Source: Eledone cirrhosa
Taxonomy: Eukaryota
Assembly: GCA_964016885.1 (NCBI GenBank)
Contig: OZ024753.1
Coordinates: 39,742,001 to 39,806,000 of the forward strand
Reading direction: 5' to 3'
Length of the DNA: 64,000 nt
Part shown: one piece after another, positions 1-64,000 of the stretch
Layout of the letters: each line of letters begins with the position of its first letter
How positions within the stretch are numbered: the stretch's first letter is position 1
The notes under the pieces: generated by a model
Told to the model about the DNA's origin: nothing
The model's input: only the letters and a program-made list of their open reading frames with translations
Database searches by the model: none
Position numbers and translations under genes: made by a program

Positions 1-232
1 ATTGCTCCAGTTTACTCAGCTGTAGAAATGAGATGATAGGGACTGGGGTCCATATCATTCCACTGCAAAGTGGTCGTGGAGGTGCCACGGCAAAAAAGCA
101 CCCAGCACTCACTGTAAATGAGGTTGGTGTTAGGAAGGGCATCCAGCTGTAGAAATCAAACCAGAATCAGTTCCCGTCCCACCCTTGCAAGCAGGGAAAA
201 GCCGACGTAAAACGATGATGATGATGATGATG
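1..232 (+). mobile_element. SINE 3' part with Meta-like domain and (GAT)n tail; copies 556-625 (-), 684-839, 5881-6030
   Basis: GGTTGGTGTTAGGAAGGGCATCCAGC.GTAGAAA ... GACGT.AAACGATGATG repeated. Confidence 0.7.
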
Positions 233-283
233 ATATATCCATGTATATTTTCTCCAAATTCTTATAAATTTTGTTTCTTCCAG

Positions 284-466
284 TTGTCTCGGAAGTCTTT
301 TCCTCCCTGCATGCAGCAACTCCATCAGAGCCTACGTCAAAACCATCACCTGCGACATGGTGGGCGTTTACAGTATGGATTGTTCTTGAAAGGTATTGGA
401 CTCTCATTGGAAGATGCTTTGCGCTTTTGGGGTGCAGAACTTTCACAGTCAGTTGGCATAGATAAG
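284..466 (+). CDS. PRIM2: DNA primase large subunit, internal exon ([14 protein letters not shown]...VGIDK)
   Basis: SFPPCM..L...L...[26 protein letters not shown] Fe-S domain signature; cag| acceptor at 283, |gtaaat donor at 467; 61 codons. Confidence 0.95.
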
Positions 467-840
467 GTAAATATATTTACATTATATTGGAATAACATCA
501 ACTCTGATGAATTATATATATACACACACACCCACATACATACATATATATACATATCATCATCATCATCATCATCACCGTTTTACGTCCGTTCTTCCAC
601 GCTATCATGGGTTAGACGGGTTGTCCTGTTGTGGGCAGTGTCTGGTCAGCTGACCATGCCTTGCTCATATAGGAACTGTAAACGTGGTTGGTGTTAGGAA
701 GGGCATCCAGCCGTAGAAAACCCGCCAGACAGTCCTATACGAGCAAGACAACCACTCTTGCCTCAAATGGGAAAACTCCCGTCCAAACCCATGCAAGCGT
801 GGAAGATGGACGTTAAACGATGATGATGATGATGATGATA

Positions 841-2515
841 TATATTTCCAAGAGATGTCAACATGAATGGACCTGTTATTTTTATCTAAAGACATTTTTT
901 CCAGTACCTTCTAAGGATGATTTCTTACTTCTTATGATACAGAAAACTAACCAATTTATCAGAAGAGTCAGATGGAGGGCCTACCACTTCGATAAAAAAT
1001 CTAAATGTACAGATAGGAAATATATGTATGATTTCACTACATATAAGAATCCACCACACAACTCTCTACTTGAAAACTTTGAGAAAGACCTTTTTAATTT
1101 AATTAAACACCTCAAATTTAAGAGGTATAAATCTAACTTTCAAAAGGACCTTGATTCTACCCTATTGGACCTAAAAAAATCTAAAAAAATCCATGTCCAC
1201 TCGGACAAAACTGGAAACCTATATCACATGGATATTGAAAATTACAATGAGTTCATATATAAAGAACTCAGGAAAAATTATAGAAAAACAAATAATGCGT
1301 CACTCACCAACATCAACAACAAAACACACAACATAGTGAATAAACTAAATATTGAAGATAGAATTGAACCTTTGGCATTGAAAAGACCACATTTCAACCT
1401 GAAAGATCATAAATCAAACTTTAATCCTTCTATAAGACTTATATGTCCCTCCAAATCAGATATTGGAATAATTAGCAAAAAAATTTTAGATAGAGTCATC
1501 CCACAAATAAGAAAACATGTTAATTTACCACTCTGGGAAAACACTTCCCAGGTAATTAACTGGTTTAATAATATTAGATGTAAATCCTCTGCTTCATTTC
1601 TACAATTTGATATAGATAATTACTATTCTTCTATATCACCTATACTCCTAAACAAAGCTTTGATATTTGCTAAAAATAGATCTAACTTAACTTTGGATGA
1701 CATTAATATTATTACACATGCTAGACTAACACTAATTGAATTTCAGAATGAATACTGGACCAGAAACACATAGTAATCTATTTGATATTACTATGGGCTC
1801 AAGCGATTCTGCCCAAATTACTGATCTTGTGGGCCTCTTTCTTCTTTTTAACATAAATGCTTTCTTTCCCCACCTTAAAGGTGGTTTATATCGTGATGAC
1901 TGTCTTCTTCTTTCCAACAACCTTAGCCTCTCAGGGATAGAAAAAAACAAAAAGCTTATTAGAACTTTCCTTAAAGACTATTATAGTCTAGATATTATTT
2001 TTGAAAACACAAGTAAAGTAGTTAATTTCCTAGATATAACATTAGACTTATCTACGGGTATCTACCAACCTTACCATAAACCCAACCAAAATTTACACTA
2101 CATACACTCACAATCTAATCACCCTAAATCTATCCTTAAAAACCTTGCATATAATATATCACTTAGAATTTCTAACCTTTCGTCTAACCAAGATGTATTT
2201 GATAAAAATGCGACCTTTTATAATGAAGCTCTAGCTAGAAGTGGCCACAAAAATAGATTGGAATATAAACCTTCTACCAATAACACTATAAACATACAAC
2301 CTAATATTACCAACAAACACCAAATGAAACGTACACACCTAAATGCCACTCACACTATACCCCAAAATACCAACATAAAACCAAATTTCTCTAACTCCTC
2401 TAATATACAGTATAGTAACTCTCAAAAAACTACTCATCCTACAACTCTAATAAATGTTAATAATAAAACTCCTAATAAACAAGCTAAAACACCCATAGGT
2501 GCACAAAAATATTGA
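841..2515 (+). mobile_element. Penelope-like retroelement RT ORF (Naiad-type), frameshifted near 1736-1773, 3' truncated before the GIY-YIG domain; in PRIM2 intron
   Basis: PVPSK...FIRRVRWRA N-terminus, DKTGN, FDIDNYY, FDITMGSSDSAQITDLVG, GLYRDD, VNFLDITLDL, YIHSQSNHP motifs across ORFs 820..1773 and 1736..2515. Confidence 0.9.
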
Positions 2516-2883
2516 GGCGCTCACATAAACACGCCCACACACACATCTAAATGTGTGTGTGGGCGTGTTTATGTGAGCGCCTCAATAATCATATACTTAT
2601 GATATATATATATATTCTGTCTGTTGATTACAGACATACAGATACATTAGCCCTAAATTTTATATTTACATACACTTTTTCACTATACGTATACATATGA
2701 GCATACACTTTTATGCACATCTGTGAGCGTATTTACATACATATATACACACCTAACTGTATTTTCTTGATAGATTTTTATGTATCTCAATCTTTATTTC
2801 ATTGGTCTATTTAAAATCTGTTCCCAAACAGACCAATTATTTTGAATTGTTGTTATTATCAATAAACAAGCATCATTATATAA

Positions 2884-3074
2884 GGGCGGTGGATTGGCAG
2901 TATCGGTAGAGGGTCGGACGCCATGCTTTCCAGCATAGTTACGTCCCTTTACGATCTGAGTTCAAATCCCGCCGAGGTTGACTTTGCCTTTCATCCTTAC
3001 GGGGTCGATAAAATAAAGTACCAGTAATGCACTGGGTAATTGCTGGCCTTGTGCCTAAAGTAGAAACAATTATT
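2884..3074 (+). mobile_element. tRNA-derived SINE with Deu/Nin-like core; roughly 20 full or partial copies (e.g. 20226-20857 x3, 28862-29048, 37756-37931, 43655-43843, 54355-54565, 61348-61735 x2)
   Basis: A box TGGCAGTATCGG, B box GTTCAAATCC, core GCCTTTCATCCTTACGGGGTCGATAAAATAAAGTACCAG, (ATT)n tail. Confidence 0.85.
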
Positions 3075-3269
3075 TCTGAAGACAGCATATATATGTGAAG
3101 GTATGTATATTCCCTCTGATAGTTTGTATAATTTTGTACATAGATCTTTTGAATATGCATACCAATTCTAACACATATATGTCCTAGAAACGATCGTAAA
3201 ATAATGAACTTTTTTTGTTTAATATAAGGAACTGTTTCTTTGTTTATTCATTATTTTTTAAATAATTTA

Positions 3270-5082
<1,813 letters not shown>

Positions 5083-5169
5083 CTATTAAGTTAGACCTGG
5101 TCTGGGCCAATACTGGCTGAAACCTATCAAAATTATATATATATATAAGTATATATCTATCAATTACAG

Positions 5170-5296
5170 TTTGAAAAAGCCTATTCGTATGGCATTCGGT
5201 ACAACTATGGCAAAGAAGGGAAAAGGGTAAATTTCACCCCCTACAGCTGCGCAAAGATCATCTTAAGTAATCACCCAGCTCAAGGAGATTATCACG
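5170..5296 (+). CDS. PRIM2: PRIM2 exon ([42 protein letters not shown])
   Basis: Conserved Y.IR..YGKEGKR....PYSC.KII...P..GDYHG motif; ttacag| and |gtaag; phases 0/1; not in ORF track. Confidence 0.95.
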
Positions 5297-6202
5297 GTAA
5301 GAATGTATTGTAGCTTATTTTTATAGTGTGAAGGTCTGTTGTGATGTATGACTGAAATATGGTATGAATATAGAGTGAACATGTTATAAAAAACAAATAA
5401 AAAAACAACTGGAAATTTATAAGTAAAAGAGAGTGATCTCCCTTGATACTGAGTAATATAGAGTGATCTCCCCTGATATTAAGTAATATAGAGTGACCTC
5501 CCTTGATACTAAGTAATTTAGAGTAACCTCCCTTAAATAGTTCAACCTATATTGGTTAACTTTTGTCTAGAAAGGAATTAAGGATGTATGTTCATGTACG
5601 AAATTTATATTAGAAACAAATGTTTCTATGTAACAAAGGTAAATAAAGTGGGTGATGTGATAATTCCGTAATTCCTGTTGGAGTTCTAGTCGGGCCCATC
5701 CCTCCAGGCCTGAACACTAGATTTCTTCCAGGATTGGGGGAGTGAGAATATAGATGAAGACTTGACTCCAGTACCAAAATGGTAACATATCCAAATTTAA
5801 ATATATTTAAATAAAGCTCTTCTAGACGTTTTTGTTCCCTCTGGCATTGAATCTTTGTAGTCTTAAATATATATATAAAGCGTTAGGAAGAGCATCCAGC
5901 CGTAGGAAACTAGCCAAAAACACTCACATATGAGCGAGACATCGTCACACGACCCAACTTGCCTCTAAGTGGGACAAAACCCGTCTAACCCATGCTAGCG
6001 TGGAAGAGAGAGATGTTAATCGATGATGATGAAAGCTGGAGGAAATGAGTTTTGGCGACAATGGTAGATATAATTGCTATCTCCAGCAACCATGTAGAGG
6101 TTCTCTCAACATTTAGATATAAGTATTTTGCTGACATTTGTTATTTAGCATGTTTGCCCTGTTGGTGTATAAAATCATTGTAAATATTTTCTCGTGTGTT
6201 AG

Positions 6203-6285
6203 GTTGTGTTTTCCGTCATTCTGATCCGGCTTTGCTGCGACAAAAATTCCTAGGTCAGGGAATGACAGCCGAGAATGTCTCAAAG
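6203..6285 (+). CDS. PRIM2: PRIM2 exon (GCVFRHSDPALLRQKFLGQGMTAENVSK)
   Basis: GC.FRHSD...L.QK motif with Fe-S Cys; ttag| and |gtaag; phases 1/0. Confidence 0.93.
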
Positions 6286-6933
6286 GTAAGAAAAGTTCAG
6301 TAATGGAGTGAACTAAAGAAAAATATGTTAACATATGTTAAAATTGCTTTTCCTTTGTGTTTTGCCTGGTTACTGATTAACCCTTTAGCATTTACATTAT
6401 TCTAAATTTAGTGTGGTTTGGCAGTGTCGGTAGTGTGTCAGACACCATGCTTTGCCGAGGTTAACTTTGCCTTTCATCCTTGCGGGGTCAATAAAATAAA
6501 GTACCAGTGATGTACTGGGGTAATTGTTGGCCTTGTGCCAAAAGTAGAAACTCTATATTTATTGTTGTATTTTTGTAATAAAGGCTTTACCTTACATAAT
6601 TATCTCATAATATCGAATCTATGAGATTTTGATATTTATTTTGAGAACAATACCTTAACATAAGTATGAGTAGCAAGATACAGCTGGTTTGAACAGAAAG
6701 AGGAGAGAGAATTCTTGCTGGATATGGTCGGTTTAAATGCTAAAGGCTTTATCAGATTTGTCTTATTGGCTGGGACTGATTATTCAGTCACTAATTATCT
6801 GTTGCCTTGTGAAAATGTATATAATGATGATGATAATACTGTGTCTTTCATTAGATATATAGTTGCTCATTTAATTTATAAGATATTTCTTTTAAAGTAT
6901 ATTGAAGATTTCTTTTCCTATTTTCTCTTGTAG

Positions 6934-7090
6934 GTTGTAAATTATGTGACTGAAGGCCATTTCCAGTTAGCTTGCATGAAACATTTTGAAATAACTCATG
7001 GTGTATCACAATGTAGTTTTGGTCTCCAACACCCTAATCAGTATTTTGAGGAGAGCCAAAAAATCCACAATGGAGAAGTGAAAACAAATG
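6934..7090 (+). CDS. PRIM2: PRIM2 exon (VVNYVTEGHFQLACMKHFEITHG...QHPNQYFEESQKI...)
   Basis: H.Q.AC.K.FE..H and HPNQYFEES motifs; ttgtag| and |gtaagt. Confidence 0.95.
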
Positions 7091-7525
7091 GTAAGTGGTT
7101 TTAACCTCAGATTAATGTTTTTGATTTTATGTTATGTCCATATTTGTGACTCATATGTTTAGACATCATTTTCTGAAGCTAGACAAGTCTTATGATTGAT
7201 AAAATAAGTACTTCACTAAATCATGACAGTGCTTCAACAACATGGCTGTAGTCTAAGAATTGAAACCAATAAAAGAATATAAATCATCATCATCGTTTAA
7301 CGTCCATCTTCGGACAGATTGTATTAGCAATTGGAAATACCAATGGAAGCATTGTTTCCTTGGTCTGATTTGACAAGCTGCAGCCTACATGTTAAGCGAA
7401 TGTGGCTGAATAGTTAGATCTGTGGGTAGATACAAGATGGGCAGCCTATGTACTCGTTTCATGTGCTAATAGTTTAGTTTTAATGATGGTGTTTGTATAT
7501 TGGTATGTAACTATTCAATTGAATA

Positions 7526-7617
<92 letters not shown>

Positions 7618-7621
7618 TATG

Positions 7622-7672
7622 AGATTCTACAGGACTAGAACTGTTTCATTCTTTAGAAATCATCAGGAATCT
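7622..7672 (-). ncRNA. Type I hammerhead ribozyme (family A), inverted copy
   Basis: Reverse complement of 7997-8047. Confidence 0.85.
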
Positions 7673-7996
7673 GGGTATCAAAATATAAGTATGGTATTTA
7701 TAGGTCTCTACAGGTGGTAGGAGAGGGTAGGGAATGGGATGGGTGTAGGTCATTGGTTGATAGAAAAGGGAATTCATTAAAAGCTAATTCTTCAAAGCTA
7801 TAATTTATATTTAGAGTAACAAAGGCAGAAACTTGTTTATAGAATTCTTTCTGCCTTTGTTACTCTAAATATAAACTATAGCTTTGAAGAATTAGCTTTT
7901 AATGAATTCCCTTTTCTATCAACCAATGACCTACACCCATCCCACTCCCTACCATTTGAAGAGACCTATAAATACCATACTTATTTTTTGATACCC

Positions 7997-8047
7997 AGAT
8001 TCCTGATGATTTCTAAAGAATGAAACAGTTCTAGTCCTGTAGAATCT
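7997..8047 (+). ncRNA. Type I hammerhead ribozyme (family A)
   Basis: AGAUUC-CUGAUGA-U-UUC(UAAA)GAA-U-GAAA-CAG(UUCUAGUC)CUG-UA/GAAUCU: full core, stems I-III, GUA site. Confidence 0.85.
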
Positions 8048-8184
8048 CATCTATATTAAAACTTTTATACTCTGCAATGTATTGAGTACCTTACTTACTG
8101 TGGTTACCTCCGACTCAACCCAGAATAACGTACCTATATATATATATATATATATATATAAGTAGTTCCACAACAATTAGTTCA

Positions 8185-8246
8185 CCATACTGAGAACAAA
8201 TGTTTCACCTTTTGCGGATCTTCAGCTCGGTCTGAATGAAGTATGG
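8185..8246 (-). ncRNA. Minimal hammerhead ribozyme (family F) inside fold-back element 8160-8315
   Basis: CCAUAC..GAG-CUGAAGA-UCC(GCAAAA)GGU-GAAA-CAUUUG-UU/CUC-A-GUAUGG; ~59 bp inverted arms. Confidence 0.65.
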
Positions 8247-8389
8247 AAAAGGAGGCTCCGCATAAGGTGAAACATTTGTTCTCAGTATGGTGAACTAATT
8301 GTTGTGGAACTACTTCTACCAATATATATATATAAAATCATAAATTTTTTACTGTAACTATAAAAAAAGTCTGTTTTTTTTTACTCCAG

Positions 8390-8583
8390 TTTCCTCAACA
8401 CCTGTCCGGATTGTGAAGATGTCTCAAGCCAGGTCCAACTCATCACAGAGTGGTCAGACAGTGAAATCTCCATTGGTCAATAAAGACCAAAACAGCTCAC
8501 TTATAGATGATGATGATTATATAGATGACGAGCTGCTAGTTGGGCAGCTGTTTGATGACCCCAACATGGAAATACCTGCCTGA
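8390..8583 (+). CDS. PRIM2: PRIM2 terminal exon, acidic low-complexity tail ending EIPA*
   Basis: Pyrimidine tract + ccag| acceptor, phase 1 matches previous exon, open frame to TGA 8581-8583. Confidence 0.75.
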
Positions 8584-11500
8584 ATTCATTACACACCTTC
8601 TCCCCTTTCCATCCTTCTCCTCGTCCTTCTGCTTTTTATTTTAAAAGTTGCTAAATATTCAGTTGTTGTTGGTGGTGTTGTTTGTGTGTACTGATTTCAT
8701 TTGTTTATTTATTGTTTTTGGTGGTTAAAAAACCCCCACAAAACGAAACTGTTTACATCAGACCCAGTTTTTTAAAAGTTTCATAGAAAAGGAGGTGAGG
8801 AATAGTTGGAGTGAGAGAAAGATTAGACAAGGAGGGGTACATGGTACATATGAGATGGAGGGAGGAATGGAAAAGTCAGACATTTTATATATATAGCCTG
8901 TGTGGTTGTAATAACTAAAGAAAGAGCCCTCAATATGTAAGCTGTCTCTCTCTTCCCATTTCTGCTTTTTTTATTTATCTAATGCAGCAGTAATGAAATC
9001 TGTATCAATTAAAACACCCACATACACACACACACCTCCACATACACACACACACACCTCCACATACACACACACATACACGTATATATAATATATATAT
9101 ATATATGTTTTACCTTATGTACACTCATGCACTATCTCTCATAATCATATACCCCCTCACACACACACTAGCTCTCACAATTATATATACCCACCCCCAT
9201 ACACTCACTATCTCTCTCATAATCATAGCCCCCCCCCCCCCCGCATACACCCTTCACTAGCCCCCCCCCTCTCCATGTACACTCATTCTACACATACACC
9301 CCCCTCACTCATTCTTAGTTACCTATCCACACCCACCTCATGTACACTCATTCACACATGCCTCTCACGCATTCTCAGTCAGACACACCCACACACACTC
9401 CACCACCTCTTATCTACACATGCCACTCACGCACTCATTTTCACAGTTGGACAGACAGACACACACACACTTACACGGGCGTCCATATTCATTCATCTAC
9501 GCGCACACACACACACGCACACGCACACACACTTCTTCCTCCTCCAATGAAAATAGATTCTTTGTTTGCCTTCTTATTCATCCCATACAAGCATGGAAAA
9601 TAGATGTATGATGATGACAACTATATATGATGAAGAGGATGATATAATGATGGTATATGATGATGATGTTATGATTATTTTTTTTTCTGTTTGTTGTTAT
9701 AATTATAAAATCTTTCTGTCTTGAGTCGGCAGAAATGCCAGCACAACAAAATGGAACTACACCACAACCCCACCCCACTTTAAAAACATGTTTTTTTTTT
9801 TTAACATTAAAGTAATAAATATCTGAAGTTTGTAATTGTTTCTGTTTGCAATAACTGTGAAACCTCGTTTCATGAATATTTTTTTTTTTCCGAAGTAAGA
9901 CACCTTTCGTCAACCGAGATGTTTTGAGAAATGAACACGCAAGCTAACAGTCTCTCTCTCTCTCTCACTGTATTTCTCTCTCTCTCTCACTCACTGTATT
10001 TCTCTCTCTCTCTCACTCACTGTATTTCTCTCTCACTCTCACTCACTGTATTTCTCTCTCAACACATATATGCATATCTCATCTTTCATCATCATGACAT
10101 CCATTTAATGTCCTTTAATCCATGCTAGCATAAGTTAAGCTACATATATTTCTAGATGTACATACATCATATTAAATATGAACATTTGTACATGCATATA
10201 TGTCTTCCTGACAGCTTTTATGTTTATTTAATATGATAAATGTACATCTAGTATCCAGGGTGTCCCCCCAAAAATATATACACATTTATTAGAATGTTGA
10301 TGAAGTGTGTATACATTTTTTGGGACACCTTGTATATGCATTATAACCTATGCTAGCATAGATTAGAGAAGGACATTGAATGATTAAACAGCAGTGATAA
10401 TAATGGTGATGATAAATTAGATTTGTATATATGTGTTAAGGTAGGTGACCTAGTGGTAAGGCTGTTGGGCTTCTTATTCTTCTCTTCATCCCACTTATTC
10501 CTGAGAGGGTTGTTAGGGCAGAGTTCTCAAACATTCCTTCCAGTGGGTCCTGTCAGAAGCAACCACCTCCAACTGATTCGGCTGGATGCCCAAGCAAGAC
10601 TAGCCAAGCTCCTGGATGTTATCAACCCATCTGGCTCAAGGTCTACCCCTCTATCTCCTGCTTATTGGTTTTTGCCTGTAAAAATCTGTCCAGTGATTCT
10701 TTCCTGAGACTTTCTAACCACATATGAAATGCACACACTAATTGTCTACACAGTGTAATCACCCAGACACATACGTACAGAGGGAGAATGAGAGAGACAG
10801 ACAGAGTAATCGCACACAAGCAGACAGTGCTGTCACATACAGACACATAAAAACACCCATGCACTAGTAAGTTACATCTATTCACAACGTGAATGCAAGT
10901 ATATACATGCACCAGCCCCATCACTTATTTATAGCAACTTAGAATTATCTTGACTCAAACAAAAAGATTTTATCACTTGTTAATGATAAGCTTGAATTCT
11001 GAAATGGAGAACTTAAATAAATTTTAAAGAAAAATGCACAAACTAACAAACATGTGACAAAAAGGTTGGTGTGTAAATGCCAATGAAAAAGCTTTGGTTC
11101 AGAGTTGAATATCGGCACTTTCTCAATTGGTGAAACATTTGTAAAATAGGATAAAAAAAACAACATGCCCATGCATATGTGTATGTATAAATATATACAG
11201 AAATTTGTCAAAAAACAACAACACGCACACATACATGCATATGTCTATGCATACATACACACAGATATTTGTAAAAAACAACAACACGTACACACATGCA
11301 TATGCTTACAAACACAGACATTTGTCAACAAAAAAACACGTACATATGCATGTGTGTGTGTACGTGTTTTTTTGTTGACAAATTTCTGTGTGTATGTATG
11401 CATACATACACAGAAATTTGTCAAAAAAACAACGCTAAAAACCATCGTAAGTGACCTCTAAAGAAAATAAGTTTTCTTTTTTCAGTTGTATTTTCAAAAC

Positions 11501-11653
11501 ACTTTATTTAATTTGGAGATGGAGTTATTGTTTCCAATGACTTATGAAAATTTTTGGCAAATGCGTGTTCTTTTGTTGGATTTTATGTTCAATTTAATTT
11601 AAAAATATTTTTTTAAAATCCATACATATTAGAAATGAGGAATTAAAAACCTT

Positions 11654-12729
11654 TTAAAGTGATTCCTCATCCGATCCCCGTCTTCTAGAACGTTCTGAAA
11701 GTTTACTTGGTTCACTGTGGCTAACGTGTATTATGTCTGTCTTTGATTGGTCTGGCATCATTCTATTTGTAGCTGACGTAGACATTTCTCCATGCGGACC
11801 TAAAACTTGACCTTTTATTTGAAACGTAAAGTCTATAGCAGAAACTCTTCGTAAAGGGTTGAGAATAGGGTCCCTAGTTTGCCACCATTCCCTACCTACA
11901 GAATCTTGAGCATTACCCGAAAGAGGGGCAAGTACTGTTCGTGACTGGAATGCCTGGAAAGGACACGATTCAATTTCTGCGGGAGGGCTTATTGCTGTTA
12001 ACGCTAAAAGCGAAGTCAGACGTGTTGCTGCTTTTTGTCCGTTTGCTGAGGGCATTTGACTTCGTTGTGCTAAATGGGGGTCTGAAGAAAAAAGTCTAGA
12101 AGCAAGTCTGCTTGCTTCGGAACTTGGACTTAACGTGGTTATTTTAGGACGACCCAGTACACTCTCAATCGAGATACTTTTTTTAGTAGTGGGGAAAAAT
12201 CCTTCAAAAGAGGTAGCATGAAAAAAGTTATTACGAGGTATGTTACGGCGTGAGCGTTGCACATGTGGAAAACTTTCTCTCCTGACCGTCACTCGGATCG
12301 ACTCTCGCCGAAAGTAACTCAACGGCAGACTGTGTCTACGCGAACCAGGAACGAAGTTTTCTCGGTTTTCCATTGTAGGAGAACTACTTCGGAGACTTTC
12401 TGAATGATCTAAAGAGCCATGTCTGGACGGTAATGTTGACAGGAAGCGGGTTTCGCCAATGATATCACCCTCTTCTGATTCACTGTTGTCCGTGTCTCCT
12501 GTAATATTATTGTCCTCATTCAGTTCATCTTGTTCGAACACAGAAGATAAACTGCCGGACGTATGCTCCTCGTTGTTCAGTTCGGCTTCTCTTTGTAATT
12601 CTATGGCTCTTTCTTTTTCCCAACGGTGTTTGTTTGTTTTCACATTCTCCAACATGTCCTTCGATAATTCAGACGGCATGAAACGCAGCCATTCATGAAA
12701 CAAGGGGTAAACGACATGCTCCATAAAAC
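11654..12729 (-). CDS. PDE7: PDE7-like phosphodiesterase terminal exon (GFMEHVVYPLFHEWLRF... plus long C-terminal tail)
   Basis: GF...V.PLF.EW end of PDEase domain; tttgtag| acceptor, phase 1; open to TAA at 11654. Confidence 0.9.
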
Positions 12730-13665
12730 CTACAAAAAAGAAAGAAAAAAAAAAAAATAAGACCGGAACGTTCTGCTCTGAGAGTTCCCCATACTCTGTG
12801 GAAAGGATTTTTAAGTTCATAAATATTAGGCCAAAAAAAAAAAGGGGGGGGGGGTAATATTAAGTGCGGACCTGCCAACTTCTAAAAACCCAAATGGGAT
12901 ATACCATGAAACAAAGTGCCACAAATCGGGGAGAAATGAGGCAAAATAAGGAGATTTTACATAATGAAAGTTATACCCATTTTCACAAGAGAAGACATCT
13001 CTCACCAACCTCAAAGTAGTTGGGAGATGTCCCCGTCGGACGAGGAGAGTTGACAGTTCTGTAAATGCCAGGTAACAAACGTATTCCTTGCTTTCATTTT
13101 ACCGCTCATTTCGCATTGTCTTAGCCTTCTTAAAACAATATTTCCTACATTATATACTACACACAATGTTTCAAGTTAACTACAATATTCTATTAAAAAA
13201 ATAATGGTTTCCACCAGTTCACTCAGCTGTACATGTGTACCAGCAGCAACTGGAGGTTAACTTTGCGACGAACTGACGCCATGTCCAAGGGGAGGGGGAG
13301 TAGTCTTGTACTTTCAGTGGTTGGAGAGTTGGTTTCGCAATCGTGAGGTTGCGAGTTCAATTCTCGGACTGTGTGATGCGTTGTGTCCTTGAGTAAGACA
13401 CTTTATTTCACGTTGATCCTTCTGCCAGGAATTGTGACCGGTAGATGGTATCAGGAATGGAAAGACCAATGGAAACATTGTTTCCTTGGTCCGATTTGAC
13501 GAGGTCCATCCCACTCGGCAATCGAATGAGGTCAAGTATTTGTCGATCGATCAGAGCGAATGCCACATGAAACCGGGGTTAGCTCCAGCCTGGTGTGCTT
13601 GAACCTCACTCAGATTTATGTTTAAGGGACTAATTCACTACTAAGATGTTATTTTGAATACTTAC

Positions 13666-13746
13666 CGGCTTGTATTTTTGCCATAGATGTTGAATATCTG
13701 TCGCACATTGGTGTGATGGGCAGTTTTAATTTTCTCTCACAATCAC
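13666..13746 (-). CDS. PDE7: PDE7-like exon (GDCERKLKLPITPMCDRYSTSMAKIQA)
   Basis: GD.E....LP..P.CDR...IQ motif with invariant Gln; ag|..|gtaag; 81 nt. Confidence 0.93.
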
Positions 13747-14476
13747 CTTAAGGAATAGAAAAAAGAAACACATATGTATATATATATCTGAGTTGGTTTT
13801 CTCGTTGCTTTGGTTCATGTGACTGGGTCAACGGTCGCAGCCTTCAATTTGTCAAGCTTTCTAACTTTATCGAGTGCTTGGCTGCACATTCCTGATTGTA
13901 TATCGTGAGCTTGGCCACAGCCAAAACTTCGATTTTACTAAACTTCCATTTGTATATATATATATATATATATATATAGTTAAAAGAATAGAGGTGTAAC
14001 ACACAAGTTATTATATATTGGTAAACGGAATAGAAAATGCTGACAAATTGTTCACAGTTGAAAAATGGTTTAATTAGGAATAAAAGAGTATTAGTGATTG
14101 TATGGGTTAGTATTCAGTTGTGGTTTTAAGTTTTTGAACGTTACTGCGGGGTTTTACACCCCATGGATAGAACAACCCTCAACACCAAGAGCATGTTTTG
14201 AAGATGATCCCGTCTTCCCTCTGTTTGTATTTCTCAACCTTCAGGTTTATATACAGAGAAAGCCCATTCACTAGGGGCATTTTCGCCACATTGACCCACC
14301 TTTCAGCGAATTTCTCCACTCTCACCTTCCTTCTGAAACAACTGAATACTAACCCATACAATCACTAATACTCTTTTATTCCTAATTAAACCATTTTTCA
14401 ACTGTGAACAATTTGTCAGCATTTTCTATTCCGTTTACCAATATATAATAACTTGTGTGTTACACCTCTATTCTTT

Positions 14477-14514
<38 letters not shown>

Positions 14515-15275
14515 TATGTACACGTACATACATATATGTATACCGACGTACAGTAGTATGTATATATATATATATATACATACATGCACACATATATATA
14601 TGCACGTATTGTTTCATTTTTTCCGTTTATATATATATATATATATAAATGTAAGTCCAAAGAATCTTAAGATAAACTATATACAGTATTTCCTCTCCCA
14701 ATCAGTATAAATCATTGAACCACACCGTGAATGGTTGCCAAACTCATGTATCTGTGACTATGTCTAATTATATATATATACCCTTTGAATTTTATTTCGT
14801 TGCATTACCATCTTTGTTTGTTTACTGTTTCGCTCGCTCCCCCTATTTACGTGTCCCAACGACTTTCTTTAGCCGTTGCTCGCACTAACCGTAGGTATAT
14901 GGTCTTTAAAGTGATGAAATACCAATGAAGGCTGGAAGATCACCGATGAAGGACTAAATTTATTCATATGTAACCCATTTGCAACCACGCAGCACGCCAT
15001 GTTTTCATATTTTTCATATATATATATATATACTAGAAATAGATTGACATATATATAAAATAAACATGGAACAATCATAGGGAATAATTTGGAAAGTGTG
15101 TAAGCACACATAGCTAGGTAGGTAACCAATTAAAGTTTAACTAGAACTTCAAATATAGATACCTTTTAAAATGATTAATCTCCTTTGTATATATTTCTTT
15201 AAATAAAAAAATATATTTCTCCAATTAATCAGTAAATCACAGTAGTCAAATCCTGGATGGTCACCAAAGGAGAAG

Positions 15276-15332
<57 letters not shown>

Positions 15333-15594
15333 ACTTAGTTTAATCAGGACTGACTGTGGACCAAACATAGTTATAATGATAGTGGAGTGGGGAAGGGGAT
15401 GAATAAAAAGAATAAAAAGGAAGGAGGAGGTATAGCTGATTCAGGACAGACTATGGACAACTACAACCACAACAACAACAATAACTAATGAGACAAATGA
15501 CATTTTAATTTACGTAAGTGTCTCAGTAATTAGAGGGGACTAGAAAATGTCAATATTTCATCGTTGACATTTTATAATCAGTGGTATTCATTAA

Positions 15595-16165
15595 TGAGTT
15601 GTAGTAGGTGTTGTGGTAGTTGTTGGTGGTGTTGTAGTTGTTGTTGTTGGTGGTGGTGTTGTAGTTGTTTTTGTTGTGGTAGTTGTTGTGGTTGTTGTTG
15701 GTGGTGTTGTAGTCGTTGTTGTGGTAGTTGTTGGTGGTGTTGTAGTTGTTGTTGTTGTGGTAGTTGTTGGTGTTGTTGTGGTAGTTGTTGTTGTTGGTGG
15801 TGTTGTGGTAGTTGTTGGTGGTGTTGTTGTTGGTGTTGTTGTTGTGGTAGTTGTTGGTGGTGTTGTAGTTGTTATGATTATTGTTGTCGTTGTAGTAATT
15901 GTTGTAGTAGGTGTTGTGGTTGCTGTTGTAGTAAGTGTTGTTGTAGTTGTAGTTGTTGCTGTAGTTGTGGTTCCTGTTGTAGTAGGTGTTGTTGTAGAAG
16001 TAGGTGTAGTAGTTGTAGTTGTCGTTGTAGTCGTTGCCGTTGCTGTGGTTGTAGTTGTGGTTGTTGTAGTAGCAGGTGTTGTTGTGGAAGTTGTAGTTGT
16101 AGTAGTTGTTGTAGTTGTTGTTGTAGCAGGTGTTGTAGTTGTGCTGGCTGTTGTTGTTGTGGTTG
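15595..16165. repeat. (GTT/GTA/GGT)n compound trinucleotide repeat
   Basis: Direct inspection. Confidence 0.9.
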
Positions 16166-16614
16166 TCCCAGGTGGGTTTGTGCGGAGTGAATTTGTTCGC
16201 AAATTAAGTTCACTTAAAGTTTGTTGATCGACCTACCAAAAACAGTAGTCAAACTTTTCTCGAATCTTTATTTTGTACACACATATACACACGCAACACA
16301 TACACACATATACAACATGGATATATTTCTAAAAAAAAAAAAAAAAAAAGAGAGAGAGAGAAGTAGCTTTGATGAATGTTGCTTGAAATGCAAGGAATTC
16401 TTCAAGAAATTTACAAAAGTTGACCTAATCGCAAATACGACAACAGCTATTTAAACTTTTGTTTTTCTTGGAATGAAAACGAAAACCAGCCTTCGCCTCT
16501 ATGTTTGGTATGTGGATATAGCATGACAAAGAAAGCAATGTTTTCTAGCATGTTATATAGACATTTCAAAACTAAACACTCCACACTCTTAGCTTCAAGG
16601 AAAAGATTCAAAAA

Positions 16615-16653
<39 letters not shown>

Positions 16654-17534
16654 CTTTCAATCCTACTGACTGAACTGACAAATATTTTTAAAAGCATAAC
16701 AACAGTTTCTGAAAAGTCTCAAATTGTTTCTAATGAAATACCTGAAATGGTTGCACAAAAATGAAAACTAATACTTTGGAAGAATCATTTATTATGCCTG
16801 CATATAGACAGATTTTTAAGACAATGGTAGGGGAATTAAGTAGAATTCTTCTCTTAAAAGATAGTTCGCAGATGTATTTTGTAATTGCCGACTGACCTCG
16901 AGGGCGGCGAATTGACAGATTCGTAAGTAAGTCGAATAGAATACTTTGTGGTATTCGTTACAGCTCACTACTATCTCTGAGTTCAAATCCCGCTAAAGTT
17001 ATTTTTACCTTTCATCCTTTCGAGTTCAATAAAAATGTATCAGTCCAATTTCTAGGGCCGATTCTTCCTCTATATCTCTCTCACACACACACATACACAC
17101 ACACACTCTTTCTCCTTCTTTGGAAGAATCCAGCTGTGTTTAGAAATGGAGAGGGATGGGGTCCACCAGGTTTAAAATGTCACTATGGCACCCTTCCAAG
17201 ACGGGGATAAATGAACCAAAACAGACAGATTTCCCTGTCGGACGGGGAAGGTTGACAGATCTGCATACTTCCAAGTCATACTCGATTGTGAGTGACGGCC
17301 GCAGTAGTATTAAGTTCACAAATGTCAATTTTCTAAACATGATTAGTTATGAGATATTACCAACAAAGCGCCGTTATTGGCAGCCGTTCATCTTTTTGAT
17401 GGAGATTAGAAAGTAAATAGTTTTTTCTCTTTATGAGACAAAGAAATGCCAAACTCTACAATAATTGAAGAAATCTTTCATTCCTTATAATAATTTCCGA
17501 TGTGCCTTTGAGTCTTTTTATATTTCATGAAATC

Positions 17535-19960
17535 TAGTTGGAATTGGTGGTGGTGGTGGTGGTGGTGGTGGTGATGATAGTAGTGGTAGTGTTGTTGTTG
17601 ATGGTGGTAAAGGCGGCGGTGGTGGCTTTATTGTTGTTGTTGGTGGTGGTGGTGGTCTTTTTGATGGTGGTCTTGTTGCGGCGGTGGTGGCGTTGTTGTT
17701 GTTGTTGGTGGTGGTGGTCTTTTTGATGGTGGTCTTGTTGCGGCGGTGGTGGCGTTGTTGTTGGTGGTGGTGGTCTTTTTGATGGTGGTCTTGTTGCGGC
17801 GGTGGTGGCGTTGTTGTTGTTGTTGTTGGTGGTGGTGGTAGTAGTGGTAGTGTTGTTGTTGATGGTGGTCTTGTTGATAAAGGCGGCGGTGGTGGCGTTG
17901 TTGTTGTTGTTGTTGTTGTTGTTGGTAGTGTTGTTGTTGATGGTGGTAAAGGCGGTGGTGGTGGCGTTATTGTTGTTGTTGTTGGTGGTGGTAGTGGTAG
18001 TGTTGTTGTTGATGGTGGTCTCGTTGATAAAGGCGGCGGTGGTGGCGTTGTTGTTGTTGTTGGTGGTGGTGGTGGTAGTATTGTTGATGGTGGTGGTGAT
18101 GGTGGTCTTGTTGATAAAGGCGGCGGTGGTGGTGGTGGTGGTATTGTTGATGGTGGTGGTGATGGTGGTCGTGATTGTGTTGACGGTGGTGGTAATGTTG
18201 GTGGTTGTGATAGTGGTGGCAGTGGGGTGCAGTGGTAGGAGAATAAACATGAATGTCTGTTTAACGCACATAATATATACAAACACATACGTACAAACAC
18301 ATACAACAGATATAACACATATAACACATACACACATATTACACATACAACACATATAACACATACACACATATTACACATACAACACATATAACACATA
18401 CACACATATTACACATACAACACATATAACACATACACACATATTACACATATAACACATACACACATATTACACATTACACATACACACATATTACACA
18501 TACAACACATACACACATACACACATAACACATACACACATATTACACATACAACACATATAACACATACACACATATTACACATACAACACATATAACA
18601 CATACACACATATTACACATACAACACATATAACACATACAACACATATTACACATACAACACATATAACACATATAACACATACACACATTACACATAT
18701 TACACATACAACACATACACACATATACAAACACACACATATTACACATACAACACATATAACACATACAACACATATTACACATACAACACATATAACA
18801 CATACACACACATACAACACATATAACACATACACACACATACAACACATATAACACATACACACATATAACACATACATACATATAACACATAACACAT
18901 ACAACACATATAACACATACACACATATTACACATACAACACATACACACATATTACACATACAACACATACACACATATAACACATACACACATATTAC
19001 ACATAACACATACAACACATATAACACATACAACACATACACACATACACACACATACACACATATTACACATATAACACATACACACATATAACACATA
19101 CACATATAACACATACACACATATTACACATATAACACATACACACATACAACACATATAACACATACACACATATAACACATACACACATATTACACAT
19201 AACACATACAACACATATAACACATACACACATATTACACATACACACATATTACATACACACATATACAAACACACACATATAACACATACACACATAT
19301 AACACATATAACACATACACACATATTACACATACAACACATATAACACATACACACTTATTACACATACAACACATATAACACATACACACATATAACA
19401 CATATAACACATACACATATTACACATACAACACATACACACATATACAAACACACACATATTACACATACAACACATATAACACATACACACATATTAC
19501 ACATACAACACATATTACACATACACACACATACACACATATTACACATACAACACATATAACACATACACACATATTACACATAACACATACAGACATA
19601 CAACACATATAACACATACACACATATTACACATAACACACACACATACAACACATATAACACATACACACATATAACACATACACACATATTACACATA
19701 ACACATACAACACATATAACACATACAACACATATTACACATACACACATATACAAACACACACATATTACACATACGCACATACAACACATATAACACA
19801 TACACACATATTACACATACACACATATACAAACACACACATATTACACATACAACACATATAACACATACACACATATTACACATACAACACATATAAC
19901 ACATACACACATATTACACACACATATCACACATACACACATATAACACATACACACGTA
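17535..19960. repeat. (GGT/GTT) minisatellite followed by ACACAT(A)-type satellite
   Basis: Direct inspection; switch near 18240-18290. Confidence 0.9.
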
Positions 19961-21164
19961 CACACAGAAATTAGGGCAACCATAACTTTCTGAAGTTGTA
20001 GTGAACGAATTACTCAATAAGTATAGACCCATCTTTACATGTTATACTACATAATCCTTTAGAAATGGGGAAAACTTTCGAATGAATTATTTTTAATGCA
20101 GTGAACATTAAACTGTTGAAGTAAAAAAATATAATAATATTTCAGGTTTATCTTTTAATGCTTTATGTATTATATTGAATAACACCTACTTACATCCTGT
20201 TTATTATGTGGATGAGGTGTCAATAATAATTGTTTCTACATTTGGCACAAAGCCAGCAATTGTCCCAGTACATTACTGGTACTTTATTTTATCGACCCCG
20301 TAAGGAGTAACGGCAAAGTTAACCTCGGTCGGATTTGAACTCAGACCGCAAAGGACCATAACTCAGGCAAAGGAATTGAACGCAGACTGTAAAGGGCCGC
20401 AACTCTATACTGAAAAGCATGGCGTCCGACCCTCTACCGCTACTGCCAATCCACTGCCGCCAGGTGTCATAATAATAATTGTTTCTACTGTTTGGCACAA
20501 GGCCAGTTATTACCCAGTACATTACTGGTACTTTATTTTATCGACCCCGTAAGGATGAAAGGCAAAGTTAACCTCGGCGAGATTTGAACACAGAATGGCA
20601 AGGGCCGTAACTCTATGCGTCAAAGCATGGTATCCGACACTCTACCGATACTGCCAAATAATAATGATTTCTATTATAGGCACAAGGTCAGTAATTTGGA
20701 GAGACGAGAAAGTCGATTAAATCGACTCCATTACGTTACTGGTACTTTATTTTATCGACTGCGTAAGGATGAACGGCAAAGTTAACCTCGGTGGCATTTG
20801 AACTCAGACCGCAAAGGACCGTAACTCTATGCTGTAAAACATGGTGTCCGACTCTCTAAGAAAATGAGAGGAAAAAATGAGTGCGTTTGTATCTGAGCAA
20901 CTTGCTCCAGGAGTATACTCTATGTTAGCACTCTGAGAATACTTCTTAGTGAGTGAGTATATGAAAGGAACTGAACAATAAAATCTTTATACTATCACCT
21001 CCGTATAGAAATATATATAAACTATGTAGAATATTTATAACCCGTAGCTACATTGCTGGTAAATATGTTTGTTAATCAGGTCCGTATCGTTGTAAATTGT
21101 TCAAATATTGTTTAGATTGATTTTCTTGGTGAAGATTAATAACAGTTTGAGTACTGTTGAACAA

Positions 21165-21219
<55 letters not shown>

Positions 21220-21386
21220 GTATCCATCTATTTATCTATCCATCCATCTATCTATCTATCTATTCATCCATCTATCTATCTATCCACCTATCTATCTATC
21301 CACCTATCTATCTATCCACCTATCTATCTATCCACCTATCTATCTATCCACCTATCTATCTATCTATCTATCTATCTACTCACCTA

Positions 21387-21630
21387 GGCAACTGTGGGAG
21401 GCGAAAATCATCTGGTTTGGATGGTATGCCTTATGAGTTTTATGTAACCATGCCAGACTTGTTCTCTGACGTCCTCGAAGTGATCTACTGCAACTGGCAG
21501 CAGAACGAGAGAATTCCCAGTTTTGTAAGCCGGGGTGTAGTAACACTGATCAGGAAAGATGAGACAACGGGGATACTATAAACAATTCTAGGCCCATAGT
21601 TTTGCTCAACTCAGAGTCGAAGATTTTGGC
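21387..21630 (+). mobile_element. L1/Tx1-type LINE RT fragment
   Basis: [13 protein letters not shown]...G VVTLIRK..., then [14 protein letters not shown] after a frameshift. Confidence 0.8.
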
Positions 21631-21664
21631 GTATTATTATGGTTGATTCCAAAATGATAGATAC

Positions 21665-21761
21665 CTTGTAGGAAGAACTCTTCACATATTTTTTCACTCC
21701 ACTGTTTACTGGTTGGCCATATACGGCACGGATTACTGATATCAGCACATTTCATGGCGAT
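21665..21761 (-). CDS. PDE7: PDE7-like exon ([32 protein letters not shown])
   Basis: [17 protein letters not shown]...EEFF.QG, PDE7-type; canonical splice sites. Confidence 0.95.
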
Positions 21762-21829
21762 CTGTCATAAACATTAGAAATACTATTAGTGATGTAGTGT
21801 CACATAAAAATAAAGTAGATCGTATGTTT

Positions 21830-22860
21830 GTATAGATAAAAAGAGAGAGAAAGCTTGAGAGATGCAGTGTGGGAGAGAGGTTAAGGCGTCTATATAGATA
21901 AAGAGAGAGAGAGAGTGCTTGAGAGATGTAGTGTGGGAGAGAGTTTGGGGGAGAGAGGTTGAGGCGTCTGTATAGATAAAGAGAGAGAGAGAAAGAGAGG
22001 GAAGGAAAGCTTGAGAGATGTAGTGTGGGAGTGAGTTTGAGGCGTCTATATAGATAAACAGAGAGAGAGAGTGCTTGAGAGATGTAGTGTGGGAGAGAGT
22101 TTGAGGCGTCTATATAGATAAAAAGAGAGAGAGTGATGGAGAGATGCAGTATGGGAGAGAGTTTGAGGCGTCTATATAGATAAAAAGAGAGAGAGTGATT
22201 GAGAGATGTAGTGTGGGAGTGAGTTTGAGGCGTCTATATAGATAAAGAGAGAGAGAGAGTGCTTGAGAGATGTAGTGTGGGAGAGAGTTTGAGGCGTCTA
22301 TATAGATAAAAAGAGAGAGAGAGTGCTTGAGTGATGTAGTGTGGGAGAGAGTTTGAGGCGTCTATATAGATAAAAAGAGAGAGAGTGATTGAGAGATGTA
22401 GTGTGGGAGAGAGTTTGAGGCGTCTATATAGATAAAAAGAGAGAGAGTGATTGAGAGATGTAGTGTGGGAGTGAGTTTGAGGCGTCTATATAGATAAAAA
22501 GAGAGAGAGAGTGCTTGAGTGATGTAGTGTGGGAGAGAGTTTGAGGCGTCTATATAGATAAAAAGAGCGAGAGAGTGCTTGAGTGATGTAGTGTGGGAGA
22601 AAGTTTGAGGGAGAGAGGTTGAGGCGTCTGTATAGATAAAAAGAGAGAGAGTGCTTGAGTGATGTAGTGTGGGAGAAAGTTTGAGGGAGAGAGGTTGAGG
22701 CGTCTGTATAGATAAAAAGAGAGAGAGTGCTTGAGTGATGTAGTGTGGGAGAAAGTTTGAGGGAGAGAGGTTGAGGCGTCTGTATAGATAAAAAGAGAGA
22801 GAGTGCTTGAGAGATGTAGTGTGGGAGAGAGTTTGAGGGAGAGAGTTTGAGGCGTCTGTA
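21830..22860. repeat. ~60-70 bp minisatellite (TATAGATAAA-(GA)n-GTGCTTGAGAGATGTAGTGTGGGAGAGAGTTTGAGGCGTC)
   Basis: About 16 tandem units. Confidence 0.92.
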
Positions 22861-22955
22861 AAGAAGTGTGACTTAAACAAACAAGAGAGGTATTGTAAAC
22901 ATTTAAGGCTTGATTTAAAACCATAAAACAAAGACAAACATACATCGACTATTAA

Positions 22956-23715
22956 ATGACTATGATGACGATAATGATGGTGATGACGACAATGTTGGTG
23001 ATGATGGTGGTGGTGATGATGATGGTGGTGATGATGGTGATGGTAATGATGATGATGATGGTGATGATAATGATGATGATGATGCTGGTAATGATAATGA
23101 TGGTGATGGTGATGACGACAATGTTGGTGATGATGGTGGTGGTGATGATGATGGTGGTGATGATGGTGATGGTAATGATGATGGTGATGGTGATGATGAT
23201 GATGATGCTGGTAATGATAATGATGGTGATGGTGATGACGACAATGTTGGTGATGATGGTGGTGGTGATGATGATGGTGGTGATGATGGTGATGGTAATG
23301 ATGATGATGATGGTGATGATAATGATGATGATGATGCTGGTAATGATAATGATGGTGATGGTGATGACGACAATGTTGGTGATGATGGTGGTGGTGATGA
23401 TGATGGTGGTGATGATGGTGATGGTAATGATGATGATGATGGTGATGGTAATGATGATGATGATGCTGGTAATGATAATGATGGTGATGGTGATGACGAC
23501 AATGATGATGATGATGATGATGGTAATGATGATAATGATGACAATGATGACGACGACGATGATGATGATGATGCTCATGATGGTGCTGATGATGACGACG
23601 ACAATGATGATGATGATGATGATGATAATGATAATGATGATGATGGTAATGATGATGATAATGATGATGACAATGATGATGATGATGATGATGATATTAA
23701 CAATGATGGTAATGA
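22956..23715. repeat. (GAT/GGT)n repeat with ~120-130 bp higher-order unit
   Basis: Recurring GATGACGACAATGTTGGTG anchor. Confidence 0.9.
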
Positions 23716-23819
23716 TAGCAGTGATAAAGCAGTGATAACGACGACGATAAGGATGCTAATGAAGAAGATAATGAAGAGGAAGAAGAACATGATAATCGAA
23801 GATCAATAATATTACTTAC

Positions 23820-23885
23820 CTGCATTACAAAATGTCTGTGATTGGCATTGTTCTTGATCGTAAAGTTGGGATCATCTTGGTACTC
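23820..23885 (-). CDS. PDE7: PDE7-like exon (EYQDDPNFTIKNNANHRHFVMQ)
   Basis: HRHF..Q helix preceding KCAD; tcag| and |gtaagt; 66 nt phase 0/0. Confidence 0.88.
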
Positions 23886-24723
23886 CTGACAAATACACAT
23901 ACACATATATATATAGTTATACATACAAACATACATGGTGGCTGCCAACTCGTTTTCGAGTACGGCCACTACTTTATATCCATGTAGGAGAACCCCTACC
24001 GATGTGCTGAACGAGTGTGACTTTTTAGTCCAGCCAGCGACTTGAAAACTCTGGTACAAACACTACACTTGTGACCATTATTGACACATAGTGCTGGGCC
24101 CATGGTACCATGTGATGACAAGTGCAGAGAGATTTCCAGATATAAAGCAATGCCTGTGCCGTGAAGCTTTTATAGTGAGCAAAGGCACTGCACAAAGCCA
24201 GTCCCACTCTCTTAACCAAGATGATATTTACCAAAAAGAAGAACAAGTCAACATCATTGGATACCATCAGAGTTGCAGGTGTTATATCAGAGTTTTCTTT
24301 CTCCTAGAATTCTGCCTTGACAAAGACTAAGGGGTCATCTCTCCCGGTGATTTTGGATGGCCATTGACTCTTAAGAGCTTCTTTGCCCTTTGAAAGGTTT
24401 TGTTTTTAGTCCTGCAGGATGTCCAAAGTCACCCTCCAAACATACATACATACGTGCATACGCACACAAACACACATACATACATACATATAGGAAAAGT
24501 ATCAAGACCTCGTCGGCTGAGCTCCGGCCGTTTCGACAGCTGGATCCAAACGCGGTGCATTATGGTCCAACTAGTTTCTTACCACACTTTCTTTGCTATA
24601 TATATATATATATAGCAAATAAAGTGTATTATACATACAATTATACATATATACATACATATTTCTATCTCCCTTCCGCTTCATAATTTATTTTTATATA
24701 AATACATTTAGATAGAGGTTAAC

Positions 24724-24805
24724 CTTGAATTTCCGGATAAATTCTTGCTGCCTGGTTATATCTGTCGCCAGAATCAAAGATTTCAGCTGCCATTCAAGAA
24801 GACCC
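24724..24805 (-). CDS. PDE7: PDE7-like exon (GLLEWQLKSLILATDITRQQEFIRKFK)
   Basis: LILATDI.RQ motif; phases 2/0. Confidence 0.93.
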
Positions 24806-24820
24806 CTGAGTGGATAAAAC

Positions 24821-24856
<36 letters not shown>

Positions 24857-25220
24857 GTTTCATTTATTGGCCACAAGGGCCGACATATAGAGGACAATAC
24901 AAAAGACAGGGACAGTAGGGGTTAACATATACAACGTGTAAACAATATAAATAACAATAACTAAATAATAAAAATACAAGGAAAATTCCCCAATAGGGGG
25001 GAATAACCACCCAGGGTTCACTCAGGTACCCCACTAATCCTGAACCACACGACTCTTCGAGAGCACCCGGGAAGGGCACCCCTCTCTTCCTCAAATTCAC
25101 CCACCTACAGGCGCATGATCAGAGTAGGCCCATTCACACGGCCATTCTCGCCACATTCACCCCCACCTTTCAGCAAATGTACGGGGGGGGGGGGGGGAAG
25201 CACTTCCCTCTCACCTTCCT
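24857..25220 (-). mobile_element. Tx1-like LINE 3' end inserted at (TAA)n; related 3' pieces at 14145-14335, 61809-61885, 62434-62603
   Basis: Shared terminus GCCCTTGTGGC(C/A)AATAAA next to microsatellites; FAERW-VNVARM-like coding remnant. Confidence 0.6.
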
Positions 25221-25816
25221 AGAAGAAGGGAGTGTTGTGCAAGCTGAGAAAGCCGACCAATAAAGTCCCACATATCTAACGTAGTGAAGTGAAAATAACT
25301 TGCAGTTAGAAGGCAAACACTTTTTCTAGAAGTTGAACATTTTATATTAATATGTATATACTAAACACACACACACTCTCTCTCTCTCTCTCTCTCTGTA
25401 TATATATATTTTATTCGTTTGGACAAAGCCCGTTGATAAAGTATTCCCGTCCGCCGCTCTCTAGAAGTCTTATATATTTTTATGTGGGCTGATAGGGGGT
25501 GGATTAAGGAATTACAGAAACCCAAGAAGCTAGATTTACCATCTTTCTAGTGGGTCCGGGTAAGCTTTTTACATTCATATGATTTATTGATTTATTGATA
25601 TTTTATCTGAGTGACCCGAATCTTCCTGATCGTAATTTTTCGGTCGCATGGGTGATTTTAGACATAATCTTTGTGTGTTGGTATTTTAACGATAGTTATA
25701 GCTCTGATTTATCTGAATTATTGAGCCCCCTGCCACTCATGTCGAATTTGTTTATCGTAAACTCGTGAGCCGATTTTTCGATACTCGATTATTCTACTAT
25801 ATATATATATATATAT

Positions 25817-26040
25817 GCAAAAAGTAAGCAGAAACAACAAAATGAACGACGCAGTACAATGAAGAGATATATTAGTTTAACCCTTGATATTTTAGGAAAA
25901 GAGTCTTAACATTTCGGGCACCGGTCCTTTGTCAAAAGATAGAACGAGAAATAAAAGATGAAATAGAAAGATAGAGATTAAGAAGAGTAAGGAACTGGGA
26001 AAATGTCTTTTGAGAAAAAAAACACATAAATATTTAGTTA
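25817..26040 (-). mobile_element. Diverged family D element with decayed hammerhead (25904-25939)
   Basis: Alignable by eye to 52400-52590; core reads UCUU-UUGACAA-AGGAC..GCCC-GAAAUGUU-AAGA. Confidence 0.6.
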
Positions 26041-26439
26041 GCCATATTGGATATATATCTCTCTCTATATATATAATACATGGATGAATGGTTACTCCTT
26101 CATTACGTTATTGGTTGGTGACGTAATGAAGGAGTAACCATCCGTCCTTATATTATTATAATACACTGTCTAGCTCTACACCTCGCTACTGACGTGAACC
26201 TAAACGTCGAGTGCTTAGCCGGGTGAACCTACAGTAACTTCGCGTTACACTACATGCAAATATATACACGCATACGCACAGATATACATACACACACACA
26301 CATGTATATATATGTATATATATATATATATGTATATATATATACATATATATACATGTGTGTGTGTGTATGTATATCTGTGCGTATGCGTGTATATATT
26401 TGCATGTATGCACATACATTTACACAAGCATCGACACCA

Positions 26440-26477
<38 letters not shown>

Positions 26478-26717
26478 CATATATACACATACATATATAT
26501 ATAATACGGGATGTTTGTTTACAAACACACCGAGCATTATAATAAATGTTCGGTGAATCCATACGTACATATATATATATGTGTGTGCATGTATGTATAT
26601 ATATATATATACATACTACTGTACGTCTGTATACATATATGTATGTACGTATACATACTTATATTTAAGTAACAGCCGTACTAAGAGTGGGAAATGAAAT
26701 TTCGTTTCATTTTTTCC

Positions 26718-26759
<42 letters not shown>

Positions 26760-26890
26760 GTGTATATATATATACATGATATGAAGAAAAAAAACTAAAA
26801 TAATTCCACCAAATAACAAATAACGAAGTAAGGAAGACAAATATAATATCAAAATATGGGACACCCATAATGTGTTGGTTTCGTTTATGA

Positions 26891-26927
<37 letters not shown>

Positions 26928-26931
<4 letters not shown>

Positions 26932-28427
26932 TGTGTGGTTAAGTAACCCATTGATAGACAAGAGATGGTCCCTTGAGAATGGGGACTCAGTATACATATA
27001 TATAGACCTGTGTGGTTAAGTAATCCATTGATAGACAAGAGATGGTCCCTTCAGAATGGGGACTCAGTATACATATATATAGACCTGTGTGGTTAAGTAA
27101 GCCAGTGATAGACAAGAGATGGTCCCTTGAGAATGGGGACTCAGTATATATATAGACCTGTGTGGTTAAGTAAGCCATTGATAGACAAGAGATGGTCCCT
27201 TGAGAATGGGGACTCAGTATACATATATATAGACCTGTGTGGTTAAGTAATCCATTGATAGACAAGAGATGGTCCCTTCAGAATGGGGACTCAGTATACA
27301 TATATATAGACCTGTGTGGTTAAGTAAGCCAGTGATAGACAAGAGATGGTCCCTTGAGAATGGGGGACTCAGTATACATATATATAGACCTGTGTGGTTA
27401 AGTAAGCCATTGATAGACAAGAGATGGTCCCTTGAGAATGGGGACTCAGTATATATATAGACCTGTGTGGTTAAGTAAGCCATTGATAGACAAGAGATGG
27501 TCCCTTGAGAATGGGGACTCATTATACATATAGACCTGTGTGGTTAAGTAAGCCAGTGATAGACAAGAGATGATCCCTTGAGAATGGGGACTCAGAATAT
27601 ACATAGACCTGTGTGGTTAAGTAAGCCAGTGATAGACAAGAGATGGTCCCTTGAGAATAGGGACTCAGTATATATATAGACCTGTGTGGTTAAGTAAGCC
27701 AGTGATAGACAAGCGATGGTCCCTTGAGAATAGGGACTCAGTATATATATATATATAGAGAGACCTGTGTGGTTAAGTAAGCCATTGATAGACAAGCGAT
27801 GGTCCCTTCAGAATGGGGACTCAGTATACATATATATAGACCTGTGTGGTTAAGTAAGCCAGTGATAGACAAGAGATGATCCCTTGAGAATGGGGACTCA
27901 GAATATACATAGACCTGTGTGGTTAAGTAAGCCAGTGATAGACAAGAGATGGTCCCTTGAGAATAGGGACTCAGTATATATATAGACCTGTGTGGTTAAG
28001 TAAGCCAGTGATAGACAAGCGATGGTCCCTTGAGAATAGGGACTCAGTATATATATATATATATATAGACCTGTGTGGTTAAGTAAGCCAGTGATAGACA
28101 AGCGATGGTCCCTTCAGAATGGGGACTCAGTATACATATATATAGACCTGTGTGGTTAAGTAAGCCATTGATAGACAAGAGATGGTCCCTTGAGAACGGG
28201 GACTCAGTATATATATAGACCTGTGTGGTTAAGTAAGCCAGTGATAGACAAGAGATGGTCCCTTGAGAATAGGGACTCAGTATATATATAGACCTGTGTG
28301 GTTAAGTAAGCCAGTGATAGACAAGAGATGGTCCCTTGAGAATAGGGACTCAGTATATATATAGACCTGTGTGGTTAAGTAAGCCAGTGATAGACAAGAG
28401 ATGGTCCCTTGAGAATGGGGACTCAGT
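26928..28427. repeat. ~70-80 bp minisatellite, about 20 units, (TA)n linkers
   Basis: AGACCTGTGTGGTTAAGTAAGCCA.TGATAGACAAGAGATGGTCCCTTGAGAATGGGGACTCAG repeated. Confidence 0.95.
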
Positions 28428-28491
28428 CAGCAAGTGCTAACCTGGCTTCAAGGTGCGATGCACAAAAAGGATTTCCTACATCATCGCTCAC

Positions 28492-28583
28492 CATTGATGT
28501 GCATCAAAATGGTCGAATATTCCAGATTCATGTAGCACACCAATAGCTGATCTCCAGTGATGGTTTTCAAGAACTGATGCATT
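28492..28583 (-). CDS. PDE7: PDE7-like exon ([31 protein letters not shown])
   Basis: [11 protein letters not shown] motif typical of PDE7; ccag| and |gtgag. Confidence 0.95.
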
Positions 28584-29252
28584 CTGGAACCAACAAAGAA
28601 AAAGAAGAAGAAAAAAAGAAAAAAGAGGGGGAAAATCAGTATTAGGAAAGGAAGAAAGTTCCTATATGAAATTATGTTGGTAGATTTTAATTTAAATAGG
28701 AACCACATTATGACTAGAAAACAATAGATAATTGTTATAGTTAGTATATATAGTTAGTATATGTAGTTAGTACATAAGAAAACAATAGATAATTGTTATA
28801 GTTAGTATATATAGTTAGTATAGTTAGTATATGTAGTTAGCATATAAGAAAACAATAGATAATGGTTTCTACTTTAGGCACAAGGCCAGCAATTACCCAG
28901 TGCATTACTGGTACTTTATTTTATCGACCCCGTAAGGATGAAAGGCAAAGTCAACCTCGGCTGGATTTGAACTCAGTTCGTAAAAGGACGTAACTATGCT
29001 GGAAAGCATGGCGTCCGACCCTCTACCGATACTGCCAATCCACCGCCCAAGAAAACAATAGATAATGGTTATAGTTAGTATGTATAGTTAGTATAGTTAG
29101 TATATATAGTTAGTATATAAGAAAACAATAGATAATGGTTATAGTTAATATACTTTGATAATAGCCTTGTTCAATCAGTGTTGACCATGGGGGTAAAGAA
29201 AAAGAACGCCAATAACAACAACAGCAACAACAACAACAGTAGGATTACTTAC

Positions 29253-29384
29253 TTCGTAAAGGGAAGCAAGGACATTAGTCGTTGCTATGAGGTATGTTTG
29301 GTTGACTCCTGGATGATCCAAGTCGTGCATCATAGAGGCAAAAAGAGCAGCCATTGCTTCTATTGGAAGTACACAGTTAAGTAG
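29253..29384 (-). CDS. PDE7: PDE7-like exon (LLNCVLPIEAMAALFASMMHDLDHPGVNQTYLIATTNVLASLYE)
   Basis: HDLDHPGVNQ metal-binding motif; tttcag| and |gtaagt. Confidence 0.96.
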
Positions 29385-29430
29385 CTGAAAAGGATGAGAG
29401 AAAAGAGATATTATATATACATACATATAT

Positions 29431-29465
<35 letters not shown>

Positions 29466-29572
29466 CATACATACACACATATATACATACATACAAGATA
29501 TATATCAAGCGTTAACCTAATATATCCCATGCTTATACTGTACCGATTGTGTTGTTATTTCTGTTTACCTTT

Positions 29573-29629
<57 letters not shown>

Positions 29630-29759
29630 GTGAGGTTTTTTTACAAAATGAAAAATAACCGAGGTGTCCTACACGAGTGAAAGTATAAAGAAAAAAAGAT
29701 GAAATCGAAAATGCAACTGGAGTCTTATTTAAAAAAATATATATATATTTATTTGGTTC

Positions 29760-29797
29760 CTTTACCGGTTTCGCAGTTCTTCTGCTTTTCAAAAGTA
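29760..29797 (-). ncRNA. Degenerate minimal hammerhead (family G)
   Basis: CUU-UUGAAAA-GCAG(AAGAA)CUGC-GAAACCGGUA/AAG; CUGANGA box mutated. Confidence 0.45.
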
Positions 29798-29948
29798 GAG
29801 TTGAGATGGAAGGTCTGTGGTTTTTCTCACATCATATATATATATATATGTGTGTGCGTATCTCGGGCTCAATCGGGGGTAACCACAGTAAGTAAGGGCT
29901 TTCTTGATGATTTCCTTCAAATGAATCAGCTCTGGTTATGTAGAAGCT

Positions 29949-30001
<53 letters not shown>

Positions 30002-30133
30002 CGAAGGAAATGTGGTAAGGAACCAGGTGGACCATAACGCACCAAAGTACTCAATACTTGGGGTAGTAGAGTGGGTAATAGGAACCAGTAAGACCCCGAC
30101 GGTTGAGCTCAAGCCGTCGGGGTCTTACTGGTT

Positions 30134-30184
<51 letters not shown>

Positions 30185-30400
30185 GGCAACACTCAACTTT
30201 TTCCATTTCTCCGAGGGTTATAAACCCCACTATCAGGCTAGAAATTTCTTTAGTCTAAAAATACGGTGAAAGCTTATAATTTCTAATTTCAAACTCGCGC
30301 ACCATTTCAAAAACATACTTACATGTTTACGTTTATAATTTGCTTATATATATATATATATATTTTCTTGTGTATATATATATATATATATATATTTTCT

Positions 30401-30437
<37 letters not shown>

Positions 30438-30628
30438 ATAGTCAGGACACTGACGGCTGAGCTCCAGCCGTTTCGACAATATATATGTATATATATGTAT
30501 ATATATATAGTTCTTAATGTGTGTGTTTATGTGTGTTTGTGTGTGTTTGCTTAAGTGTGTGTGTATGTGTGCGTGTATATGTATGTTTATGTAAGTATGT
30601 GTGTGTGTGTGTGTGTGTGTGTTATTAC

Positions 30629-30729
30629 CTCTTTCTCTTTCAGGTAACAATGCATTGCCTGGGTAACATCAGCTGCGTGTAGTGAGTTGTGGTACGGATT
30701 GCTGTCATGGTAACCTTCTTCTATTGAAC
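30629..30729 (-). CDS. PDE7: PDE7-like exon ([33 protein letters not shown])
   Basis: [18 protein letters not shown] catalytic motif. Confidence 0.96.
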
Positions 30730-30989
30730 CTAGGATGATAGATAGATAGATTGATAGATTGATTGATTGATGTAATCATTAATCATTTCTAACAAGATGA
30801 TGAATATGATGGTGATGATGATGATGTTGATAACATTTATTTCTAAGTTAGGTACGAGGTCAGCCAATATGAGAGAAGGGCAAACCTAGTATTTGATGAA
30901 AAGCAAAGTTTACCTCGACAGGATTTGAACTTAAAACGTAAAGAGTCAGGTCTAATACTGAGATGTATTCATGTCCTGAAGCTAGATCC

Positions 30990-31410
30990 CGCCCTCAATG
31001 CTAGCTGCCGCCTCATCACAGGCTGCCTGAAATCTACACCTACGGATCATCTGCAGACATGGGCCCCAGTAGAGATATGACGAAATGCAGCAAGCAATAA
31101 AGAGCGTCAACAATCGACTACAGATCAAAAACATCCCCTCTTTGGTTATGTGCCAGCTAAAAGCCGCCTTAAATCCAGGAAAAGTTTCCTAAAGAGCATC
31201 ACACCCCTTGGAATATCAAGCATAAGTAGTGAAAGAGCCACTTGCTGGGAAAATAACTTAGCAGCCTCCCATCTGTAACAATAATGGAGCTAAAGGCGAG
31301 CGAGCCACAGCCCCTCGGAGCAGATACAAACTATGCAGTGTAGAAATGCCTCAACAGACTAAGATCTGGTGTTGGGCTTGCAAAAGTCAATCTTGCAAAA
31401 TGGGGGTTGA
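30990..31410 (+). mobile_element. Decayed Vingi/Ingi-like LINE ORF fragment
   Basis: CRLITGCLKST, HPLFGY...SRLKSRKSF and CLNRLRSGVG...NLAKWG motifs across frameshifts. Confidence 0.6.
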
Positions 31411-32214
31411 CTACGAAGGGGTGATGCTAGTTTTGTGAAACCTTACATGCATTAATTTCAGCTCTTTTTATTAATAATTGCATTGTTTTCTTTCGAAGGA
31501 CCATGTCGAAAAATAAACCTTATTTGGTCCCTTGCATGAATTGTTTTATTTATCCATGTTGAAAAATAAGTCTCATTTAGTCATTCCATGAGAATATCTT
31601 GGTCAGCCTATGAACTTTTCAACCAACCCTCGTATATATTCTTCTTTTATAGAATTCTCTCATTGGATTGATGTAATGCTAAGGCAGCACTTTCACCCAC
31701 TAAATCTTTACTATTCTACCCGACATTCTAACAACTCTGCAAATATATATTATTCTTTTACAGATTTCTCTCACTATAATGGTACCATGCTAAGGTACCG
31801 CATTCAACTACTAACCCTTTACAAAGTTAAGTCTCAAACTGGACTCCTGGTCCCATATTTGGGTATCCTAGACAGCATTCAAACCAAGATCATTCGTCTG
31901 TATTGGCAAATGTTATGGTATTTCTATGATAAATTATGTGACAAAATTAAATAAAACTCTGTAAGTTGACATCACACACCAGGTTACATATTTTCATATA
32001 TTTACTACTCTTATTAACATGTTCAATATCTACCAAGAAACACCTAAACACATAGGTATATACCTACAGAAAGAAGCCATTTCTATAATATATAATATAT
32101 ATGTAATATATTATATATATATGAACACACGTACATTCACATGTATATATATACACACACACACACACATATATGCATGTGTGCATGTGTACATGCATAC
32201 ATATGGACATTTAT

Positions 32215-33965
32215 GTATATAAATATATATATATATATCTTTATATATATATCTCTTCATATATATATATATATCTTTATATATATATATATATATATAT
32301 ATATCTTTATATATATATCTCTTCATATATATATATATATATATCTTTATATATATATCTCTTCATATATATATATATCTTTATATATATATATATATAT
32401 ATTTAAATATATATATCTTTATATATATATATATATCTTTATATATATATATATATATATTTAAATATATATATCTTTATATATATATATATATCTTTAT
32501 ATATATATATATATATATTTAAATATATATATCTTTATATATATATATCTTTATATATATATATCTTTATATATATATATCTTTATATATATATATATCT
32601 TTATATATATATATATATATATATCTTTATATATATATATATATATATATCTTTATATATATATATATATATATCTTTATATATATATATATATCTTTAT
32701 ATATATATATATATCTTTATATATATATATCTTTATATATATATATATATATCTTTATATATATATATCTTTATATATATATATATATATCTTTATATAT
32801 ATATATATATATCTTTATATATATATATATATCTTTATATATATATATATATATCTTTATATATATATATATATATCTTTATATATATATATATATATCT
32901 TTATATATATATATATATATCTTTATATATATATATATATCTTTATATATATATATCTTTATATATATATCTTTATATATATATATATATCTTTATATAT
33001 ATATATATATATCTTTATATATATATATATATATCTTTATATATATATATATATATATATATATCTTTATATATATATATATATATATATCTTTATATAT
33101 ATATAAATGGATATATATATATATGAATATATATAAATAAATGAATATATATAAATAAATGAATATATATATATATAAATGGATATATATATATATATAA
33201 ATGGATATATATATATATATATAAATGGATATATATATATATATATAAATGGATATATATATATATATATAAATGGATATATATATATATATATATATAA
33301 ATGGATATATATATATATATATAAATGGATATATATATATATATATATAAATGGATATATATATATATATAAATGGATATATATATATATATATAAATGG
33401 ATATATATATATATAAAAGGAGATATATATATATATAAAAGTAGATATATATATATATAAATGGAAATATATATATATAAATGAATATATATACATATAT
33501 AAATGAATATATATACATATATAAATGAATATATATATATATATATAAATGAATATATATATATATATATAAATGAATATATATATATATATAAATGAAT
33601 ATATATATATAAATGAATATATATATATATATAAATGAATATATATATATATATAAAGGAATATATATATATATATATAAATGAATATATATATATATAA
33701 AGGAATATATATATATATATATATAAATGAATATATATATATATATATATAAATGAATATATATATTTAAATGAATATATATATATAAATGAATATATAT
33801 ATATATATAAATGAATATATATATATATATAAATGAATATATATATATATATAAATGAATATATATATATATATAAATGAATATATATATATATAAATTA
33901 ATATATATATATATATATATAAATGAATATATATATAAATGAATATATATATATATATATATAAA

Positions 33966-34040
<75 letters not shown>

Positions 34041-34065
34041 GAATATATATATATATATATATAAA

Positions 34066-34112
<47 letters not shown>

Positions 34113-34401
34113 GAATATATATATATATATATAAATGAATATATATATATATATAAATGAATATATATATATATATAAATGAATATATATATATATAAAT
34201 GAATATATATATATATAAATGAATATATATATATATAAATGAATATATATATATATATAAATGAATATATATATATATATATAAATGAATATATATATAT
34301 ATATATAAATGAATATATATATATATATATAAATGAATATATATATATATATATAAATGAATATATATATATATATATAAATGAATATATATATATATAT
34401 A

Positions 34402-34450
<49 letters not shown>

Positions 34451-34626
34451 GAATATATATATAAATATAAATGAATATATATATAAATATAAATGAATAT
34501 ATATATATATAAATGAATATATATATATATAAATGAATATATATATATATAAATGAATATATATATATATAAATGAATATATATATATATATATAAATGA
34601 ATATATATATATATATATAAATGAAT

Positions 34627-34665
<39 letters not shown>

Positions 34666-34812
34666 AATGAATATATATATAAATGAATATATATATATAT
34701 ATAAATGAATATATATATATATATAAATGAATATATATATAAATGAATATATATATATATATATATATAAATGAATATATATATATATATATAATTATAT
34801 ATATACATATAT
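32215..34812. repeat. (TA)n array with CTT, AATGG and AATGA interruption domains
   Basis: Direct inspection. Confidence 0.95.
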
Positions 34813-35046
34813 ATTCATATTAATTTTGAAATGTTTGCACGTATGACGCCGAACACGAAACGCACACAACCATATAACGCCACAAACATAACGACAACTA
34901 TAAAACCACACAACCACATAAACACACATCCACACAACCACATAACCACACAACCACATAACCACACAACCACACAAACATACAACCACAGAACCATACA
35001 ACCATACAACCATATAACCATATAGTAAAGAAGATATGTTGCTTAC

Positions 35047-35142
35047 TGAGACACCGCATCAACTTTATAATATCAATGTTGAATATATCTAAGAAACCGT
35101 AATCTTGGAACAAATGCAGAGCGAGATGGAACAACGATTTCC
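35047..35142 (-). CDS. PDE7: PDE7-like exon (GKSLFHLALHLFQDYGFLDIFNIDIIKLMRCL)
   Basis: SL..L..HLF..YG....F..D..KL motif; ccacag| and |gtaagc; phases 1/1. Confidence 0.92.
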
Positions 35143-35987
35143 CTGTGGAGAAGAGGAAATAAAAAGGAGATAATATCGTATATAGTGTTATTATATATAA
35201 CAGCAGTTACAGAACAGTCTTACTGAAATAATTCATTTCTTTCACTAAATATACAGACAAAAGCAAAAATTAAGTCAAGTTGTATCTTGTACTCGTTCGG
35301 TTATTTATTTGTAGTAGTAGCAGTGGTGATAATAGTAGTAGTAGTAGTGGTAGTAGTCATAATAATAGTAGTAGTAGTAGTAGTAGTAGTAGTGATAGTA
35401 GTAGTGGTTGTGATTGTATGTATGTATGGACGTAACTTCCGAAACACTCGTAGGGGCATCACAATGACATACAGTAAGTATATCAAGGGCATTTTCTAAA
35501 ACCTGGCGACACCCATCTCTTATTCAGGTCTAAATATTGCAGATTTCTTCCCGAGAAGGATAGAGATTTAGAGAATGGAAGTAAGAAAGAGCTATAGAGG
35601 AAGAATCAGCCCCAGTACTAGGTTGGTATTTTTTTTATCGACCCCTAAAGGATGAAAGGTAAAGTTGTCCTTGGCGGGATTTGAACTCAGAGAGGCCGGT
35701 CGAATATTGCAAAACATTCTATCCAACGTGGTCTCGTATCGATGAAAGGCAAAGTTGACCTCGATGGGATTTGAACTCAGAGGTCAGAGACCCGGGTCGA
35801 ATACTGCGAAACATTTTATCCAACATGGTCTCGTATCGATGAAAAGCAAAACTGACCTCGGCGGGATTTGAACTCAGAGGTCAGAGACCGGGGTCGAATA
35901 CTGCGAAACATTTTATCCGGTGTTCTAACAACTCTGCTAATTCGTTGCCTTATTGGTTGTGATTAATAGCAGAATAAAAGAGTAAAA

Positions 35988-36091
35988 TACAGGGTGTCCC
36001 CCAAAATGTATACACACTTCAACAACATTTTAATAAATATTACCTGTCCAGGTAATCGAAGTGTGTATACAATTTTTGTGGACATCCTGTA
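35988..36091. mobile_element. Tc1/mariner-type MITE; relatives 10254-10334, 59490-59705
   Basis: TA-CAGGGTGT terminal inverted repeats of ~30 bp. Confidence 0.7.
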
Positions 36092-36101
36092 GTAAGAGTG
36101 T

Positions 36102-36387
36102 CTAAAGTCTAAAGTCTGTCTTAAGCCAGAAGGCTCATTTGGCCGGTACTTATCCCGGTTTCATGGCGTTAAGCGACTGAGAGTACAAGATTCCCCCCTG
36201 GACAGGACGCCAGTCAATCGCAGGGTTAAACCCCCAGCTATTGCTGGTACTCATTTTCAGCTGAGTATACTGGAGCAACGTGAAATGAAGTGTTTTGCTC
36301 AAAAACACAACACGCAGCCCAGGAAGCGAACCCACGACATTATGATCGTAAGTCCAACACTCTTACCACTAGGCCACGTACCTCCAC
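36102..36387 (-). mobile_element. tRNA-derived SINE with V-domain-like segment; partial copies 13315-13415, 55619-55760
   Basis: TGGCCTAGTGG / GGTTCG boxes, CCCTGCGATTGACTGGCGTCCTGTCCAGGGG, flanking AGTAAGAGTGT duplication. Confidence 0.7.
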
Positions 36388-36421
36388 AGTAAGAGTGTAT
36401 AGCAAAGAAATTCCAACTTAC

Positions 36422-36485
36422 CTGCTATTAGCTTATCAAAGTTGAAAATATCAAATGACCAGTTATCAACTGTAGATAACACACG
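36422..36485 (-). CDS. PDE7: PDE7-like exon (RVLSTVDNWSFDIFNFDKLIA)
   Basis: V.NW.FDIF.FD motif; ttacag| and |gtaag. Confidence 0.92.
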
Positions 36486-36674
36486 CTGTAAAGAAAGATA
36501 AGAATAATCTTTAAAATCACCACAAACAAGCAACAACAAAAACATCTTAATGCTATTGTCAATGGAATATAACCAGCCAAGCTTACACTATATGCACATT
36601 ATCATTTCCAGCCGATGTTTTGCTATATGCAAATGAGCATCTCCCGCAAGTGGTCATCACGCAACATTCTTTTT

Positions 36675-36859
36675 CAGGGTTTCCCAAACTTTTTCAAACG
36701 CGGAACCTTATTTGGTTCGGAAACCTTTGGGGCAACTCCAAAGTCTAATACAGTTATATGGTCGTAATATAATTAAACTCCTATAACTTTTTTCATGGAA
36801 CCCCAGATACTCCTTTGCAGAACCCTTGGGTTACCTGGGACCCAATTTGGAAACCACTG
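36675..36859. mobile_element. hAT-Charlie-like MITE
   Basis: CAGGGTTTCCCAAA ... TTTGGAAACCACTG termini. Confidence 0.5.
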
Positions 36860-37109
36860 CTCTGTATAGACTATAGTCTATTTCATGCCAGTACGTTTTG
36901 AATAAGTGTCACTGTGAAAGATTAACAAATCTTGAAACAGCACTGTCTGACATTCTCAAAACATACTGGAAAATCTGGGACATATTTGATCTCACCATCT
37001 TACGATTCTGAGCTCAACGTTCTAATCACTTGGTTAGAATATCATTAATCATAAATTTTACTGGCGCTAAACAACAACAATAACAAAAACAAAGGCGGGA
37101 CAGCTTCAG

Positions 37110-37145
<36 letters not shown>

Positions 37146-38111
37146 ATAATAGCAACAGCAGTAACATCAGCAGGGAAAACAACATATACGTCTTATTATA
37201 TAGCGTCCTTCACACAGAGAATGTCAGAACGTTGATTTTTTGAGAGAAGAAGAACTAATATAATTGTTTGCATAGCTAAAAAATGTGTATGAGAATATAT
37301 TTGGCGAGGAAAATGTTTGTTGGGAATGCATTGAGTTAATAAATTCGGGACACTCATATTACTGGCAGACTAACAATAGCTACTTTGTTGATTAATATAC
37401 ACACACGCGCGCGCATATATATATATATATATATAAAACATAAACACACACAATACAATACAATACAATACAATATAATATAATATAATATAATATAATA
37501 TAATATAATAATTCAAAATGTTAACAAATATAGACATTCGTGTGATCAAGTATATTTTATTATACATATTTCAGAGGTACTGAGCTATCTTCAACAGTAC
37601 GTCCTCATCAGATAAAATAAGATGATGCTTGACATACCTTGACTATGTAGATGGTTAAAATTCAGTCATGACAGTGAATAAGTTAAGACAAAACTCCTAT
37701 ATATATATATATATATATATAACACAAACACACAATACAATACAATATGATATAAATGTTTCTACTTTAGGCACAAGGCCAGCAAATACCCAGTACATTA
37801 CTGGTACTTTATTTTATCAACCTCGTAAGGATGAAAGGCAAAGTTAACCTCGGCGGGATTTGAACTCAGACTGTAAAGGGACGTAACTATGCTAGAAAGC
37901 ATGGTGTCCAACCCTCTACTGATACTGCCAATATATAATATTCTCTACTTCGGTATTGAACACTGTTACCTTATGTTTCTAGCCCTCCTTTCCACACAGA
38001 GAGAGAGAGAGAGAGTGGTAAAATCCCGACTGTTCTATAACTACTCTGCATCTCCCTATTCATGATTAGTGGTTTCCCCGGTTTCAGCACCACATACTTT
38101 CTCTCCCTCCT

Positions 38112-38268
<157 letters not shown>

Positions 38269-39575
38269 AGAGAGAGAGATAATGAGTAGGAAGGAATGTG
38301 AAGGAGGGAGACAATTTGGATAGAGAACGATAGTTATTCGATTGATTTGGTGAATTAAAGCAGACTTGTACTTTGGCAAAGGGTAAGATTTAATAAAACT
38401 ATATTGTTCAATATATTTATCGATCCCAAATCTATTCTGCTGTATGAACATGTAAACGGGTAGTTGCGTAAGAAAAATGTACCAGTATTGACATATATGT
38501 TTTAACTATATTGAAATTAATACCTAACCGAATTATCATTAGTATAGTTGCACCTATTGGCCAGGCTGCCAATACTAGTGGGCGTATAGTAGCTTTAGTC
38601 GACTGAACTGTCTCCCAACACCAAACTTGTGGCTTTGTGCCAACACCAGAATTAATTATAAATTCTTAAACCTTTCATCCTTCCTGGATGGGTAAAATAA
38701 AGTACCAGTCAAGTACATTATTCTATCGACCTTCGGTCAAGTGACCAATTTAACTGACTAACTCTTTCACCCCATGTAATTTTGTGGCGTACGAGGTTTG
38801 GCTGAAATTTGTTTAGTTTAGGCTGATTCTGAAGGAGGGATGCTAGTCCTGTGAATTCTTGCATGTATTAATTTCAACTCTTCTTATTAATAACTGCATA
38901 TTCAAATTCCGCAGGAGGTAAACTTTGCTTGTTTTGATAAAATATCAGTCTATGGTGATAGATTAATGAAATTCTTTGAAAGTCGGGCAAGATATTAGCG
39001 GGGAAAGTGTTTCGTTCTGAATTCAAATTTCACGTAGAACCAACGGCCTTCTCATGGCGAGAAATGTCGGAGGCTTCGTGTTCTGTTAACAACATTAAGC
39101 TTTCTGTGTCATACGGAGCGACGCGTTGATTGTAAAAACAAACAACCCTGCACAGAAGCGAGTTAAACATTACGATAGAAAAAAAAAGTATTAATCCCTT
39201 AGAGGACATGGGATTAAAAGATTCTTTAGAGCCATGGAAAAAATGATTCGTTGGATTGAGTTAAGGCTGTACTTGAGTTAATGTTGTACTTTCAAATCTC
39301 GCCGGGGTCTGTTTTACATTTTATCATTCCGGTGTGCCTGTGTTAGAAATCATTGTAGATGATAAAGAAAAAAAAAGATAGAGGAGAGAAAAACTTCATC
39401 CAGAGAAGTACACAGAGTGAGAGAAAGAAATGAGAAAGATATATAGAGGGCGAATCGACCCCAGTATGGGACTGGTTCCTTTATTAATCGACCTTGAAAG
39501 GATCGAACTCAATAATGAACCGGTCCAAATCCAACGGACATTTTAATGAGATGAAGCCATGCATTGTGAACTTAC

Positions 39576-39712
39576 CCGAGCCTGTTCATTGTACTGAACA
39601 TCCAACAATGATGCATTCTGGGAAGAAAACCTCAACACGGGTCTCCTTTTCCTTCGAATTTTGTGAAGACTTAAGAATTTCAAACCTATCCGGCCCTGAC
39701 AGCGGGAAGCAC
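39576..39712 (-). CDS. PDE7: PDE7-like exon (ASRCQGRIGLKFLSLHKIRRKRRPVLRFSSQNASLLDVQYNEQAR)
   Basis: LLD..Y..QA motif immediately before catalytic domain; ttgtag| and |gtaag; phases 1/0. Confidence 0.85.
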
Positions 39713-40296
39713 CTACAATATAAGATAAAATATATATTTAAACATCGAGATCAAAACTGAATCTAAGTCAAACTTTTATACTATTTGAAAGATTATTTAT
39801 TTATTTATTTATTTTTTTACTAATTCTCTTTCGAACGCAGGTACATACACATACCCACTTTCACACCACACCCACTCTGTATTTGGTGGCTATGGCGAAA
39901 GAATTAGTATAGTGTTCTTCTTCTTTCGTCAGAAGACAATTCTATTCAATATATTCCAGCCGTGACCATCCATCCATCCCATCCCGTCTTTTAGAGATGT
40001 GTAGGACAATGTTATATATGAAGTATCATTCTTTGTCTAAGATGGTAGGATGGGATTTGAAGGAAATTTGACGGCTATTTCTTTGTGCAAGGAAACAAGG
40101 TCTACACTATCCATGTTTTTCTTTAAGACGGTCGAGTGTGATTTGAGGGAAATTTTGTTGCTATTTCTAACAGTAAGAACCACAGCATAGAGGCTCAATT
40201 ATTGGCTTGTTTCATTATTGTAATCGAATTAAAAGGCTTTAATTTGGAATCCAAAAAGGATTTATCGCTTAAATACTGAATATATAATATATTTAC

Positions 40297-40377
40297 CTTC
40301 TATGTCTTTTAAATCCAGATCGAATCTCTTTTTGTGATCACTGCTTTCTTTGTGCTTACACTTCACTCTTTCATCAC
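40297..40377 (-). CDS. PDE7: PDE7-like exon (GDERVKCKHKESSDHKKRFDLDLKDIE)
   Basis: Resembles vertebrate PDE7 GDVRV segment; ccag| and |gtaaat; 81 nt phases 1/1. Confidence 0.78.
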
Positions 40378-40518
40378 CTGGCGAAGAGAAAGATATAGAA
40401 TTAGAGAATGAGTTAGAGAGATAGTGTGGTATATATATATATATATATATATACCACACTGTGTTTAGAATGAGAAAATGGGAAGTAGTTTCACATATTA
40501 AAGTCCTTTATTGGTAAT

Positions 40519-40593
40519 GCTGTGGTACATATTTCAATGACGACAGTGGCCACACGATTCCGTGAACCCAGTGCCGTGACATCATCAGACAGC
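40519..40593 (-). ncRNA. Degenerate hammerhead with long stem II (family H)
   Basis: GCUGU-CUGAUGA-(UG..ACGGCA.UGG / CCA.UGUCGU.CA)-GAAAUAUGUA-CC-ACAGC; between (TA)n tracts. Confidence 0.5.
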
Positions 40594-40645
40594 TTCTTAT
40601 ATAATAAGGTTACATTCCCAAGGCAATCTAAACAGATTCATGAAG

Positions 40646-40682
<37 letters not shown>

Positions 40683-41020
40683 GAAAGAGTCAGGACCCCG
40701 ACGGCTAAGCTCCGGCCGTTTCGACAGCTAGATCCGAACTTACCCAACAGTATTCTGGGTTAGTACTGATGGGTTAGTTCGGATCTAGTTGTCGAAACGG
40801 CCGGAGCTCAGCCGTCGGGGTCTTAACTCTTTTCCTATTACCCACTCCACTGCCCTAAGTATAGAGGACTCTGGTGCGTTATGGTCCACCTGGTTTCTTA
40901 CCACAGTTTCATTATGTAATATATGTATAAAGAAAGTGCCCAAGTGCAGAAATACTATAAATATAGCTTATAAAGAAGGTTGAACACCCTTAAAAGTGTA
41001 CGTGCGAGCATCTGTATGTG

Positions 41021-41066
<46 letters not shown>

Positions 41067-41088
41067 GTGTGTGTGTGTGCACGCGTGC

Positions 41089-41120
<32 letters not shown>

Positions 41121-41149
41121 TGGAGATAGGTATGTGTATGATTATGTAA

Positions 41150-41191
<42 letters not shown>

Positions 41192-41853
41192 GTAATCATC
41201 TTAATTCCTGGAATTCTATGTCAGATGATCTACTAGCTTCATGAATCTGAAATCTCATATCTGCTGATGTCAGTATATTTCAAACGAGCTATACAAACAA
41301 CTTGATGTTATCTCTCTACGGAATCTTCCAGAAACGAATTCCCATTGATAATCTACTTGATATTTTTTTTAATATTAAATTGTATATATATATATATATT
41401 TATGTGTTGTATATATTTATATAATGTGTTTATTTGAATATTTTATATATATATATTTCAAGCATTGTATATATGTTTGTATATTTTTATATTTTAATCA
41501 TTGAATATAGTTTTATATATTTTAATCATTAAAAAAGTTCATGTTTTAAAGAATAATTGTGAATCGACTAGTCCACACATGCGCGCACGCACGCACACAC
41601 TCACACACACTCACTTATTGAGTGAAATTAATCAGAAGATAGTAGTTATCAACTTTTCTGAAAATGAATTAATGAATATAAAATATAGAGCGTAAATTGC
41701 AATGAGAGGACTCCTCCCCTCCTCACTCTAGCCCACATTACCCCACTCAATTCAACTCCATCCAGCCCTACATCTGGCCCACCCTAAGGAAATAATGTCA
41801 TTCTGAGATTTAATTGAGAAGTTAACCGAATAAATATAGAAGACTTAACTTAC

Positions 41854-41911
41854 CAAGTGTTCCCACGTATATTGTATCTTTGTCAGATGTTTGACAGGAA
41901 ACATCGGCCGT
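41854..41911 (-). CDS. PDE7: PDE7-like exon (TADVSCQTSDKDTIYVGTL)
   Basis: Resembles PDE7 S.D....Y..ML-GD segment; ttttag| and |gtaag; phases 0/1. Confidence 0.72.
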
Positions 41912-44766
41912 CTAAAAGAAAAAACAAGACAGGGAAAATATTAGTTTAGACAAAGAAAACAAAGTTCGAAATATCAATGATAAAGACATATCTAGAAAAA
42001 AATTAAACTACACATAACACACTGAATGGATTTTTAGTTGGTAAAAATATAAAGTCGCATGGTTTAGTGATTAGGATGTGCAGCTCACAATCGTAAGGTA
42101 AAACATATATAGAAAAAATAAACTACATTAAACACCCTGAGTGGGTTTTTAGTTTTAGCTGATAAAATTGTAAAGTCGCATGGTTTAATGGTTAGGGTAT
42201 TTGGCCCACGTTCGTAAGGTAAAGGCATATCTAGAAAAAATGACCTACACTAAACACGCTGAGTGGGTTTTCAGTTTTAATTGGTAAAATTATAAAGTCG
42301 CATGGCTTAGTTATTAGGGTGTCCGACTCACGATAGTACGGTTATGAGGTCGATTCCTAGGTAAAATTATAAAGTCGCATGGCTTAGTTATTAGGGTGTC
42401 CGACTCACGATAGTACGGTTATGAGGTCGATTCCTAGTAGTGCGTTGAGTCATTGAGAAAGAAGACATTTTGTTTCACGTTGCTCCCAGTTTTCTTATTA
42501 ATTTTTTCCAGGGGGAAAGAGAGGGGGCGATAAAGAGTGAAAGAAGACTGGTACTTTTTTTTTTATATCGATCTCAGCTGAATGAAAGGGAACGTTGATC
42601 TCTGTGAGGATTTGAACTCAGAGCGTGGAGTTGGAATAGATATCACAAAACATTGTATCGGATGTTTTAACGACTCTCTCAAATTTGAACTCGCCACCAT
42701 AGGCGCTGAGCTGGCCAGCCGCAGGTGGAATGGCTCTTCCAGCGCATCTCCCTTACCAACCTCCGGGGAAACGCCTTCTCCATTCTGTCTGCCGGGGCTG
42801 AGGGGTGGCCAGCACATGGGACCACATGTGCTCACCATACAGAGATGGGGGAGGGCGAGAGAGATGGGGGCGATGACGTGTTTGGACACGTTGCACCTGT
42901 CAAGAGTGTATTTTCATATTTACACATCTTCCTGTATACACCCAACATCCCCACACGAGAGTGTTAAGAAGGAAAGTATCATTTTCTTTTTGTTAGTGTA
43001 GAAGACTGTCACAGGTTACATTCACTGAGTCAACATTATCTGTCTATCGATCAGAGTAAATTCTGGGGATTAACAAGAACAAGTGATGCTGTACCGCAAT
43101 ATTTTCGATTCTTATGTCCCAAGTTCATAGAAGATAGCTTTCAACGTATTTAGCATGCTTTATATAACAATGATCACACATCTTCCTACACACACGTAAA
43201 GGCCAAACACATTTCCTGAATGTAATTAGGTGAAATTAAAGTGAAAAGAAAAAATACCTAATCAAAAACCCATAGATACAAATCGAAAATTAGAAATAGA
43301 AAATGAAATACGAAAAAAAAAAAAGTTCTATATTCGACATTAATCTAATGATAATTTCAGGTGAATTTCACACTTACTTGAATTATATCTGACAATGTTT
43401 TGTGTCAATTTGATTTTCGTTATCTAATCGAATTCTTTGTAAATTGATGTCCAATTCGCCATTAATTTACGTCAAAATTCGTAAGTAATGGAATTCACTA
43501 AAGTCAGAACTTTCGATTAGCTCCGATCAATTAAATCTATGATAAAAAATGTATCCCAACTCTGACCATCTCTGCTTTTTTTTTTTCTCCAAATACAGTG
43601 TATCTTGGATCACATAATTGTATTTGCCCTTTTTATTATTATTCTCATCAGCCAGCGGTCGATTGGCAGTATCAGTAGAGGGTCGGACGCCATGCTTTGC
43701 AGCATAGTTACGGCCCTTTACGATCTGAGTTCAAATCCCGCCGAGGTTGACTTTACCTTTCATCCTTACGGGGTCGATAAAATAAAGTACCAGTAATGAA
43801 CTGGGTAATTGCTGGCCTTGTGCCTAACGTAGAAACCATTATTATTTTCATCAGCCATATATACAGTCTTCCATTTATATCGGTATACTCGTATTATACT
43901 TAATATCATCACACACAGCAAATACGATTCACTCTCTATTAACCAAGACTCTAATTGAATATCTCCGATTACGCATCACTAAATTACACAACCTAAAGTT
44001 CAAATTCTAAAATACATGACATAAATTATACATTAGTAGTTACACTTTCCTAATTACACGCCCTTAACTGTTGGCACATCACTAAGTTAATCATTTTTAA
44101 TTTACGTCACTGTTTAATGAGGATATCATTATGGCATCTTCCAGGGCGGTAGATTGACCGGAATGGTAGAGCGTCGCAACACATGATTTGCTTCATAGAG
44201 TTACGTCTCTTTACGTTCTGAGTTCAAATCCAGTCGAGGTTAGCTTTGCTTTTCATATATATATACACACACGTATATATATATACACACACATATATAT
44301 ATATATACACAGATATATATATACATATACACACACACATATATATATATGGTGGCTGCCAACTCGTTTTCGAGTACGGCCACTACTTTATATCCATGTA
44401 GGAGAACCCCTACCGATGCACTGAACGAGTGTGACTTTTTAGTCCAGCCAGCGACTTGAAAACTCTCGTACAAACACTACACTTGTGACAATTATTGACA
44501 AATAGTGCTGGGCCCATGGTACCATGTGACGACAAGTGCAGAGAGATCTTCAGATATAAAGCAATGCCTGTGCCGTGAAGCTTTTATAGTGAGCAAAGGC
44601 ACTGCACAAAGCCAGTCCCACTCTCTTAACCAAGATGATATTTACCAAAAAGAAGAACAAGTCAACATCATTGTATATATATAGACACAGATATATATAT
44701 ATATACATATATACACATATATACACACATACTCAAGGCCTTACGTATATGTTCATTAATAATTAC

Positions 44767-44781
44767 CTGTTTGTCCATCAT
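44767..44781 (-). CDS. Candidate short first coding exon of the PDE7-like gene (MMDKQ)
   Basis: ATG ATG GAC AAA CAG|gtaatt, phase 0 compatible with next exon, in-frame stop 10 codons upstream; no homology support. Confidence 0.25.
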
Positions 44782-46269
44782 GCAAACTGATTTTAATGAC
44801 ACATGCTCTTACCCCCCCTCCCCCTTTAAACAGCATGACCGATTTTATTTCTTTTTTACATCACACGTGATCTGTTGCTAGCAATTTATTTAATATAATA
44901 GATGTTAATGATAATCAAACAGCGAATACAATACCACCAGCAGCAACACCAGCACCACTACCACTAGTACCAACATAACCACCACCACCTTCATTACCAG
45001 CAGCAGCACCACCACCACCACTAGCAAGAACACCATTACCACCACCGCTATCATTACCACCACCACCACCACCAACAACAATAACAATCACCACCACAGC
45101 ACCACCACCACCTTCATTACCACCAGCACTAGCATCACCACCATTACCACCACCAACATCATTGCCACCACCACCACCGCCAACAACAACAACCACTAGT
45201 ACCATCATAACCACCACTACTTTCATTACCAACAACAACAACAACAATCACCACCACAGCACCACCACCTTCATTACCACCAGCACTAGCACCACCACCA
45301 TTACCACCACCAACATCATTGCCACCACCACCACCACCACCAACAACAACTAGTACCATCATTACCACCACTACTTTCATTACCAACAACAATAACAACC
45401 ACCACTATCACCACCCCAGCAAGAGCAGCACTAGCATCACCACTAATACCACCACCAACACCAACACCACCACTACCATTATTACCACCACCACCATCAA
45501 CAATCACCACCACCACCACCACAACAACAATAACTACAATTACAACAAAAGAAATCCTCTCAAAACAAAATAAAGCATGTCTAGTTATAAATTTCATATG
45601 ACAAGATTGAATTTCACGATATCTCATTTTGTTTTATATTACTTGACTAGAAAAATAGCGTCGGCCATTTATAGTTATGGGGTATAGGACATGATAAAAA
45701 AAATTAGTGTCCATCTTGTTTTCTCACTTTTGTAGTTTTTCTAACGGTGTATATATATATATATATATATGTATGTATATATTGATGTGTGTGTGTCATT
45801 TATATATTATATACAGAACAGCTGTTTCCTTTTGATTTGATTTATCATCACCATCATAATCATCAGCATCATCATCGTTTGGTTTGGGTCGGACCTTCAG
45901 GTAGATGGGAAGTGGAAGGAAGTCACAAACAGAATAACCAGTCTCACTCAGAAATGACCAGAATGAAAGCTGTTTTTCAAAGGTTGGCTTGAGGTGGCCA
46001 ACACATATATTGTTACTGTGGTATATATTATATACTATCGCCTGACCGTCAGGGCGAGAAAATCCAGCTGCTAGCAACATTCACTTCGTTGTAGTCTTGG
46101 GATGTCATCGCTAATGATGTGTAGACACGTGTTACGTCTAAGTCACCTGCGGAATTACTTCAAATATTGCAACAATAATGATGATTAAAGTGAAGCCCAA
46201 CCAGTATGTGAACCTTTTGAGTGACATGTCTTTCCGTAACTCGTCTCCTTGACTGAGCTACAGTCTTGT

Positions 46270-46930
46270 GTCAAACGCAGACCAAAGTTTGGCACTTGCA
46301 ATTTAAATTGCTAGCCGGCTCTGAAGGAACTTTACCAGCTGGTCAACGTGATAGACGGATAGAAAACAACGCTTGGGTAGTTCTTGATGATGACGAACTC
46401 GGTCTAAACAGATTCTTCGGGAAGACTTTCAGGTCCGGGATTATGGACAATTTCCCAAACCAAACTTGGCTTGTCAGTGGTACAGAGCGTCTCAATTAGT
46501 TCGAGATGAGGTCAACAGGGACACAAATACCAACAGCCGGATCTGTCCAAGATGTACGCAAGGTGACGAAATCATCCTGCAAGTTATCGGCTAGTGTTCG
46601 TGAGCTTGTGCAAATATGTCATCACGTGCAGGACAGATCCGGTTGTCAGCCGAATCTATAGTGAAAATTAAACCGCGAGCTTCCTTTAGAAGGGATGAGG
46701 CACGGAAAGTCTTCCTGTACCTTGTAAACATAGCAAATGAATGTGTAAGGTGAACACGTACAAAACGTTTCAGGATAGGAATCATCTTCTCCAGCTAAAC
46801 CCTCAACAATTTCTTCAAGTACCACTTGAGACAAGGAAAGTGGGAATAGGGATAGAGATGCTGCTTTCAATTGTGTTTTATGAAAGATGGGTGAGAGTGG
46901 CAAGATTGGTGAGGACTACTCTGACGATAC
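46270..46930 (+). mobile_element. Decayed Tx1-like LINE ORF2 C-terminus
   Basis: zf-RVT-like ICPRC and terminal F.ERWVRVARL, similar to FAERWVNVAKM at 14179-14335. Confidence 0.6.
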
Positions 46931-49900
46931 CTTTTTAAGGAGGAAGACAATCAAAGCATAAAAAAAACAGGGAGAGGGCACTTAATCCAGTTTTGTATGA
47001 GGTTACCCCGGAATTACTCTAAAGCAAATTCCCACTCATTGACAGAACTTTTCCTTGTTAACTTTTGTATTGTGACCGTGGATATTTATTACAATCGTTG
47101 TTATTGTTATACTTAATATTCTTCTTTGGTGACGTTCCCTTTCTTTTACTCGATGTAAACCCTATTCTATGGTGATTTGGGTCCTTTTATTATTCACAGT
47201 ATCTTTGGCGTACTAACGTATTAACGTTTAGAACCGAACACTTCTTTGAAGAGAAAAATATCGTTTAGACTGAAACCTTTCATTAGAAAGAGAGAGAACA
47301 GCGTAAAATATATAGGACATCACTGATTAAATACGAGTTTGTTAAACCCATTTGCAAAACTTAAAATATACTGTACTATCCTACATAGTTGAATTTCTCA
47401 CACTGACGAAGTTCTTTACACAATACAGCATTACTCCCTTCTCTCTACGACATATAAACGGAACTAACTTCGCAAGTTTTATTAATTCTCTAACAAGCAG
47501 AGATTAATTCTTAATTTTTGGAAATTATCTTCCCTTTTCTTTGAGAGTCGCTATCAGAAACCAGTAGATTTTTATCACCTTCTTCCAACTAAGAGGAAAA
47601 TTTCAGCTAGTTGAGAATTGTCTTTTGTTTTTCACACGTTATTCAGTACATAAGCAACCTTAAATTATTTATCAAAATTCATGCCATTGGCTTATTTGAA
47701 TTATATTTCTTGGTTCGTTATAACTTTTAATTTATTTCCCTTTATTATACCATACTTATGTCAGGTCACTCTTGAGTGCTGCTGGTAGCGTGTAACTCAG
47801 TACAACCTGCCGCTTGGTCGGGTCGTCGGCGACTAAACCGGCATCCCCACCAAATTTACTTGGCGAGGAGGGTGATTTGGGACACCCTGCAGGACAAAAA
47901 ACAAAACCTGACAAAGGGCGGAAGAACCCATAAGGGTCAACGGCCATCTAAAAAAAAAAAAAGTCATGCCAAATCAACAGGTGGCAGTAGTTCCAGCTGC
48001 ACACATCGAAAAACTGGTGTAATGGTTCTCAGAACAATGCGGCTTTGCAGATGATCAATGCAAATTGACAATGGAAAGGCGCTCCCGCTCGAGTTGGAAG
48101 AGAACTATTGACTTTCCGGAGTAGTAGTAACCCCTGATTGTATTCAGTAACTGAAACAAATATGAAGTACACCAGATCCAATGCTCCTAGGTGTGGCTCT
48201 GGTTCTTTTTATTTGCGAGTGTAAACTCGGCCAGATTAGATAGGATTTTATACCATATTCACATCTATCTATTTTTTTCTTTTCATTTTCACATCTATCT
48301 ATTTTTTTCTTTTCATTTTCACATCTATTTTTTTTCTTTTCATTTTCACATCTATCTATTTTTTTCTTTTCATTTTCACATTTCTTATCTTCCAAAGCTT
48401 CACACACCCACAAGTTTTCCTGATCATCTTTCAATTTCATCTTTTCACACTCCTTTCATTTCTTTTTCTCCCCATCACTCAGTAAATCTTTCTATTTTCT
48501 TGTTGTTGATTTGTTTTTTCATGGCCTTCGCTATTTCTTTCGTTTCGTTAACACATCATCATTTCTTCTTCAATATTAGGGTTGTAATCTTCATTTGTTT
48601 TTTAACCTTCCCCTTTTCCGTCTCACTTCCATTCTCTTTGATTCTTTTTCATATTAATCGCTCATTCATTCTCCCTCTCTCGCTCTCTTCTTCGTTTTCT
48701 CATTCCCTCTCTCCATCTTTCTCTCTTTTTTCCCTCTCTTTCTCTCTCTCTCTCATTTTCTTTGATTATTTTCATATTAATCGCTCATTCATTCTTTCCC
48801 TCACTCTCTTCGCCCCTCTCTCTATTTTTATCTATCTATCTATCTATCTATCTTTCCCATTCTTTTACTATTTTCTTTCCAATCAATCAATCAATCAAAG
48901 TCACACTGTCTATATTAACTTTTTCTTTTTACCTCGATATATTTTACTTGTCACATACATTACATCGCTGCTAAAAGCCACCGAGAATTAGATGGTTGTA
49001 CAACCATCAGCAAATTTCATTACATACAAATCATGCAATAAAAAAAAAATGGTTTTTGATCGCGGACAAGTGTTTAACAATATTTGTTTCCGGCTCTTTA
49101 CGTTCCGAGTGTGAGTTCAAATCCTGCTGAAGTCAACTTTGCGTTTCATCCTTTCGAGGTCAAGTATCCGTTAAGTATTGTGGTTGATGTAATCTACTTT
49201 TTTTCTCTTCATAAAAAAATATTGGTCTTGTGCCATAATTAGAACTCATTATGACTTCATCCATGAACTACAGACTTTACTGTATTTACCGAAATATTAA
49301 TAAAAGAATTTGTGGAAGTAGTGAGGCAAGAAATAATGTTACAGATTTGCCTTGCTCTATATGTTTATGGTTGTACAAAACATAAACTAGCGACAATGTA
49401 TTACAAATGAAAGTTTATAGAGTAACTTGCCAAATATAACAACTACAATTGCTCAAAGATGGTTATAATTTGCAAGACATTGCTAGAGATGTAAGCAGGA
49501 AGTTATACACAAGCTACTATTGTGGGAATCAACTGACGGGAGATGTAGTAAAGAAAGACCTGCTGGAACCTTTATACAATAGACAAACCTTTAGACAACA
49601 CAAACCTCAGTAGGGAGCAGTTGCCAGGAGCAACGGAAAATTGTGAATTGTGGAGAGACTTTGTCAGGAATGTTAGACTGTGGTTGCAATAATAATAATA
49701 ATGATGATGATGATGGTGGTGGATGAAATAAATGGCATGAATTAATAAAAGTAAGCGAACACTTCGTCAGTTTCTGCAATGAGTAACATTACTGTTCGAT
49801 CAACAGAACTATTTATTTATTGAATTATAGTGTGAATGGCTGAGTATTCCACAGATACTTGTACTTTTAACGCAAGGAATACTCGAACAGAATCAATGTA

Positions 49901-50796
49901 ACAATGTGTGTGTGACAAAACTGGCATTTTACAACTGGCATTATATATAGTCAATAAAGTACCAGTAATACACTGGGTAATTGCTGGCCTTGTGCCTAAA
50001 GTAGAAACAATTATATATAGTCAATAAACTTTCAACAGTTTTCAGTTACACAATTCCACCAATAGTTTTAGATTTAGTACTTTAAGGGGATCAGTACTTT
50101 AAGGGGAGAGGAAAGTCGATTAAATCGATCCCAGTGCATTACTGGTATTTTATTTTATTTTATTAACGCGTTAAGGAAGAAAGGCAAAACTAACCTCGGC
50201 GGGATTTGAACTCAGAATGTAAATGGACGTAACTATATGCCGCAAACATATTAGAAGAATAAACAAATTGATTTCTTAAATTGGCTTAAGGGTGCAAAAA
50301 TCTTAATTGAGGGTTATAGGTAATTAGATCAACCGATCGATAGATCTTGTACATGACTTGTAGTAACTTGTAACTTAACACTGTAAACCTATTTTCTTTG
50401 GCACTCTACCATTTTATCACCTTCAGAACAATACAAATACTAATTAAATACATTGGCAGAAGGTCACAAATTCTTTGTGGAAACTGTAGATAATTCAATA
50501 AACCACAGTACCTGATTTGTATGACCTCAGAAAGATAAAAGGCAAAGATGACCAGTCTAGGTGGGTGTTGAACTCAAAATGAGAGTGACTGAGAGGCAAA
50601 GCAAGTAATCCCAGGTGGGTGTTGAACACAAAATGAGTGACTGAATGGTAAAGCTTATAATCCCAGGTGGGTGTTGAACTAAAAATGTATGAGGATCCGA
50701 ACAAACTATTCAGTTCATTCAGTTTGTATATTTATATCAGGTATTTTAGGCCTGGCAAAGATTTGCAAGCAAGTCCACAGATCTTCCGCTCAAATG

Positions 50797-50863
<67 letters not shown>

Positions 50864-51142
50864 TATACAGTATATATGTGTGTGTGTGTGTTTATATATA
50901 TACAGTATATATATATATGTGTGTGTTTGTATATATATATGTGTATATGTGTGTGTGTTTATATACACATATGAATGTAGTCCGTATAAATAGGAAATTA
51001 TATATATGGAAAAATAATTAGTACATATACGTTGATAATCATAAACACACACACACTCACATATATGTGTGTGTGAATATACATATATGTACACACACAC
51101 GCACACACACGCACACGCACGCACACACACACACACGCACAC

Positions 51143-51213
<71 letters not shown>

Positions 51214-51388
51214 TGTGTGAATATACATATATGTATACACACACACACACACACACACGTGTGTGTGTGAATATACATATATGTATACACACACACACAC
51301 ACACACGTGTGTGTGTGAATATACATATATGTATACACACACACACACACACACACACACGTGTGTGTGTGAATATACATATATGTAT

Positions 51389-51449
<61 letters not shown>

Positions 51450-51937
51450 CTAGATGATGAAGAAATAAAAATAAATTATGTTTGGAAGATGAAAGGTTAT
51501 TGATTTTCGTAGATGTTTGATTGAAATCGATGTCTACTCTCGGTTCACTGATTACAAGTTCGTCCCGCATCACTTGGCACTTGCTGAATATTGTCGGTAA
51601 AGCAACATAAGTACCTCGCTTCATTATACTATAAAAGAAATGGAGGACTAAAAGGTGCTTGGCCTATAGTAGATAGATTTCAACATGATTAGATAGTACT
51701 ATGTGGCATTGATCGTTGGATTATAACCACGTGGAGCCGATTCAATTCATATAAAGACTCTTTGAACTCCAGCAACAGTAAGCAATATACTATCGTTTGA
51801 GATTTACGGGAGTCGGCTGAAATGTTCATAGGCTGAAACAGTTCATAGACTGACAGATACTCTCATGTTATAACCCTCGTATGTATACGAGGGTTATAAC
51901 TTGAGAGTATCTTTGTCAGTCTATGAACCTTTTTTCA

Positions 51938-51974
<37 letters not shown>

Positions 51975-51975
<1 letters not shown>

Positions 51976-52174
51976 GTACGTTATTCCGGGTTGAATCGGA
52001 GGTAACCACAGTAAGTAAGGTACTCAATACATTGCAGAGTATAAAAGTTTTAATATAGATGAGATTCTACAGGACTAGAACTGTTTCATTCTTTAGAAAT
52101 CATCAGGAATCCCCTGATTCCTGATGATTTCTAAAGAATGAAACAGTTCTAGTCCTGTAGAATCTCATCTATAT
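51975..52174. mobile_element. Fold-back family A element with two opposed intact hammerheads (52062-52111 -, 52116-52165 +)
   Basis: Near-identical to 7998-8133 in reverse orientation; arms separated by CCCT; bounded by (TA)n. Confidence 0.85.
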
Positions 52175-52462
52175 ATATATATATATATAATGGAAAAATT
52201 TGAACAGGGACAAAACAGAGAGGCAGTACAACGAATGTTTATTAATTTCACGCTCTGGAGAGTGGGGTGTTGGCTCTCTCTATCACTATCTCTCACTCTC
52301 TCTCTTCTTCACTTTTTCTATCTCTCTCTCTATATATATATTCTTCACTTTCTCTATTTCTCTCTCTCTCTATCAACATGAATGACCTGTTATTTTTATC
52401 TAAAGACAATTTTTCCAATTCCATCTCGTCCGTCCTTTCAATCTATCTTATTTCTCATTCTT

Positions 52463-52498
52463 TCTTCTGATGAAAGACTAACGTCCGAAACGTTAAGA
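52463..52498 (+). ncRNA. Minimal hammerhead ribozyme (family D) in pseudo-LTR-like element 52373-52590
   Basis: UCUU-CUGAUGA-AA-GAC(UAAC)GUC-C-GAAACGUU/AAGA, the short-stem-III form known from Penelope elements. Confidence 0.8.
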
Positions 52499-52587
52499 CA
52501 GACCCTCTTCCTGCTATATCAGGCGTTAACCTAATATATTCCTTCTATATACTGTACCGATTGTGTTGTTATTTCTGTTTACCTTTT

Positions 52588-52646
<59 letters not shown>

Positions 52647-52647
<1 letters not shown>

Positions 52648-52863
52648 CGAAGGAAATGTGGTAAGGAACCAGGTGGACCATAACGCACCAAAGTACTCAA
52701 TACTTGGGGTAGTAGAGTGGGTAATAGGAACCAGTAAGACCCCGACGGCTGAGCTCAAGCCGTTTCGACGGCTAATTCTGGACTAAATGAAAATTTTCAT
52801 TTAGTCCAGAATTAGCCGTCGAAACGGCTTGAGCTCAGCCGTCGGGGTCTTACTGGTTCCTAT
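52647..52863. mobile_element. Fold-back family B element with hammerhead 3' half (GAAA-CGGC..GCCG-UC)
   Basis: Perfect 70 bp arms 52724-52793 / 52794-52863; relatives at 24492-24598, 30001-30138, 30434-30478, 40681-40910, 59716-59893; adjacent to TA-rich microsatellites. Confidence 0.75.
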
Positions 52864-54255
52864 ATATATATATATATATATATATGATTTCACAGCTCTA
52901 ATATCACACCTTCGTAGTCAGCCCAGGAACAACAACAATAACCACAATTACCCCCATCAATTGTATAACACTTATTTTGCTATTTTGATAACAGTAGAAA
53001 TATCTTCTACCTCTCCAATGTAATAACGTGTGTTTAGTTTTCAAATATAAAACGTGTTTAAATGCTTCCTTCTGCTAGTTTCAACTAGTTTAACTGGTTG
53101 GAACTGGTTGGCACTTCTCACTCGCGACATCTCCATGAAATTCTGTAGAAAAATATAATTAAAAGGAAATTCAAACCTGCTTTTCCTTCTTACAAGCGTG
53201 ATTTGCAACCAGGGAAGGCTGAGAGAAGTTGGGGGATTTATTTGCTAGGAATGTAGCACAAGCGAATTTATGTACACAGTTTTCAGCCTTTAATACCAAC
53301 ATATGATCTCATTATTGAGATAATCTGGATAGCGCTAGGTTTCCACTCAAACTCATCGGAATAATAAACAATAATAAACAAAATCTTTCCCAAACGATAA
53401 CCTACAGTTATGTAGAAAAAAAGGGAAAGTACATTGGATAGTGCCATCCTAAATACAGTATTTCTGAAAATAAATTTGAGCGATCACTTCTGGAATTGGT
53501 TACATGTTAACAATAGCACCCAGGAGTGACCTGACATGGTCGGGTCGTCGGTGACTAAACAGGCAACGAAGATTGCTTGATAATGAGGGTGATGTAGTAA
53601 AGGAAGACCTGCTGGAACCTTTATACAATAGACAATAGACAAACCTTTAGACAACACAAACCTCAGTAGGGAGCAGTTGCCAGGAGCAACGGAAAATTGT
53701 GAATTGTGGAGAGACTTTGTCAGAAATGTTAGACTGTGGTTGCAATGATGATGATGATGATGAATGATTTTGGACCCCCTGTGGGATGAAAACTAAGATC
53801 TGACAAAGGGTGGAGGAACTTATGAGAGTCAATGGCCATCCAATGATGTGTACATGTGTATATGTTGTGTGAGTGTATAAATATATGTTAAGAGTGTGCA
53901 GAGCTGTAGTAGCTTTCACTGGTTGACACTGGATGGTCTTTTATGGCGTCCCTGTGTGTCCCAGTGTCTGTCCAGTATGTCACTCAGCGAACTGATGTCA
54001 AACTGAAGACTCGCAATAAATGCTCATTCAAGCTGAACACCTAGCTTTTCTCAGGGGGTGTCTTGGGTGTTTTAATGATAAAACATTTGGAACCGATGCC
54101 ATAAAGCGTCCCTTTCGACGCTCTTACTATTCCACCAATCCAACTCCCTGAACAGGACTGGACTGGTACTTTATTTATCTATCTAGAAAGTACAGATACT
54201 ATAGTCATGGATACACGAGAATATAGGATCGTAACGGCTGAAACAATTGATTATA

Positions 54256-54620
54256 GCAGACCTGCCAACCCCTAAAAGCCCAAACGAAGAGTACCATGAG
54301 AGAAAGTGCCCCAAAAGGGGAGAAATGAGGCAGAATGGGGAGATTTTACATAATGATTTCTGATTTAGGCACAAGGCCGACAATTTTAGGGGAGGGGAAA
54401 GTCGATTAAATCGACCCCAATACGTTACTGGTACTTTATTTTATCGACACGTAAGGATGAAAGGCAAAGTTATCCTTGGCGGAATTTGAACTCAGAACGT
54501 AAAGGGCTATAACTCTATGTCGCTAACATGGTGTCCGACACTCTACCGATACTGCCAATCCACCTACCCCAAAGTGGGTGGAAGATCTCACCCGTTGGAC
54601 AGGAAGAGTTGGCAGGTCTA
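54256..54620. mobile_element. hAT-like MITE interrupted by a SINE; uninterrupted relative at 12867-13061
   Basis: TIRs AGACCTGCCAAC / GTTGGCAGGTCT; shared internal sequence. Confidence 0.6.
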
Positions 54621-55026
54621 TTGTAGGTCTCCTCTACGATTACTGACCATGGGTTAAACGACAACCTCGCTTGTTAAGCTATAAAACACACAAAGAAATG
54701 ACAAGAATAATAAGAAAGAACAACTAACTTCTCTTATGAAAGCAATCACTACTTCACGAATGTTAAATCTCCTCCAGCAATATCACCTCCACCCCCTCCT
54801 CATCACCACCACCATTGTCATCGTCGGCGTCATCGTCATCGTCATCGGCTCAGTAAGCTTAACGTGAACATGTTGCGTGTATATTTGTTTATAGTCTAAA
54901 GCTGTCATGTGTACACGTCTACTCGCATCAATATGTTGCTGTTGTTGAATTCGTTCCCACTACATCGACTAAACATTATCGTCTGACAACCCATATTTAC
55001 ATATTGCATCCAAGACAACGCGATAG

Positions 55027-55089
<63 letters not shown>

Positions 55090-56872
55090 ACACACACGTA
55101 CACACACGTACACACACGTACACACACGTACACACACGTACACACACGTACACACGTGCACGCACGCACGCACACATACTCACAAATTCACACATACATA
55201 ATGGCTGAAGTAATTGTTTTGCTTTGTAATGATTTAGAGAATGAGGTTGATGATTTGACAGAATTAATAGAACGTTGGGTAAAATACTCTTGAAGTATTT
55301 ATTCTGGCTCTTTATATTCTGAGTTCAAATACCACCGAGGTTAACTTTACCTTTCACCCTTTCCGGGTCGATAAAATAATGTACTTGTTAAGTAGTGGGG
55401 TCGATTTAATCAACTTTGACTTTCCCCTACTACTAAAATAATCTGCTGGCCTTCTTGCTTCAATTAGAAATCAACGATTTAATGAGTGAGGGTGCTGGAT
55501 TGCTAGAAATAGTAGCTAAAGGTCTAAAGCCTGTCTCGAACCCAGAGGATCATCAAGATGTTGCTTATTCCGGTTTTCCAAGATAAGCAAGTGAGAGTAC
55601 AAGATTCTCTCCTAGATAGGCGCATGGCTTAGTGGTTAGAGCATTGGGCTTGCAATCGGTAGGTTGTTAGTTCGATTTTCGGACCGGGTGATGTTGTGTT
55701 CTTGAGCAAAACACTTTATTTCACGTTGCTCCAGTTTACTCAGCTGTAGAAATGAGTTGCGATCTTGCCAAATCAATGGGTGGCAGTAGTTCCAGTTGCA
55801 CGCATCGAAAGACTGGTGTAGTGGTTCTGAGAACAATGCGGCTTTGCAGATGATCAATGAAAATTGACAATGGAAAGGCGCTCCCGCTCGAGTTAGACAT
55901 TCAGGAGAAGCAGCGACCCCTGATTGTATTCAGCAACCGAAACAATATGGAGTACACCAAACCCAATGCTCCTAGGGGTGGCCCTGGTTCTTTTTTTTTT
56001 TTTTTCGCGAGTGCAAGCTCGGTCAGATTAGATGAGATAGGAGGCCAGTCAATCGCAGTGTTAAATCCCAGCTAACAGATCCAGTGCTCAAATAGAAGCT
56101 ACCAGGTTGGTTTGACCGTCGATTCGATAGTATCGATTAGAAAATGATCGGAAGAAAAGACAAAGCTGAATTCAATTGAGTTGACGTTGACTTTCATCCA
56201 TTCGACGGGTGATGAAGTATGACAAGTAAAGATTGATATGTGTATTGATACGAACTGTTATATTTTGAGGGGGGGGGGGGGTATGTGAGTAAAATCTGAA
56301 ATATCGATTTGGGGAGGGGTGGGGGTTAATATTTTTGTAATTGATACCTTCGATTTTAGGGGATAGCACACTGAATAATGACGATTTGGGCAGAGAGTAC
56401 GATATATACTATCGATTCATTTGGCGGCGGGGATGAGAAAATATCGATTTTGATAGGCGTATGGTGTCGATTTAGGGTTAAGATATAATCGATAATATCG
56501 ATTTTATGGACGATATAATTGATAATATAGATTTTTCTGAAGAGTATAATCGATATTATTGATTTTTATTTATTTATTTTTTTTTTTTTGGAAGGTATAA
56601 GCTATGATACCAATTTTTGGGGAGGGTGTATTTGATAATACCGATTTTGAGGAAGGTTTAATCGATAATGTTGATTTATATAAATTATTGGCATAGGCAT
56701 ATAGCTTCTATATTGCGTGGCTGCGCATAATCGATGCTATATTTTGACAACTTTATTTTATCGACCCCCTAAAGGTTGAAAAGTAAAGTTGACCTTGGCG
56801 GGATTTGAACTCAGAACGTAAAGAATCATAACCAAAGGCTACGAAGCCTTTTGTCCGGTGTCTTACAGAATC

Positions 56873-57120
56873 TGAATATTTCACATAGCAGAGTATTTTC
56901 ACGTAGCAGTGTTTCACATAGCAGAGTATTTTCACGTAGCAGTGTTTCACATAGCAGAGTATTTTCACGTAGCTGAGTATTTTCACGTAGCCGACTGTTT
57001 CACATAGCCGAGTGTTTCACGTAGATGAATATTTCACATAAGAATATTTCACATAGTAGTGTTTCACTTAGCTGAGTGTTTTCACACAGCTGAGTATTTT
57101 CACGTGGGTGAGTTTTCTAC
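56873..57120. repeat. 15-17 bp tandem repeat TTTCAC(A/G)TAGC..AGT
   Basis: Direct inspection. Confidence 0.85.
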
Positions 57121-57691
57121 ACAGTCACATCGTCTTTAACGTCTGGCAGAACCAGCCTGGCGTAATGCGTAACAAGGCTGGACATTTCAATAAAACATAC
57201 AGCCACCAATCTGATGGGATTCCTCACAGGTTTCCTCAAATTTCATTCAAGAAATTTGGGTTGAGCCAACGATATTATAGCAGATACTTAGTCAGAATGT
57301 CATGGCATGTAAACAAACCCATGATATCACAATTATGCAGCAAACTTACGAAATATGTCCTCACATTTCTCCTACACCCACACGCTAAAACTTTTACAAA
57401 CTTCATAACTAGATGAGAGCCACTATTTATTCATTTGATTTGCTAGACATAACAGCTAAATGTCTTTCAAATGACATCTGTCCTGCCCACTTTAGAAATA
57501 TAGAGATACATTGTATGGTGTTGTTCTAGATATAGATTGCACAGCACCTGGGAGAGAGAGAGAGAATGGTCACAGATGGATTGTCTTTGATTATAAGTCT
57601 TCTTGATAAGGGTGACCTTAAATAACAATAAAAACGTTTTCAGTTACTGTATATATCATATATATACACACACACACACACGTATACCCCC

Positions 57692-57728
<37 letters not shown>

Positions 57729-57789
57729 TGTATGTATGTATGTATGTATGTATGTATGTATCTATATCTAAGGGGTCATCTCTCCCGCA

Positions 57790-58197
57790 CCGGGAGAGAT
57801 GACCCCTTAGCCTTTGTCAAGGCAGAATTCTAGGAGAAAGAAAACTCTGATATAACACCTGCAACCCTGATGGTATCCAATGATGTTGACTTGTTCTTCT
57901 TTTTGGTAAATATCATCTTGGTTAAGAGAGTGGGACTGGCTTTGTGCAGTGCCTTTGCTCACTATAAAAGTTTCACGGCACAGGCATTGCTTTATATCTG
58001 GAGATCTCTTTGCACTTGTCGTCACAGGGTACCATGGGCCCAGCACTGTGTCAATAATTGTCACAAGTGTAGTGTTTGTACCAGAGTTTTCAAGTCGCTG
58101 GCTGGACTAAAAAGTCACTCGTTCAGCGCATCGGTAGGGGTTCTCCTACATGGATATAAAGTAGTGGCCGTGCACGAAAACGAGTTGGCAGCCACCA
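57790..58197 (+). mobile_element. RTE-type LINE 3' fragment; copies at 23936-24350 (-) and 44350-44672 (-)
   Basis: C-terminal C2H2 CSVCTRVFKSLAGLKSH, common 3' end followed by (TGTA)n/(TA)n, variable 5' truncation. Confidence 0.7.
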
Positions 58198-58262
58198 TGT
58201 ATGTATGTACATATATATATATGCTTTAGCGATTTCTAACATCAAAACATCTGTGAACATGT

Positions 58263-58294
<32 letters not shown>

Positions 58295-58699
58295 ACGCAC
58301 GCACGCACGCGCACTATAATGAAGGAAGACTTACAAAACAAAACAAATATAGATTCAAATCAGACAAACACTCCTTCACTCTACCAGGACACAATAGACT
58401 TATTTATTGTTTAAATAAAGACATAGTATCCACTTTAACTTAAATAACCAACACACACAACAAAACACAACACAAAGTCAATGGAAATCAAATTACACAA
58501 ATAAAAAGAAAACTTCAAATATATATATGTATATATATATATAAAGATATGTGGTATATACGCAGACAAAAATATTCAAACAATTGGTTGACAGAACCCC
58601 TGTTGAGGGAGATTTTTGCTACTAATTGCATTCACAATCTCAGTTGATCAAATTTTTTCAACTCACGATATTACGTATGTGAAACCCTACAGTGTGTGT

Positions 58700-58739
<40 letters not shown>

Positions 58740-59200
58740 AAGGATACTATTTATAATTATGTATATTTTAAACTATAAACAGGGAAGGTAATTTATTAGT
58801 ACCTTATTACCAGTAAGACAAATAGCTCAATGTGAGAACATATGACTAACGCATGCACTATCTATTTGATCTGATTATTAGACTATTCTCTTTATCGACC
58901 CCGTAAGGATGAAAGGCAAAGTTAACCTCGGCGGGATTTGCCATTCTGAGTTCAAATCCCGCCGAGGTTAACTTTGCCTTTCATCCTTACGGGGTCGATA
59001 AAATAAAGTACCAGTAATACACTGGGTAATTGCTGGCCTTGTACCTAACGTAGAAACAATTATTAGACTATTCTCTTGCATTATCTGTGTTATCTGCCGC
59101 ATGTATTTTAATCTTGTTTTTTAAATTTTGATTTTAATTTGAATTACTGTACAAATATAGTAAAGTATAATATATGTCGCATCAACTCCACATTGTACAT

Positions 59201-59240
<40 letters not shown>

Positions 59241-59930
59241 CTGTATATCTCTTGCGTTGGGTAGGAGGTAAATTATATGTACAAACATTAAAAATGCTCC
59301 GAAGACTCCAAGCCTAGGTTTGGAAGAAACAATTGTCAGCGAATAAATGTTTTGAACATAGCTTTGATTCTTGTGAATTCTCTCTCTTTCTCTTTCTCTT
59401 TCTCTCTCTCAAGCGTAAAACTAATTATATATTTCTTCATTGTCCTGTGTCGTTTGCTTTGTTATTTCTACTGGCCTTTTGCATATATATACAGGGTGTT
59501 TCAAATAATTTAATATCATTTGACATGTAAATATCCCAGAAACTACAAGGTCTAGGACAACGAGACTAAGCAGGTTCCATGTTGAGTAACACAATATTTA
59601 TTCCTCAAAACATGTCCACGTTATAACATTAATTAACAATATATATTTCAACGTGACAACCTTGGGAACAGACCATTGATATCAAATTTTTTGAAACACC
59701 CGGTATTTATATATAACAAAGAAGGTGTGGTAATAAATCAAGTGGACCATAACGCACCAGAGTACTCGATACTTTGGGTAATAGAGTGGGTAATAGGAAA
59801 AGAGTCAGGACCCCGACGGCTGAGCTCCGGACGTTTCGACAGCTAGATCCAGGCGGCCAGAGCTCAGCCGTCGGGGTCCTGACTCTTTTCCTCTATATAT
59901 TCATATATATGTATATATATATATTTAATA

Positions 59931-59996
59931 TAGAAATGGCTTCTACAGGACTAGAACTGTTTCATTCCAAGGAAATCCTCAGGCAAGCCATTTCTA
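59931..59996 (-). ncRNA. Type I hammerhead ribozyme, family A variant
   Basis: UAGAAAUGGCUU(G)C-CUGAGGA-U-UUC(CUUG)GAA-U-GAAA-CAG..CUG-UA/GAAGCCAUUUCUA; stem I sequence differs from family A but still pairs. Confidence 0.8.
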
Positions 59997-61884
59997 GTCT
60001 TAAATATAATAAAGATGCCTATACTTTAGATATTGACTATTTTGTTTTTTTAAAGATGGTAGTTTCATTCGAGAGATATTTCTATCGGGTGACCGATCAA
60101 GTAGGGTCTTCCTTTGTAAAAATAAGCATGTGAATTATTCAATATCATAGTTATTTCACAGCACTTGAACTGTCTTACCATCCCAAAATACCATAAATAG
60201 ACATCCCTGCTTAAGAATTAGGTCAATGAAATGTGCCTGTTTATCACACATGATTAGAAACTAGTTAACGGCGGCACATGGTAGTAGTTAAAATATTAAC
60301 TGCCCACAGAGACACTGATTATAGATCCACATTTATTAAAGGCTTAACTAGATCGGATACCCCGATTAGCATATATAACGCATTCTTGGCAACTATTTCG
60401 GATAATATATTACTAGCGTATTAAGTTTTATGTAAAACTCAACTGTAGTATAGAATATATCTATAGATATTCCGTCTGAATCGTCTTTTACATGAAGTTA
60501 CTGTAGGTAAATACTATGTTTGCACCTGTCTATTAGATGCAATGTTTGATAAAATATATAGCAAACATGTGGAAGAGGGATACGTAAATTTCAAGAAAAT
60601 TAAAAGAATGAAAACAATCTATTAAATAACAAACAAGGAAAACTGTGTAGAAATTATAATCTCTTTTTATTTACACTACATATGTTTAATGTAACATTAC
60701 TACTTTTAAAAAATAATATACACAATAACTCCAGCATTAATTCCATTAAAGATAATATAAGGTTGTGTGTACATTTATTTTATGTAAGTATTAATGAGTT
60801 CTAGGCTGAAGGCTTGTGAACGAATTATTCTTGTGTTTATAAAGAACTTGTATACTTTGTGTCTTAGAGAAGTCATAGCGATAGAGAAAGATTATTGTTG
60901 GGAATTAGCTAGCAAGGCATACGAATCTGAAAAAAGGACTACGTTAAGGATACACGTGTTTGTGGAATACTTCTCTTGTTTATAAAGAACTCGCAATACT
61001 TCGTGTCTTAGAGTAGATATAGCGATAGAGAGACTATTGTCGGGAAATAGCTGAATAAAAACTACGTTAAGGATGCACGTGTTTGTGGAATGCTTAGCCA
61101 CTTGCGAGTAAATTTCCCGAATAGTATGTTTCCGTGATCACATCAACTAGAACATTTGTCTTTGTAGAGTGTCGGACACAAAGTTTAGCGGTGTTTAATT
61201 ACGACTTTTTACATTCTGAGTTCAAATCCTGTCGATGTTAATTTTACCTTTCATCTTTCCTGGGTCGATAAAGTAAACTACCAGTTAAGTATTGGATCGA
61301 TATAATCGGCTTTTTCCTTTGCACCAAATTGCTGTTCTTGTGCCACAGTGGATTGGCAGTATCGGTAGAGGGTCGGACGCCATGCTTTGACGCATAGAGT
61401 TACGGCCCTTGCCATTCTGAGTTCAAATCCCGCCGAGGTTAACTTTGCCTTTCATCCTTATGGGGTCGATAAAATAAAGTACCAGTAATACACTGGGTAA
61501 TTGCTGGCCTTGTGCCAAAAGTAGAAACAATTATTAGAAAGAGTGAATTGGCAGTATCGGAAGAGGGTCGGACGCCATGCTTTGACGCATAGAGTTACGG
61601 CCCTTGTCATTCTGAGTTCAAATACCGCCGAGGTTAACTTTGCCTTTCATCCTTACGGGGTCGATAAAATAAAGTACCAGTAATGCACTGGGATAATTGC
61701 TGGCCTTGTGCCAAAAGCAGAAACAATTATTAGAAAGAGAATTGCAATTTCAGCAATATTATATATGGTGAGATGTACATGGTGATAGACAGATAGATAG
61801 ATACATTGCTTTATTTGCCACAAGGGCGCAAACAGATGGACAAATACATACATATAGTGGGGAGTTTACATACAGGCGTGTAAA

Positions 61885-62372
61885 GACAGGTAGACAGACA
61901 GACAGGTAGACACGGACAGGTAGACACAGACAGGTAGACACGGACAGGTAGACACAGACAGGTAGACACGGACAGGTAGACAGAGACAGGCAGACACGGA
62001 CAGGCAGACACGGACAGGCAGACACGGACAGGCAGACACGGACAGGTAGACAGAGACAGGTAGACACGGACAGGTAGACACGGACAGGTAGACACGGACA
62101 GGTAGACAGGGACAGGTAGACAGGGACAGGTAGACAGGGACAGGTAGACAGGGACAGGTAGACAGGGACAGGTAGACAGGGACAGGTAGACAGGGACAGG
62201 TAGACAGGGACAGGTAGACACGGGCAGGTAGACACGGGCAGGTAGACACGGGCAGGTAGACACGGGCAGGTAGACACGGGCAGGTAGACACGGGCAGGTA
62301 GACACGGGCAGGTAGACACGGGCAGGTAGACAGGCAGACAGGTAGACACGGACAGGTAGACACGGACAGACA
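61885..62372. repeat. 12 bp minisatellite G(A/G)CAGGTAGACA(C/G)
   Basis: About 38 units between two LINE 3' termini. Confidence 0.92.
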
Positions 62373-63439
62373 GATTGATTGGTTGACACATTGATTAGTT
62401 GACAGATAGATAGATACATTGGTAGATAGATTTCTTTATTTGCCACAAGGGCGCCCAAGAAAAGGGGACAAAACAAAGACACATACGGGGGATTTTACAT
62501 ACAATCGTGTAAAAATATGAAACAAATATAACAATCGAAATCCCCAATAGGGGGAGGCGCTACAAATGGGTTGTTTAATACCCCGTAGATAGAACAACCC
62601 TCAGACAGATAGATTTGCATCACTAATTATATTATTGCTGTAGTTTTAGAGAAGTGTATTAGTTTGATTATTAATTTGCCAATTAATAAATGCAAGCAAA
62701 TGTCAATTAATTATTCGTATATTGGATAGATAAGGGACCACGTGGGTGTGTCCATAGACTCTGATAGAAACAACTGAAGTGTGAATAATTAGTTAACAGT
62801 GCGTATATTTATTAATTATTATCAAAATGAGAAATCACGAAACAAACAAAGCGAAAGAATATTATTAATCAAAACTTCAATGTTCCCGCGTATATCAGAA
62901 ATGTGTTAATCAAATGCTAATGATCCTAATGAATCCTTAAGAAAAATGGTATTAATCTGGAAAATCTATTTTTTATTTTTTTTTTTAGAGAAATTCTATC
63001 TACTTTCTTTTATTTTTCTATCTATTTTTCTATTTTTTTCTGGCAAATATTATAACGAGTAATTTGATTATCTCAAATCTCGGTGAACAGGAATCCTCAA
63101 TCAATATTCCTACACATATCCATTAATCGTTGTTTGTCTCACTCAATATCTCTCCCTACAAATTATAGTTTTGTCACCGTTATTTCCTTCGAGACATGTT
63201 CTATTACTTCACATTTGTTTCTTCGATATTCTATATTTATTGATGTTCGATTTCAATGAGATCATTGTCCTTTAAGACTTTTGAATGGAAATCTAAAAAG
63301 TCACGAATATAATCCCGAATCAAAATCCTCAAGATCAATGTCTCTTCCGGGTTCGATAATTTCATGAAGGACTTCGTTTGTTTATTATTATTTTTGTTGT
63401 TGTTGTTGTTGTTTACGATTTCAGACCTCATTCGCTTTG

Positions 63440-63825
63440 AGTTTTGACATTTTCTAACTAATCTTTGTTGTCATAAAATATTAGTCACCCCTTGATATTT
63501 TATCTGTCAATTGTGAATTTCATTTCATTGAAATTTTCCAACCAAAGTATTATTAGATCGAAAACCCCAACGGTTATTGGAATTCAAATTCTTAGTGAAT
63601 TGTATACTTAAGTAAATGCCACTCTAACTTGATTTCACTACTAGTTCCTTTTGCTCAAAATAGTTTATCTAGTTGAATCACTAAAGTCCAAATATATTCC
63701 CATCTTAGCTTTGTTTTAGTTGCAATCAGATCAGACCTTTTATATCAGATTTAATGTCTAAAGTAATAACTTTTCATCTCCCTTTTATTACTTTCTACAG
63801 TGGTATTACTTTTTCTTGTAGACAT
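63440..63825 (-). pseudogene. Possible decayed pogo/Tigger transposase N-terminus
   Basis: MSTRKS...KVITLDIK...TILSKR remnants with many stops/frameshifts. Confidence 0.3.
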
Positions 63826-64000
63826 TGTTACGCGAGCGTGTGGAAGAGAGATGTTTTAAATCTCAAATACAGTAGTAAATTTGTATATTAAGTATAGCAC
63901 ACCCGCTCGCATTGGTAAATGGCAATAAACGAAGATTGAGAAACGCTGTCAGATTAGCTTATCATTTATTGCTGTCTGCGAATGGTTTTCAAAGTAAAGT

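What the first reader, a model, noticed from the sequence alone, without database searches (positions are those of the whole stretch)
51975..52863. Different ribozyme-element families chained in shared (TA)n landing pads
Seen: families A, D and B sit side by side, separated mostly by TA/CA microsatellite. The pattern recurs at 29498-30138 (D tail, G, decayed A, B), 7619-8315 (A, F), 40453-40910 (H, B) and 59716-59996 (B, A variant). Inference: several Penelope lineages target (TA)n and keep or regenerate the target, building ribozyme arrays. This may feed the very large TA tracts in the window.
Basis: partly seen in the sequence, partly recalled or inferred. Interest (0 to 1): 0.75.

Follow-up and report, generated by a model that had tools for sequence, protein, structure and literature searches.

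The report
Penelope-element ends piled in TA repeats
Short tail ends of several unrelated jumping genes of a known class sit side by side, likely because each inserted on its own into the same long TA repeat and split it; the chains are real but only modestly more common than chance, most members lack a whole ribozyme, and three readable insertions added no new TA.

Summary
The chains are real. 51975-52860 holds four families (A, a missed family E, D, B). Each is the 3' end of a Penelope-like element (PLE): A and B are Hydra clade, D and likely E Neptune clade. (TA)n targeting by these clades is published, including an octopus Hydra family. The cluster is single-copy, and junctions elsewhere are mixed (21 types in 27), so it is not one composite element. 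In 1.2 Mb of random genome, pads flanked by two different recurrent families number 80 of 878, against 62-69 expected under independence: a modest 1.2-1.3-fold excess. 'Keep the target' holds. 'Regenerate the target' is unsupported: three insertions in regularly punctuated TA arrays show no gain, and TA pads differ by up to 538 bp between two copies of one locus without any insertion. The window's two giant TA tracts contain no element. 'Ribozyme array' overstates it: E and this B copy lack the core, and A's two motifs fold into one long hairpin. The scan has already noted this system in many other windows of this genome. Verdict: new members of a known kind, low interest.

The parts
51941..51974 (.). 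(TA)n pad, left
51975..52169 (-). Family A: 3' end of a Hydra-clade PLE, long end at 51975, inverted arm ending at the short end at 52169; apex 52112-52115
   Evidence: ORF link
52061..52113 (-). Type I hammerhead motif of A (main arm)
52116..52164 (+). Type I hammerhead motif of A (inverted arm); a transcript across both arms is predicted to fold as one long hairpin, -110.8 kcal/mol
52170..52189 (.). (TA)n pad shared by the A short end and the E end
52190..52273 (-).
52274..52371 (.). TC-rich simple sequence joining the 5' ends of E and D; not D's own upstream sequence
52372..52588 (+). Family D: 3' end of a Neptune-clade PLE with a minimal hammerhead (core 52467-52495, GUU cleavage triplet read from the sequence)
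52589..52646 (.). (CA)n(TA)n pad shared by D and the B long end
52647..52860 (-). Family B: 3' end of a young Hydra-clade PLE, fold-back, lacks the hammerhead core; 142 of 144 identical to an intact tandem copy
52861..52885 (.). (TA)n pad, right
7619..8322 (.). Second chain: A fold-back with long arms, (TA)26 bp, F fold-back
29501..30138 (.). Third chain: D tail, G, decayed A, B with a different apex from the focal copy
40453..40912 (.). Fourth chain: H, (TA)32 bp, older B variant (86% to young B)
59716..59983 (.). Fifth chain: older B variant, TA pad, A variant

Best explanation
The chains are 5'-truncated ends of unrelated (TA)n-targeting Penelope-like elements that likely inserted one after another into the same long TA tract, each insertion splitting the tract so that both halves remain targets. 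SHOWN: A and B are ends of Hydra-clade ORFs and D of a Neptune-clade ORF; ends abut (TA)n; A and B copies have two fixed ends (short and long) and usually an inverted arm; the template continues with TAT just past each of the three ends that could be read; junction partners are mixed. INFERRED: the GIY-YIG nuclease prefers long TA tracts and cuts with little or no stagger; the reverse transcriptase primes on both cut ends through a few bases of TA pairing, at two internal sites downstream of the hammerhead; B cDNAs mostly stop 34-45 nt upstream of the cleavage site and are joined back to back; later slippage lengthens or shortens the pads. The small excess of chains would follow from a steep preference for long pure tracts plus their persistence.
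For: Family to ORF: 27 of 30 loci found with the B protein carry the B end within 1.5 kb by strict motif; an intact 784-aa frame lies in a 3531-bp tandem. Clade motifs. Composite single-copy: only the self hit spans the query among 40 scored candidates; 21 junction types in 27 heterologous junctions, commonest 4. Chaining near independence: 80 observed vs 62.1 (global), 68.9 (TA-length strata), 67.4 (within locus) in 878 pads. Side occupancy rises with TA length from 0.14 to 0.43. No gain: in L017, L028, L212 the two flanks sum to 12, 16, 13 bp against neighbouring units of 14, 18, 15. Short tracts appear spared: 0 of 30 inspected copies (of 49 matches) of a repeat with a 17-21 bp internal TA tract carry an insert there. 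Insertion-free pad flux between two copies of one locus: differences of 32 to 538 bp, and the same A copy has 38 bp TA in one and 22 TC + 64 TA in the other. A toy model with no gain and length-squared targeting gives a 1.39-1.49 excess and the observed ordering of pad lengths (observed 1.34).
Against: The excess is real after internal pads are dropped (P 0.002-0.03); for A/B, the far side of the pad is occupied in 45 of 102 cases vs 31.6 expected from TA length. Pads get longer with more neighbours (median 18.5, 35, 45 bp), and the same toy model fits equally well with linear targeting plus 10-25 bp gain per side. Of the 6 insertions in punctuated arrays, 3 lie in irregular arrays and have flank sums 4-6 times the median unit. 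The one empty/filled pair found (a SINE-like insert, not a PLE) went from 45 bp to 13 + 239 bp TA. Interruption type on the two sides was uninformative (6 same, 4 opposite). No PLE empty allele was obtained. No ORF was linked to F, G or H; E rests on one endonuclease fragment in 20 loci.
Confidence: 0.75

Rival explanations
1. Insertion regenerates the target: a staggered cut or primer slippage adds 10-25 bp of TA per side in many insertions, giving positive feedback that builds chains.
For: Young B long ends have median 27-31 bp pure TA, with only 1 of 29 below 10 bp, against a median of 10 for uniform splitting of length-weighted tracts; pad length rises with occupancy; the model fits with gain; the plant TA-targeting MuTAnT transposon shows longer filled than empty sites (PMC4486113 passages).
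Against: Three clean cases with zero gain; no split-and-extended copies among 30 hosts with a short internal tract and no hits in two junction pattern searches; pads change by hundreds of bp without insertion.
Confidence: 0.15
2. Chains move as composites: read-through transcripts or template switching carry several families together.
For: Long A copies contain other elements nested in their own microsatellite-rich 3' UTR; E and D are joined back to back without TA, as a two-template insertion would be; A-long/B-long is the commonest junction (4 of 27).
Against: The focal composite is single-copy; members differ in age (A, B 97-100% to relatives, D 93% at best); B copies in the window have different apexes; A and B are simply the commonest ends.
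Confidence: 0.07
3. The clusters are functional ribozyme arrays kept by selection or used for RNA processing.
For: Three intact-looking hammerhead motifs lie within 450 bp.
Against: E and B lack cores here; A's arms are predicted to pair with each other; no Rfam hit at gathering score; order and orientation vary; PLE minimal hammerheads cleave poorly in vitro (PMC4209133).
Confidence: 0.03

Closest known systems
Hydra clade of C-terminal EN+ Penelope-like elements, incl. Hydra-1_Obim (Craig et al. 2021, PMC8557442; section 11, passages and supplement rows read)
   Same: RW[KR], DKT, CxCX5C, CxxC and CxH motifs, no CCHH, hammerhead in the pLTR, (TA)n preference, inverted 5' arm, tail.
   Different: A and B look like other families than Hydra-1_Obim (different hammerhead sequence; compared by eye only). 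B's unit is 3.5 kb (paper: generally under 3 kb). The stretch between short and long ends is about 70-80 nt, not 30-40. Chains of families are not described in the passages read.
Neptune clade PLEs (as defined in PMC8557442)
   Same: D's ORF has CX2-5CxxC upstream of a CCHH-type GIY-YIG; microsatellite bias is attributed to this linker.
   Different: Only degraded D and E ORF fragments were seen; no tree was built.
[quoted passage not shown]
   Same: Motifs near PLE ends, mostly in truncated copies, pairs on opposite strands 100-700 bp apart, and the U3-A8 core variant that full-length B carries.
   Different: B has a full stem III and folds as a monomer in the minimum-energy structure; most B copies lack the core.
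Poseidon PAc of Anolis (Frangieh et al. 2024, PMC11167929; parts 1-2 of 4 read)
   Same: Two internal start sites downstream of the hammerhead define the tail; both DNA strands are cut and extended; AT-rich target.
   Different: PAc initiates without homology to the cut DNA; here all three readable ends are followed by TAT in the template, which suggests TA micro-pairing.
TA-microsatellite-targeting DNA transposons, MuTAnT (PMC4486113, passages read)
   Same: Short fold-back elements flanked by variable (TA)n; safe-haven logic.
   Different: Mutator-type with 9-bp duplication and longer filled sites; the PLE cases readable here show no gain.

Membership tests
EN+ Penelope-like element (A, B) | Single ORF with RT and C-terminal GIY-YIG endonuclease | tested here: met
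   B: 784-aa frame with YRDD and YIG; no Pfam hit for B, weak sub-threshold GIY-YIG hit for A; A seen in separate broken pieces
EN+ Penelope-like element (A, B) | pLTR from tandem or partial tandem organisation; inverted 5' copy; tail | tested here: met
   B tandem of 3531 bp, inverted arms, 14 long and 13 short ends in 30 ORF loci. A: inverted arms and two ends; no A tandem fetched
Hydra clade (A, B) | RWK-type motif and DKT | tested here: met
   RWR and DKT in both
Hydra clade (A, B) | CxCX5C linker, CxxC and CxH motifs, CCHH absent | tested here: met
   against the definition
Hydra clade (A, B) | Insertion into (TA)n | tested here: met
Hydra clade (A, B) | Placement in the RT phylogeny | not tested
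   reference sequences were seen only as supplement text and compared by eye
Neptune clade (D) | CX2-5CxxC linker plus CCHH GIY-YIG, C-terminal | tested here: met
   L273 has both, L272 has CCHH; 2 of 19 other D loci reach the ORF within 1.5 kb
Neptune clade (E) | CX2-5CxxC linker plus CCHH GIY-YIG | tested here: inconclusive
   only the last 70 aa seen (L288), 49% identical to D's endonuclease, E 3e-21
Type I hammerhead ribozyme | Core plus three stems | tested here: met
   A, full-length B, D minimal form; not met for the E and B copies of the focal cluster
Type I hammerhead ribozyme | Self-cleavage | not testable with these tools
   needs an assay
Single composite element | Same multi-family order and junctions at several loci | tested here: not met
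Non-LTR retrozyme | Non-coding head-to-tail hammerhead monomers | tested here: not met
   A, B, D and probably E are ends of coding elements; F, G, H not tested; a minor head-to-tail A form appears in reads

The most novel reading that the evidence does not exclude
TA-targeting PLEs farm their own niche: many insertions lengthen the pad, and family A ships about 1 kb of TA/TG microsatellite inside its 3' UTR that other families then colonise. Together these form a feedback loop that helps explain why about 5% of this genome is pure (TA)n.
Probability: 0.2. Interest if true: 0.6.

Novelty: new member of a known kind. Interest (0 to 1): 0.27.

Why it matters
As found, it is a genome-ecology footnote: on the order of 10^5 copies of known PLE clades share one target, so chains follow. 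Two details are useful for the open question of how PLEs integrate, which PMC8557442 names as unresolved. Punctuated TA arrays act as rulers and show no target duplication in three cases. Copy ends fall just before a TA in the template. The young B family with intact 784-aa frames is a good substrate for in vitro work. If the feedback case held, it would tie retroelement activity to microsatellite content of a whole genome.

Tried and rejected
Rfam scan: 0 hits. Empty allele from public runs: contigs break at the repeats and RAD reads do not cover the flanks. B inserted in a host's short internal TA: 0 hits in two patterns, which only allow short flanks; a second host gave 2 hits, neither split by an insert. 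Paralogous empty sites among 614 candidates: no clean PLE case in the part of the output seen. Second copies of two unplaced contigs: none among scored hits. One duplicate pair of 25 kb gave no PLE presence/absence (automatic alignment partly out of register in repeat-rich parts). Split-position test: weak (9 of 9 with both flanks 10 bp or more vs 7.0 expected, P 0.09; first part of that script failed on zero sums). Flank length vs age of B: no trend (rho -0.15, n 27). My first guess of Neptune for A and B was rejected on motifs. Literature: 9 searches found no paper on multi-family PLE chains in TA tracts. The library lacks most subscription papers and Repbase; bioRxiv supplements were closed; O. 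vulgaris repeat paper PMC13282606 seen as passages only (no 'hammerhead').

Full report
Setting. The window is G000:C13:39742001-39806000 of a 3.0-Gb animal genome. It is probably an octopus; that is inference from recalled repeat look-alikes, by-eye similarity to Hydra-1_Obim and earlier AI notes, and was not tested.

Observation. The five chains exist as described. The focal one has four members, not three: A (fold-back, two hammerheads), an 84-nt tail of a further family E, D, and B (fold-back). TA pads separate A/E and D/B; E and D are joined by TC-rich sequence that is not D's upstream region.

What the members are. I drew 120 random 10-kb stretches (weighted to the large contigs and limited to then-known lengths, so not perfectly uniform). 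One showed B directly downstream of a GIY-YIG ORF. That protein gave 150 scored matches at 98-100% identity, many in 784-aa frames; 27 of 30 fetched loci carry the B end by strict motif. Intact tandems have a 3531-bp period. A lies downstream of a sister ORF, 51% identical. Both carry the Hydra-clade motifs given in PMC8557442 section 11. That paper's supplement lists Hydra-1_Obim and two octopus Naiads with (TA)n preference. D lies downstream of an ORF with CX2-5CxxC and CCHH, i.e. Neptune type. E's endonuclease tail is 49% identical to D's. F, G and H were not linked to ORFs. Rough copy numbers from ends on pads: B about 9x10^4, A 3x10^4, D 2x10^4, E 1x10^4.

Anatomy. A and B have two fixed 3' ends, like the two start sites that define the tail in PMC11167929. 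In the template each readable end is followed by TAT (B short, B long, A short). 14 of 21 young B copies stop 34-45 nt upstream of the cleavage site, and 19 of 21 lack the core at about -84. Full-length B folds as a type I hammerhead with the U3-A8 core variant of PMC4209133. A transcript over either focal fold-back is predicted to form one long hairpin. So the chains are mostly not working ribozyme arrays.

Targeting. 15 of 15 random and 13 of 14 protein-selected B long ends have 10 bp or more of pure TA; background 3.6%. Over all loci, 167 of 185 A/B ends pass a strict TA test vs 5.5% of random positions (this set includes loci picked with TA-containing queries, and most misses have 9-15 bp TA or are internal read-through). 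Occupancy climbs with tract length.

Co-occurrence. If each insertion splits a tract and all tracts stay equal targets, left and right occupancy are independent (my derivation). With all 907 pads, heterologous double occupancy was 87 vs 75.8, 79.0 and 81.7 (P 0.04, 0.11, 0.22). After dropping 29 pads with fixed partners (mostly TA tracts internal to one element), it was 80 of 878 vs 62.1, 68.9 and 67.4 (P 0.002, 0.03, 0.012). For the six window families it was 8 vs 2.5-4.1. Families were grouped by eye from end clusters, families with under three ends are missed, and several tests were run. About one pad in eleven is a chain link genome-wide, so the window is not special. The composite is single-copy and junctions are mixed.

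Keep or regenerate. Against gain: three insertions in regularly punctuated arrays leave exactly one unit's worth of TA; none of 30 inspected hosts with a 17-21 bp internal tract is split; two copies of one 25-kb locus differ by 32-538 bp in many TA pads with no insertion. For gain: flanks of young copies are rarely short, pads lengthen with occupancy, three irregular cases have large sums, and one SINE-like insert sits in a much longer tract than its empty copy. A toy simulation cannot separate steep length preference from modest gain. The zero-gain cases show gain is not obligatory; they do not exclude it in pure tracts. The giant tracts at 3268-5079 and 32212-34814 are arrays of (TA)n plus fixed punctuation with no element inside (middle of the second tract partly cut from view), which points to unit duplication. 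A different route to new targets exists: all four long A copies examined carry about 1 kb or more of TA/TG repeat in the 3' UTR, three of them with other elements nested in it. Its genome-wide share was not measured and is likely small, as most copies are short.

Mechanism and verdict. Most likely: independent, sequential insertion by two PLE clades into long TA tracts, priming on both cut ends (inferred; also proposed in an earlier AI note), no obligatory duplication, later slippage. Classes, target and ribozymes are published; the families appear new; the chains are an expected by-product. The scan has noted the system in many other windows of this genome. The chain statistics and the punctuated-array ruler were not in the notes shown. 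Interest 0.27.

Noticed in passing
L214, L217, L218, L221 (long family A copies): A carries about 1 kb or more of TA/TG simple repeat in its 3' UTR between conserved anchors, and other elements nest inside it.
   Followed up: partly
window 52043-52111, raw reads X5-X7: Reads show a head-to-tail junction of an about 77-nt unit holding A's hammerhead (joint 52111 to 52043 with 8-9 letters between), like a very small retrozyme or partial tandem.
   Followed up: no
family B, genome-wide: 5' ends cluster at -34 to -45 from the cleavage site in 14 of 21 young copies, which may mark a transcript start or RT stop; A apexes carry 1-5 variable letters at the 5' edge of stem I (A set biased by the query).
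   Followed up: partly
window 51808-51940: A 106-bp imperfect inverted repeat abuts the left TA pad; its ends resemble a Tc1/mariner-type miniature element (recalled, untested).
   Followed up: no
window 3268-5079 and 32212-34814: Giant TA arrays whose punctuation (AATC, A, CTT, AATGG, AATGA) changes in blocks along the array.
   Followed up: partly
G000:C846 vs G000:C26:14.99-15.02 Mb (L301-L306): The 25-kb unplaced contig is a second copy or haplotype of a chromosome region; it has a SINE-like presence/absence in a TA tract and many pad length differences.
   Followed up: partly
run X1 (organism A): A and D tails are deeply covered but the young B end much less, so B may have expanded after the split from that organism (contig depth is a poor measure).
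   Followed up: no
window 37553-37619 (-), 24490-24593, 25816-26024, 30430-30479: Further hammerhead or family B/D remnants outside the listed chains.
   Followed up: no
L144:2114-4444: An intact 777-aa PLE frame of another family whose flanks contain TA/TG tracts.
   Followed up: no
window 26919-28427: About 20 copies of a 73-75 bp tandem unit that begins with a short TA run.
   Followed up: no
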